From NCBI GenBank assembly GCA_020184695.1, contig JAANOX010000245.1:186001-250000 (forward strand): a DNA stretch of 64,000 bases, read 5' to 3'. Positions 1 through 64,000 of the stretch are shown one piece after another. The position numbers and the translations under genes are program-made. The notes under the pieces were generated by a model. It did no database searches, had not been told where the DNA came from, and saw nothing but the letters and a program-made list of their open reading frames with translations. The DNA comes from Histomonas meleagridis 2922-C6/04-290x (taxonomy: Eukaryota > Protista > Parabasalia). Position 1 is the stretch's first letter. The number at the start of each line of letters is the position of its first letter.

Positions 1-819
1 ATATTAGAACATATTAGGGAATCTTGTCCATCTAAGCTCTGGAGCGAAGAAGAACTTTACGTCTAAATTTGCTTTATTTTGCTAATTTTTATTTGATATT
101 TATCTTTTGAAATTTTTGTATACGGAAAAAATGACAATAAAATCATAAGTACTTTAGCGCCAGACTTCTGCTATTATGGTTGGGTACACATTTTTATCAA
201 ATTTTTATTGTTTGGATCGATCCAAAACAGTCGTGACAATCGCGCAGGTTAGTTTGTGTAGCAAGTCAATTTATTTCAGTCAGTGACGAACAGATTCGGC
301 TCAAATTTTATGGAACCGCTACAGTCACTTTTTTGAATGATTTGGGAACGATAGAAATACAGAGTAATGAATAGTTTACGCATTTATAAAATATTCAATA
401 AATTATTGTTCGCGCATCACTTTTTTAATGTTTTTTGATCGGACTGTATTTTACCAAACCGTTTTTCTACCAAAAAGTGAAATCGTTTCCTATCGTTCTA
501 AATTTACCCTTTAAAAATCGATTGAGAGGATTTGTAGGTTTGGTATGAGGTTGTGTAATTGATCCAATGAAATATTTGTTATTTGATCGTTGTTTTGCCT
601 TTCAATATCTTTACTAAATCATCATATGATCAAAATTTGCAAATATATCATATTTACCGAGATATTCATATTTTGAACATTATATTTTGAATAGATATCT
701 GGTCGGAGTACACCCAAAAAAATATTAAAGCATTCGAATACTCAACGTTTTATCTACAACTTATTGAACGAATTTGACTGAATATTTATTGTAAAAGTCG
801 AAAACTTTGCTCTCCAACC

Positions 820-1902
820 ATGTCTCCGTTTTGGAGAAAAGCGAAGCTTGCAGTCAGATTAATTATTATTTTTATTCCCATTTTATTTCTTACATGTATT
901 ACTTATAATACATGTTTTCATCAAGTAAAGAACATTATGAATACATTCTCCAAACTTTATGAAAATAATGTGATTCAAGTAAGAGTAAACGAAGAGAAAT
1001 GGGCAGAAAAGAAAGATATTGCATACGTTTCCGCATTTTATTATTTTCCTGAAGCACGTAACCAAAGACATCCAGCCAAATATTACGTCAAACGCTTTGC
1101 AAAGCTTCTTACAGTGATATCCGACGACGTTGACTTTTATTTTTATACCAACGAGTTAGGCTTGCAATTACTTAATTTACAAACGGACATCCGAAATCTA
1201 TACATCAATCTTACCTATAAATCACCATATGATGTCTGTGGCTTAAGGAAATTTCGTGAACAATACATAGAAATCGCCAATAAATATAATGGCGAAATCA
1301 TCATAAACGAAAACCTTGGCGCTATTTGGAACGCAAAGATATGTTTACTTGATGACGTAAGTCATTTTGCTAATAACTATAAATACATTTTCTGGATCGA
1401 TGCTGGAATACTTAAAAGATCAAATTTCACCGGCCTTACAATTCCATACCAGAAACGAATAGACAAAATCTTCACCAATCATTCGAACCAATTATTACTC
1501 GAACTGAACGAAGTATATAATTTAAATAATAGGAACTATGAACCGATCGAACAACTTGACCCGAATTTTGCGAACATCGTACTCGGAGGATTCTTTGGCG
1601 GTACATCAGCGACCATTCGGAAGTCGAAGGATATGTTTTTCAAGCTCCACGATCTGTATCTGTCACAAGGCAAAAACGTAATCAGAGAAGAGAACATATT
1701 CAATGCGATGTTTATGCACTATCCAAACGATTACATGGGCTTGGACGTGCAAGCAAAGAAGTATAAATGCTTGAGATGGGATGGTGGAATATCATTCGTA
1801 TCCGACCAGAATAGATGCTTGCTGAAGAACCAGCTGTTTTTCGCTGATGTGCGAAATGGTAAATTTGAGTTCAAATCGGAAGATTTGGGCGAATGGTTGT
1901 AA
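820..1902 (+). CDS. Type II membrane glycosyltransferase-like protein, HtrL/YibB (WlaTC)-like
   Basis: 360-aa ORF; N-terminal TM (LIIIFIPILFLTCITY); motifs YIFWIDAGI, VLGGFFGG and EENIF resemble the HtrL/YibB family (recognised from memory, not searched). Confidence 0.55.
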   Translation: MSPFWRKAKLAVRLIIIFIPILFLTCITYNTCFHQVKNIMNTFSKLYENNVIQVRVNEEKWAEKKDIAYVSAFYYFPEARNQRHPAKYYVKRFAKLLTVISDDVDFYFYTNELGLQLLNLQTDIRNLYINLTYKSPYDVCGLRKFREQYIEIANKYNGEIIINENLGAIWNAKICLLDDVSHFANNYKYIFWIDAGILKRSNFTGLTIPYQKRIDKIFTNHSNQLLLELNEVYNLNNRNYEPIEQLDPNFANIVLGGFFGGTSATIRKSKDMFFKLHDLYLSQGKNVIREENIFNAMFMHYPNDYMGLDVQAKKYKCLRWDGGISFVSDQNRCLLKNQLFFADVRNGKFEFKSEDLGEWL

Positions 1903-2376
1903 TATAGCACGATCAAAATGCACTGAAAAATTGAAATTAAGTGCTTTACATCACACCAGTTTTGTCTTGTCGAAACTTCTAAGTTGTTATGAATTGTAAA
2001 AAAAATTTGCTTTTTGGAGTGACTGAGCATTGGAATTGTTTATTTCATTACCAATTCAGAAAAATTTCAGTGTATTGGTATATGATTTCTAACTTTTAAA
2101 AATGTTTTCAATATAAAAACAAGAACAGAAATAAATAATTTGTTTTGTAATCGTGTGCCCAAAGTTTGTTACGATGCATATGCATCTTGATGATTTATAT
2201 TTGTCAAAAAAAGCAAGCCTATCAAAAAAGAATAGCCATGAATTAGGTCTTTAACAATTGCTAAAATTCGAATAAATTGATTCATAAATCATTTAGATTA
2301 CCATTTTTATAATGAAAAAAAAATTGTGACATGTGATGTGATATAATATTTTCAATATAATAACCGTCTTGCCTGG

Positions 2377-2381
2377 CCTTT
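2377..2381 (+). promoter_or_regulatory. CCTTT (trichomonad M5-type core promoter motif)
   Basis: CCTTT 5 nt upstream of the RPS27 ATG; the same motif precedes RPL9 and RPL12, as described for Trichomonas ribosomal-protein genes. Confidence 0.6.
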
Positions 2382-2386
2382 CCAAC

Positions 2387-2647
2387 ATGAGTACACTCGA
2401 CTGTGATATCCTCCATCCATCAATCGAAAAAGAAAAGCACACATGCAAGAAGAAGACACTCATTCCAAACCCACGCTCTGAGTTTGTTTCTCTCCGTTGC
2501 CCATCTTGCATGAATGTTACAACAGCATTCTCACATTCTCACATCCCTGTTTACTGTGAAGAATGCAACACCACTCTTGCATACCCAACAGGTGGTCGTA
2601 TCAAACTCGCAGAGAACGTTGAATGCCGTTCAAAGATCTCTGCATAA
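2387..2647 (+). CDS. RPS27: 40S ribosomal protein S27
   Basis: From ATG 2387: KHTCKKKTLIPNPRSEFVSLRCPSC...VYCEECNTTLAYPTGGRIKLAE, a C4 zinc ribbon with the S27e signature. Confidence 0.95.
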   Translation: MSTLDCDILHPSIEKEKHTCKKKTLIPNPRSEFVSLRCPSCMNVTTAFSHSHIPVYCEECNTTLAYPTGGRIKLAENVECRSKISA

Positions 2648-3319
2648 TTTTCTAAAAAATTAATTAAGATAACTTTTTTCTTTTCTAACGTATGTCTTTT
2701 GATTTTAGTTGTTCTATGTTTCGAAATTCAGAAATGTTTGATTTGTAACTCCAACAAATTTAAATGAGATCTAATTTCGTATATATACAATGTGTTTGTG
2801 TGCTTTTATTCTCCTTGATCCTATTCACTGAGGTTAAATTAAATTCATTAATTAATTGTCTGCATTCAATCAATAATTTTTGAACAAGCCTCATTGGAAT
2901 TATTATTTACTATGTGGTGGATGATTTGTGAATCTTTTATTTGCTATAATTAATTAATATTCCGAAAACATAAACATACTTCATCATTCAAAAGCGGTTT
3001 GCGTTGTCAAACGATGTTCAGCAGAAAGATCTTTCGATTCAATTTTGATAGCGATTTAAACATTTCAGTTCAAATTTTGAATTGGTTATTGTTCGGGATC
3101 GATGATAGAAAATCGCAATTATACCACTCTATATCTTATAAATCATAATGAATCTCGATTTATTTTATGTCAAATTATTTAGCTTGACTTACGATGTATT
3201 TTAATTTCCGTTCCTCTATCTAGAAAGCAGATAAATACACAGAGAAGTTCTTGTGAGTTGTTTAAATAAAACCGATGATCTTTATTCAAAACCACTTTTT
3301 ACATAAGCACAATTTGGAA

Positions 3320-3856
3320 ATGGCAAACAAGATCAAACTTCTGAGCATTGGCGGGGGTGCTGTTGGAAAGACATCACTTACCCTTCAATGGATCAAAGAA
3401 GAGTTTTCGGAAAATTATACCCCAACTATCGAAGAAATGTTTGAAAAAACAGTAGAAATTGATGGAAAGAAATATAACATAGAAATCACTGACACGGCAG
3501 GCCAGGACGAATTTTCAACAATGAAGTATCGTTATATTGCGCCATCTCAAGGATTTCTTTTCGTTTTTTCAATAACTGAAGAAAAATCTTTTTCTGAACT
3601 TCCTTCTCTCTACAAAGAAGTTTTGGACACTAAAGAATCATCCTCTGTTCCATGTGTTTTAGCTGGCAACAAAGCTGATTTAAGAGATGATACATCAATT
3701 CCAATTCAAAAAGGTGAACAAATGGCTCAAAAACTTCATACTAAATACTTTGAAACATCTGCAAAAGAAGCAACTAATGTTAATGAATGTTTTATTTATT
3801 TAATTAAGCAAGTTATCAACTCAAGTGGATCTGGTGGTTGCTGCTCCATCCAGTAA
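3320..3856 (+). CDS. Ras-family small GTPase
   Basis: GGGAVGKT P-loop, YTPTIEE effector loop, DTAGQDEF, NKAD, ETSAK, C-terminal CCSIQ prenylation signal; ORF is open from 3275, likely ATG 3320. Confidence 0.9.
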   Translation: MANKIKLLSIGGGAVGKTSLTLQWIKEEFSENYTPTIEEMFEKTVEIDGKKYNIEITDTAGQDEFSTMKYRYIAPSQGFLFVFSITEEKSFSELPSLYKEVLDTKESSSVPCVLAGNKADLRDDTSIPIQKGEQMAQKLHTKYFETSAKEATNVNECFIYLIKQVINSSGSGGCCSIQ

Positions 3857-4290
3857 TATGCACAAGGCTATCTGTTAAACCTCTCAACTCATTAATTTTT
3901 TTCCCAATCATAAATTCGCTTTTTCTATTTTTCGAGATGATAAACATCTTTTAAACGTCCTCCTTCACAAAAGTAACAAAAATTTGTGATATTTACAAAA
4001 CCACTGATGCATTCAAAAAATAAATGATACAAAAGTTATTTTGTGTAAAATGTTCAAAAAGTGTGACTTTTCACTATACTTTTAACTGTTCATAAAAACA
4101 AACGTATTTTAACGTATTTTTGGCTTCTGACAGCGGTTAATGGGGATCCCCTTCAAAGCGGCAGTCTCATGTGCTTCATCATGATGAAAGCCAATGGTTT
4201 AAACCTTCTGCTTTATCAGCATTTTAAAAAAACACATTGTTACAAAAATTGACAAAATAAAAAAAAATTAATAAGAGAAAATCTCTTTAT

Positions 4291-4860
4291 TTATTCAACG
4301 ATGTGTGTCTTTTCGGAGATATAGATACCATCGAGGAACTTACGAAGATCTTTATTGTGGATGTGTGTATGTTGATGAATTTGTGCGCAAACCAATGATA
4401 CCTTATCAATGTCATTGCCTTCGATCCAAATTTCTTCCTTTTGGTTAGGACTGTCCATGATCTTAACACCTTCTGGAGCAGTTACAGATTTCTTTTCACG
4501 TTGACCCATAAAGTGTGTGAAACTGAAGGAATCCTTGTTATCACTGATGGAATGCTTGATTGGGAAGTGTGCTGTGACAAACCTCATCTTGTAGCGATAT
4601 CCTTTTGTTACACCTGTGACCATATTCTTGATATGACCAAAAAGTGTACCAATACGTGCAACAAGCTTACGGTTTCCGAACCAGCAGCGAGCCAACACTG
4701 TTTTTTCTTCTGCGTTGTATTCAATATCAAGTTTGAGATGTGAAAGATCGCGTGTAAGGGTTCCTCGTGGGCCTGTGACTGTAACAACACCGGATTTGAT
4801 GGTGACTTGAACATCTTCTTCGATTTTGAGGTGATCTTGATGAAGAACAGGGCGTGGCAT
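4291..4860 (-). CDS. RPL9: 60S ribosomal protein L9 (uL6)
   Basis: VTVTGPRGTLTRDLSHL, GVTKGYRYKMRFVTAHFPI and NKDLRKFLDGIYISEK are uL6 signatures; ATG at 4860. Confidence 0.95.
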   Translation of the reverse strand: MPRPVLHQDHLKIEEDVQVTIKSGVVTVTGPRGTLTRDLSHLKLDIEYNAEEKTVLARCWFGNRKLVARIGTLFGHIKNMVTGVTKGYRYKMRFVTAHFPIKHSISDNKDSFSFTHFMGQREKKSVTAPEGVKIMDSPNQKEEIWIEGNDIDKVSLVCAQIHQHTHIHNKDLRKFLDGIYISEKTHIVE

Positions 4861-4866
4861 AGAAGG

Positions 4867-4871
4867 AAAGG
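4867..4871 (-). promoter_or_regulatory. CCTTT (M5-type motif) upstream of RPL9
   Basis: Minus strand reads TCTTCCTTTCCTTCTATG. Confidence 0.55.
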
Positions 4872-5622
4872 AAGACCAAAACCGCAAAAACCGCGAATCG
4901 TTAATAAACGGTGGAAAAGTGACTTTATGTTAAATGGAGCAAAAAAAATAAAAAATTAAATCTAAATATTGTGAATTCACATGTCTCATATAACGAGAGA
5001 GGGAATACTTATGAAAATGAACTTTCAAATAAAGTTTTTACATTAAATAATTATAGGCCATTTCCATGACATAACGTTTTTATTAAATTATAAAGATTGC
5101 GTTTCTTATAAACAGATTCATGTGTTCATTTGGATTTGTACGGTACGAAAATTCCTCATTAATGCCATCACATTGGTATCAAGATTTGGATATATGTGAG
5201 CTAAGAAATTAATTCATTGATGATATTTTGACTTTGGATTTTGAAAAAATAATTGAAGTTAACCAAACTTTTGAACAAACACATAAATTGTTCAAATATT
5301 AAATTTCTGTCAAGTTATGTATAATTTAATTTCAGACATTTAATCAAATATCAAAACATCGTTCATTTTTGTTCGCTAATATGGCATTAGAAATATCGAA
5401 TCATAAAAATAAGTGGAAATTTTAAGAGGATATTATAAGATAAAATTCATACAGGGATGATCATCTTTTGTGTGTTTAGTTGTTTTGGAGGTTACAAATT
5501 CATCACAAAAAATTCAAAAGTAAAAAAATTCTGAGGCAACCTGACGGTTTTGGTTTTCAATTGAATTGAATCGAATTTTTTGTTGTATTTTATATTTGAT
5601 TCAAACTTCCGGCATATGCCAC

Positions 5623-7350
5623 ATGAATGGTTTAATGTTTGTTCTATGTCTTTTCAATATCTTAGGATATTGCAAACAAAGACCGCAAATCTATGAGTTC
5701 AATCACAGTGCACTCATAAGTCTCTTGGACAAAATCCACAATCACGATTATGATGAAATTGTATATAAAGAAGTTCAACACATAGCCAATGATGATGACG
5801 AAGAAGAAGAAGAGTATGTGTATCATTATTATCAAATTGACGATGAATATCATGAACCAGAGAAAAACTTATTTAAAATAAAAAACCCAATTAAAAGCAT
5901 TACATCAAGCATATCCCATGGACTAAAATCACTTGCTTCCACTGGTATCGCTACTATTAAATCAACAGGCAAGCAAATAGCACAAGGAGCAACTGGTACA
6001 ATAAAATCAGTGACCGGTGTTGCGTCAATAAAAACAATTCTCTCTAAAGTAAAGCCAGGAGTTTCCAAATTTAAACCAATTCTCTCTAAAGTAAAGTCAG
6101 GAGTTTCCAAATTTAAACCAATTCTCTCTAAAGTAAAGTCAGGAGTTACCAAATTTAAACCAATTCTCTCTAAAGTAAAGTCAGGAGTTACCAAATTTAA
6201 ACCAATTCTCTCTAAAGTAAAGTCAGGAGTTACCAAATTTAAACCAATTCTCTCTAAAGTAAAGTCAGGAGTTACCAAAGTCAAATCAGCAGCCTCGAAA
6301 GTAGGCAAAGTAGCTGGCAAAGTCGTCACAAGCGCTGCGAAAACTGCTGCCAAGACAGCCTCCAAAGCAACAAAGCAAACGATCAAGACAGTTAAGGAAA
6401 CTGCCAAAGCCTCAGCCAAGACAACCACATCTGCTGCGAAAGCTGCGGTCCGTATCACGCAAGCTTCGGTGCAGATCGCCACCAATCCTGGCAAAGCTGG
6501 ACAGATCATCAAAAATGTCAGCAAGGAAGTCACCAAAGATCTTAAGGAGGCAGCCGAAGCGTACAAGCCTGTCATCAGGGATGTCAAAGCATATGAATTG
6601 TATCAAGCAGGAATGGCAATCTACCAAGGAATCAAAGAGAAAGATTTCATATCAACACTTGGCAGCATTGCACAAGCTGTAGGTAGCTTTGGAGGACCAA
6701 TTGGAGCGATTACAGATAAAGCACAACAACTTTATCAACAAGGCGAAATGATCTATAAGGGAATTAAGAATGGCGATTACACACAAGTCATTAGTGGTAT
6801 TACATCGATTATCTCTATTGATGAAGTTAAGGAATTAATATCGAAGAGTGAATTACTTCAACAAGGATTAGAATATTATCAAAGAGGTTATGATATGTAT
6901 AAGAAAGGTAAACAAGTAACAGATGCAATTAAGACAGGACACTTCGGTAAAGCGATTGAAAGACTTGCAGAGTTAGGCTTAGACGTTCGTAATAATTCAT
7001 TGTATACAAAAGCAGAAGAATTATTTGATAAGGCTTGGAAATATATTATCAAGGAGAAACATTATACAAACAAGGAAAGGAGAAACTTCAATTAGGTAAG
7101 CTGCTTATGAAGCAATTAAGAAAGGTAAAGTTAACAGTGCACAGGAAGTACAGTCGGAGAACAAATAGCGCAGACAGTGACTGAGGGATACCTGAAGCTT
7201 GAAGACGCACAGGCGAAAGCTGACGCACAAATAGAGAAAAACGCTGAGGAAGTGCAGGGAAAGGCAACGAAATTGGTGACGTCAATCGACGAACTGAAGG
7301 AAATCATCGCAAAGGCGGAGGCGGACGCTGTGAAAGTGACAGCAGAATAA
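5623..7350 (+). CDS. Putative secreted protein: signal peptide, acidic segment, cationic amphipathic tandem repeats, helical C-terminus (3' end frameshifted)
   Basis: ATG 5623 MNGLMFVLCLFNILGYC; DDDEEEEEY; K/A/S/T/V-rich repeats. The ORF stops at 7095 but coding-like sequence continues in shifted frames to TAA 7348-7350 (...LKEIIAKAEADAVKVTAE*). Confidence 0.65.
6031..6282 (+). repeat. Six tandem 42-nt (14-aa) coding repeats, KPILSKVKSGV[ST]KF
   Basis: Direct inspection: period 42 nt, near-identical copies. Confidence 0.95.
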
Positions 7351-8329
7351 GTAAATCAGTAAATTTGTAATGTGTAATTATGTTTGTTGTATTGTGCACA
7401 ACGATTAGATGTTAAAAAGAGCGGCACATTGCGTTTAAGAAGGGATTTTTACAAAGATATTACGTGTTTTAAACAATATAAAAACATTTCGTTTATTTAA
7501 CTTTTAATGATTAGGTTTTTGATAATGAGTAATTAATTACACGAACTGTTCTTTTTATGTGAAATTTACGTATGATCGTTTTCCATTTCTCCAACTTCAT
7601 TTGTGCTTCTTTATCTTTAATATCCATTGGCGTGCAGAAAATTATACATTCTATCACTTCTTGAAACGTGCAAATAAAAACAACTTTTGAAAATGATAAA
7701 AGCTTTTATCGCTGAAGGATTGACATTCATCTTCAAAAGAGAGCAAGTGTTGGTTTCCCTGATTCTTGTTCACACACAACACGAATTATCATCACCGTAC
7801 GATATGTTAACCATATATCATTCCCAGTTATCTCTTACATTAAGGGATCATTATTACGAGAACGTATGTTGTAGACGTGTACAGCGCATAATGGTAGGTA
7901 TATAATGGAGTCGATTTTGCATACTTATTGAACAAACATGTTTGAATGCTTTTGAGTTAATTTAACATTTTCGAAACCACCGTTGTTACTTTTGTAATTT
8001 GGTTCATTGTAATTATATTTTAACCAATTTCAAACAATTTTGTTTTAAATCATGAAAAATGTGTTAAATTAAATTAACTTCCTCAAAAAACTTTTCTTAA
8101 TTAATTAAAACGTGTAAATCGATAACATTAGTTATATGTAATATGATAAGGGAACATTTTGGTGAGATATTTATTAATAAAATATCAATAATCATAAAAA
8201 ATAAATTTAATTATTATGAATGACAATAATAATAAACTCAAAATAATGTTATCATGAATACAATTTTATAAAATTTTCATGATAAAAATGATTAAAATCT
8301 AAACTTGATGGATGACATAGTTTTGCAAG

Positions 8330-9835
8330 CTTCATAAATCAAAAATTATATAATTTCATAATCAAACAATAACATTTCTTGAAACAATTAATTTTCAAAG
8401 AAGGCTGATAATATTATTATAATTACATAACAAAAAAATAAAAGAACAAACGTTTATATAAAAATTATTCACTGTAACAATGTGTCAAACTCACAATTTG
8501 GAAGAATTCGTCACTTTCAGGTGGAATATATTCCACTGATGCATTGATCTCAATGTCAAACTTATTTATCACTGGGCGATATATTGGAATCGTAATCAAT
8601 CGATATATGTATCCGAGTCCTGCCCAAAACGCCATCATCGCTTTGCCAACTGCCGGACTCAACTTACCTTCCAATTTCTTTCGTCCAACAATACGAAGAT
8701 CCGAATTATATGAATCTGTCTTGAATCCGCTGATGTCTGTCCACGTTATTTTTATTCCATTTTGATCTTTCTCCGGCAAAAACACGCGATATCTTTCTCG
8801 AAATGCGTTCACATATTCATCGACTCCTTCTGGATATGTCACGTTTAAATTGATTTGTGTCCATGCATAGTCACCAAGTTCTGGTATGTTATATGTTGTT
8901 GTGGCATTTGTTGCATTAATACGGAATGTTGGTGGATTACAATAGTAATAAGTTGTGCCCCCTTCGTTGTTTATAGAAACACCCGTAAAACCAATTTCAA
9001 GATATGGAAGCTCATTAATTGTTTCATTAATATCGCTTTCATATGATGAATATGACACTTGGTGACTGATTGCTTTATCAACAGTTGTATCATTACGAAT
9101 ATATATTGGGCTCATGACACCAAAAAACAAAAAGGCACACACAAAAAAAAATGGAAATGATAACAAATATTCCACCGAATTTAAATTCTATATATAAATC
9201 AAGTGGAAATGAGACCAAAAAAATTATTAAGCAACAATAATAGGTCCAATATAATGCAAGAGGTGTGGTTGCAACTTCCAAGAAATCAAGTTGGGGATTT
9301 TGTTTTTTGGCTTCAAGATATTCACTGCGTGGAATAAAAAAAGAACAAAAGAAAAGTATTGTGAAGAAAACTATTAAGGCACCACATACCACAAAACCTA
9401 TTATATCGCACTTTGTGAGTTCAGGCCATTCAAATTCCTCTTTTGGAGTTGGTTCTGAAGGATTAGAAGGTGGAGTATTTGCATCATCAGAATAGCCTTG
9501 TTTATGTTCAACATCTTCTTTGTAAAAATCTTTCATTTCGAAGTCGAATTTTTCATTCATTATCCAAAAAATTTTGTGTTCCGTCACTTTTTTCAATTTA
9601 CCGTTCGATTAATTGAAATTGGCCCTTTTTTGTAAGCTTCATAAATCAAAAATAATGTGGTAAGAGAAAAAGTGGAGAAAGTGAAGTCAGTCGCTTTTCC
9701 TCTTGCAACACATAAATCAATAATATAATTTCAAAATCAAATATCATTTCATGAAACAATTAATTTCGTAAAATAAAGCTCCGAAGAAGGTTTATAACAT
9801 TATTATAATTACATAATAAAAAACAAATACAAGGA
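8330..9835. repeat. Diverged ~120-bp direct repeats (about 8330-8450 and 9710-9835) flanking a membrane-protein gene
   Basis: Both copies share CATAAATCAA..TATAATTTCA.AATCAAA, TGAAACAATTAATTT, GAAGG and ATTATTATAATTACATAA in the same order. Confidence 0.6.
8465..9596 (-). CDS. Hypothetical multi-pass membrane protein, split by a frameshift in a T-homopolymer near 9141-9149; paralog of 41140-42231
   Basis: Overlapping ORFs 9093-9596 and 8465-9175 join into one protein with the same layout as 41140-42231 (TM, SEY/AQY motif, TMs, luminal domain, GLGYIY/GVGYVY tail). Confidence 0.6.
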
Positions 9836-10122
9836 CCTTGAAAACCAGATATTACTGAAACCATTTTTCAACATGAATTCTCGAATGTCCGGTAAGAATT
9901 CAGCATTCCAAATCTTCATTTAGAACCAAAAGAGTACTTACTACCAAGATTCTAAATCCCGTTTAATCTCTCTCAGTTTCATGCAATACTAAGTAAATTT
10001 CCAATTTATTAATGAATTTTTTAATGAGATAATTTCTGTGGATGAATTTGCATTGATTCAAGTTTACGAATAGAACTGATTTTTTGTCACACTTGAATGA
10101 AATTTAATAAATCTCAATGTTA

Positions 10123-10184
10123 GAGGGCATTCCGGGCTCTCTCAGCATCCTGGGTCCCCTTCGGGTTCCCGGCATTATATACCC
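10123..10184. ncRNA. GC-rich structured island, candidate small ncRNA
   Basis: Hairpin AGAGGGC/GCTCTCT and a second hairpin with CC-TTCG-GG tetraloop in otherwise very AT-rich intergenic DNA; no family recognised. Confidence 0.25.
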
Positions 10185-10281
10185 ATAATAAATCATTTTG
10201 AGTTATCTCAAAAAAAAATAAATTAGTCAAAATTTCGATGACCGTTAAAACATATTAACGGTCAATAACCGTTTTGGCCAG

Positions 10282-10286
10282 CCTTT
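10282..10286 (+). promoter_or_regulatory. CCTTT (M5-type motif) upstream of RPL12
   Basis: GCCTTTTTAAAATCGAATG. Confidence 0.55.
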
Positions 10287-10296
10287 TTAAAATCGA

Positions 10297-10776
10297 ATGT
10301 CACAAGAAGTTGTTATTCGCGTTCGTGTTTGGGGCGGTGAATCAGGTGTTACAGCAAAACTTGCGCCGCGTTTAGGTCCACTTGGTGTTAACTCTGGTCA
10401 AGTTGGTCAACAAGTTGCCAAAGCTACAGAAGAATATAAAGGATATCGTTGCACAGTACAAATCACAATTGTGGATCGTCAAGCAACAATTTCAGTTGTT
10501 CCATCCACATCTACACTTATCATTCATGCACTTCAAGAACCACATCGTGATCGTAAGAAGACAAAGAATGTTAAACACACTGGCAGCCTTACACTTGACA
10601 ACGTCATTGATATTGCTCGTCAAATGAGACATAAGTCAATGTCAAAGACACTCGCAGGAACAGTCAAAGAAGTTCTTGGTACATGTCAAGCAATGGGAGC
10701 ACAATGCGAAGGACAAAACGCAAAAGTCATCCAAAAGAAGATCTCTTCGGGCGAAATCTCAATTCCAAATGAGTAA
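10297..10776 (+). CDS. RPL12: 60S ribosomal protein L12 (uL11)
   Basis: GGESGVTAKLAPRLGPLG, VVPSTSTLIIHALQEPHRDRKKTKNVKHTG, TVKEVLGTCQAMG. Confidence 0.95.
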   Translation: MSQEVVIRVRVWGGESGVTAKLAPRLGPLGVNSGQVGQQVAKATEEYKGYRCTVQITIVDRQATISVVPSTSTLIIHALQEPHRDRKKTKNVKHTGSLTLDNVIDIARQMRHKSMSKTLAGTVKEVLGTCQAMGAQCEGQNAKVIQKKISSGEISIPNE

Positions 10777-11699
10777 ATCAGAATCATAATTTTTCTTACA
10801 TCACATTTCACAGTAAAGCTTAAATGCATTTTTATATTCTTTTCTCTTGTTGCCAAATTTTTGTTTGTAATATGAAAATTTTGTCGATTCGTGTAAATTG
10901 TATAAAAAGTGGCGAAATAATGGCGGTTATTATAAAGAGTTATGCACAAGCGATTTTCATGACCTTGTAAATAATTAGTAAAGAGTCAAATAAAAAGTTC
11001 ATATAATGTAAATAAATGGTACATCATGTGCACTGTTTAATATGAATTTTTTAAGAATTGTTTAATAATTAAATGATCTCGAATAATTGATTATTTATTA
11101 AAAAATATATTTAATTCATCCCATTCTTATATATTTTAGCTAACATTCATTATAGATTTTTGAATTAGACGAAATTCTTGAAAATGATTTGATCAATATA
11201 AAATACTAAAATTTATGAATTTGTCAAATTGAAAAATAAAAATATTTCAAAATATAAACTGATGATATTAAATGTTTTAATTGAATAAAAAAATCTAATA
11301 AATGAAAATCATCATTTTAAGAATAAAAAATTGAGTTTTTTTTTTGATCCCCCCTCGAAAAATCGGTTTTAATTTAACAATAGATTGAACTTGTTTAAAA
11401 ATAAAACATATCTCATAACCCTTGGAATAAATTTTTTCAAATTGAACCAAAAGCATTCAAAAGTATCCCAATCGCCTGAATGAAGATTGAATATTATCCG
11501 ACAATTTAAGTGAGGAAAAAATAAAATTTTAATTAAGATATTTTGTTCTGATTAGCTTGTTCGATGGTCGAAACTTAAGTTTCCTATTTAAATATAAAAT
11601 GGTTTTGGCATTTGTGCCCTTTTATACAGTTTTTGATGTAACAAATTACAGATGTTTATACTCATATCATAATACCACAATTTAATGGTTAATAAAAGT

Positions 11700-12650
11700 A
11701 CTAATTGGAATATTGTTCCTAACTTCAGATGCAGCAAGATATAGATCTTTTGCATTGTTAATTTTTTTGGTTTAATAGCCTGGATTTAAGGATCGCCCAA
11801 CATATCAATCACATTGAGATCTGATTAAGAGGATGGCCATTTTAAGTCATCTGCAAGTAAGGTAGCCCTTCCATCCAAAAAGAGTTTTGTAGACTTTGCT
11901 TTGTCCTGCTGGAATATGTAAATTAAATTTCCATCAATTTCCACTGATTTATATTTAAAATCCTTGCAGATACAGGCCCAAACCATAATTTTAATGAAAT
12001 ACTTAATTTAAACTCTCTCTTTAATAATACTGCTCATCAAAATCGAGTAAAGGATGAACACGAACCTTCTTTCTAGAGGGTTCAAGAGAAATAATCGATT
12101 CATCAAGATCAACTCAAGTTAATATATGGTAAAAGGTTAGCGGGATCTTCTGAGCAAAACTGACTCGATATTGTTTTTGCTTATCTGATAGTTTTTCTTA
12201 TGGTTGCTGATATTTTGTCTCGAAACCAAGAGAATTGGCATTTCTATTAACAGTAGATTCAGACATTTTTATATCATATTGTTGACTGAGATATGATATT
12301 TCTATATTTGTAATATGAGAGCTTTTAATATTCATAGGAACGAAGTGAAATCTGAATTGAGATAATGTATCACTATTTGAATTAGGTTTATCCCAGTTTT
12401 TCATTATTTGTAGAATCCTTGATACTGTTGACTTTGAAACATTTGATATATTTGCATTTTCCGGTGTTGTTAAACCAGCACCAGCATTGCATGCTACTTG
12501 TAATTGTTTTTGCTGATCAATTTTATTATAATTTCGCATTAAAATAAAGGCGCCAAAATTTTGTTTCATCTCATCGAACTTTCTATTAAGAATTGAACGT
12601 AGTTCAGAGAATAAAATAATTTTCAATGTTTTGTTCGTTATTTCTTTCAT
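11700..12650 (-). mobile_element. Decayed Tc1/IS630-like DDE transposase
   Basis: HTH-like ORF 12198-12650, then LDES, IMVWACI, IFQQDKA and WPSS*SDLNVID (cf. WPxxSPDLNPIE); in-frame stops; no TIRs identified. Confidence 0.75.
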
Positions 12651-12963
12651 ATTTGCTGTCCCAGCGGTTTTGAGTCTAACTTTATATATTTTTATAGTAT
12701 ATTTTTTATAAAATCAGTTTGGATCATTATAAAAAAGTCATGTTTTGTTTATGAAAATTATTCTTACATGATTTTTCGCCTTAAATATAATTTTAAAAGC
12801 TCATTTCTATTATATAATTCCATTTATTATTGACTATAATTCATCCAAATAAAAATTGGAGATTTGAAATCAAATTTATGCAAAGATTTTGTGTTATTTT
12901 TTTATAATTTTGATTGCCACCAATAATCTAACTATTTCTGTGTGGCCATATTGTGATGTTTTA

Positions 12964-14670
12964 TTAATTGCTGTTTGAAATATTTTGATCAAAAAGTAAT
13001 TTAACTGTTTCTGTGTGATGATTCTCAGTTGCTATCATAAGTGCTGTCCGAAGTAATTTAAATAATTTCCAAATATTATTTTGAAATATCAAATTATAAA
13101 AATAAATATTAATTAAAACAAATAAATACCTTTAGCATTAATATCAATTCCTTCTTGTTCAAGAAGTAATATAACTATCTCTATATAACCATTTTCAGAT
13201 GCAAATATAAGTGTTGTCCGAAGTAATTTAAATAATTTCTAAATATTATTTTGAAATTCTAAATTATTAAAATAAATTATAAATAAAACAAATAAATATC
13301 TTTAGCATTAATATCAATTCCTTTTTGTTCAAGAAGTAATTTAACTATTTCTGTATGACCATTTAAAGATGCCCAAATAAGTGCTGTTCTAAATAATTTA
13401 AATAATTTCCAAGTATAAAATGTGTATTTCAAAACAATGGAATCAACTTCATTTTTAGTGTTGATATCATTTATTTTTTGTTCTAAAATATATTTAACAA
13501 GTTCAATGTTTCCCGACTTTACTGAGTAAACTAAAATATCTTTCGGAATTTGACATAATGCTCGAAAATGTTTGATAAGAATTATATTTCCTTCATTTGC
13601 TGCTTCATTTATCATATCATCATTTATTTTCATACCTTCTTGAAGCAAATAAGAAAAAATTTCATAATTACCAGATAAAATACATTTTTTACCTAATTGT
13701 TTTAATGTTTTAATTTCAGCGATTTTATTTTCATAAAGATAACTGAAAATTTCATATCGATGATATCCAAATGCAATTTCATATGCAATTTCAAAAGATG
13801 AATGATTTTGTTCACATAAATGATTAATTTCTTCATTTCCACCTGCAATTGCATATTTACCTGTGATTTCTACTTTTGCACTGTTCATAAGTAAATATTT
13901 AAAACATTTAACAGATCCAAAAAATGCTGCATAATCAATTAATGTAACATTTTCTTGATTAATAAATGAACATCTTTCATAAAGTGATGGCATAATATAT
14001 TGATTAAAATCAAAATTTGTTTGTGATGATATTTGAAATCATTTTGTGATGATATTTCTTGAAGTTTTTCGATTTCATCTTTTCGAATTATTTGCGCAAT
14101 TGCATTTGGATTGTTTCCTTCTCTAATTAATTTTTTGTGAATCTCAAAATTATTCTTCGATAGTCCTTCATAATTCTCGAAGATATCGATAATCTCTTTA
14201 GTTAAATAATATTTTTTTTCTATCATCTTCTTTCATATAATATACAAAATATGGAGTACAAATATTAGGAAAAATATTCGGATTACACAAATTATGCTCA
14301 ATCATATCGTTGATTATATGTTTTGCTTCTTTTGATACAAGGGATGAAATATACTCAATAAAAATTTTTATAATTTGTGAACTTTCATTCATTTCTGCTT
14401 CTTTTGATTGAATTCAAACTCCAAATATTATAAATAGATATAAAATTTATTACCTCGAAAAATAAATGTTGAATAAACAATATGGCAAATGAAAAAATTT
14501 ATCATACAAGGCTTAAATGTATCAAATAATTGTATTGTCTGATGAACAGATGAGTCGAGATTTTCTTCCTTTAAATGAAAAACAATTTGTTGGAGAGAAT
14601 TCAATGATTCTATGAATGGTGACTGATTGGTGATGACAGATTCACTGCTGCAAGCGACACATTCATTCAT
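12964..14670 (-). pseudogene. DUF3447 + ankyrin-repeat gene, 5' part broken into several frames; three hairpin cassettes at 13388-13450, 13218-13297 and 13048-13127
   Basis: IDYAAFFGSVKCFKYLL / YAIAGGNEEI (DUF3447-type); frameshifting internal duplication near 14030-14060; cassettes decode to N-EEGR-TAL, D-IRRR-TTL and G-NDGR-TAL; TAA 12964-12966. Confidence 0.75.
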
Positions 14671-15170
14671 TAATTTTGAGTATTCAAAAAGTCGTGAATT
14701 AACGTTTTACTTTCTTATTAAACGTTCGAAATTGTAATTTTCAATTTTTGCAAAAATAATTTCATAATCATCAAAAAAACGCCCAATGTAACACATATAA
14801 CGCGACGGCACACTCATAAGTTATCTTTTGATATACATTTTCATCAATTTTATACATTTCTAATCATAATTTAGGAATGTTAAACAATTTAATTTAACAA
14901 GCATGCAGAAAAGGGCACAAAAAGTTCATGTTGAAAATGCTTAAGATACAAGTTTAATGAAAGATATCCAATGTTCAATTTGAATTGCCGACCGTTTAAT
15001 TTCATCAAAAAAGGAAAGAACGATACACCGATGTTTCCAGAATTTTGGCCGGTTTTGAAAAAGTTATCGGGTTTCGTTATCGAACTGACACCATTCAAAA
15101 TTGAATGATATAACCGAAGTGAAGCGAAGTTCACTTTTTGACAATGTTCGTTTGATTCCATAAACGAAAG

Positions 15171-17606
15171 ATGTTTATCCAAGGGTTCGACCTTGAAAGC
15201 CAAACTTCAAATATCGAGACAACACATAATGGCGAGAAAAATTTCCAAGAAATGGTTGTCGGAGCAAATGGACATTACATGAATCAATATTATCAAATTA
15301 CATCGAAATCTAAAATTCAAGGAGTCAAAATCCCAAATCCAAGGCGTTTTGCATCGTATGAAAAATACAAAATTGGATTCAATAATTATGTAAATTCTTC
15401 TGACAAATTATACAAATTTTCAATTCTTCCAATTCCTGTATCTGAATTCATGCACAAGCCTCCAATGCCACCACTATCAATCAAAATCCCAGATTACAAA
15501 GCACGTGTCGATGTACCGCCAGATAATCTTTTGTATTTATCTGACATTTGTATTTCAGGCGCATGTTTTGTACCAAATGCTTCTCTCCCAGCGAAACTTG
15601 GAAATCGTTTCGAAGTACCCATCAGTACTATGATTGTTTCGACTCCACAATGGAATTCGCAAGTGATCACACATCCACCGATTCCTGAATGTTATGACAC
15701 GTTCGAAGACTTTCAAAAAGCGTATCTATCATGGTATGAACTTTCTAAATCAGCGGCATTACTTCCATCGCATCCAGACTCGATGAAGGAATTCATTCAA
15801 CTCCAACCGCAGAAGGAATTTCCCAAACCGCCCGAACCAGACACAGCTTCTGAAACTATATCAGTTCGGTCGTCACGCAAAAAGCGCCGCATACCAAGAG
15901 GACATCATCGTATGACGATGCCTGTTCGTGCTACGTTGAATCCTAAGTACATATTCCAGATCGATTCCAAGAGCAAACTTCTTCTCCAAAATGTATTCAA
16001 TTTAAGTCTATTACAATATCCACGCATCAAAACGCATCTCCGGTTCAACAAGAAGGTGACGTTTGATTTCCTTACTCAAACTCCGACAGATGAGATACAA
16101 AATATATGTGATTATGGATGTGAAACTCCAGTCAATAACTTCGATGTTATCATGAGCGTCAAACAAACGTTTCGTATTCAAGATCCAACAGAAGTTCATA
16201 TTGATCCATGTAGTTCAGATTTCCTTCAATACTTAGAGAAAGTTATCATTTCTAAGTCGCCGGCACTTAACTATCAATGTCTTCTTATTATCGAATCGAT
16301 TTTTAAGAATAACTCTGATACGTTTATATCGTATTTATATGAAGATCTTCAAATGTTCTATTATATTACATCTGTTGTTGCAGTATATTCATTAACACCA
16401 TTTGCAGTTGCTAAGCCATCAGATTTTAGTAATTCGAAACATTCACAGATATTAAATGAATTCCAAAAAGTTCTTCTTCATCATCATTACATGACAATTA
16501 TTGCTAAGACATTTATAACATGTGTTCAAATATCATCGAAAATCGGAGTTTGCCTTGCATCTACGCAAGGAGATTTATGGGATTATTTAAAGAACTTCGA
16601 TAAGAACATACCATTAATGTTCTTAGAATCGAATACAAATGACTTTTCTGCATCATTATTTAGGTTATTATTAATTGTCCCATGTCCTTATACGAAACAA
16701 ATTCTTTCGCAATATAATCAAGATATGTTTCGTTATCTTAATACACTTTCTTCTAAGTCACCAACACATTTTAATGCGTTAGTGTATATAATATATAATT
16801 CAAAATCAATGAACTTTTGGTTTCTTGAACAATTTACTTTCTTTGCTCAAGAACCAAAGTTTAAGGATTTCAATTCACATTTCATTGCATTTGTGAAAAC
16901 TCTTTTGAAGTATTTTAAGGCTGAACGACTTGAGTTTTGTGGTTGGTTATCACCATTTTATACATTTTTACTTGAGAATAATTATATTTCATTGTTACCA
17001 CATATCGCACGATTCGTTAAAATGTATCATATAAATTTGCCTGAAGTAGAAAAACATATAAATCAAATGTTAATAAGTTCCGCTAATGAAATTTCATCAA
17101 ATAGAATTAGTTCACATATATTAGTTTCATTTGCGGCTTTACTTGAATATAAAACTTCATTAAAAGTTCTTCCAAATTTGGCAACTTTGATTTCTCCATT
17201 ATCAAAGTATTTAATTGTAAATAATGAAGAACTTGCTAAAGCTTCTTGGAAAGTTTATAGAAGTTTCGCGACTGCATATCCAAAGAAGTTTTACGAATTC
17301 GCTAAGGCAGAACGTGCTAATGGTAAAATGATGGAAGTGTTTAAGAAATTTGACCCAAATACATTTTATGAGTTCTCCAAATTAGTTGATAAGATTTCAA
17401 GAAAAGGTGGAGAAGAAGCTTTGGGTCAAGCAAAACAGAGAAGAAAATCATTCGGATTTATAAATGTTGTGCCAAATAGAATATTAAAAGAACTGGCAAA
17501 AGGTTTAAAGAAGGCAAACGTGCAATACACTCAACTAATAAGCTGCATGAATAGAAAGAACCAGCCAAAGGCTCAACAAGCTATAGATATGCTGTTTGTT
17601 AAGTAA
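15171..17606 (+). CDS. Hypothetical protein (811 aa; Pro-rich N-terminal half, helical C-terminal half)
   Basis: Long ORF with coding-like composition; no motif recognised. Confidence 0.75.
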   Translation: MFIQGFDLESQTSNIETTHNGEKNFQEMVVGANGHYMNQYYQITSKSKIQGVKIPNPRRFASYEKYKIGFNNYVNSSDKLYKFSILPIPVSEFMHKPPMPPLSIKIPDYKARVDVPPDNLLYLSDICISGACFVPNASLPAKLGNRFEVPISTMIVSTPQWNSQVITHPPIPECYDTFEDFQKAYLSWYELSKSAALLPSHPDSMKEFIQLQPQKEFPKPPEPDTASETISVRSSRKKRRIPRGHHRMTMPVRATLNPKYIFQIDSKSKLLLQNVFNLSLLQYPRIKTHLRFNKKVTFDFLTQTPTDEIQNICDYGCETPVNNFDVIMSVKQTFRIQDPTEVHIDPCSSDFLQYLEKVIISKSPALNYQCLLIIESIFKNNSDTFISYLYEDLQMFYYITSVVAVYSLTPFAVAKPSDFSNSKHSQILNEFQKVLLHHHYMTIIAKTFITCVQISSKIGVCLASTQGDLWDYLKNFDKNIPLMFLESNTNDFSASLFRLLLIVPCPYTKQILSQYNQDMFRYLNTLSSKSPTHFNALVYIIYNSKSMNFWFLEQFTFFAQEPKFKDFNSHFIAFVKTLLKYFKAERLEFCGWLSPFYTFLLENNYISLLPHIARFVKMYHINLPEVEKHINQMLISSANEISSNRISSHILVSFAALLEYKTSLKVLPNLATLISPLSKYLIVNNEELAKASWKVYRSFATAYPKKFYEFAKAERANGKMMEVFKKFDPNTFYEFSKLVDKISRKGGEEALGQAKQRRKSFGFINVVPNRILKELAKGLKKANVQYTQLISCMNRKNQPKAQQAIDMLFVK

Positions 17607-18200
17607 TCAAGCCATCAAATTTGATGCGGGGGTTATAAAGGGGTAAAATACCCCATTAAGAGCGGTTTTATCGGCTTTGTTAATTTATTAACTAAATATT
17701 AGATTTCACGATTAATCATTTTTAACCTAAGAAATGAAAAGAGTAACTTCAAACAAACAATTTTTAATTTCAGGAAAATTCTAAATAATCAGCAAAATTA
17801 ATAATTTTTGAGTTATTTATCCATTTAATTTCACATATGTTTATGTTATCAGATGAATAGTGTATAGATTTTTTGTTTTTCAAACGTAATCATAAAAAGC
17901 ATTATTTTCCATTCAGAAAAAAAAATAATTTTTCATATGTGTAAAAGCAGGGAAAGTAAAGGGCATGAATTCAGTAGAAAAATGAGAAATATGTTCATAA
18001 AATTTTATCATGGTTTGACTTAGGAGAAGCCGGAAGAAATTATCATACGTTAAGTCACTTCACTTGCGTTTAGCCTTCAGCAGAAAAATGCATTCAAAAA
18101 ATATCGTTTTCCTCCTCAAAAAGCTCGGTTGTTGTATCAAAAGTTCTATCGTCTGCCTCCAGAAATACAAAAACGTTAATAGCAAAAAGCAGACAATAAA

Positions 18201-19295
18201 ATGGATCTTCGCGTTGGCACCAAGTATCGACTTAAAAAGCGCATTGGTGCTGGGAGCTTTGGCGAGATTTATGCAGGTGAAAATGTTCTAACGCATGAAG
18301 ATGTTGCAATAAAAATTGAATCAGTTCATACTCGCCCACCTCAGCTTTTTGTAGAATCTAAAATATATAAAACACTTTCTGGTAGTGTTGGCATTCCATC
18401 CATATCGTGGTTTGGTGTTGAAGGTGATTATAATGTTCTTGTAATGGAATTACTCGGCAAATCTCTTGAAGAATTATTTGTTTTATGTCAACGTCATTTT
18501 TCTCTTAAAACAGTTCTTATGCTTGCAGATCAAATGATTTCAAGAATTGAATACATCCATAACAAAGGTTATATACATCGAGATATTAAACCCGACAACT
18601 TTACCATTGGCCTTCACTCCAAAAGTAACGAAGTTCATATCATTGATTTTGGTCTTTCCAAGAGATATCTTGATCCCAAAACTCATCAACATATCCAATT
18701 TCGAGAAGGTAAGACACTTACAGGTACTGTACGGTATTCTTCCATCAACACACACCTTGGAATTGAGCAAAGTCGTCGTGACGACATTGAATCGATTGGA
18801 TATGTATTAATATATTTTCTTAAAGGGTCACTTCCATGGATGGGAATCAAAGCGGACAATCGCAAACAGAAGCACGAACTCATTTCTGAGAAGAAAATCG
18901 GTACATCTATTGAAATGTTATGCCGCGGATTACCAAATGAGTTTTCGATTTTCATAAACGAAGTCCGAAAACTCGATTTCACGGATAGGCCGAACTATTC
19001 TATGTACCGCCAAATGTTCCGCGACTTGTTCATTCGCGAAGGATTTGTTTTTGATTATCAATATGATTGGTGCGTTACTCCGCAACAAAATATTCAGCAA
19101 AAACAAATCGAAGAAAAAGTTATAACTGAGCAAAAACCTGTGAAAAGGGATAACAATAATGTGAGCAATAATGTGCAGCAAGCGCAAATTAGAAATAGAA
19201 TACCGGTGAGAGCTGTGGTGCAAAGAAATAGAACAGTGATTCCAAGCTGGATGAATCAGCCACAAATTAGAAAAGTGGTAACGAACAGAAGATAA
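18201..19295 (+). CDS. CK1: Casein kinase 1 (delta/epsilon-like)
   Basis: [65 protein letters not shown]. Confidence 0.95.
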
Positions 19296-19678
19296 TAAAT
19301 GTATTGTTATGTGTTTGAATTTTTGTTTGTTATGTTTCACACATTGTATTTCGAGCATTTTTTTATGTATACATAAAAGAAATAATTTTTTTTTCTGATG
19401 GCGCTCATTTCAAATTAGAAAAATGAATTCAAATTTGAGTAATACGAAAGTCATGCTTGGTAATATTTAAAGATATTTGATTGTTTCTAAAAAAAATTTA
19501 GAGAAACACATGAGTACGTCAATATAATTTATATACAAATGTTAGTTTCAAAATGACGATAGTTTTTTTTCTGTGTAAAACAGTTTTGAATGATCATTCA
19601 ATTTGTCTATCGTCTGTCCAATAAGTTGATTTGAAAAAAATGGTTCAATTATTTAAACAAAATATTTACAAACACAAA

Positions 19679-20731
19679 TTATGGTGACGGTATGATTCGA
19701 TTCCTTCGCACAACAACTTTCTTAGGCGTGAAAGTTGGCACTTTTCCGCTTACTTGAACTGGTGCTGGGGCAAATGTTTGCATTGCAAACACGTTGTCAT
19801 TCGACTTCTGAGGGGTTCCTATGATTGATGAACCTTGCGCAAGGATGCCACTGAATCCACTTCCAAACGCATTTGCTTTTGGAGGCGGCTTTCGAAATTT
19901 TTCTTTGTCTCGGTCACGTTTTTCGAAATCGCTCTTTCGTTGGATCTGAAAGTTTTTATAGTTTCTATATATCTGTTGAATTAAGCTGGGTTTACTGGGT
20001 TCCATTGGGTCGCTCGTATCAATGTAATGAATTCGTGAGAAAATGTTGGATTTGATTTCAAGAGTGATTGATTGTAATTGAGCTAATTTCCCACTACAGC
20101 GAATAATTGCTTTGTGTTGTGCTTCAATAACAAGAGTTAATGAATTGGGATTACTGTTGGATTTAGATGCATTGTTTTCTGTAATTGTTGTTATGGATTG
20201 TTTTATTGCTGATGATTGTTTACAAAGTTTTTCGCATTGCTTTTGCAAACATAAATTTGGAGAAGCAGTATTACGTTGCAAGTCATCTAAACTATTTTTC
20301 GAACTTTCAATAAATCCATTTCCATAGTCTATATCTGATGTTAATCGTACGAGGGAATGTAATATCATAAATTCCAGCTCACGAGTCATTTCTGTTAGTT
20401 TATGCGAAAATTCTTCAGTTCCATTGATTTCTGGGGGATTTAAATATTGCTGTGATAATTCAATTGTTTTATAAAAATAAATTTGCGCTTCTGGTGGAAC
20501 ATCTTTTAGCTTAGTGTTTTCATCAAATCCGCGTTCTGTTATTGGGTCTTTCTTTCCAAAACTGGAGGAAAACCCATTTGAACCCAGCATTAATTTAAAC
20601 GGCCTCCTTTCACCAATGGCGCTAAAATCTGATTGCTTTAATCTTGGAAAGAAGAATTTAAGATTGCATGCTAATTTGTTATAACTTTTTTCAGTGTAAT
20701 TAAAAAAACCATGAAAATCCTTTTTAATCAT
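19679..20731 (-). CDS. Hypothetical protein
   Basis: 350-aa ORF with coiled-coil-like middle and low-complexity tail. Confidence 0.65.
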   Translation of the reverse strand: MIKKDFHGFFNYTEKSYNKLACNLKFFFPRLKQSDFSAIGERRPFKLMLGSNGFSSSFGKKDPITERGFDENTKLKDVPPEAQIYFYKTIELSQQYLNPPEINGTEEFSHKLTEMTRELEFMILHSLVRLTSDIDYGNGFIESSKNSLDDLQRNTASPNLCLQKQCEKLCKQSSAIKQSITTITENNASKSNSNPNSLTLVIEAQHKAIIRCSGKLAQLQSITLEIKSNIFSRIHYIDTSDPMEPSKPSLIQQIYRNYKNFQIQRKSDFEKRDRDKEKFRKPPPKANAFGSGFSGILAQGSSIIGTPQKSNDNVFAMQTFAPAPVQVSGKVPTFTPKKVVVRRNRIIPSP

Positions 20732-21030
20732 TAAGCCAATTTAATTTATCTTAACATTTATCACAATATACTTCATATTGGAAAGGAGAGTAATTGAAAC
20801 TATTCATAAAGATAAGGTTTATCATTCTGTTCTGGGGTGGAAATTCGAGAGAAAAATTAATTCTTATTCAAAAGGAAAAGCAGCACCCAAGCACACATAC
20901 TAGAAAAAATCACTCAGTTCAAAAAACGTAAAGTAAAATAAATCAAAATTATATATAAATTTTTACTAAAAAATATCAAAAATCCGTTGATGTATTTATT
21001 TTATGAGATATAATTTGTAATTTTTATTTA

Positions 21031-22949
21031 TTAAATATTTACAATAAATTGTTCTTCTTTAAAATCTTTTGCAAATGGGTCTTCTTCAATATGTAGAATT
21101 GGTTTGCTTACTGCTAATGTTGCGTTAATTTTATTTTCGTTTGTATCTTCACTGTTAACTTCATCATTTGAAATAATCTTCTTTTTATGGTGAATATGAA
21201 TAATTAAAACAATTAACAATACAATAATAATAACAACAATAACAAACAAAACGCAAACAATGATAATTATTGTTATTATTTTATTATCATTCGAACCATT
21301 TTCATTTACTTGAAAAATCATAAAGAAATCAGAATAATAACTAATATATGTTGAATAATATATTATTACATATTCATAGTCAATAAAATCTGTGGTTATA
21401 TATGTAATTATTGATGAAATAAATGAAATGGAATATGTTTTAGATATTAATGAAATATTAACAATTGTTTTTGTATACGACAATAAATAATCTAAAACAA
21501 ATGAATGAGAAATAGTTACATCTTTTCCAAATGACTTTATAAATGTATTTGATTTTGTATATGTGTTGGGGTTAGTATATGTATTAGAATTAGTATATGT
21601 ATTAGAGTTAGTATATGTATTAGAGTTAGTATATGTGTTCGATTGGGAAAACGTTAATGATGAAATTGGTAAACAGTCGTTAAATGTTTCCTTTGTGATA
21701 TCAAAATCACCAAATGTTTGATTTTTATATGATTCTGTTACCATAACTTCTATATCATATGATTGAGTAAAAGCGCCTTGCATAAATACTGGCTCTATTT
21801 CTCCTAAAAAGTATATACATTTAAGAGAAGAACACCCATCAAATGCATAAGCTTCAATAATTTGAACATTTTTTCCGATGAATAGTGTGGACAATTTTGT
21901 ACACCCGCGGAACATATTAGTACCAATTGATGTAACTTCATTCGATATCGAAAATGAAATCAAATTTCCACAATCACTAAATGCATATTTTCCAATACTT
22001 AAAACATTTTCACAATTTTTAATATATTCCAAGTTTTTTGCTTCATGAAAAGCAAATTCTCCAATAATAGTAACAAATGATGGAATTTCATGAAATATAT
22101 TTCGCCTTCTTTATTGGGTGGATAATGAAGAATTGTTGTGAAATTTTTATTATACATAATGCCATCATTATTTAGATTACTGAAATTTAAGTTATTTTTT
22201 GATACATTATAAAAACTAATATTATAACATAAGAAAAAAGCATCTACTCCAATACTTGTAACTGATGCTGGAATTGTGAAATTTTTCAGTTTTTCACATG
22301 CATAAAATGCACTACTTCCAATTGTTTGTACATTTGCACCAATATTGACTAATTCTAAATTAGAGCAATAATAAAATGCAGAATCTCCAATTTTAGTAAC
22401 TTAATTACCTATATCAATTGAAACTAATGAAAATCTTGAAAAATCATAATTTTGGATTTCAGTAATACCATTTTCAATTATAATATGTATTTTCATTTCT
22501 TTATATAAATCTCTTGTTTCATATTCATCAGAATTTGTGATTATAAGTGTCGATGTTGATTGATTAAAATATTCAAACGTGGAATTAAAAAACAAAATAA
22601 ACTGATAAGAATGAGAAAAACTCTTATTTATTAAAGAGTTTTCTTTTGTTTTTATTCCTTTTGGCGTTAAAAATTTGAAAACAAAAAAGAATGAAATTAA
22701 AAAAATAATTTCTAAAAGATAACTCGAAAAAATATATAAGATAGAATTTTGAGAAACACCATATTTTTGTAGTATTGGTCTAACATTATTATGTAATAAA
22801 ATATCTAAATCAGAAACATTATTTGAAATTGATTTAATTTTGATATTATTTTTATTACATACAAAAAAATTTAATCGCAATGTATGATTTATAATCAGAA
22901 CTTCATGAGAAACCATTCCAATTTGAAGATATATGAAAAACATCACCAA
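21031..22949 (-). pseudogene. BspA-like (TpLRR) surface protein with SNTYTN stalk and C-terminal TM; one in-frame stop and one frameshift
   Basis: VTKIGDSAFYYC, VQTIGSSAFYAC, SIGKYAFSDC repeats; TAA at 22401-22403 in frame; frameshift near 22090; TM IIIIVCVLFVIVVIIIVLLIVLII. Confidence 0.75.
21545..21640 (-). repeat. 18-nt coding tandem repeat (SNTYTN)n
   Basis: SNTYTNSNTYTNSNTYTNSNTYTNPNTYTKSNTF in the ORF. Confidence 0.85.
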
Positions 22950-23056
22950 AATTATTTTCCGCCCTTTGAAAAGAACGTTAAAAATTAGACAACTGTGAAA
23001 AACGGTTCGTAGCTCTTTTAAATTTTGGGTTTTTTTTAGTTCCAGAGTAACAGAAG

Positions 23057-23707
23057 ATGGAACTAGAAAAAATTCTCAAAAACAAACATAAAGCATTGAT
23101 TCAAGACACTTTAAGAGCAGCCCTATCAAAAACTAATGATGGAAATTTAATTATTCATCCATTTGTTCTCTTAGTTCAAACGTTACAAAGAGAAATCGAA
23201 TTTATTGAACCCTTTCTTGTACCTGAAATGAAAAAAATTACGGCACCTGTTGAAAGCACTTATGCATCTGCAAAAAGTGTTTTATCAGAGGCTCAAACCA
23301 AGATATATGGTGACTCAGAAGTTGATCCAAGTTCAAGTCAAATGGGATCTCTTATTGAATATCACATAAATTTATTGAAATTATTTCGTGCTCTTTTTAC
23401 TCGCCAAATCGAAAAAGATAAACAAATTCCAGCAGCAACGCAAGTTCTTCAAAGGCAGGTATCACGCTCTTATGAAGCAATTAAGCAAATTGCAGATGTA
23501 CTTTCAGCAGATGTGCCAACTGAAACTAACTCTAGAGCAAGAACACAAAACTCCAAAGTAAGAAATCCATCACGGAAGGCTAAAAGCGAAATGCGTGAGT
23601 CAGATTCGCCCATTGAAATTCAAACAAGAATATCTCCATTCATTACAGAATCACAACAAAAATCGTTTGTTGACATTAACGGAGTTACGTTCCCTCGCTA
23701 TGTTTAA
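23057..23707 (+). CDS. Hypothetical protein
   Basis: 216-aa ORF; AACGGTT (M3-like motif) at 23001-23007. Confidence 0.7.
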   Translation: MELEKILKNKHKALIQDTLRAALSKTNDGNLIIHPFVLLVQTLQREIEFIEPFLVPEMKKITAPVESTYASAKSVLSEAQTKIYGDSEVDPSSSQMGSLIEYHINLLKLFRALFTRQIEKDKQIPAATQVLQRQVSRSYEAIKQIADVLSADVPTETNSRARTQNSKVRNPSRKAKSEMRESDSPIEIQTRISPFITESQQKSFVDINGVTFPRYV

Positions 23708-24078
23708 TATTTTCATTTTTTTTTATAATAAAAAGAAGTTATCATAAATCGATTTTATAACCATTTGCAGCTTAGCTTTTTCACTCAAAGCACAAAGATT
23801 TTTACCTGCAAATGCCATTAATTTTTTTATGAAATACAGTTTTTATTACTAATTTAATCTTATTTTATTGCACCTAAAAAAATTAAATCTAAGTTTGATA
23901 CAGTTGATTTAAATAAGAAAGATGAAATGGAATAAAGTTTCATTAGCCAATGATATAATCACAACGACAAAACTTTAATTTTCGGTTTAAAAACTTCAGT
24001 CACTTTTTGATTTGGGGCGCCCCAAATTACATCAAAATCACATCAAATAAACACAAAAATTTGTTCAAATGCTCTTGT

Positions 24079-25509
24079 TTACCAAGTTGTGGTAGACTCA
24101 GTCTCAGATTCATCAGTATCAGTAGAGTCAGAGCATGCAACTGCATCACGAATCTTAGCAGCTTGTTGTAAGATTTCTTGTACGGTCAAAGTGTTCGGAT
24201 CTCTTTCCTCAATTCTTGCCTTTGGAGGAGGTAACGGCTTAGATTTATCTACTTGCTTCAACACGAATTTACCAGACTTGATCAAATCGAGGTGAGAAGC
24301 ACCAGAAGCGCCAGAATCAGATACCTTATTAAGTGTGACAGCTGAAGGATCTGATATTCCTGTCTTAAACTTAAGACCGCCTGCAGTACCAGATGATGAA
24401 GGAGGTGGTGGGGGTGGAGGTGGTGGAGGTGGAGGAGGCGGTGGTGGAGGTGGTGGGGGTGGAGCACCAGCATCGGGTGCAGAAGGAGCAGCAGGAGCAG
24501 AAGGTGCAGCTGAAGACTTAGATGCTTTCTTATCCTTTGATTTCTTATCGGCTTTCTTATCCTTGGATTTCTTACTTGACTTGGATGGTGAAGCTTCAAC
24601 AGCGTTTCCTGATGCAACAGGTGCGAAAGTTGGTGGTTGAACAACTTTTGCACGTGACTTTGGTGCCATTGGTTTGGTTGATGTTGGTGATGGTCTATAT
24701 GCTGTCTTAAGTGGTGTAGAACCATGTGCAAGTGAGACAGGAATATCACCATGTGATGCTTGACCACGTGGAGGTGGCATACAAAGCGATGTTGGTGCTG
24801 GTGGAGGTGCAGAGATAGCAGAAATGATAGATTCATTGTTTGTATTATCATTTTCTTCACTTTGCTTTCTCTTTAATTCTTGTTGAACTTTCTTCTCTTC
24901 CTTTTCTCGTGCTTTGGCTTCTTTACGAGCTCTCTTCTTCTCTTCACGTTCCTTTTGGAATTGCTCAAGAAGTTCTTGAACGTATTGACGCTTGAAGAAA
25001 TCTGGATCTGAGAAGAATCTATTGAAATCAACAGGTTGTGCTGGTGTATCAATCTTAAGGTCTTGAACAATCCTTGCTTCGAGGTTGTTGAACTGTGAAA
25101 GATCTGGTGGTGGTAATGCAGTATCAATAACAGCCTTAACAATTGTACTTGGTTCAAGTTGGAATGATGAGTTATCTTCTTGGTTAACAGGTGAAGTTGG
25201 AGGTGGTTCATCGCCTTGGCCCCATGTTTGAGCGAATTGTTTCATATGATTTATTGCGGATGGAAGATTGGATTTAAGCTCATTAACACGAGCAGAGAGT
25301 TTGTTGAACCTTTCCATGGTGTTGTTGGTCATTATAACCAAATCCTTGAACATGTCAATAGTATATGATGTAAGACATTCGGCTTGTTTCAAGAATCCAA
25401 CCATTCTTATGCCACTAAGGCCATTAAGGCAATCATTTGGGTCGATTTGATTGAGCCCTTCGAGCCCATCATTGTCATCTAGTTTGATGATAGATCTTGC
25501 AGGGAACAT
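24079..25509 (-). CDS. SCAR/WAVE-family Arp2/3 nucleation-promoting factor
   Basis: N-terminal WAVE-homology-like region (FLKQAECL...MFKDL...RFNKLSARVNEL; FFSDPDFF), basic region, poly-Pro, WH2-like HLDLIKSGKFVLKQV, central VQEILQQ, acidic tail ending in W. Confidence 0.8.
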   Translation of the reverse strand: MFPARSIIKLDDNDGLEGLNQIDPNDCLNGLSGIRMVGFLKQAECLTSYTIDMFKDLVIMTNNTMERFNKLSARVNELKSNLPSAINHMKQFAQTWGQGDEPPPTSPVNQEDNSSFQLEPSTIVKAVIDTALPPPDLSQFNNLEARIVQDLKIDTPAQPVDFNRFFSDPDFFKRQYVQELLEQFQKEREEKKRARKEAKAREKEEKKVQQELKRKQSEENDNTNNESIISAISAPPPAPTSLCMPPPRGQASHGDIPVSLAHGSTPLKTAYRPSPTSTKPMAPKSRAKVVQPPTFAPVASGNAVEASPSKSSKKSKDKKADKKSKDKKASKSSAAPSAPAAPSAPDAGAPPPPPPPPPPPPPPPPPPPPPSSSGTAGGLKFKTGISDPSAVTLNKVSDSGASGASHLDLIKSGKFVLKQVDKSKPLPPPKARIEERDPNTLTVQEILQQAAKIRDAVACSDSTDTDESETESTTTW

Positions 25510-25854
25510 TTGACAATTTTATATCAAAAAGCAGAAATCTGCACGAATTTGAATGAAATAAAATTGTCTGCGTTTTGAATATAGAACCGAAAAGTGACTT
25601 CGATTTTGAAAGGAGACCATTCTCAATTTTGTTAACTAAACGATAAACGCCGATACAAAATTAACGGATGTCCTATTTCTGTATATTGTCCGAATACTTT
25701 TTAAAGTTAAATATTTTGCTTTAATTTTTACTCACTTTTATTCAGAAAATTTATCTGATTTTGATGTAAGTTACAGGATGTTGTTCGAATCACAATAGCG
25801 AAATTGGCTGACTTTAATTGAAACACTTTTGAGAAAAAAATTTATTGAAAAAGA

Positions 25855-28800
25855 TCATAATGAAAGATTAGTAAATTTTTCACATTCTAAAAGTAATTTC
25901 TTTGATTTCATTGTGATCTTTACTATTTGCATACATGGGTGCTGTTGCAAATAATTTCCAAATTATAGGGGAAACGGAAATGTTTTATCTTAAATATAAT
26001 AGAATCGAAATAAAAGATTTTAATTATTTTCTTTTAGGTTTACTTATTGTAGTAGTTACCTTTGTTCTTTATCACCCATTAACATCTTTCAATCCATTCT
26101 TCGAAAACTTTTGCTAAAGTATCCTTTGAAATTTCACTCGAAATTTCAGTTATTTTATCGTGCAATTTTGTAAAATCATCAAATTTTTCTATATCTAGTT
26201 GATTTTTTAAAAAACCAAATAAAAAGAAATATGAAGGAGCAAAATCTGGTAAATATGGCGGTCGTGGAGCTATTTTAGAATCATTGTCTCCCAAAAATTT
26301 AGTTGAAGCATTCGACATATGGGGAGATGCATTATCGAAATGTAAATAATATGGGTCTTCATGGAGCTTTTTTCTTCGTGGAAATACAATTTGCTTCAGA
26401 GGTTTAATTATATTATTAATTAATTATGTTGATTTAAAAAATTATTCATAATTATTTATAGAATCAACTATAAAGAATCGATCAATATTCCAAAAGATAA
26501 TTACCATATATTTTATCGTGTCAATTTTTGTATCGATAATTTCAGGTAAATTATTTTCTGATAGTGACCACATATGCTCATGATCATATGATAAAAATAA
26601 CCGAGATTTATCCCCAGTTATGATTCTATGGAAACCTTCTCTCTTGCTAACTTCTAAGATATCAAGGAGCTCAGTTGTATTTCGCACTTTTTCTTCTCCT
26701 CTTTCACACGTCAGTTCATATGGAACCACTTATAAATTATATTAATGGAAGCCTAATTTATTGAGGTGATCATTTATGGTGGATCGTGGTATAGACAAGG
26801 CTTCGTTTATTGTATATGTTGAATGAAATGGTTCCATTTCGAGTGCAGCCAAAATTTTTGAATAAATGAAATCAAGAACAGGTCTGTCTGGACTTTGAAT
26901 ATTTGTTATTCCAGATCTCCCTAATCTAAATTGATGCACCCAATATTTTATGGTATTAATATTGAGTGCATCTTGGTGATAAACATCATCTAACTCTTGT
27001 TTAATTTGGCTGAGTTTAAAGCCTTTTCTTTTCAGAAAAAATATGACTGCTCTTTGTTCGACTTCCATAGAAATGAAAAACGTTTAAAAAGAATGACAAT
27101 ATGTAAGTTTATTTTTGACATTTTCTTGATATATAAAATATTTCTGATCTCAAAAATTATATCATTATTATTACAATCTCTTGTATTTTTATATATATAA
27201 TAATTATTAAAAAAAATAAAAGGATCATATTTAGGATAAAACATTTTTGTCTACCCTATATTTTGAATTTCCAAATCATTAAAATAAATTTCGAATAAAA
27301 CAAATAAATATCTTTAGCGTTAATATCAATTCCTTCTTGTTCGAGAAGTAATTTAACTATTTCTGTATGGCCATTTTCAGATGCTATCATTAGTGCTGTA
27401 TTAAATAATTTAAATAATTTCCAAATATTATTTTGAAATATCAAATTATTAAAATAAATATTAAATAAAACAAATAAATAGTTTTAGCGTTAATATCAAT
27501 TCCTTCTTGTTCAAGAAGCAATTTAACTATTTCTGTATAACCTTCATCAGATGCTCTAATAAGTGCTGTTCTAAATAATTTAAATAATTTCCAAATATTA
27601 TTTTGAATTTCCAAATTATTAAAACAAATGTTAAATAAAACAAATAAATAGTTTTAGCGTTAATATCAATTCCTTCTTGTTCAAGAAGTAATTTAACAAT
27701 TTCTGTATGGCCATTCTCAGATGCTATCATAAGTGCTGTATTAAATAATTTAAATAATTTCCAAATATTATTTTGGAATAGAAATTTTGAATAAAATAAA
27801 TAAATATCTTTAGCGTTAATATCAATTCCATCTTGTTCAAGAAGTAATTTAACTATTTCTGTATAACCATTTCTAGATGCATGTATAAGTGCTGTCCAAA
27901 ATATTATAAATAATTTCCAAATATTATTTTGAAATATGAAATTATTAAAATAAATAATATTTTTAGCATTAATATCAATTCCTTCTTGTTCGAGAAGTAA
28001 TTTAACTATTTCTGTATAACCATTTGCAGATGCTTCCATAAGTGCTGTCCATAATATTTTAAATAATTTCCAAATATTATTTTGAAATATAAAATTATTA
28101 AAACAAATATTAAATAAAACAAATAAATAGTTTTAGCATTGATGTCAATTCCTACTTGTTCGAGAAGTAATTTAACTATTTCTGTATGACCATTTTCAGA
28201 TGCAAAAATAAGTGCTGTCCATAATATTTTAAATAATTTCCAAATATTATTTTGAAATAAGAAATTATTATAACAAATATTAAATAAAACAAGTAAATAG
28301 TTTTAGCATTGATGTCAATTCCTACTTGTTCAAGAAGTAATTTAACAATTTCTGTATGACCATTTGAAGATGCTCTCATAAGTGCTGTTTTAAATAATTT
28401 AAATAATTTCCAAATATTATTTTGAAATATAAAATTATTAAAATTAATATCAAATAAAACAAATAAATATTTTTAGCATTAACTTCAATTCCTTCTTGTT
28501 CAAGAAGTAATTTAACTATTTCTGTATGACCATTTGAAGATGCCAATATAAGTGCTGTATTAAATAATTTAAATAATTTCCAAATATTATTTTGAAATAT
28601 AAAATTATTAAAATTAATATCAAATAAAACAAATAAATATTTTTAGCATTAACTTCAATTCCTTCTTGTTCAAGAAGTAATTTAACTATTTCTGTATGAC
28701 CATTTGAAGATGCCAATATAAGTGCTGTATTAAATAATTTAAATAATTTCCAAATATTATTTTGAAATATAAAATTATTAAAATTAATATCAAATAAAAC

Positions 28801-30440
28801 AAATAAATATTTTTAGCATTAACATCAATTCCTACTTGTTCAAAAAGTAATTTAACAATTTCTGTATGACCATTTGAAGATGCCAATATAAGTGCTGTAT
28901 TAAATAATTTAAATAATTTCCAAACATTTTTTTGGAATATTAAATTATTAAAATAAATTTCGAATAAAACAAATAAATATCTTTAGTGTTAATATCAATT
29001 CCTTCTTGTTCGAGAAGTAATTTAACTATTTCTGTATGACCTTTTTCGGATGCCAATATAAGTTCTGTTTTAAATATTTTAAATAATTTCCAAATATTAT
29101 TTTGAAATATCAAATTATTAAAATTAATATCAAATAAAACAAATAAATATTTTTAGCATTAACTTCAATTCCTTCTTGTTCAAGAAGTAATTTAACTATT
29201 TCTGTATGGCCATTTTCAGATGCTATCATAAGTGCTGTATTAAATAATTTAAATAATTTCCAAATATTATTTTGAAATATTATATTATTAATATCAATAT
29301 TATATAAAATTTAGAAATATCTTTAGCATTAACATAAAATCCTTTTTGATTTAGAATGTATGTAACAAGTTCAATGTTTCCTGAAAATGAAGCAAAAACT
29401 AAAATATTTTCTGGAAGTTGATTATTTTTAAGGAAATATTTTACAAGAAAAATATTTCCGATTTTTGCTGCTTCATTAATAATATTTTCATTAATTTTCA
29501 TTCCTTCATTTTCTAAATATGCAAAAATTTCATAATTAAAATATGAAACACATATTACTCCTAATTCTTCTAATTTTTTAATTTTTTCTAATTTGTTTTC
29601 ATAAATATACTTAAAGACATCATTTCGATGAAACTTGATTGCAGCTTCACATGCATTATCAAATGTTGAATGATTTTGTTCACATAAATGAATAATTTCT
29701 TCATTTCCACCTGCAACTGCATATTTACCTGCATTTTTTACTTTTGCGCCATTCATAAGTAAATATTTAAAACATTTAACTGAAGAAAAAAATGCTGCAT
29801 AATCAATTAATGTAATCCGAAATTGATTAATGAATGAACATCTTTCATAAATTGATTTTCGAATTATTTGATTAAAATCAAAATTTGTTTGTGTTGATAT
29901 TTCTTGAAGTTTTTCTACTTCATCATTTAGAATTATTTTTGCGATTTCATTTGGATTGTGTCCTTCTTTAATTAATTGCTTATGGAGTACAAGATCATCT
30001 TCATCTGATATATCTTCATTAATATGAGCAAAAAATGGTTCGCGTATATTTTGGATGAATTTTGTTTCAAGCAAATTATACTCAATCATGTAATTAAGAA
30101 AATAAAATGACTCTTGTGTTTTTTTCTTAAGAAGAAATTGAGAAAATGTATTTATTATTTTTGTGTTGATTTTATTATTTTCTTCATATTTTTCAATCTC
30201 TTGTAATAATCTCAAATATATATCAAAATTATTACTATCAATTAGAAGAGATGTATATATCATTCGGGTTAGAATGATGTCATAAGACATTGGATATTTT
30301 TTACAAAACTTGCTGATAATAAAATTTGATGATTGAGCAAAATTATCTTTATTCAAACCAAAGATTATGTTTTCGAAAGTTGTAAATGTTTCCCATTCGT
30401 TTTGAAATTTCTGGTTTGTTGTTGTTTGCTTTTGGTGCAT
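25855..30440 (-). CDS. DUF3447 + 13 ankyrin-repeat gene; every repeat junction carries a (17+3)x4 cassette; last junction disrupted by a mariner
   Basis: ORF 29280-30440 ends just after NAKDI. All twelve 90-nt ankyrin segments from 29238 to 27310 are open. A capping repeat TAPMYANSKDHNEIKKLLLECEKFTNLSL* lies beyond the transposon (TGA 25855-25857). Confidence 0.8.
25966..27258 (-). mobile_element. Decayed mariner (Tc1/mariner) element, 1293 bp, TA target duplication
   Basis: Imperfect TIRs TAGGGGAAACGGAAATGTTTTATCTTAAATAT vs TAGGGTAGACAAAAATGTTTTATCCTAAATAT, flanked by TA (25964-25965, 27259-27260). Transposase pieces: Mos1-like HTH (26742-27068), IITGDK, DNASPH and PPYLPDFAPS. Confidence 0.9.
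27259..29318 (-). repeat. 170-bp tandem array (90-nt ankyrin segment + 80-nt cassette), 12 complete cassettes
   Basis: Period 170 bp except one unit of 153 bp and one of 156 bp. Confidence 0.95.
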
Positions 30441-32130
30441 TTTAGAAAAATAATCTACTTTCGATTTGAATAGTTTATATTCTAACGAATAAACTACTCA
30501 ATATTGGCATGTGAATATTCACCTGAACCTCTCAGGAATTTTTATTTTCATTATTTTCGTTCCTTTTCAAATTACTAAATCAAATTCCAATAAAATTATA
30601 CGTAATTTTTATTTTATTTAATTAAAATTCATAAATAATCTTTTCTTTACAAGCATGTATATCGAATATAACTTTTATTTATTATTTAAATAATATGATA
30701 ATTTAAAAAAACAACACAAGTAAGTGACATTATATGACACAATCTTAAAAAACGATATCTTGCTATAAAGTGTTTTAATACAAATGAATTCATTCCAGAA
30801 AAATTAAAAAAGAATTGTAAATCAGATAATATTTTGCATTACATAAAGGCATTTTTTTGAACACCAGTTTTGTCCTTATGTTATTTGAGTATAATAAATA
30901 GTGGTAAACATGATCGAACTTTAATTTTAAACAATTCAACCAAGTCGAGTTTGGGCTGTTTGAATACGTATCGTTATTTTATCATTGCAATTTTTGTGTT
31001 TAAACATCAGTTTGAATGTTTCATTCATCTTTCAATGAGAAGGATCTAGATAAATTTAAATGCCCAAAACTCGATGATGTTTTCCTTTCAAATTTATGAC
31101 AACAATTTTTCCAATCAAATTTAAATTATTTGAATGAAAATAGATGACATTTTTTATTGATTTGTTTGTTTATTTTGTGATTGGGCTTTTTTGACTGGTG
31201 TTGATTGATTCAATATCTGTTACCTTATATCATTCAATTCTTTTTCCTTTTAGGTGTTTGATGGTAAATACGAAGTTTCTCACGCTGTAATTTTTCTATT
31301 TCTTTATGCCTATGAGATGTTGTTTTTGTAAATTAATTTAGGAATAAAAATATCCAAAAAAACAATATACGAAGACATCACTAAAAAGATGCGATCTGTG
31401 GTTTGAATTATACGTTTGTTCATATCCTTAAGTTAATAAATATTTTATTGTGGAATATTTCGCTACAAGCATAAAAAAAAATCAGCATTCCAAATCTTTA
31501 CCCAGGCTAGCTCATGCATAATAGACAAATCTTTATTCACATGATAATTGAAACTTAATCAGAATCAAAAAAATTCGCCAAAATATTTTGTTTTCACAGA
31601 GAATCACAAAATATTTTGTATCATCACACATTTTATGCAAAAGATATTGAACGTTCGTGTTTTTATAATAAAAATAATATTTTTTAACTTTTTCAGATTT
31701 GAAAAACATTTTCATTATTGGAATAAAATCAACCACAGTACATACATTTTGAAACGAATGTATGTCAGCAAAAAATTCATCAGTTTAATGAGTTATTCGC
31801 TTTGTAAGTTTGCTCGTTTTGGCCTTTTAAATGCGGTTTTTTCTATTTCGAATTTTTGCGAATAGCACTTAGGTATTTTCTTTCCGAGGCTCTATTGTAC
31901 AAAAAGCATTACATTCTCAGCAGAAATAAAATTTTTGCTTATTTAATCAATTTGTATTTATTTTTGCAATAATTTGATTTCACAATTTCGATTTGTTATT
32001 TTTCATTAAATTGTATTTCAACGATGATTTCATATTTGTTAACCAGGGTTAGAGTGGTTTATAATATCAATGTTGTAGCACATGATGGGGCGCCCCGTTA
32101 CGATTAACGATACATCGCTCATCGTTTTGT

Positions 32131-32137
32131 GACGGTT
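32131..32137 (+). promoter_or_regulatory. GACGGTT (trichomonad M3/Myb-like core motif)
   Basis: 14 nt upstream of the MFS ATG; similar RRCGGTT motifs precede other genes (23001, 36993). Confidence 0.45.
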
Positions 32138-32150
32138 AATAATAGTTAAA

Positions 32151-33380
32151 ATGGGAAAAATTCTCAACAAAGCACTCCTTTATGCAATGATCCTTATGCT
32201 CGGAGACATAACATTTGGTTATGTTCTAGTATATCCTTCTCCAGCAATTCCATCAATGCAAGAAACAATGTCAAGTATAAGTGAACTTGAATACACAATT
32301 TATCGTTCAGGTCCAGCATTATCAGCTGTTTTTGGACCATATATAACACTTCTTCTTTTGAAATATACAGGTAGAAAGCCAACAACATTTATTGTTTCAG
32401 TTGCAGGAACAATTTTCTGGCTCATGCTTATAGTCACATACGAACAGATTTTTTGGTATGGCATTATTGTTAGGTTATTTTTAGGTTTAGTTATGGGTGG
32501 TTTTTCACAAATTATTCCAATGTACATTGTTGAATTAGCGCCACCAGAAGCCACAGGATTTTACGGTTCTCTTGGTCAATTAGCTATTGCCAGTGGAATT
32601 GTAATTTTATATTTAGTTGGTACATATCTTGATTGGCAAAATACAGCTATTGTTGGTGCTTGCATAACAGGCTTACTTTCTTTTCTTATTTGGCTTGTTC
32701 CAGAGTCACCTGCAGTTGCTGAAGCACATTCTTCCATCACACCCACTGAATCAATATTTCAACGTCGTTTTGCAAAGCCTTTAATTATATGTGTTCTATT
32801 AATGTTTTTCCAACAGTTTAGTGGTGTCAATGGTATTTTAACAAATCTTACAACTCTTTTCAACAATGCCGGAATTGAAATAGAGTCTGGTATTGCCTCA
32901 ACCATATCATCACTTGCACAAGTTATATCAGTTTTTTGCGGTGGTTTTGTTATTGAGTTTCTTGGTCGTAAGTTTGCTTGGGTTGTTTCTCTTATCGGAA
33001 TTTCGGTTTCTTTGGCACTTTTCTGCTTATCCATAAAAGTGACACTTCCAAGTTGGCTTCCAATTTTAATTGTTTTCTTGTTTTTACTCTTCTTCGGACT
33101 TGGTGCCGGACCACTTCCATGGTTCTTTGTTAACGAACTCATCGAAACCTCAGCAAGAGCACAAGCAAGTTCAATTGTCGCAAGTTCAAATTGGATTTGC
33201 GCATTTTTGGTAATTGCCATTTTCCCAAGTATGCAATCTGCACTTGGAGATTTCTGGTGTTTCATGATATTCATGATAATTTCTGTAGTAGGTGCAGTGT
33301 TCGGATTATTGTTTTTGCAACAAAAAGTCGACAAATCGCAAGAACAACTAATTAACACACAGTTGATGTCAAACAACTGA
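32151..33380 (+). CDS. MFS sugar porter (GLUT/ERD6-like)
   Basis: About 12 TMs; GRK, ELAPPEATGFYGSLGQL, PESP, QQFSGVN, GLGAGPLPW. Confidence 0.9.
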   Translation: MGKILNKALLYAMILMLGDITFGYVLVYPSPAIPSMQETMSSISELEYTIYRSGPALSAVFGPYITLLLLKYTGRKPTTFIVSVAGTIFWLMLIVTYEQIFWYGIIVRLFLGLVMGGFSQIIPMYIVELAPPEATGFYGSLGQLAIASGIVILYLVGTYLDWQNTAIVGACITGLLSFLIWLVPESPAVAEAHSSITPTESIFQRRFAKPLIICVLLMFFQQFSGVNGILTNLTTLFNNAGIEIESGIASTISSLAQVISVFCGGFVIEFLGRKFAWVVSLIGISVSLALFCLSIKVTLPSWLPILIVFLFLLFFGLGAGPLPWFFVNELIETSARAQASSIVASSNWICAFLVIAIFPSMQSALGDFWCFMIFMIISVVGAVFGLLFLQQKVDKSQEQLINTQLMSNN

Positions 33381-33629
33381 AAGATTAGCAACTGATGCTG
33401 ATTTATTTCTAAACACTAGCTTAATATATTGTAAATTTTAATTGTTTTCGTTGGATTCGGTCTTTACAGAAAGAAATTATTTTGTCTTTTTCCAAGAACA
33501 AAAGCAGTTCACCAAAAAAATTTAATTTTTTTTTTGTAAAAATTTATACGAAATTTAAAAAACATTTGTATGATTCAAAACATCAAATGTTATATTTTTA
33601 TTGAGATTTCTTATGATATATTTTAATAT

Positions 33630-33960
33630 CTAGAGAATTAATATCAATGTTTTGTTCAAGAAGAATTTGAACTATTTCTATAGCTGTTATAAGTGGTGCT
33701 TTAATTATTAGTTATAAATTCCAAATTTATTTAATTTATATATATATATATAAATTATATGTTTTAATTAAGGATTTATAATGACAATATCAATTCCTTC
33801 TTGCTCAAGAAACAATTTAACTATTATTGATTGATTTTTTTCATGCCATTAAAATTACCAAATAAAATAATTTCCAAATATTATTTTGAAACTCCAAATT
33901 AACACATTAAACGATTACAAAATAAAAGAAGTAAACATGTTTAATATCAATACCTTCTTA
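33630..33960 (-). pseudogene. Decayed ankyrin-array remnant with partly eroded cassette
   Basis: EGIDI and VKLFLEQEGIDI fragments; GTTTCAAAATAATATTT-GGA (intact 17-mer + Gly) followed by a 13-nt shortened element. Confidence 0.6.
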
Positions 33961-34031
33961 AGCAAAATATCAGATACCGTTACGTAACCACAAAATTATA
34001 CGAAGCAATTTATTTTTTCATTTATATTTTC

Positions 34032-34982
34032 TTACTTATTTTTATTTCTCATTTTAATTCTTTCTTCATTATGTTTCCTTTCCATTTCTTCTCTTTCCAA
34101 TTTATGTAATTCCAACAATTCCATATATTCCAAGTCATTTAAAGGTTCATCAAAATCAACTTTTTCTTGTCCAAATTCTTTTATTAACGAATGGTTTAAA
34201 AGTTGTTCTGCCGAAGGGCGATCATTGGCAGGCAACAAACACAAAGTTATAAAGTCAGCGATGACTGGGTCATTCACCTTAGACAAAGAAAAAGGTAATT
34301 GCCCAGACATAAGCTTATTTATTATAGACTTTATATTCTCACATTCACAATAAGGCTCTTCTCCAGTAACAATATCTAAAATGCACATGCCTAAAGACCA
34401 AATATCGGATTTAGTAGTTTTTTCATTAGTTAGATCTTCTGGTGCTGTATATTTTATGTTTCCAACCAAACGATTTTGATTAGAATAGAAAAGTATATCT
34501 GAAGTAAAATCAATTTTCACAATTTTTTTAAGAGGATCAAATTTAATATCACGACATTCTAAGGTCCCATGAATAATTGATGGATTGTGAGTATGAATAT
34601 AATTAAGGCATTCAAGTATTTGCTTACATATATTGGAAACTAAAGATCTTGTTGGTGAATGAACAAAATCCATGATATAAGTGTGTGTGAGTTCTTTAAC
34701 TAAAATTAATGATTTTCGATTTTTAAGTGTCAAGATATCAAAAATCCGTAAAATATTCGGAATAGAAAGTTCTGTTAAAAATTTAATCTTTTCATATATG
34801 TTATTAAAATTGATTTCGTCGGAGAATCGGTCAAAAAAGAATTCTCTTATTTCAACTTCAACATTATTTTCTTTATCATATGCTGAATATATAGGCCCAG
34901 TAACAGGACAGGAAATTCGTTCAATTCGTTTATATTTACTTTTTAGATATTTAGGTAAATAGAAGCTTTGTGTCACACTCAT
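34032..34982 (-). CDS. WNK-like protein kinase, probably a pseudokinase
   Basis: APE, DIWSLGMC, GEEPYCEC and GQLPFSLSKVNDP are WNK-like; catalytic loop HGTLECRDI and DFT replace HRD/DFG. Confidence 0.75.
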   Translation of the reverse strand: MSVTQSFYLPKYLKSKYKRIERISCPVTGPIYSAYDKENNVEVEIREFFFDRFSDEINFNNIYEKIKFLTELSIPNILRIFDILTLKNRKSLILVKELTHTYIMDFVHSPTRSLVSNICKQILECLNYIHTHNPSIIHGTLECRDIKFDPLKKIVKIDFTSDILFYSNQNRLVGNIKYTAPEDLTNEKTTKSDIWSLGMCILDIVTGEEPYCECENIKSIINKLMSGQLPFSLSKVNDPVIADFITLCLLPANDRPSAEQLLNHSLIKEFGQEKVDFDEPLNDLEYMELLELHKLEREEMERKHNEERIKMRNKNK

Positions 34983-35450
34983 CCTTTTAGTGTCACTTTT
35001 ATGAATTTAATAGCATTAAAATCTTTCAAAACAGGAAAATATTCTAATTTGAAGGAATTCATCAATAAAAATCAAATGTGTTTTTAAAGCCATATAATTT
35101 ATTATTTATAATAACTTTTATTTAAACGAATACATATGCGCAAATTGTGGAATGCTTCATCACTTTCAATTCCTTTTTAAAAAACATAACAAATCTTCTT
35201 GATTTTCCCAGTTTATTATACTTCTTATATTTGATCAATTTATCATTATTCCATAGTATTTCAAATATTTCTATATATCCTTTTCTTCTGGCAATCACTT
35301 ATAAAATTTCAAAGTTTTAGATGGAAGAAAGCGAATGAAAGGAAGATGTACATGCCGATAGCAAATTTTGATCGGCTCGCTTACAAAAAGTTTCATTGTG
35401 CCTTGATGTGACGATAGCTTTAAACAAACCAATTCCCTTTTCCTCACTAA

Positions 35451-36689
35451 ATGAGAAGTGAGAACGAATTTTCGAATTCTTATGAAGAAGAAAATGATTC
35501 TGACAGCTACTCATTCGAAACGCGAAAGATTGATGCTGATGGTTTTGATGATATCGATTATTTTTGGAATATGGAGATAGCAAAGAAAACGCAAGGCTCC
35601 CCATTATCAAGCAAAGTACTTGCATCACTTAGCTTCAAAAAAAAAGGAATCCAAGAAAAAACAAAAACAAAGAAAATGATAAAGGAACTACCTAAACCAG
35701 ATTTCTTACCTACAGACCAGCCTTGGGGAGATAGCTTTAAGCAAGAAAAGACAGCTCACCCACTAAAAGAAGAAATTTATCAATGCGAACATTTTCCAGA
35801 TCAAAACGCAAAAGAAAAAGAAGACAGCCTCACTTCAGAAAGTGATCTTCTTGAGGGTTTAGATACATCAAACTCCCCTGAATATATGTCAAAATCAAAA
35901 TCATCAAGGAAAATAAAAAGGACAAAGCCAACAACAGAAGCAGAACACCACAGCTCAAGTGCAACCAAAGGAAAAAATGAAGAAAGCAATTCTGATTACA
36001 TGTCAAAAAGCGCATTTCGCTTAACAGAAAATACAAAAGTAACCAAAAGAACAAAAACTACAGCGCCAAAACCATCAAAACCAGAGCCTTTAATTCGATC
36101 AGAAGTAAATACAAAAATCGAATTACAATCAAAACCTCCAAACGAAACAACCACAGAAACAAAGCCAAATCAACGAACAAAGTGTAAGACAAAAGTTTCA
36201 CCAAAATCAAATTCATCAGATAACACCATTCAAAAAGACGTTACAAGAAATGACGACCAAAACGATGACAATGATCTCCCAATTGCACTCAGACGTAAAA
36301 AACGTATTCATCTTAAACCACTTCGTTATTGGCTTGGCGAGAAGCTCGTTTACAAACCGGATGATTCAGGACTTTACTCGATTGAAAAAGTGGTGAAGGT
36401 CAAAACCGAAACCGCCAAAGCCACAACCGCTGTAAAAGTGCCCAAAACAAAAAAGAAGATAACAATACCTATAAATGAGTCATATGAACTGCCTACTGAA
36501 GATTTCCCACGTGAGATAATGCATATTAAGGGCATTGGAGTTATAAAGTATAATAAGAGGAATATAAAAATTGCATCATCAAATGTCAAGAAACATCCAT
36601 CGTTCACAATTCCGGCGAATCGGTCGTGCACCATCCGGAACACAAGTGAAAACTCTTCTTTTCGGGTACTTATTTCATGTTTGAGCTGA
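35451..36689 (+). CDS. CENP-C/Mif2-like kinetochore protein
   Basis: Long disordered K/S/T-rich region, CENP-C motif RRKKRIHLKPLRYWLGEKLVY (36291-36353), C-terminal cupin-like SFTIPANRSCTIRN. Confidence 0.65.
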   Translation: MRSENEFSNSYEEENDSDSYSFETRKIDADGFDDIDYFWNMEIAKKTQGSPLSSKVLASLSFKKKGIQEKTKTKKMIKELPKPDFLPTDQPWGDSFKQEKTAHPLKEEIYQCEHFPDQNAKEKEDSLTSESDLLEGLDTSNSPEYMSKSKSSRKIKRTKPTTEAEHHSSSATKGKNEESNSDYMSKSAFRLTENTKVTKRTKTTAPKPSKPEPLIRSEVNTKIELQSKPPNETTTETKPNQRTKCKTKVSPKSNSSDNTIQKDVTRNDDQNDDNDLPIALRRKKRIHLKPLRYWLGEKLVYKPDDSGLYSIEKVVKVKTETAKATTAVKVPKTKKKITIPINESYELPTEDFPREIMHIKGIGVIKYNKRNIKIASSNVKKHPSFTIPANRSCTIRNTSENSSFRVLISCLS

Positions 36690-37019
36690 AAATTGAAATT
36701 TGCATAATATATTTTCATATAATATAATTGTTATTAATAAATGTTTATGTTTTTTAATTTTATAATCGAAAAATTTTAATAATTCTTAATCATATTGATC
36801 TCAACTAATTCTGATTTTTATGATTTCTTCTGAATAATTATGTTCTTGAGGATACAGCAAATAGTTTAATAGACTAAAAACTTGAGTTATTCCTTAAACA
36901 CGAAGAAATTCATCAAAAAATCTTTGCAATGATCACTTTTCAAAAAGTTCTTAACTTTCATTTGGACAGTTATTTGAACACAAATTTCAGATGGCGGTTT
37001 CGGTTGAACATATCGCTTC

Positions 37020-39326
37020 ATGGTTTCAGGATTTCTTCTTTCTGTAGCGATATTTTATTGTAATGCTCTTTGCGATGAAACACTAGAGATTATAAATAAT
37101 AGTTACATTTCCAATGGTGAATATGAATCAAAAAAAGATACTGTAAAATATTTAATTATTGGAACCGGCGTCAAAACAATAGGATCAAAAGCATTTTACA
37201 ACTGGCCTAATTTAACTAAAGTTACAATTGGTGATTCAGTTGTTATGATTGAAGATCATGCATTTGCTTATTGTTATAAGCTAGAAATAGTAACATTTTC
37301 TGAAGGCAAAAGTTTAGAGCAAATCAAAGATTGTTGTTTTTATTACTGCAGATCTCTCACTGAATTTATTGTTCCTGAAAATGTCACACAGATTTATCTA
37401 AGCTCTTTTTCACAATGCTTTAGACTGAAAAACTTTGTTTTTAATCAAGCAGTTGAATCCATTGGGAGTGAATTTTTTGATTCCTGTATATCATTAGTAT
37501 CGGTAACGATTAATTGTAATTTAACCACAATTCCATTGAAAGCATTTTCTAACTGTTCATCGCTTACCGAAATAACTCTTCCAAACACCATTATAACCAT
37601 CAAAGAAACTTCATTTCTTGATTGCATCTCCTTAAAATCAGTTAAACTCGGCGACAATGTCAATTCAATTGGAAAGAAATCGTTTTGTAACTGCATAAGT
37701 TTAGTTCATATCAATTTTCCATCTTCGATTACCACAATTGAAGAATATTCATTTTATAATTGTATTTCATTAGAAGTTGTCAACATTGAAACAGATCATA
37801 AAGTAACAATTGGCACTTATTCATTTTCTTATTGCGAAAGTTTAATCACAGTTAAACTCAGTGATACATGTTCATTAAGTGAAAGTTTATTTTATAGGTG
37901 TACAAACTTAACTTCAATCACGATTCCGAATGTACAAAATATACCAAAAGAGACATTTCAATATTGTAAATCATTAACAACAGTTTCTATCCCCGATACA
38001 GTTCACCAAATTAATGAATATGCATTTTCATATTGTAAATCATTAGCTAATGTAACATTTTCGGAATGTCTTGAAGTAATATCGAGGTATTCATTTGAAT
38101 ATTGTGATTTCCATGAAATTACTTTACCTGATTCACTTATCACGATTCAACGTTATGGCTTTAATTTCTGTTCGTTTAAATCTTTAATTATGAACAACTG
38201 TAACATCAGTAACATCGATGAATATTCATTTTATAATTGTGATGTAACCAATTTAACAATTGGGAAATGTTATGATTCTATTAAAATAATTATTAAACAA
38301 CTGAAATATTTGAGAAATGTCAAAATAATAAATGTGGATAAAATTGATGGGAATCAATTTAAATCAAATGATTACATAAGATCAATTGATATCCAATCAG
38401 TTACAAACATTTGTTATCAGGCATTTTATTATTGCATGTACTTAACAACAGTTAAATTTGGTAACAATATAACATTCATTGGATCTTATGCATTTTATAA
38501 AACAAATATTAGTGAATTATATATACCACAATCAAATATAAATAATTTGACATTAGATGAAAATTCATTTTATGATTGTGATAACTTAAGAACAATATAT
38601 TTACCAACAGTTATTACTATTAATAAATACGCATTTACTTATTGTGATAAATTAAATGATGTTTATCTTGGTGATAATTTAACATTCATTGGTCAAAATG
38701 CGTTTGGTGATTGTTTATCTCTTAAATCAATTACTATTCCTGATTCTGTTGAACATATCGGGAAATATTTGTTTATTACTTGTACAGCGTTAGAAAATGT
38801 ACAAATTAATGATAATAGCAAATTAACGGAATTGCCCAATTCGACATTTGATGGGTGCAAACGTTTATATACAATATCTATACCAAAAAGTGTCACAAGC
38901 ATCGGCTATTCAGCATTCGAAAAATGTTCGTCGTTAATTCGTGTGGAAATTGGTGAAAATGTTAAATATATTTATGACATGGCATTTTATGACTGCATTT
39001 CATTGCATTGTATATATTATTATGGAACAAACGAGCCATACATTGATAGAAACGCGTTCGTAAACATTAAGACATCGAAAGTGTACGTGTCAACATATTA
39101 CTTTGACTCAAAATTCGGTAAATTTGACGTAGAAACAAACGAAAGAGAATGTGTCGGATACATGCCATCGGATAACGCAGCAACAGTGGCGATAGTGACG
39201 GCATCGGTAATTTGCGTAATGTTTGTTGTAGTGTTGGCGATAGTGTTGTGCGATAGGAATATGAGGAACAGAATTTCAAACGCGGCGAGTGACCGGGCGC
39301 TGTATGATAGTGTGTGTAAAAAGTGA
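37020..39326 (+). CDS. BspA-like (TpLRR) surface protein
   Basis: Signal peptide, about 25 LxxIxLPxxVxxIGxxAFxxC repeats, C-terminal TM and short cytosolic tail. Confidence 0.92.
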   Translation: MVSGFLLSVAIFYCNALCDETLEIINNSYISNGEYESKKDTVKYLIIGTGVKTIGSKAFYNWPNLTKVTIGDSVVMIEDHAFAYCYKLEIVTFSEGKSLEQIKDCCFYYCRSLTEFIVPENVTQIYLSSFSQCFRLKNFVFNQAVESIGSEFFDSCISLVSVTINCNLTTIPLKAFSNCSSLTEITLPNTIITIKETSFLDCISLKSVKLGDNVNSIGKKSFCNCISLVHINFPSSITTIEEYSFYNCISLEVVNIETDHKVTIGTYSFSYCESLITVKLSDTCSLSESLFYRCTNLTSITIPNVQNIPKETFQYCKSLTTVSIPDTVHQINEYAFSYCKSLANVTFSECLEVISRYSFEYCDFHEITLPDSLITIQRYGFNFCSFKSLIMNNCNISNIDEYSFYNCDVTNLTIGKCYDSIKIIIKQLKYLRNVKIINVDKIDGNQFKSNDYIRSIDIQSVTNICYQAFYYCMYLTTVKFGNNITFIGSYAFYKTNISELYIPQSNINNLTLDENSFYDCDNLRTIYLPTVITINKYAFTYCDKLNDVYLGDNLTFIGQNAFGDCLSLKSITIPDSVEHIGKYLFITCTALENVQINDNSKLTELPNSTFDGCKRLYTISIPKSVTSIGYSAFEKCSSLIRVEIGENVKYIYDMAFYDCISLHCIYYYGTNEPYIDRNAFVNIKTSKVYVSTYYFDSKFGKFDVETNERECVGYMPSDNAATVAIVTASVICVMFVVVLAIVLCDRNMRNRISNAASDRALYDSVCKK

Positions 39327-39483
39327 TACATTTGGTAACTTTGCGTTTTTTGCTGTGTTACATCGAAATATGGTCGTAAATTGCTGCTTGGAAATGAAAA
39401 ATATATAAAATATTTCGAAATTTGAAATTATTTAATTCAGCAATTATTATATGTGCATTTGAAAAGGATCATACAGAAATAGA

Positions 39484-39600
39484 GCAATTACTCATTAAAC
39501 AAGAAGGTATTTGTTCTAATAATTTTATATTTCAAAACAATACATGGAAACTATTTCAAACAGCATTTATTTAGCATCTGAAAATGGTAAAACCGAAACT
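39484..39600 (+). pseudogene. Small decayed ankyrin/cassette remnant
   Basis: KQEGI...; ATTTCAAAACAATACAT-GGA (17+Gly), shortened fourth element, then TAF.. and ASENGKTET. Confidence 0.5.
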
Positions 39601-39775
39601 TTATAATTCAAAATAATATATAAAAACAATTCTAATTAATTTGGACTGCTTATTTATGTTAGAAATCATTCGAATCACAATTTAAATTCTGATATTTTTT
39701 CCATAAATTCATAATGAGTCCAGAAGGGCGCAAGCGATCGCGTTCATCCACATTAAATTTCATATAATATTATGT

Positions 39776-40621
39776 TTATTCACCAATTTCATATTCATCA
39801 AACGCACTCCTTCTTCCAATGCTATCGAAAGAGCTTTGACTAATTTTAGCAAACCCATTCTTTTTGCTTTTGGGAGAAAATTTCTGTGCAACGGCAACGA
39901 CTGCCGAGCTCTCGTTCTCCTCAGAGAACGCATTATTGATGATGTCCACGGCATTTAATGATTTGGAGACATCGCATTCAGCTTTTGCAATTTCATTATC
40001 TGCTATCAGCTTACTTTGGAGAAGATTAAGCTCGGCTTCATACTGCGAAATAAGCTCATCAAAGGCGCACTGATGTCTTACTAGAAGTTGTTGGAATTGA
40101 CCTTTAAATTCTTGATCACATTCTTCAATTTGTGGTGGTTTCACTTTCTTTTTAAGTTGAAATGCTTTGTCACGCATCTCAATGGCTTCTTTGAACTGAT
40201 GGGATCGGGCAAGAAGTTTAGATGATGTTAAAAGAGTATCAATTGATTTTTGGATTTTTTGTTTTTCGATTTTGCGGGTTTCACGCCATCGCCTTTCCAC
40301 TTCTTTGAGTTCTGCCATTTGTGTTTCAGCCATTTGATCGATTTTCTTTTCAAGCCTTTCCTTTGCCTTTTGACATTCTTGTTCATATTTTTCCTCATTT
40401 TGTTTTACTTTTTCTTGATATTCATTGTAAAATCTGTTGTTAGTTTCATCAAATTTGAGTTGGTAATTATCAATTGTTTGAGATAAAGTTGATTGCTGTT
40501 CTTTCTTTTTTTCAAAAATTTCCATTGCTTTTTCGAAATCAAGGTTTTCAATTGCTTTTAATTCATCCTCAGTTTCTTCATTTTCCATTACACCATCAGA
40601 AGAATTTGTGCTAATGGACAT
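39776..40621 (-). CDS. Hypothetical coiled-coil protein
   Basis: 281-aa E/K/Q-rich ORF; similar layout to 56046-56909. Confidence 0.7.
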   Translation of the reverse strand: MSISTNSSDGVMENEETEDELKAIENLDFEKAMEIFEKKKEQQSTLSQTIDNYQLKFDETNNRFYNEYQEKVKQNEEKYEQECQKAKERLEKKIDQMAETQMAELKEVERRWRETRKIEKQKIQKSIDTLLTSSKLLARSHQFKEAIEMRDKAFQLKKKVKPPQIEECDQEFKGQFQQLLVRHQCAFDELISQYEAELNLLQSKLIADNEIAKAECDVSKSLNAVDIINNAFSEENESSAVVAVAQKFSPKSKKNGFAKISQSSFDSIGRRSAFDEYEIGE

Positions 40622-41139
40622 CCCTTATTTGTCACTTTTATTGATTAATCTTATTTGAATGCATTTTGATGGGTAACGGATATTTTCTATGGCTTACTTT
40701 TTACAAATGATCACTTTTGTATGTCTGAATAATCCTGTACGTTAACATGTATGTTGAGAAAATTTTTTACACAAAAATCATATATTGCATTATTAGTTAT
40801 TATTATGGGTTGCATTGAAACGCATCTAATAGCCTACAGATTTTAGTTCTTATTTTGAAATTTAGGATCATAATCTAAAGATCAATCATCTAAATTAATA
40901 AAATTGTTTTTATATTTCTTGAAATTAAAACTTAAGAATTAATTCTTCTTCGAAAAGTTGTGTTTGAATAAAGATTTCTTAATACAAGATCTCTTCTGAA
41001 ATGATGAAGAAATATGAAAAAAAAATAAATTTCATTAATTTTTTTTCCCATGAAATCACAAAATAATTCGAATAATTTCACAAAATTTATTTAGATTTAT
41101 AATATGTTTTTATGTATACAGAACATTATTATATATTTG

Positions 41140-42231
41140 TTATACTTCATCATGTACTTCTTTCGAGTTGAAGCATTTCAACGATTTTCCGAAATTATTC
41201 CAAAACTCTGGATCTAAACTCGGTTCATAAAAGCTCAAATTAACTTTCCTTACTTCGATGTTATGCAAGGGGACAGAAGCCACAGTATATACGTAGCCAA
41301 CTCCTGAAAAAAGTGTTGTCATCAAATTGCCAATTTTCCGAGACAATTTAGAGCTCGGTTCTTTTTCAACAATTGTTGGTGTGAAGTAACTATTTAATTC
41401 GTTTCGGATAACGATATTCCATTGGATTTCATTGTCGTCATAACTTTTCGGAATTGTATCTGTAAATTTGCTTTCGAGATTGGAAAAGTATTCTCTTGCG
41501 CTTGTCGACCAGTTTGCATCAACTGTGACATTTGCAATAAAAACATCATCATCTGTTATACTCAAATTTGATATATCTTCAGAATAATTTGAACTAAATG
41601 TATACCTGTTAATTGTGCATGTGCTTCCGCCATAGCTTCCATAAAAAGAAAATAACATTGACGGGTTTTCTGTTGTCATGTTTCCGATTAATGAAAGATA
41701 TGTGGAATATAACATATGAGAATTGAGACCAAACTGCACAATAGACGTTTTGCGAATTAAACTTAAATATGTAATCTCAAGAATAAAAGAAATAAAAAAT
41801 GACACCAAAATAATGATCAATTTTTTGTTTGTACAATTTTTATATAGTGCTAAAGCTTCAACACCAAAAGCAAAAGAAAAGAAAAATCCTGTAATATAAT
41901 GGAGAAAATCGTATCCAATTGATAAGGTATCGAGGAAATTTGAATTTGGGTGGTCTGAAATTGACTTCTTATACTGTGCATATGGGATAACATGAGATAA
42001 AATTGTATAAAAAAATATAATAAGTGAAATTATTGCAAATATTATTGCACTTACCAATTCCCACTTATATATGTGTTTTGATTTGTAATCGTTTGGTAAA
42101 TTCATTTCGTTTGAAGTATCCATTTCTAATGAGATTTGCGTGGTTAGATTTTGCTTCATTGGCAAAAATAGGTAGGTCGTTAAAAACGTTTGTGAAAAGT
42201 TTAATTTTTGCCATTTAGTGAATCTTCGCAC
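41140..42231 (-). CDS. Hypothetical multi-pass membrane protein
   Basis: Three to four TM segments; paralog of 8465-9596; true ATG probably downstream of 42231. Confidence 0.7.
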   Translation of the reverse strand: MRRFTKWQKLNFSQTFLTTYLFLPMKQNLTTQISLEMDTSNEMNLPNDYKSKHIYKWELVSAIIFAIISLIIFFYTILSHVIPYAQYKKSISDHPNSNFLDTLSIGYDFLHYITGFFFSFAFGVEALALYKNCTNKKLIIILVSFFISFILEITYLSLIRKTSIVQFGLNSHMLYSTYLSLIGNMTTENPSMLFSFYGSYGGSTCTINRYTFSSNYSEDISNLSITDDDVFIANVTVDANWSTSAREYFSNLESKFTDTIPKSYDDNEIQWNIVIRNELNSYFTPTIVEKEPSSKLSRKIGNLMTTLFSGVGYVYTVASVPLHNIEVRKVNLSFYEPSLDPEFWNNFGKSLKCFNSKEVHDEV

Positions 42232-42779
42232 AATTTTGTTTTATATTTGGCTAAAATTTAACATTTGTACTATGTTAACAAATGATTTAATATAAGTATA
42301 ATCTTAAAATTCTAATAATAACTATAATATTTTGAATTACAAACAATCGCATTATGATAATAAATTCTACTTCAATATAAATCTTGAATTCAAGATTTTC
42401 ATTATAAATGATTTTGTTTTTGTCTAACTAATAGTTAAAGATTGTGTAATTGACAATGTTATGTTAAAATAGATAAAATGTCAATTGACATCAGAGATAT
42501 TATATCACTTTTTAATGATGAAATTATTAAATTTGCTTGACTACTCCTTCTAAATAAATATAATTCGTTGAATACAATTAGATTTAGTAAATGACTAATG
42601 AATGGGTTGGAAGTGGATTGAACATTCCTTTTTTGCTTGATTTCGTAATTTTTGATTTTGAAATGTTCACGTGAAAATGCGAAATTCAATTTTCATAACT
42701 GAAATATCAAATTTGATTTCCTGTTATCAATAGTTTAGTTGAAAATCATTATTTTTTATTATTGATTCTATAATAATAA

Positions 42780-44000
42780 TCATTCTTCTATAAAAGTTTC
42801 TGTTGCGTTTCTTTTGATTTCAGCTTCCTCGAAGCTCCACACTTTTACAGATGTATCCTCAGAGCTTGATATGATCATCAAATCTCCGTCCGAACCATCC
42901 ACAGCTCTTACATCTATAGCTGTGATCACATTTCTGTGGCCGGACATTTCTTTTAATAAATGTCCATTTCTTGCATCCCAAACTCTTATCGACCCATCAG
43001 TACAACCTGTTACAATGTATGGTCTCTTTGGGTGCCATTTTAATGTCGTAACACCGCCCGGATGTTGTAATGCGTGACGAAGCTGAAAGTCGATGGGATT
43101 CCAAACGGTCGCCGCGCATCCCATTGATGCGGTCGCAACCCATTTGTTGTCTGGAGAGAAAGCGATGCACTCGATTGAGTTCTTTCCATTGTCCATGTTA
43201 CCGAGAATCTTACCGCCATCGAAACGACAGATTTTGACAATGCCAGATATATCGCCAGTAGCAATTAAGGCTCCATTAGGACTAAGACAGCCACTAATTA
43301 TTGGCTCATGATGGAATTGAAGACCCTTGGTTTGAGAAGTGGGACAGCCAGAACCAACTGACCATATCTTTAAAACTTGATCTTCACCAGCTGACCATAT
43401 TTCTTTGCCATCAGGACTGAAACCACCGCATGTAACTGAGCCATTGTGTTGACTGAAAACATTTGTGCAATTTCCAGTTTTGAGATTCCACATCCAGATT
43501 AAACCAGAACTAACACCAGCTATAAGAGTTGGGGCTGTTGGGCAAAATGAAATCCATTCGATAGATTCATCTTCACCGGGGCCTACGAGTTTTTTGTATT
43601 TTTGGCCATTTAATGCATTCCATAAAATTATTACTCCTTTAAGATCACCTGTTGCAACAACTCCTCCATTATGTGAAAACTTGATAACGTTAATACTATC
43701 TTCATGGCCCAAAAGCTCAAATGTTGAAATATCTCCTCCTGTATATAAATGATAAAGAACTGCTTTATCATCACCTCCACCAGATGCAAAAGCTACTCCT
43801 CCAGTGTACTTTTGTAATTTTGGTAAAGGCTGAGTGCGAAAAGCAACACAATAAGCAGCATCTTGATGGAAAAATGTTATTGCAGAATCATCTGGCATTT
43901 CTTCTTCTTCTGGATTACCATCAATTACAACATCACAATTCTCGTTTTCTTGATAAATTTCTTCGTTGTTTTCGTTGGGAGTTTGTGCTGAATCGGCCAT
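42780..44000 (-). CDS. WD40 protein, AAMP/Sqt1-like (uL16 chaperone family)
   Basis: Acidic N-terminus; ASGGGDDKA, GHEDSINVIKFSHNGGVVATGDLKG, GPGEDESIEW; about 8 WD repeats. Confidence 0.75.
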   Translation of the reverse strand: MADSAQTPNENNEEIYQENENCDVVIDGNPEEEEMPDDSAITFFHQDAAYCVAFRTQPLPKLQKYTGGVAFASGGGDDKAVLYHLYTGGDISTFELLGHEDSINVIKFSHNGGVVATGDLKGVIILWNALNGQKYKKLVGPGEDESIEWISFCPTAPTLIAGVSSGLIWMWNLKTGNCTNVFSQHNGSVTCGGFSPDGKEIWSAGEDQVLKIWSVGSGCPTSQTKGLQFHHEPIISGCLSPNGALIATGDISGIVKICRFDGGKILGNMDNGKNSIECIAFSPDNKWVATASMGCAATVWNPIDFQLRHALQHPGGVTTLKWHPKRPYIVTGCTDGSIRVWDARNGHLLKEMSGHRNVITAIDVRAVDGSDGDLMIISSSEDTSVKVWSFEEAEIKRNATETFIEE

Positions 44001-44124
44001 TTCTGCAAAATTTATTGGTCATCAAATTCAATAGAAATAATGACGAATGAAATATTGAGTAAAATATTTTGGCAAAAAATTTTTTTATCAATTATAGCAC
44101 AAAACGATAAAAAACAACTGAATT

Positions 44125-45495
44125 TTGCTATCGAAGAAGAGCAAATCCATTGAAGCTTCAATGGAAGAAAAGGAAAAAAATACAAATGAATGGGAAACTT
44201 TAAAAAGAATTGAACAAATAGTATTTAACTTAAGTATTGAAAATATTAATGATTTCGTATCTTCGGTTAATAATATATTTGATGATAAATATTTATACTC
44301 TTTTAATCTAATTATTAGTCAAATGATATATTTATCATTTGCGGCCGGAACGAGTAATTTTGATATATATTTAAATTTCATGAAGGAAATTGAAAAAATT
44401 GAAAAATCTCAAAATAAAATTTTTGATATATTTGTACAGACAATAAAAAAATAAGAATACTCATGAATCATATTATTTACTAGAAAAAATGTTTGAAAAA
44501 AACATAATTGATTTGAAAGTAGTAAAAAATTTTAAAGTTCCATATTTTTTTCATTATGCTTCAGATGATGAAATCAAAGAAATTATTCAACAAGAAGATA
44601 TGTATCAGAATATCAAAAATATTGAAAAACTTAAAATGAATGATTGGGAACTTCATAAACAATTAATTAAAGAAGGAATTAATCCTAATGACTTGGCAAA
44701 AGTAATTCGAAACGATGATTTAGAAAAGCTTCAAGAAATATCATCACAAAATAATTTTGATTTTAACCAAACTATTGATCCATCAATTTATGAAAGATAT
44801 TCATTTGTTAATGAACGTAGTGTTTCATTAATTGATTATGCAGCATATTTTGGATCGATTAAATGTTTTAAATATTTACATTTAAATAATGCTTTTATAA
44901 ACAACACAGGTAAATATGCAATTGCAGGTGGAAATCTTGAAATCATTCATTTGTGCGAACAAAATCGTTCATTATTCGAAGAATCATATGAAATAGCAAT
45001 AAGATATCATCGAAATGATATCTTTAAATATCTTTATGAAAATGAAATCATTAAACTTAATAATTTAGAAGAATATGGAAAGAAATGTGTTTTATATCAT
45101 AATTATGAAATTTTATCATACTTGCAAAATCAAGGTTTGGAAATTAATGCTTCGATTTTAGATGAAATCGCAAGAATTGGAAATATATTTCTTCTTAAAT
45201 ATTTTCTTCAAGAAAATCAAATTCCTAAAAATTATTTGTTTTTGTCTGCTAAAGCAGGAAATGTTGATATTATTAAAAATATTTTTGAACAAGAAGGAAT
45301 TGATGTTAATGCTCAAGATGATTGTTTGTCTTATAAAATACTTATTTAAATAATTTTGGGTTTTGTATAAATGTTTGGAAATTGTTTACTTTATTTCGCA
45401 CTGCAGATAAGCATGCATCGCGCTGGAGGAGAGGAGGATACTGGATTAAAAATCTAATACTTGAAAAAATGGATGAGCAAAGAAAACCCCAATGA
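44125..45495 (+). CDS. DUF3447-ankyrin gene with a single cassette (45320-45399) and a unique C-terminus; homopolymer frameshift at 44445-44451
   Basis: DUF3447 motifs; cassette decodes NAQD-NWGR-TAD, then the frame stays open for 31 codons to TGA 45493-45495. Confidence 0.75.
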
Positions 45496-45730
45496 ATTGT
45501 ATTATCCTCAAAGAAAATATGAACACTTCTTACTTTTAACAATTTGAATAAATGTTGAATAAGTATATTTCTTTGGAATTAATTTAATTTTTGTTCAAGA
45601 AGTAATTTTACTATTTCATCATTATATTCATTTTTTATAAAAATTCTGAAGATTTATGTGATATTTCACAATTAAATCGAATCTGAAATATCATAAAAAC
45701 TAGAAAATTCCACATATAATTTATATTTAT

Positions 45731-48700
45731 TTAATCAAACTTATCAAAAGATGGTCTTTCTGTTAACAAATTTGCTCTATTTAATGCAGTCATTATTGAA
45801 TAATCTCTATATAAAACATCAAAATTAGCAAACGGACAAATAAATTCAAATGGAATTTTGTGTATTTTTTGGATGCTTGATAGGACAATTCCATTTCCAT
45901 TTATATTAGCACCCATGACTTCACTCAAAGGGTCGAACGTTTTATTCAATTCCTCAATAAACTTTTGAAATTCAGAATTTTTCAATGCTTCTTGAGAAAA
46001 AGTTTCTTCAGAATTATTTTCAATACTGATTTTAACGTTCTTCGTATTATCGTTTAACGGTGTAATTATTTGTTTAAATATTTTATATTTTGTAGTAACT
46101 TCATCGATATTAATTTCTAGAGGGATATTTTGAAACACTGAGTTATTTAATGATATTACTGTAACATTTATATTAGTTTTATCAAAACGATCGAAAATAA
46201 TAATAAAACAAATTTTATTACTAGCAACGAATTGTTTAATTTCATCAAATGAATGATTTAAATAAAACAATTTTATACTATTTGGAATAGTTTCGAAATA
46301 TTTTTTTGATTTAATAAACATTTCAGATATTTCGGGATGAAAGAATTCATTTTTAATTCTTTCTTTTTCTTTATGAAATAATAATTCACGTGAAACTTTT
46401 TTATTACTTAAAATATTAATTCGATTTTTATAAGCAATTGAACTTTGTAATAAAAGAAATTGATAAATTGCTCCATTAAAATCGGAATCAATTAAAATCG
46501 AAAATAATTCATTTGATACATCTGAAATTGTTTCATAATTTTGAGTTTCTAATAACATTGTTACACCTTTAATCAAATAACGAACGGAATTTTGCAGACT
46601 TACTGAATCAGTTGATATTAAATGAAGACATTTACCCAAATAAATAATCATTTTCATGTAAATTTTTTGCGGAATATTTTCGATGTTTTGCACAGTATTA
46701 AAATGAAGTATTGCTGCCGTTGGCGAAATGTTTTGAAGTGGTTCTTGCGTTTCATCAATTAATTCATTAAATAACGTTTCGTTTGATTTGAAAAGTGAAA
46801 TATCAAGTTTTTTGTTTCGTAATTGTTTAATCGAATCCGAATATTTAATGACAAATGAACCAAATAAATTTATCGATTCAACAAATTGGCATAAAAATGG
46901 AAACGATGTAACATCTGTTTGTTTTAGATAATTATTTGACGTGCTTTCGATTAAATTAAGAAGAAATTCGCCAATTTCTTTATACTCGATAATCGATTTA
47001 GGAAAATTAGAAGATGTTAAAAATTTCCAATAAAATGATATGATCAGTTTTATGGATGGATAAAATTCAATTGAGATTTTATTTTTAAATTCTTTTTCAT
47101 ATAATTCAATTGATGAATCAGATGAAAGATATTTTAAGGAATCAATATATAAATTAAATATTTTTATTCTTTCATAAATACTTAGGTTTTCGTGAATACA
47201 ATTTTGTTTAAAATTAATTAATAATGATTCAATGAAACCGTCCGCCTTTTCAATGGAAAATGCCGTTCTAAACCATTCAATCCAAAATTCAAGCGAATTG
47301 TTTTCACAGCATTTCGAGGATTCAATAAGATAATCAATTGAATTTTGAATTTCATATGATCGTGATTTTATAACCGCTAAAAATAGAATTAATTTTGATC
47401 GTGCTTTTTTGTCTTGAATTTTTTCGCATTGTGTTGAATAATTTATTAAATATAAAGAAGTTTTATATTCACCGAGTTGAATTAATAATTTGGATTGCTT
47501 TAAAAGTAATTTTGGGAGTTTAATAACATCCAAATTCTTTTCGAAATTTTGTTTTTCTAATTCAGTTAATTCGAAAGAATTCGAATAATTAAAAGGAGAA
47601 ATTATATTAATCGAATCCATAAAAAGTTTAAATTTCATATAAATATATTGTTCAAATCGATCATTTTTTAATATATGTTTAGAATATAAAAAAACATGAT
47701 ACCATAAATTCATTGTATAAAATTGTTGGCCCAATAATTGGAATATATCAATAATTTTTAAAAGGATTTTAACTAATTTATATGTTTTATGTATTGGATA
47801 TATTTTATGTTTTTCCAATTGTTGAATATGTTGTATCCAATCATTAATTGTTTCAGGTTGTTTCGAGAAATCATCAATTTTTATAACTGTTTGAGTTCTA
47901 TGCAATGATTTCTTTTCGCGTGAACTTTGTTTTGTTTTACTTGAAAGAATACTTTCTTCATCTTCATTCGAAGAAATGTTTAATGAAGCTGTTAATTTCC
48001 ATAAGAAATCGGAAAGATTTTTTATTTCATTTATAGTTTCATTTAATAAATTTATTTCATTAATTGTCTTTAATTTAAATAAATTAATTTCAAATAAATT
48101 TACAATCATTTTTTCATCATTTTCTTCTTTTATTATATTAATAATATTTTCAATTATTTGATTTATTTCATTATAATTATAATTATTATTACGTAACCAA
48201 AACGCATATTTTAATAACGATTCATAACGTTCAGTATGATCTTTGTTTTGTAAAACTTCAAATGATTTTAATAACGCCGTTTTTTGTATATTTTTATCTT
48301 TTGCTAAATCAGCTATAAATGACCAAAGTTTTGATTGGTATTTAGAATCACCTAATTGTTTAATTCTTAACATTTCATCAATTAATGGTTGCTCAGATTT
48401 ATCACATAAAGTATTTGCAGTAATGATTAAATTTAATTCCCATATATGACAATGAACATTTTTATTTAAAGTAGAAATTGCTAAATTTAATATTTTTTTA
48501 CTATTTACCCAATCCTTTTGTTCGATTAATGACAACAAATAATATCTAAATAATCTCACACGTAAAATATCATCGATTATAACTTTTTTTGATAAATTAA
48601 TTGCCTCAATTAAAAGGGATGAAAACATTGAATATTTTAAGTTTCCTTCATTAGATATAACATAAATAAAATATTTTAATGATTCTTTTGCATTATTTAT

Positions 48701-51334
48701 TGATTCAGATTTATAAAAATTTGAAGTTGCATGTAAAAAATCATTTGCTGAATCTAATCTTAATCTATTTTGACAAGAAAGTTCTTGTATTTCAGGTTGA
48801 ATTAATTTATAATAATCAAAACCACGATAAAAATAAGCTAAGCCAATATAATATAATTCATCTTTTCTTTTAGGGTTTTGTATAAGTTCAATAATTTTTG
48901 TTGATGAATCAAGTGTAATTTGATGTAAATCTAATTTACATGCACATTCTGCTAACAATGAAAATAAAATCGGCTTTTGTATATTAAGAATTTGATTATA
49001 TATCGAAATTAAAGCATCTGATTTATGTTGTATTTTTTCATTTGTTATAATCGTTGATAATGAAATTAATATATTTATTTCGGGATCATTAAAATTCGGT
49101 GGAAATTGATTTCGTTTTCCATATATTTCAATGATTCGATCTACTAATGCCTTTTTTTCATATATCGATTCGATGATAGGAAATGATTTTACTATAATGT
49201 CTTCAGCTGATTTAAGAATTTTTTGTTTTGTTGGATCAATCGAAGTTAAATTTTTCTTATTTTTTGATCCTGTTGGAATCATTTGTTGTTGTTGTTGGGG
49301 TTGTTGAGTTTCATTACATTGTGAAAGTATAATTTGTACATAAAAATTAACAAATTGGCCAATTAAATTTTTACATAATTTAAAGTCACTTTCAAATAAA
49401 AATGAAATGCAATCATTTATAAAATCGGAATATTCAATACAATTTAAAGGATTTTGTTTATAAAAATATGAATTCCAAATCTCAGAAATTGAATTATAAG
49501 CAAAACGATGTTTCTTTAAATTTTTAGAATTTTGTATCGAAAAATTTACAAATGAAATTGCGTCTTGAACATTATTAACATTAATACATGAACGAATTCC
49601 ATAAATTGTTGAGTCACATTGTAACTCAACTACAACATCATAAATAATTGGATCGAAGTTAAAGGATAAAAACTTTTTACATCCATCAATTGTTAATTTA
49701 TCAAAACCAACTTTAGATGCATTTTTAATTACTTCAAAATAAACATGAGCAAAATAAGAAGCATCAATTGGATCATAACCTAAAACATCATTCGATGGAA
49801 TCGAATTCAATAAGTCGATTGAATTTTGTAACGATACTGAATTGATTTTCTTTTGGGTTGAAATTTTTGAATAAGCTTCATCAATTTTAGTTTTTCTTTG
49901 ACCATATATATCAACGATAACATCCATCATATTATAATAAGGAACTAAAAACCTATCAAAAGGATGTATTAATTTTGTAGGATGATTAACAACTAAATAA
50001 TCTAATGTTAAAGCTTTTTTAAGGTTTTCAAGTGATTTTGTATTATCCTTTTCTAATTCGAATATTTTTGCAAGTATAAAATACATTTCGGATCTTAATA
50101 AATTTGTTTGTGAATTCACTTTACTTAAAATTTCGAGTGCTCCAATTATATATTTTTTAATTTGTTGAGGATTATTTAATACATATAAACAATGTGACCA
50201 TAGTAATAATGCTGAATCTTGTACAGTTACTAAATCGCCTTTGTACATTGCTAATGACATTGCATGTAAACAAGAATTTATTATTTCAATTCTTTCCTTT
50301 GTTTCAATATTTTTCTTTAACGAAAGTTCGGCATTTATTAATATCGAATAAATCCTTGCTATTGGCGATTTTGCAACTAAAACTTTCGAATAACAATTCT
50401 CTGCAAGTTGTTGATTGTTAAATTGGACTGCAAGTCTTCCAATTTCACCAATTATTATTTCTGCTTCATTTATATCTTCAGACGAATCTTTTTTCGTTGT
50501 ATCTAAAAAAGTAGTACATATTTTAAACGCCTCTAAAAGATCTTTTGGCGCGTTATTTGAGCGTGATGATTGATATATAATTATTGCTTTTTGTAATTGT
50601 TCATTTAAATCAAGTTTTGATTTTAATAATGAACTTGTTGATTTGCGTGAGAAATGAACATAGATATGAAGGAGCGAATAACGTAGTGATACATAACTTG
50701 TTGGAATTAATGTAAATAATTTTTGAATTTGTTTTGCTGATTCTTCAGATTTACCAGAATCATCTAAAATACATCCATGAAGTATGGAAAGTGAAATGTA
50801 AAGTCGTAACGTTGAATCAAATTTATTCGTAAGATGTGTTTCAAGTAATTGTATTGCAATGGATGTAATAGGAGATAAATGATGACGTTGTTCTTTGATA
50901 AAAAAAGGAAAAGCTATTTGATAAAGAATAAAAGATGCACGAAGAGAAAGTGGATTATATAGAGAATTTGATTGAATTAATTTCATTGCTCGATATAAAA
51001 AATCAATGGATTTTAAAATGCACTCAGTTGCTGGAACACCTCTTTGTGACTTTGATCGATGATAACAAATAAGAGATTGACAAATTAAAGCTCTTATTTG
51101 AAATTGATTTATTGGTTCTTGGAGTCGATTATACATTAATACCATATTTTCTGCTTTATCGATAATATGTTTTTGAATTGGTTGTGGTAATTCAAAAAAT
51201 CGTTCTGCTAATAATATATAAAGATCAGATCCATAAGAATTTCCATTTGAACTTAATTTATTATATGTATTAAGTAAAGTTTGTTCATTGAGTTTAGTAC
51301 TTTCTGTCAATAAAAACCTTATAGATTGTTCCAT
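45731..51334 (-). CDS. CFAP46: Cilia- and flagella-associated protein 46 (central apparatus)
   Basis: GSDLYILLAE, PINQFQIRALIC and QRHHLSP match the N-terminus of human CFAP46 (SPDLFVLCAE, PITQFLGRAHLC, YRHHLIP) as recalled; RSEMY...LKKALTLDY; 1867-aa TPR-like protein. Confidence 0.8.
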   Translation of the reverse strand: MEQSIRFLLTESTKLNEQTLLNTYNKLSSNGNSYGSDLYILLAERFFELPQPIQKHIIDKAENMVLMYNRLQEPINQFQIRALICQSLICYHRSKSQRGVPATECILKSIDFLYRAMKLIQSNSLYNPLSLRASFILYQIAFPFFIKEQRHHLSPITSIAIQLLETHLTNKFDSTLRLYISLSILHGCILDDSGKSEESAKQIQKLFTLIPTSYVSLRYSLLHIYVHFSRKSTSSLLKSKLDLNEQLQKAIIIYQSSRSNNAPKDLLEAFKICTTFLDTTKKDSSEDINEAEIIIGEIGRLAVQFNNQQLAENCYSKVLVAKSPIARIYSILINAELSLKKNIETKERIEIINSCLHAMSLAMYKGDLVTVQDSALLLWSHCLYVLNNPQQIKKYIIGALEILSKVNSQTNLLRSEMYFILAKIFELEKDNTKSLENLKKALTLDYLVVNHPTKLIHPFDRFLVPYYNMMDVIVDIYGQRKTKIDEAYSKISTQKKINSVSLQNSIDLLNSIPSNDVLGYDPIDASYFAHVYFEVIKNASKVGFDKLTIDGCKKFLSFNFDPIIYDVVVELQCDSTIYGIRSCINVNNVQDAISFVNFSIQNSKNLKKHRFAYNSISEIWNSYFYKQNPLNCIEYSDFINDCISFLFESDFKLCKNLIGQFVNFYVQIILSQCNETQQPQQQQQMIPTGSKNKKNLTSIDPTKQKILKSAEDIIVKSFPIIESIYEKKALVDRIIEIYGKRNQFPPNFNDPEINILISLSTIITNEKIQHKSDALISIYNQILNIQKPILFSLLAECACKLDLHQITLDSSTKIIELIQNPKRKDELYYIGLAYFYRGFDYYKLIQPEIQELSCQNRLRLDSANDFLHATSNFYKSESINNAKESLKYFIYVISNEGNLKYSMFSSLLIEAINLSKKVIIDDILRVRLFRYYLLSLIEQKDWVNSKKILNLAISTLNKNVHCHIWELNLIITANTLCDKSEQPLIDEMLRIKQLGDSKYQSKLWSFIADLAKDKNIQKTALLKSFEVLQNKDHTERYESLLKYAFWLRNNNYNYNEINQIIENIINIIKEENDEKMIVNLFEINLFKLKTINEINLLNETINEIKNLSDFLWKLTASLNISSNEDEESILSSKTKQSSREKKSLHRTQTVIKIDDFSKQPETINDWIQHIQQLEKHKIYPIHKTYKLVKILLKIIDIFQLLGQQFYTMNLWYHVFLYSKHILKNDRFEQYIYMKFKLFMDSINIISPFNYSNSFELTELEKQNFEKNLDVIKLPKLLLKQSKLLIQLGEYKTSLYLINYSTQCEKIQDKKARSKLILFLAVIKSRSYEIQNSIDYLIESSKCCENNSLEFWIEWFRTAFSIEKADGFIESLLINFKQNCIHENLSIYERIKIFNLYIDSLKYLSSDSSIELYEKEFKNKISIEFYPSIKLIISFYWKFLTSSNFPKSIIEYKEIGEFLLNLIESTSNNYLKQTDVTSFPFLCQFVESINLFGSFVIKYSDSIKQLRNKKLDISLFKSNETLFNELIDETQEPLQNISPTAAILHFNTVQNIENIPQKIYMKMIIYLGKCLHLISTDSVSLQNSVRYLIKGVTMLLETQNYETISDVSNELFSILIDSDFNGAIYQFLLLQSSIAYKNRINILSNKKVSRELLFHKEKERIKNEFFHPEISEMFIKSKKYFETIPNSIKLFYLNHSFDEIKQFVASNKICFIIIFDRFDKTNINVTVISLNNSVFQNIPLEINIDEVTTKYKIFKQIITPLNDNTKNVKISIENNSEETFSQEALKNSEFQKFIEELNKTFDPLSEVMGANINGNGIVLSSIQKIHKIPFEFICPFANFDVLYRDYSIMTALNRANLLTERPSFDKFD

Positions 51335-51370
51335 AACAGAAAGTATTAAATTTCTTGTAACGTATAAAAA

Positions 51371-52729
51371 GTGACAACCTGTTACGAACGTTTAAAATTA
51401 GAAATGAATGAACAAGAAGAAATTAATCATCTCATTCATCAAAATAGAAAATTAAAAGCAAAAATCATTGAACAAGCCTATGAATATAAAGAAGAAAAAG
51501 CAAGATTAAAAGCAATTAATAAATCGCTTAGGGAAGAATATGAAAGATTGCAAATTAGAAACCAAGAAACCATTGAAGAACTTACATCTAGAATAGCAGC
51601 ACTTGAAAGTGAACTTAATAGAACACAATACGAAACAAATTACATAACTTCAAGTGGAAGTTTTAACTACAATAGAAAAATTTCTTTTGCTGAACTAGAA
51701 GCAGAAGGTGCAAGGCTAGCAGAAGAGACAAACAGAATTATTCGTATGTGTTCAACTCCAAATACATCATATGATTTTTATACCACAACTCCTACAAAAC
51801 CAAGAATTCACCGAACTCATGCACCATCAATTCCCTCTTATCCACAATCTGCCAAAAAGATTTCAAAGCATCGGAAAAAGAAGAGATTAAATGATCATTT
51901 CATTGAACCAAATAATGAAAAAATCAAAACACAACCACCAAAACTCCAATCAGATCTCAGCAGCACATCAAAATATAGCACATCTAGTATCCCTATATCT
52001 CCTAGGAAACATGATTCTTCGGTCTTACATGAAAAAAGGGATGCTCAAACACCCACAAAACATCGAAAGCTAAAAACGCAGCCCAAAGAGGAAAATTATA
52101 AGGTAGAAGAAACAAAGAAACAAATTAAATCCGACCCAGAAAAAATCGACATGAAACCAATTCAAAAAGAAATAACCGAATTGAAAAAACCGATTCAAAA
52201 ATGTGAAAAACCAGAAAAACCTATTCAAAAAAATGAGAAACCGGAAAAACCGATTCAAAAAGAGCAGCCTTCCCAGAAACAAGAACTCAAAGACAGCACA
52301 GTTAAGAGCGTTGTGAGTTTCGAGACTTCTTCACAAAATGATCCATTTGACCCATTGAAAATATCATTCGAAGAAAACAGCACTATAGAAAAAGAAAAAT
52401 CTGATATCCCAACTCGAAGCAATCCACCTCCGGCAGAAACAGTTCAAGCTCAAAGCAGTGGATGGGGCTCAGAGTTTGATGGTGGAAGCATCGATATGAA
52501 TCTTGATTTTCAAGAAAGCATCATTGGTGAACCTAAAAAAGCGGATGAAAAGCTTGAAGAACGGGCTAAGCCCAAAGAGGAAGATAAAAAGATTGAGGTT
52601 TCTGATCACGAAAATGATAAAAAAGAAACTCCGAATTTTACTTTCAATGATGAAGAACATAGTTCATTTGAAATTAACCCGGACGATATTGTTTTCGATT
52701 TTGGAGATGGCGTTGATCCATTTGAATAA
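51371..52729 (+). CDS. Hypothetical protein (N-terminal coiled coil, disordered K/E/P-rich tail)
   Basis: 452-aa ORF; short EKPEKPIQK repeats. Confidence 0.7.
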   Translation: MTTCYERLKLEMNEQEEINHLIHQNRKLKAKIIEQAYEYKEEKARLKAINKSLREEYERLQIRNQETIEELTSRIAALESELNRTQYETNYITSSGSFNYNRKISFAELEAEGARLAEETNRIIRMCSTPNTSYDFYTTTPTKPRIHRTHAPSIPSYPQSAKKISKHRKKKRLNDHFIEPNNEKIKTQPPKLQSDLSSTSKYSTSSIPISPRKHDSSVLHEKRDAQTPTKHRKLKTQPKEENYKVEETKKQIKSDPEKIDMKPIQKEITELKKPIQKCEKPEKPIQKNEKPEKPIQKEQPSQKQELKDSTVKSVVSFETSSQNDPFDPLKISFEENSTIEKEKSDIPTRSNPPPAETVQAQSSGWGSEFDGGSIDMNLDFQESIIGEPKKADEKLEERAKPKEEDKKIEVSDHENDKKETPNFTFNDEEHSSFEINPDDIVFDFGDGVDPFE

Positions 52730-52821
52730 AGCAAGAATTAATTTTTGTGTAAAAACAGAAAACATTTTGAGTGGTGTGTTCATTGAAAAAGTACTGCAAC
52801 GTCTTTTCATTTTTTTGGAAA

Positions 52822-55800
52822 ATGGGACAAAACCAAAGTCAGGCTCCAGTCCAAAATAAAAAGCCTTCTTCGAAACAAACGAAGGAAAGCACACCACGGA
52901 AAGATCCAGAAATGCGTTTAAGTGCAGAATATATCAAAAGTCTTCAAAATCTTGAACAACGAATTTTTGAATTAAATGAAGAAAATGTTGAACAAATTGC
53001 GGATGGTGTCATGGAATTATTTAGTGATAAGTTCCCATGTACATCCAATCTTATTGTTTGTAAATTAATATTTTCATCTTTTGTTACTCAAAAACTTGAT
53101 TTTAATCTTTATTTCAGATTAATAAAAACAATTGATTCAAAAGAACAAGACATAATAAAAACGAATTATAAATTACTTGATATATTTACATGGTATTTAC
53201 TTCATTCTGAGACACAAGAATCTTATTATTTACTTGAAATGTTAATTGAACAACGATTACTTGATCCAAAATTTGTTAAGAATAAAAAGTCATTACATTT
53301 TGCACATTATAAAACGAGAGAAGAAATTAATATCTTAAAAGATAATGCACCATTTCATGAACAATTCTTTTCTGTTTATGACGATCTTTCACATGATAAT
53401 TGGAAAATGCATTTACAATTTATTCATGAAGGAACTAATCCATTAGAAATTGCTAAAATTATTCGTAAAGATGACGTCGCAAAACTCAAAGAAATGGCCG
53501 AATTTAACTTCGATCAAAATCAAATAATTGAACCTTCACTTTATGAAAGATGTTCTTTTATTAATAAAACATATGAAAAAATAACATTAATGGATTACGC
53601 CGCATTTTTCGGCGCAATCGAATGTTTTAAATTTTTAATGGAATGTGATTGTAACTTAGAAAACTCAGCAAAATATGCTGTAGCTGGTGGACATCATGAA
53701 ATTGTTCGACTTTGTGAAAAAGGTCATGCAACATTTAAAGATACTTATGAGACAGCAATTGAATTTCATCAAAATAATATTTTTCATTATTTATATCAAA
53801 ATCAAATTATTAAAGTTGGCGATTTAACTCAATTAGGAAAGAAATGTATTCAAAGCGGAAATTATACAATTTTGGAGTTTTTAATTCAAGAAGGAATGAA
53901 AGTTGATGATTCAATAATTGTTGAATTAATAAAAGCTGGAAATTTGTTCTTACTTGATCAAGGTCTTAGTTCAAAGCATTTCCCTAAAAATGCTATAGTT
54001 TTAGCAACAAAATCAGGAAATATTGAACTTGTTAAATATCTTATTGGGAAATATAGTTTTGATATCAATGAAACAGATATTTAATTTTTTTGATTTTATG
54101 TTTATTGATTTGTTTTAGTGTTTAAATATATTTTTTGGAATTTATTTAAATATTTTAAAACTGCACTTATTTATGCATCTGAAAATGATCTTTTCGAAAT
54201 TGTCGAATTACTTTTAGAACAAAAAGAAATCAACATTAATGCAAAAAGTATTTCTATGGTTTTATTTAATGTTTATTTAAACTTTTTTATGTTTTAATGA
54301 ATTATTTGGAATTTATTTCTATTTAATGAATCATCAATTTATTTTGCAAGTGCAAATGGAAATATTGAAAACGTCGAAATGTTACTTAAACAAAATGGTA
54401 TTGACGTAAGTCAAAGTACTGTTTACTTTTTTTATCTAATATTCATTAAAATAATTTAATGTTTTAACGTAATTTTTGGTATTTATTTAATTTGTTTTGG
54501 TCACCACTTATGAGGGCATCTGAAAATGGACATTATGATGCAGTTAAATTACTTCTTAAACAAGGTGATGTTGACTATAATGCTATAAATATTTTTTTGT
54601 TCTATTTAATATTTATTTTAATATTTTAAAGTTCAAATTTTATATTTGGTATTTCTTTAAGTTATTTGAATCTGCACTTTTACTTGCATGTAAATTTGGA
54701 TATAAAAAAATTGTTAAATTACTTCTTTCACAAAATGAAATTTATGTAAATCCACAAGATATTAATTTAGTATAATTGCTGTTTATCACAGTTTCATGAT
54801 ATTTCATTTTAGTATATGGAAATTATTTAAAAAATATATGACACCGCTTATGTATGCATCTCAATCAGGTTTCAAAAAGATCGCCAATAAACTTCTTAAA
54901 AGAAAAGATATTGATATAAATGAATCAAATGTCTTTCTTTTTTATTTAAAGATTATTTTAATCACTTTATGTTTTAAACAAATATTTGGTATTTGTCACA
55001 ATTTTTTGAAACAGCATTAATGTTAGCAGCATCATTTAATAGCGTTGAAATTGCTGGATCACTTCTTGAAAAAGATAACATCGATTTCAATGCTAAAGAT
55101 ATTTTTTAAATAATTTTGATGTTCATATTTTTAAGTTGAAATTTCATAAATTCATTTGAAAATTATTTTTAATGTTTAGAACAGCTCTTATTTGTGCAGC
55201 TCAATATGGGCATGCTGAGATTTTTAAACTACTTCTTCAACAAAATGGAATTGATATTAATGTTCAAAATATTATAAAATTATATTTAAAATTTGATTTA
55301 AAGATTTCATGTTTTAAAATTCATTTTGGTAATTATATAAATTATTTTATACACCACTTATTTTAGCAGCTGCTGATAATTATATTGATGTCATGGAATT
55401 ACTTCTTCCGCAACATGGAATTGAAATAAATACTCAAAATGTTTAATATATTTATAAGAAATATGTTTTCTTAATTTTGGATTTAATAATTTTATTTGGA
55501 ACTTATTTTATATTTTTGAAACAGCTATAATATGTGCAACTAGAAATAATCGCGTTGATGCTGTTAGATTACTTCTTGAACAAGAAGATATTGATTTTAA
55601 TTCTAATGATATAATTTTAAGTTATTTAATGATGATTTTAATTATTTAGAATTTTTTGATTGAGTTTGGAATTTAATATAATGTCATAATACCTCAATTT
55701 TAATTGCTGCTAAAAATAATTGTGAAGAAATAGTTAAATTACTTGTCCAGAAAAAAGGACTTGATATCACTGTGAAAAATGTTCAAACATTTCATTCGAC

Positions 55801-55929
55801 GTTTTTTATACTCATTTGAAATATATTAAGAAAATTTGGTGTTAATTTAAGAGTTTTAAAGTAGCAATGTCTTATGCAGTTGCAAATGAAAATGAAGAAA
55901 TCATTGATTTACTCAAGGGAGTTGATTAA
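52822..55929 (+). CDS. DUF3447 + 11 ankyrin-repeat protein (~785 aa after removing 44 elements of 17/18 nt); possible N-myristoylation
   Basis: ATG 52822 MGQNQS; raw ORF stops at 54084; ten 90-nt ankyrin segments plus a 69-nt last segment are all open; decoded hairpins are canonical; TAA 55927-55929. Confidence 0.85.
54079..55860 (+). other. Eleven diverged 80/81-nt cassettes, each 4 x (17-nt skipped segment + 1 codon)
   Basis: Spacer 80 nt in 9 of 11 and 81 nt in 2; GGA/GGT at the third micro-codon in 10 of 11; no stops in 44 micro-codons. Confidence 0.9.
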
Positions 55930-56045
55930 ATAGCTAAAAGAAGAAGTTAAAATTCTCTCAATAAAAATTCAATCAAAAATTTTTTCACATTCTCATGAAA
56001 AGTAAATAGAAAAAACACATATTCTTTAAATATATACAAAGTACA

Positions 56046-56909
56046 TTATCTTCTATGATTTGTAACAGAGGATTTTGATTGATATTTCTTCACATTTGCT
56101 ATTATATCGTTTAGAAGTGGAAGCACTGGAAAAGGACATTGATATTTTGAACAATTGTCTTTCATTATTTCACTGAATAATGAATATGCTTCTTTAGCAG
56201 ATTTTCTTCCACCAACTTTATTAATATTTATTACTGCATTATGAAATATTGCAATTAATCTTACATCTCTGTTATTGTTGTTTTGTATATGTTTTTCATC
56301 AGTTACTTCTTTTGCTCTTTCCTTTTCAGCACGAAAAGATTCTGACATTTGCAAAAGTTCTAATCGTTGCTGATCAATTAATTTACTTCTTGATTCAATA
56401 AAGTTTTCTTCAATTTTATTTAATCGCTCCTCGACATTCTTTTGAGCGATTGTTCTTGATAAATCTTTTAATTCCAATGCCTTTTCATAGTTACCTAAAA
56501 TTGCTTCTTTTTTAGCTGATTCAAGAATTTTAAGTTGTTGAGGAACTCCTCTTTTATTTTGCTTCATTTTATTTTCTGTATATTCCTCTTCAAGTGCAGA
56601 GAGAGATTCAAGATGCTTTTTTTGAATCAATTGGAATTTTTTATGGTATTTTAATTTGATATCTTGCAAATTTTGTTGATAATATTTTTCTATTTCTTTT
56701 GTATTTTCAATGTGATTCTGAAGGTGTTTTTCAAGCTCGTCTTCAAAGGCATCATAAATACGACTAATTTCTTCTCTTTTTTCAAATAAATGAATTTCTT
56801 GAATTCTTTTGTCAATTCTTTTAACTTCATCAAAATTAAATCTGTCTAGTTCTTTTTTCCTTTTTGTTCTAAGTTGAGCAATTTCTTCATTCTGTTCTCT
56901 TGATTTCAT
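56046..56909 (-). CDS. Hypothetical coiled-coil protein
   Basis: 287-aa E/K-rich ORF with YEKALELKD helix. Confidence 0.7.
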   Translation of the reverse strand: MKSREQNEEIAQLRTKRKKELDRFNFDEVKRIDKRIQEIHLFEKREEISRIYDAFEDELEKHLQNHIENTKEIEKYYQQNLQDIKLKYHKKFQLIQKKHLESLSALEEEYTENKMKQNKRGVPQQLKILESAKKEAILGNYEKALELKDLSRTIAQKNVEERLNKIEENFIESRSKLIDQQRLELLQMSESFRAEKERAKEVTDEKHIQNNNNRDVRLIAIFHNAVININKVGGRKSAKEAYSLFSEIMKDNCSKYQCPFPVLPLLNDIIANVKKYQSKSSVTNHRR

Positions 56910-57229
56910 TTTGTTTGTAAATATCTGTATATCTTAACGTACAGATGGCCGTTTATTAATTTTGTTTTTTGTTTTTGTTCTTAACAAGCCAGACAATATC
57001 AACTTCTTCAGTAAAACTAATATCAACATGGGTGCATTTGATTAAAGTATCATATAATGCACATTTTTAGTTCAAGTAATAAATATTATCAATTTATTTC
57101 GAACTCAATCATTTTAACAATAAAGAAACCACCCAATGTTCTATCACAACCAAAAAATACTTATCTTTTTTCCCAAAAAACAAACATAAAACAAAAACAA
57201 TATATTTATTAAAGATCTTTAAAATAATT

Positions 57230-58408
57230 CTAAATCGCAAAATAATAGAAAAAAGCTCTCAAGCCGCTTTCATATTTATCGCCCACAACAGTTCTAAAGT
57301 TTGGGTTATAATTATAATTTAAATGATCCACAACCATTGACACTAATCCCGCTTGAGAAGAAGTGAATCTAAATATGTAATCCACTTCATCAGTGACGTA
57401 ATAAGCTCTCATCAATGACCTCATTGCAGCCATCAATGAAAATGTTGATCGATAAGTTCCGATCATTTTATCGCACATCATAACACAACACATATCGCAT
57501 ATAGCATCAGATTTTTTCCCATCTGCGACTTTGGTCACATCAGATAAAAACATTCTATTCGAATATTTTTGCTGAAAAAGTGAAATGAAATCTGATTTCG
57601 TAGTGGTCAAAAAAATATATGGTTTATCATTAAGAATATAATCATCTAAAAATGGAAACAAAACATTAACAAGCTGCTTCCCATCGCTAATGAAGGATGT
57701 AGTCGCATAATGATATCGAATGTGAATTCCAAAAACTTTAACGGTTTTTGGCACTTTTTTAAACTGTTTCTTGACATATTCGAGAACCCAATCAGCAAAA
57801 TACATAATACGATTCTGAAGGAAGTAAATAAAATGAACACCAAAATGGGTGCGAACAAATTCATTGAAATATGGATCTGTTAAGAGAAAATGTGGATATA
57901 TGTAAGCTTGTTTTAAAGGCTTTTTAAGAGTCTTAAGCATGGTAAAATTGGTCTTAGGCCAATTCTCAAGAGTGTATATGTTTTTGGACTTGCGCTTATA
58001 ATTTTTTGGAATTTGATGAACTTGAAATGACTCTGAAAATAGTAACCCTTCATTTGTAAGGTTGACTCTGCAAAAAATGGAACGATTAAGTGCAACAGCA
58101 ACAATGGCACCGGTTGTTGCATGCAATAGGACATTGCCTAATCCACAAAACATTGAAATATCGACTATCCTATCATCCATAAATGGAATGTCCTTAACTG
58201 TTTGTTCCCATAAACGGACTGTGTCATATGCATTTAATAGCTGAGAGCAACTAATTTCGCTTTTTGGTGAGTTGCATGTATGATAATTTCTTTTCCATGT
58301 TGGCAAATGAAAATATTCTGTAGCTTCTTCGATTTTTGTACTTGTAGTTTTGAATGAGATATTTGGATGCGGAATAAAAAAAGAAGCAAAAAAAGGAATA
58401 AGTTGCAA
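57230..58408 (-). CDS. Fucosyltransferase-like (GT-B, NodZ/FUT8-type) glycosyltransferase
   Basis: CGLGN, FGIHIRY and IGTYRSTFS resemble FucT motifs I and III; start codon unclear. Confidence 0.5.
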   Translation of the reverse strand: MQLIPFFASFFIPHPNISFKTTSTKIEEATEYFHLPTWKRNYHTCNSPKSEISCSQLLNAYDTVRLWEQTVKDIPFMDDRIVDISMFCGLGNVLLHATTGAIVAVALNRSIFCRVNLTNEGLLFSESFQVHQIPKNYKRKSKNIYTLENWPKTNFTMLKTLKKPLKQAYIYPHFLLTDPYFNEFVRTHFGVHFIYFLQNRIMYFADWVLEYVKKQFKKVPKTVKVFGIHIRYHYATTSFISDGKQLVNVLFPFLDDYILNDKPYIFLTTTKSDFISLFQQKYSNRMFLSDVTKVADGKKSDAICDMCCVMMCDKMIGTYRSTFSLMAAMRSLMRAYYVTDEVDYIFRFTSSQAGLVSMVVDHLNYNYNPNFRTVVGDKYESGLRAFFYYFAI

Positions 58409-58539
58409 CTTATCAAGTGAACGTTTATTTGGCCGATCAATTTCGAAAGAAATAAAAAATTTTTATTAAAAACGATAGTAAATTCACATATGTAAAGTAT
58501 TTAATATTGTTGTCTGTTGTGGATATCCCTTAAGAAAGT

Positions 58540-59136
58540 TTATGGAGAAGTTTTTAATATTTTTGTTTCTAAATAATTTAAAACAATGTCAGGACATATT
58601 TTTTTCAATAATGTCGAATGAACATCAGATGTGTTGGAAGAATCTTTTAACTTTACAGTATAGACCCAGCCTTTAGGAGTTTTTTGAGATTTGATGATTT
58701 TTTCAATATTATCACCTGGCTTCTTTATTGGTTTAGGAGGAGTTAGCTTGAATAATGTACTGGATCTTAAAGGAGCTCTCTGTGAAGGTGTTGGTGCTAG
58801 CGCTGGCTCTTGCGGAGGCATTTTTGGTGGCAATACATTTTGTTTTTCTTTCTTTTTTTTTAAATATTCTTTAACTAATTCTGGACAATTTAAATTTTTT
58901 TCATCTTCCCAAGTATTTTCTGAATCAGGATACCCTTTCCACTTTAATAAAAATTGTCTCCGCCTATGAACAATTCGATCATTAACAATAGCTTCGACTT
59001 CATATTCTTCTGCTGATTCTTCTTCATAATTATCATAATTTTCGCTTTCACTGCTACTAGAAATGCTTTTATCGCTATCATCATTATCTTCCTTTCCTGA
59101 ATTTTCCAAAGATGAAAGAAAAGAGAGAAACTCCAT
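58540..59136 (-). CDS. HP1/Swi6-like chromodomain protein
   Basis: Acidic N-terminus; YEVEAIV...FLLKWKGYPDSENTWEDEKNLNCPELV chromodomain; hinge; chromo-shadow-like end (LLKKICPDIVLNYLETKI). Confidence 0.8.
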   Translation of the reverse strand: MEFLSFLSSLENSGKEDNDDSDKSISSSSESENYDNYEEESAEEYEVEAIVNDRIVHRRRQFLLKWKGYPDSENTWEDEKNLNCPELVKEYLKKKKEKQNVLPPKMPPQEPALAPTPSQRAPLRSSTLFKLTPPKPIKKPGDNIEKIIKSQKTPKGWVYTVKLKDSSNTSDVHSTLLKKICPDIVLNYLETKILKTSP

Positions 59137-59897
59137 TTACTAAACGGCTTTCTAAGTAAACTATACAAATCCACAGGTACCTAAAAAATTTTTTAGCATG
59201 CATCACCAATATCACATGTGCTAATTAATTTTATGTCATCATATGTAATCAGATCAAAATGACAAATCGAAAAATCAAGATTAAGGTAAAATTATATTTT
59301 TGAAGTTAATTAAGATAATCAATTTCCTACGAGTTACATATAAATTTTTATAACTGGCTGCATCCCATTACTGTTGTATTTACCATGACCAGCATATTAG
59401 ATAAGTTATTTAATGTTTCTATATAATTTTTCTTTTTAATAAATTGAATTTCATGCCAATTATACTATACTGCGTTTTTTGTTATCTAGAGGTATTCACC
59501 TATAAATGTATATTACTCAAGCTAATAGCGATTAACTAGAAAATTTTTATTTGGTCGTCAAAAAATGTTGAGCTTAAGTACTGAAAAATCGGCCATCGTA
59601 ATTTGAAAAGTTGTCAGGTGCCGAACGTTCGATATTTTCATTTCAAGAGGGCTAAACTGAAAGATTGCTTCAAACATCATTAAGCAAGTTTATACAATAA
59701 ATCATGCAAATGTATAAAAGGCTTTATCAAGAATTTTGTTTTCACTAATTTGGTGATTTTGATTTTAATTATGCATAAAAAAAAAAAAAGAAACTATATC
59801 AAAAGAATCACAGTAATGTTCAATTACAAATTAATCGGAATAAAAACGATTTTTATCATTTTTTTAGCTTGAACAACACAGACTAAGAACATTTTGT

Positions 59898-60704
59898 TTG
59901 TCAAGTAAAGTATTTAATATTGAAAATTTGTCATTATTGTTGACAAAAAGTGGCATTCTCATGATCCATGATGAAGAAGAACCAATAAACAAAAAAGCAG
60001 AAAATTATACGATTGTAGAACTAAACTACTCCCTTTGCATAGGCAATGACTTTATCCTTTACGATAGCTTTTTTTGTGATGGATCTTGCTTTGTGAAGGA
60101 ATATTTGACAGTATCATCTGACAACGAAAATTTTCAACGGGAGTATAGTATTTTTACAGAGTGTCATTCTAAATACATTCCAAGATCTTTAATGCCGCCT
60201 ATTGTAGAGAATGGAAAATTATATCTTGTTTTTGAAAGAACATCAGATAATATTAGTTGCATAAGCCTACAGTCTTTGATTCAGAATTGCTCCTGTTTAA
60301 GTTCACAAGAAGCATCAAATATAATTTCACAGATTTTTGATGTCATTCGACTACTTGACAGATTCAACATCCACTTTACCAAGTTCAGCTTAGATGACAT
60401 AGCTTACAATCAAACAGGGCAATACATATTAATATTCAATTTTTTAAATACAATTGAATCTAATGATCCAGAAATTAAAACCAAGGAGCTTAGGTCATTA
60501 GCTGAGTTCATTAAGAAGATCATTCCTTGGGTCGAAGACAATTGCCTTTTTCTAACATCAAATGAAAAGGCTATTATTGATTTGTATCATTCTTTGATCG
60601 AAAACCCTGAGAAGGTTCTCGAAGAGGAGATGGACCTCAAACTGCAGCGGTACGAGTCACTCTCTGATATATTGGATCAACTTTCCGTTGATGCGCTCTC
60701 ATAA
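59898..60704 (+). CDS. Divergent kinase-fold (pseudokinase-like) protein
   Basis: FVKEY, LYLVFE, ASNIISQIFDVIRLL..NIHFTKFSLDDI pattern of subdomains II-VIb without catalytic residues. Confidence 0.55.
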   Translation: MSSKVFNIENLSLLLTKSGILMIHDEEEPINKKAENYTIVELNYSLCIGNDFILYDSFFCDGSCFVKEYLTVSSDNENFQREYSIFTECHSKYIPRSLMPPIVENGKLYLVFERTSDNISCISLQSLIQNCSCLSSQEASNIISQIFDVIRLLDRFNIHFTKFSLDDIAYNQTGQYILIFNFLNTIESNDPEIKTKELRSLAEFIKKIIPWVEDNCLFLTSNEKAIIDLYHSLIENPEKVLEEEMDLKLQRYESLSDILDQLSVDALS

Positions 60705-61200
60705 ATATTTGTTGTTCTTATTTGCTTTTTTATTATTTTCAGCAGATGAAATTAATTAACTGTTTCCCTCTAATGAATGGAACAATTTTTTTGGATTAAA
60801 ATCAATTTTTTTTGTGTGCATGAAGAAGGCATCCAATGCCTTGAAAAACCTTTAGACAGGACATCCTCTAAAAACAACAATCATCACAACACCTAATGTA
60901 CCCACAAAAACATATTTCTTATAAAAAAATTCACAAGATAATTTATATAAAATCAGCTAGATTCAATTTTTAATTTATGTAGATAAAAATATTAAAAAAA
61001 TTATGTCTTCTGAAATTTTAGAACGATTAATTAGAGTTATTGCTCACCAATCTGGTTTTTGTTCTAGTATTCACTAGAATGTTGTCATTCAATTTTTTGT
61101 TATCGTTTCTATACTTTACGTAGTATTTGTATACTTCACTCAGAATGTCAAATAGGTAAAAACGACGGTTATTTGTCACTTTAGAGTCAATAGTTTTAGG

Positions 61201-61270
61201 TAGGTATATATACCCCGGCCCGGCTCCCTTTTGGGTTTTCGGGATCAATCCCGATCGCATTATATACCTA
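61201..61270. other. GC-rich hairpin island closed by a perfect 10-bp inverted repeat
   Basis: TAGGTATATA (61201-61210) / TATATACCTA (61261-61270) enclosing CCC-TTTT-GGG and TCGGGA-TCAA-TCCCGA hairpins. Confidence 0.4.
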
Positions 61271-61899
61271 CCGTTATAAGATCTCAATTTTTTTACAGAG
61301 ATAGATCTCAGAGTAAAAAAAAAAAAAAACATTCGAAATTCGATATTACTTAGGACATTTTCGGATGCCTATCTTTTATGGAATCGAATAATAATATATT
61401 ATTTTATTTTATATACTTAGTATATGAATGTTCGATAGGACTATTTTCTGAAGATATTAACAGTATTCTTGATAGAATTGGCGTTCAAATACGTTTATCT
61501 TTCTGCATTTTTGACAAAATGAAAATATCTTTTATTTGACATCATTATCACCATATTTATATTAGATATATTGAACATTTTTATATACGAAAATAAATTT
61601 GTTTAACAAGATTTATCGAGTAATAATTGAAAATAAATTCTGAATAAAAATTTTACAATTCACAATATATGTTTTACACATATCGTCATTGAAATAACAA
61701 TTATCAACGAAACAGCACGAATTTGATAGAAAAATATTAATTAGCCTCTATATAATTTTCACATCATGTTGGCCATTTTCCTTTCAAGATGCCCAATCGT
61801 TTTATATCATTAATCATAAAATTCAAGATTTAAAAAATCGAATTTTTTTACAGTCAAGCATCTTTTATATTCTATGTTGTAAAATGTCGTATTTATACA

Positions 61900-62620
61900 T
61901 TATTTTGAAATATGTATACCCAGATATATACCTCGTGTCAAAGATTTAGAGGCTTTAACAAAAACAATTATAAATGGTGAAGATCCTAATATAGGATCAG
62001 CTCTTGGAATGTCTTTAAGGACAATTAGAAGAAGAACTCATCAAATTATGGAGAATAATTTTAATTGTCCACCAATTTTAAATAAAGGTCCTCATCATAT
62101 AATCATTCCTCCTGAGATGTATGAATCTATATGTAAAAGAAAACAGCGCATCAACACTTCTCGAAATCAAAAATGCTTTATTAGAACACTTTGAAATACC
62201 AAATGATCAAATATCTATATCTACAATTTACTGTCATTTGGATGGAAATTTTGTTTCTTATAAAAAGCTTCGTTATGTTTCTGTAAATGCAAATACATCA
62301 GAAATAATTAAAACAGCTATTAAATTATATAAATCAAGCGACAAATTTATCAGAAAGTATTCAACAAATTTACATTGATGAATCAAATTTTACAATCTTG
62401 ACAAGAAGAAATATGGGAAGATCTAATATAGGAAGAAGAGCAGTTCAATCATCATTAATTGGTAAATGTAGAATAATCAAAATTTTAGCAGTTGTTATAT
62501 ATTATCATTGGGAGATACATTGCATCAGCAAAGCCTGATAAAAAGTAAATCTAAGATTAATAAAATTCCAGTGACATTTTGATATTTGTAATTACTAGTT
62601 TTCGTATATGCTATGACAAG
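61900..62620 (+). mobile_element. Decayed IS630/Tc1-like transposase
   Basis: HTH fragments (TLLEIKNALLEHF..ISISTIYCHL..VSYKKLR), YIDESNF, GRSNIGRRA; multiple frameshifts. Confidence 0.65.
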
Positions 62621-63040
62621 TACATTTATCTTTTCATATTTTTGGCAAAATATCTTTTCTTTTTAAGATGTTATAGCTATGTTGTTGGTCTGACTCACTT
62701 TTTCATTTTATATATTTGAAATAAAACATAAATATATTTATATAAAGATGGAATTACAGAAAAATTTTAATGTAAAAAGAAAAAAAAATTATTATTCTTT
62801 ATAAATTTAGAGCATAAATAAATTTTATCAGGAAATGCCGAGTCTTATACGTTTTCTCTGCATTAACAAACACCGTGTGCTCTTGCCCCTTACCCTAAAA
62901 AGTTTTCGGTTTACTTGTATATATAAAAATTGAAAGTGTTAATGTACATTAAATAGATAAGGTTAACAAATGCTCATTAGAATAAAAAACCATTATATTG
63001 TTAATGTTAACTTTTATGAATAATTAATGGTTTCAATATT

Positions 63041-64000
63041 TTATAAAATATCTTTAGCATTAATATCAATTCCTTCTTGTTCAAGAAGTAATTTAACTAT
63101 TTCTGTATGACCATCTCTAGATGCTAAAATAAGTGCTGTATTAAATAATTTAAATAAATTCCAAATATTATTTTGAAATATCAAATTATTAAAATAAATA
63201 TCAAATAAAACAAATAAATATCTTTAGCATTAATATTAATTCCTTCTTGTTCAAGAAGTAATTGAACTATTTCTGTATTATCATTCCAAGATGCATTAAT
63301 AAGTGCTGTTCCAAATAATTTAAATAATTTTCAAATATTACTTTGAAATAACAAACTATTAAAATAAATTATAAATAAAACAAATAAATATCTTTAGCAT
63401 TAATATCAATTCCTTCTTGTTCAAGAAGTAATTTAACTATTTCTGTATGACCTTTTGAAGATGCTATCATAAATGCTGTTTTAAATAATATAAATAATTT
63501 CCAAATATTATTTTGAATTTCCAAATTATTAAAATAAATATCAAATAAAACAAATAAATATCTTTAGCATTAATATTAATTCCTTCTTGTTCAAGAAGTA
63601 ATTGAACTATTTCTGTATTATCATTCCAAGATGCATTAATAAGTGCTGTTCCAAATAATTTAAATAATTTTCAAATATTACTTTGAAATAACAAACTATT
63701 AAAATAAATTATAAATAAAACAAATAAATATCTTTAGCATTAATATCAATTCCTTCTTGTTCAAGAAGTAATTTAACTATTTCTGTATGACCTTTTGAAG
63801 ATGCTAACATAAGTGCTGTATAAAATATTTTAAATAATTTCCAAATATTATTTTGAAATATTAAATTATTAAAATAAATATCAAATATAACAAATAAATA
63901 TCTTTAACATTAATATCAATTCCTTCTTGTTTTAAATCGTATTCAACAAGTTCAATATTTCTTGATCCTGCTGAAAATACCAATATATCATGCGGAATTG
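63041..64000 (-). CDS. 3' part of a DUF3447-ankyrin gene running in from the window end; 170-bp array with 5 cassettes
   Basis: Exact 170-bp period (TCTTTA at 63051, 63221, 63391, 63561, 63731, 63901); cassettes decode DNGY, IVEG, DGGK, IVEG, DDGN; ends NAKDIL* (TAA 63041-63043). Confidence 0.85.

Follow-up and report, generated by a model that had tools for sequence, protein, structure and literature searches.

Serial 17-nt elements separated by single codons are present in the DNA and absent from the RNA contigs of an ankyrin gene of Histomonas meleagridis

How a gene whose reading frame is interrupted 44 times can encode a complete ankyrin protein is the question raised by one locus of the 64,000-nt stretch of Histomonas meleagridis DNA that we analysed (the window). 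This gene (52822..55929, + strand, ATG at 52822, TAA at 55927-55929) encodes DUF3447 and 11-12 ankyrin repeats. With the inserted elements left in, the region 54079-55860 contains stops in all frames; without its 44 elements, the gene is a single ORF of 785 aa with its sole stop at the end. Since their deletion yields this single ORF and since the same layout, four times 17 nt plus 3 nt, recurs elsewhere, the pattern does not result from chance. The processed product displays canonical ankyrin hairpins (D-x-x-G-x-T). Its assignment to the ankyrin/DUF3447 proteins is based on the Pfam matches of the N-terminal ORF (DUF3447, E 2.3e-10; Ank_2, E 2e-11) and on a D-x-x-G-x-T-x-L hairpin every 33-34 aa. 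Furthermore, the processed ORF aligns without gaps across five of the 34-aa repeats of TRFO_30244 from Tritrichomonas foetus, and the homologue of the host gene in this species has no cassettes. The 785-aa protein is absent from the protein database that was searched. Its best matches are ENA metagenome ORFs that are 49% identical and terminate at their own first cassette.

Re-parsing of 54079-55860 gave 42 inserts of 17 nt and two of 18 nt (54079-54096 and 54250-54267), as expected from the fixed length proposed in an earlier note on this DNA. They are grouped in 11 cassettes of four (J1 to J11, all on the + strand), in which neighbours are spaced by exactly one codon. J1 (54079..54156) comprises 54079-54096 (18 nt), 54100-16, 54120-36 and 54140-56 with codons TAT AGT GGA AAA (Y S G K). 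J2 (54250..54327) comprises 54250-54267 (18 nt), 54271-87, 54291-307 and 54311-27 with codons N Y G E. J3 (54421..54497) comprises 54421-37, 54441-57, 54461-77 and 54481-97 with codons N N G W, and J4 (54591..54667) comprises 54591-607, 54611-27, 54631-47 and 54651-67 with codons N K G E. The following cassettes carry A D G M (J5, 54761..54837), K Y G E (J6, 54931..55007), D E E R (J7, 55101..55177), K H G Y (J8, 55271..55347), E W G E (J9, 55441..55517), N R G N (J10, 55611..55687) and D E G K (J11, 55781..55857). The third codon is Gly in 35/39 cassettes; J7 is the sole exception in this gene.

All 44 elements begin with A or G, mostly as ATT (19) or GTT (15), otherwise as AAT (3), ATA (3), GAT (2), GTC (1) or ACT (1). 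This agrees with the purine start and the set of first triplets claimed before. The T-rich end that had also been claimed was confirmed, with TT as the last two bases of 36/44 elements (the others end in AT, 5; CT, 1; AA, 1; TC, 1); the TA ending that had been listed occurs at other loci only and not in 54079-55860. The absence of GT-AG ends was likewise upheld: with all product-preserving registers allowed, 0/44 elements are GT..AG and 0/44 AT..AC, an AG end is possible for only one of them, and none ends in AG or AC as parsed. Among 109 unique elements, none is GT..AG and none ends in AG; 86/109 begin with AT or GT, and two thirds have A first. As had been noted for ACTAAC, no branch motif was found in 54079-55860, which is free of ACTAAC, TCTAAC, CTAAC and ACACAG. 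The AG dinucleotide is even missing from 21/39 cassettes, J2 and J3 included. The elements contain 30% A, as well as G and C, and near-universal internal As are found at positions 5 and 14 only. In class-1 elements A is restricted to positions 1, 5 and 14, and a branch A would therefore sit 3 nt from the 3' end. Differences per site amount to 0.054 in the elements versus 0.541 in the three variable codons, the entire 17-mer being about as conserved as the framework codons. Each of the four element positions has its own consensus, which is held even in relatives that are 66-79% identical.

The fate of the elements can be followed in assembled contigs, for which the kinds of run were guessed ('RNA?'), no direction is given and pieces are displayed as coordinates with one flanking base each. 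In the RNA contig X5 rec18, window positions 54157, 54498, 55348 and 55858 are found at 76, 280, 790 and 1096, so that each of 10 repeats takes up exactly 102 nt, against 170/171 in the genome. The 1701 nt of DNA correspond to 1020 nt of RNA, and the 681 nt that are gone equal 39x17+18. The ends of the RNA pieces coincide with the predicted exon ends to within one base, and that base matches the predicted neighbouring codon. For instance, a piece begins exactly at 54157 after J1, another ends at 54591, the first base of the next codon, at J4, and the piece 55347-55441, after J8, lies at 789-883 of the record, as predicted. The pieces of X5 rec18 and X3 rec14 that follow J11 begin at 55857/8 and continue into the 3' UTR, and J5 falls within the 102-nt period of X5 rec18. 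In X3 rec11, J2 is present and J3 absent: the exon stops at 54420 and, after 9 nt (three codons), the match continues from 54497/8, in agreement with X5 rec18. The retention of J2 indicates unprocessed RNA. Moreover, J5 and J6 are unprocessed in X3 rec12 and X3 rec13 (54901-55036), respectively, at a depth of 4-9, beside a depth of 30 for the processed rec14. The RNA runs recover 0.51-0.53 of the 31-mers, the expectation for processed RNA alone being 0.51. Since the letters of the microexons in RNA are not displayed, the division of each cassette into four elements of 17 nt rests on this arithmetic, on the ends of the RNA pieces and on codon logic.

The DNA contigs tell the opposite. The DNA contig X2 rec6, from a second sample, follows one unbranched path of 1499 nt (54503 to 56001) across nine cassettes, X2 rec4 covers 54013-54183, J1 included, without gaps, and the second sample's DNA contigs are colinear with the window. 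In these contigs, both 18-mers are covered without a single gap or mismatch, and the 137 nt (18+7x17) missing from X5 rec18 between 54157 and 54498 require one 18-mer in this interval; the two 18-mers are thus not the assembly errors that they had been suspected to be. The elements are therefore part of the DNA but missing from the RNA, their removal leaves the product in frame, and unprocessed forms occur beside processed ones. Of the two mechanisms also considered in the earlier note, ribosome hopping is excluded by the absence of the elements from RNA, and DNA elimination is not seen, the DNA being colinear; what is left is excision at the RNA level, which we consider highly probable.

The layout is not limited to this gene, since six metagenome contigs and four further loci of the window show it as well. 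In a short paralogue (ORF from 44489), a lone cassette (45320..45396, + strand; codons N W G R) precedes a C-terminus of 32 aa that is unique. On the - strand, the window contains three cassettes at 13048..13467, the first of them without element 1, and, at 63140..63899, five arrayed cassettes that include a higher-order duplication of 340 nt. At 27400..29318 (- strand), 170-nt units whose elements are near-identical form a young tandem array; in one 153-nt unit exactly the first element is missing, and one 156-nt unit has a 14-nt deletion. The 31-mers of this array are recovered at 0.40-0.47 in RNA runs versus 0.74-0.78 in DNA runs, values that are noisy in a repeat array and agree in direction only. 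In the young units, the reading frame stays open through the spacer, which would encode a hydrophobic stretch. An ORF-joining scan revealed no lone 17-mers in non-ankyrin genes; besides the ankyrin matches, it returned chance frame overlaps at 6644, 24878, 22034 and 13971. The exact 27-nt cassette word had 0 matches in JGI metagenomes, where distant DUF3447 relatives are cassette-free.

We propose that the 17-mers are, broadly speaking, micro-introns, removed, in what we hold to be slightly the likelier case, by a divergent spliceosome whose geometry fixes their length. The elements would be transcribed and then excised from the pre-mRNA with exact joining of their flanks, so that four single codons (x, x, Gly, x) would be stitched between each pair of 90-nt exons to form the ankyrin beta-hairpin D-x-x-G-x-T. 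Each element would be recognized by its own short signals, 5' R-U-U-U-A and 3' A-U-U-U, and its strict length of 17 nt would also be read, 18 nt being tolerated; the length ruler suggested in the earlier note is a reasonable idea in this respect. Removal probably proceeds element by element, since a 3-nt exon leaves no room for two machines at once. By analogy with other organisms with minimal introns, the geometry of the divergent spliceosome may set the length. The AT or GT start of most unique elements is consistent with such a machine, and the proportions of the two lengths (95% n, 5% n+1) parallel those of the AU-rich introns of 15/16 nt from Stentor (PMC9505925). Trichomonas introns of 23-25 nt are largely poly-T (PMC12316389), and a 3-nt microexon is on record in Drosophila (PMC8042270). 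However, the complete lack of AG ends, the A found first in two thirds of the elements, the absence of an ACTAAC-like motif and a class-1 branch A placed so close to the 3' end all argue against a spliceosome, and confinement to one gene family is odd for a general machine. Granted excision at the RNA level, we rate a spliceosomal machine a little above an even chance and a non-spliceosomal one as a serious but minority possibility.

The main competitor is a dedicated non-spliceosomal endonuclease acting with an RNA ligase, which would cut both ends, measure about 17 nt and reseal, as in the splicing of tRNA or HAC1/XBP1; we regard it as a tentative explanation. As a variant, the whole element might be recognized by a protein or a guide RNA. 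The fixed length together with the missing spliceosomal signals, the conservation of the whole 17-mer with its position-specific consensus, and the restriction to one gene family all favour such enzymes. However, RNAalifold gave an empty consensus for 37 cassettes, and the mean MFE z is -0.07. This lack of a conserved secondary structure, helix-bulge or stem-loop, rules out a tRNA-type bulge-helix-bulge or an IRE1-type intron. Furthermore, the exon helices used by such enzymes are impossible with a 3-nt exon, and neither a candidate enzyme nor a guide RNA was found, Rfam having no match in the window (no snRNA or other known RNA family). A length-measuring, protein- or RNA-guided excision-ligation system, distinct from the spliceosome and working around single-codon exons, is possible but doubtful. 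A divergent, length-limited spliceosome, rated at about even, is favoured over the nuclease and ligase, to which we give a rather low probability.

Other explanations question the excision itself. The RNA contigs might derive from another template, either a cassette-free copy of the gene or somatic DNA that has lost the elements by elimination, an idea to which directionless contigs and guessed run kinds lend some room. However, a copy with identical exons would break the unbranched 1499-nt DNA path at each exon edge, the DNA run listed no left-out letters, and the RNA contigs begin (52833/52834) and end (55967-55979) with the gene, RNA depth dropping in the upstream spacer. To our knowledge, parabasalids have no split between germline and soma. 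We consider this origin very unlikely. No more credible is an artefact of reverse transcription or assembly, by template switching across short repeats. The elements are indeed T-rich and similar to each other, and 35/44 have a junction ambiguity of 1-2 nt, but no base is shared at the other nine junctions. Besides, 40 consecutive elements are gone exactly and in frame, in contigs of two libraries and at a depth above that of the unprocessed form, and a canonical hairpin spelled by the remaining single codons is not to be expected of such an artefact. Missing splice signals would also fit ribosomes hopping over 17 nt, as the earlier note had proposed with the nascent peptide as cue, or an RNA polymerase skipping the elements; both are highly improbable. 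The hop is ruled out, the elements being already gone from the RNA contigs, and take-off and landing codons do not match; the unprocessed RNA of X3 rec11-13 speaks against obligatory skipping by the polymerase.

Several known classes of inserts were rejected. The elements behave like U2-type introns in that they are found in DNA, gone from RNA contigs and retained in unprocessed contigs, but the GT or GC ... AG ends of this type are lacking, and no shifted register offers GT-AG or AT-AC. A U12-type AT-AC intron (5' ATATCC, 3' AC or YAC) is excluded by 0 AT..AC in any register, and AT...AC removal over the whole cassette would break the frame, as read from the sequence. One non-canonical intron per 80-nt cassette would also preserve the frame, but RNA keeps 12 nt per cassette (102 and not 90 nt per repeat), 9 nt lie between the J3 exons in X3 rec11, and the repeats of T. 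foetus need four extra residues. A translated spacer with one frameshift per repeat is contradicted by stops in all frames of the spacer in this gene and by RNA without spacer. Kinetoplastid-type U-deletion editing does not apply to elements that hold A, G and C and not U only, nor does programmed, IES-like DNA elimination, for which the DNA contigs of two samples offer no element-free form. A translational bypass element, retained in mature mRNA, is incompatible with 102 nt per repeat in RNA versus 170 in DNA.

The translational bypass elements of T4 gene 60 and of Magnusiomyces mitochondria (byps in the latter) stay in the mRNA and use matched take-off and landing codons. They resemble the elements described here as short, numerous, frame-breaking coding inserts missing from the protein, but the latter are gone from RNA and have no matching codons. 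RNA-level removal without GT-AG ends is also known from Fritillaria borealis, in which a major-type spliceosome removes non-canonical introns of normal size, mostly AG-AC or AG-AT, and from the nonconventional introns of euglenids, which have a variable length and ends brought together by base pairing. Unlike the latter, the elements have a fixed length and no conserved pairing. In size, the closest introns are those of Stentor coeruleus (92.8% of 15 nt, 7.2% of 16 nt; PMC9505925) and of the nucleomorph of Bigelowiella natans (18-21 nt; PMC12316389 for the 18-nt figure). They share with our elements removal from RNA, a tiny and near-invariant length with a minor n+1 class (here 42x17 and 2x18), AU richness and a U-rich interior. 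However, they start with GU, end with AG, have a branch A fixed at position 10 and occur in all kinds of genes, whereas our elements have no AG end, mostly start with A and are arranged in fours around single codons in one family. Trichomonad introns, from the same phylum, are of type A (56-196 nt) or type B (23-25 nt), the latter being mostly poly-T between motifs, with a branch site at a fixed 3' distance (PMC12316389). They are defined by GT...(A/T)CTAAC...AG, which the elements lack, the 3' motif (A/T)CTAAC-ACACAG (PMC12316389) having 0 occurrences in 54079-55860. T. vaginalis has about 63 active introns in total, against 44 elements in this gene alone. Single-codon exons are spliced together in animals and plants as well (PMC8042270), but these 3-nt microexons lie between long canonical introns and not between 17-nt elements in fours. 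In the literature, searches on introns of 17 nt, on exons of 3 nt and on introns of parabasalids or of Histomonas in connection with ankyrin revealed no account of such elements.

Confirmation at the level of reads would make these elements the first intervening sequences of nuclear mRNA to unite a near-minimal fixed length, the lack of GT-AG or AT-AC ends and serial 3-nt exons, this gene alone having 44 of them and the family many more. If they are spliceosomal, the spliceosome may be able to dispense with the two intron nucleotides that are otherwise most conserved and to use a downstream exon of 3 nt, and the minimal substrate of splicing would have to be redefined; if not, eukaryotes would have another route for cutting and rejoining mRNA. 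The published annotation of Histomonas allows for one intron per gene at most (PMC8529796). Since gene finders are unable to model these genes, the members of a large ankyrin family of this parasite probably figure in annotations as truncated ORFs or pseudogenes. The elements are located exactly on the target-binding hairpin, and their conservation is 10 times that of the intervening codons. The conserved elements, which flank each hypervariable hairpin codon, might serve as recombination handles that shuffle single binding-surface codons among repeats and paralogues. Their position on the hairpin and their conservation suggest a link to the diversification or regulation of the ankyrin family.

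The short elements that interrupt the gene at 52822-55929 (+) are excised at the RNA level. This gene, in a window of 29.0% G+C, starts as a DUF3447 and ankyrin open frame (52771-54078, +; Pfam: DUF3447, E 2.3e-10; Ank_2, E 2e-11), a combination that is a typical parabasalid pairing. Its closest named relative is Tritrichomonas foetus TRFO_30244 (30% identity). Downstream of 54078, the frame is interrupted every 170 nt; each unit joins a 90-nt coding piece (T-A-L...D-I-N-A-K-D) to a spacer of about 80 nt in which no frame is free of stops. Parsed from their right end, these spacers (cassettes J1 to J11) have an invariant layout: element-codon-element-codon-element-GGN-element-codon. Once the 44 elements are deleted, an ORF of 785 codons runs from the ATG at 52822 to the TAA at 55927-55929.

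The region 52600-56400 was compared with Logan contigs of runs X3 and X5 (RNA), X9 (RNA, older) and X2 (DNA of a second sample). In RNA contig X5 rec18 (1205 nt, depth 21), window pieces 54157-54250, 54497-54591, 55347-55441 and 55857-55967 occupy record positions 76-169, 279-373, 789-883 and 1095-1205. Hairpin codon 4, at window positions 54157, 54498, 55348 and 55858, falls at record positions 76, 280, 790 and 1096, so that over ten repeats each measures exactly 102 nt. Hence, 1701 nt of DNA correspond to 1020 nt of RNA, and the difference of 681 nt equals 39x17+18. Predicted exon ends coincide with all RNA piece ends, the one-base overruns being the first or last base of the predicted adjoining codon. 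The four-way split inside each cassette rests on this arithmetic, on the piece ends and on the coding logic, the contigs being read as coordinates rather than as letters of the 3-nt exons. Paralogous RNA contigs, which have no locus assignment, show loose ends (...AAAGAT AAT AAT GGA AAA ACAGCACTT) where DNA contigs run into the first element, which fits the element-removal model.

Unprocessed and cassette-wise partly processed RNA coexist with the processed form. For instance, X3 rec11 is colinear through the unprocessed J2 (54250-54327) and then skips from 54420 to 54497/8, the two ends being separated by 9 nt (three codons), while X3 rec12 and rec13 carry unprocessed J5 (54761-54837) and J6 (54931-55007) at depth 4-6, against 30 for the processed X3 rec14. 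RNA contigs span 52833/4 to 55967-55979, and depth falls in the upstream spacer, as is expected of transcripts. As an independent check, sampled 31-mers of 53500-56000 agree with the contigs: the share present is 0.51-0.53 in RNA runs X5-X7, 0.63 in X3 and 0.95-1.00 in DNA runs, 0.51 being the share computed for processed RNA alone.

By contrast with this RNA, the second-sample DNA contigs X2 rec4 (54013-54183), rec5 (54156-54531) and rec6 (54503-56001) match the window without a gap or a differing letter. Since they are gapless over both 18-nt elements, these are real, and not the assembly errors that the earlier note had thought possible. Moreover, no branching of the X2 DNA graph was seen across nine cassettes, so a cassette-free copy with identical exons is absent.

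The joined codons of the 11 cassettes encode YSGK, NYGE, NNGW, NKGE, ADGM, KYGE, DEER, KHGY, EWGE, NRGN and DEGK and, with flanking D/N and T/S, form the canonical ankyrin hairpin D-x-x-G-x-T. Taking all loci together, there are 39 distinct cassettes, 35 of which have Gly as third codon; the remaining three codons, highly variable, are positions known to vary in ankyrin binding surfaces. The T. foetus homologue is encoded by one unbroken genomic ORF (L007 501-2588), and the processed product aligns to its uninterrupted 34-residue repeats with zero gaps across five consecutive repeats.

Base counts and a motif search bore out the proposed grammar (purine start, T-rich end, no branch motif) in all 44 elements. 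Their length is 17 nt, except for the first elements of J1 (54079-54156) and J2 (18 nt). They start with ATT (19), GTT (15), AAT (3), ATA (3), GAT (2), GTC (1) or ACT (1), and end with TT (36), AT (5), CT, AA or TC (1 each). ACTAAC, TCTAAC, CTAAC and ACACAG do not occur in the element-bearing region of the gene. A pool of 111 distinct elements, drawn from five loci of the window and from ENA metagenome contigs L001 and L003-L006, gave the consensus R1 T2 T3 T4 A5 ... A14 T15 T16 T17 (position 1, A 73 and G 35; positions 2 to 4, T 89, 100 and 93; positions 5 and 14, A 67 and 82; positions 15 to 17, T 92, 96 and 102), and the adjoining bases are unconstrained. No conserved secondary structure was found (RNAalifold consensus of 37 cassettes empty, mean MFE z -0.07), nor any match in an Rfam search of the window.

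Each of the four cassette positions has its own consensus, maintained in relatives at only 66-79% DNA identity. Among 15 young 170-nt units, pairwise difference per site is 0.054 in elements, 0.124 in exons, 0.127 in the Gly codon and 0.541 in the three variable codons. Furthermore, natural length variants obey the removal rule. Two lie in one array (at 27739-28048, -), and both are in frame under this rule: a unit of 153 nt is missing element 1 and nothing else, and in a unit of 156 nt a 14-nt deletion partly fuses elements 2 and 3, a multiple of three remaining after three removals. The first cassette at 13467 also lacks exactly element 1. The consensuses for elements 1, 2 and 4 agree with one another at 13-14 of 17 positions (e.g. 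63899-63820, -); on this basis, the cassette resembles tandem copies of a 20-nt unit (an element with its codon) that have since diverged, a hint of its possible origin. The array at 63140-63899 (-) contains a 340-nt higher-order repeat (units starting at 63819 and 63479 identical, 63649 and 63309 nearly so), which suggests that blocks of two repeats, together with their cassettes, were duplicated recently.

Within the window, elements are confined to DUF3447-ankyrin genes: outside these, a search for 17-mers whose excision would fuse long frames turned up chance overlaps only. One false match came from two open frames lying alongside near 22034, in a BspA-like leucine-rich-repeat gene (about 21000-22400, -). 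A short paralogue (44489-45500, +) has one cassette and, after removal, a unique Arg/Trp-rich 32-residue C-terminus with a TGA near 45496. The region 33500-34100 (-) has ankyrin-like pieces, cassette-like T-rich blocks and an (AT)n tract, with every frame interrupted by stops, and is probably a decayed fragment of this family, a pseudogene. ENA metagenome contigs whose N-terminal domains are 42-49% identical carry the same cassettes, which are absent from more distant relatives (JGI metagenomes, T. foetus). On L001 (4380-5279, -), and also on L002, a DDE_Tnp_IS1595 transposase-domain ORF lies 2.4 kb downstream of the cassette-bearing ankyrin gene; between the two, L001 2100-3000 is far less AT-rich than the rest. 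Chicken gut metagenomes share some sequence words with the window, including 5-7% of the 31-mers of the 27400-29320 array, which indicates that poultry gut samples contain the organism itself or a close relative. The window's G+C content and the two DNA samples from 2021 are consistent with the published genomes of Histomonas meleagridis (PMC8529796).

Elements would be recognized through short end signals plus length, and may be removed sequentially. We favour removal by a divergent spliceosome, to which we give an even chance overall. It is the sole known nuclear machine that excises internal mRNA segments at such scale, and most elements start with AT or GT. The 17/18 length profile also resembles the 15/16-nt introns of Stentor, whose length is set by spliceosome geometry (PMC9505925), and parabasalids offer a precedent in a fixed branch-to-3'-cut distance and tolerated 23-nt, mostly poly-T introns (PMC12316389). 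Speculatively, the +1 purine could pair with a -1 U, replacing the usual G-G contact. However, no 3' end has AG, two thirds of the elements have A as first base, class-1 elements lack a plausibly placed branch A and the elements are restricted to one gene family. This restriction, the fixed length and whole-element conservation would be accounted for by a dedicated nuclease/ligase, which we consider less likely; neither a structural motif nor a candidate enzyme supports it.

We consider reverse-transcriptase switching unlikely, given 40 consecutive exact in-frame removals in two libraries and junctions of which nine have no base in common and the others only 1-2. DNA-level elimination, also raised earlier, has no element-free DNA form to its credit, the DNA contigs being colinear with the window; no processed gene copy was seen in DNA either. 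One 80-nt intron per repeat would leave 90 nt per repeat against the 102 observed. Canonical splicing in another register is impossible, GT..AG or AT..AC occurring in no product-preserving register; AG is absent altogether from J2 and J3 (54421-54497), two cassettes verified in RNA. Ribosome hopping, suggested in the earlier note, is ruled out because it presupposes an mRNA that still carries the element, and the mRNA already lacks it.

The papers and preprints searched contained no description of such elements, and the most recent trichomonad intron census gives a minimum of 23 nt and GT-AG ends. That they represent a categorically new excision system seems to us rather unlikely. These elements behave like introns, yet fall short of the defining tests for each intron class examined.
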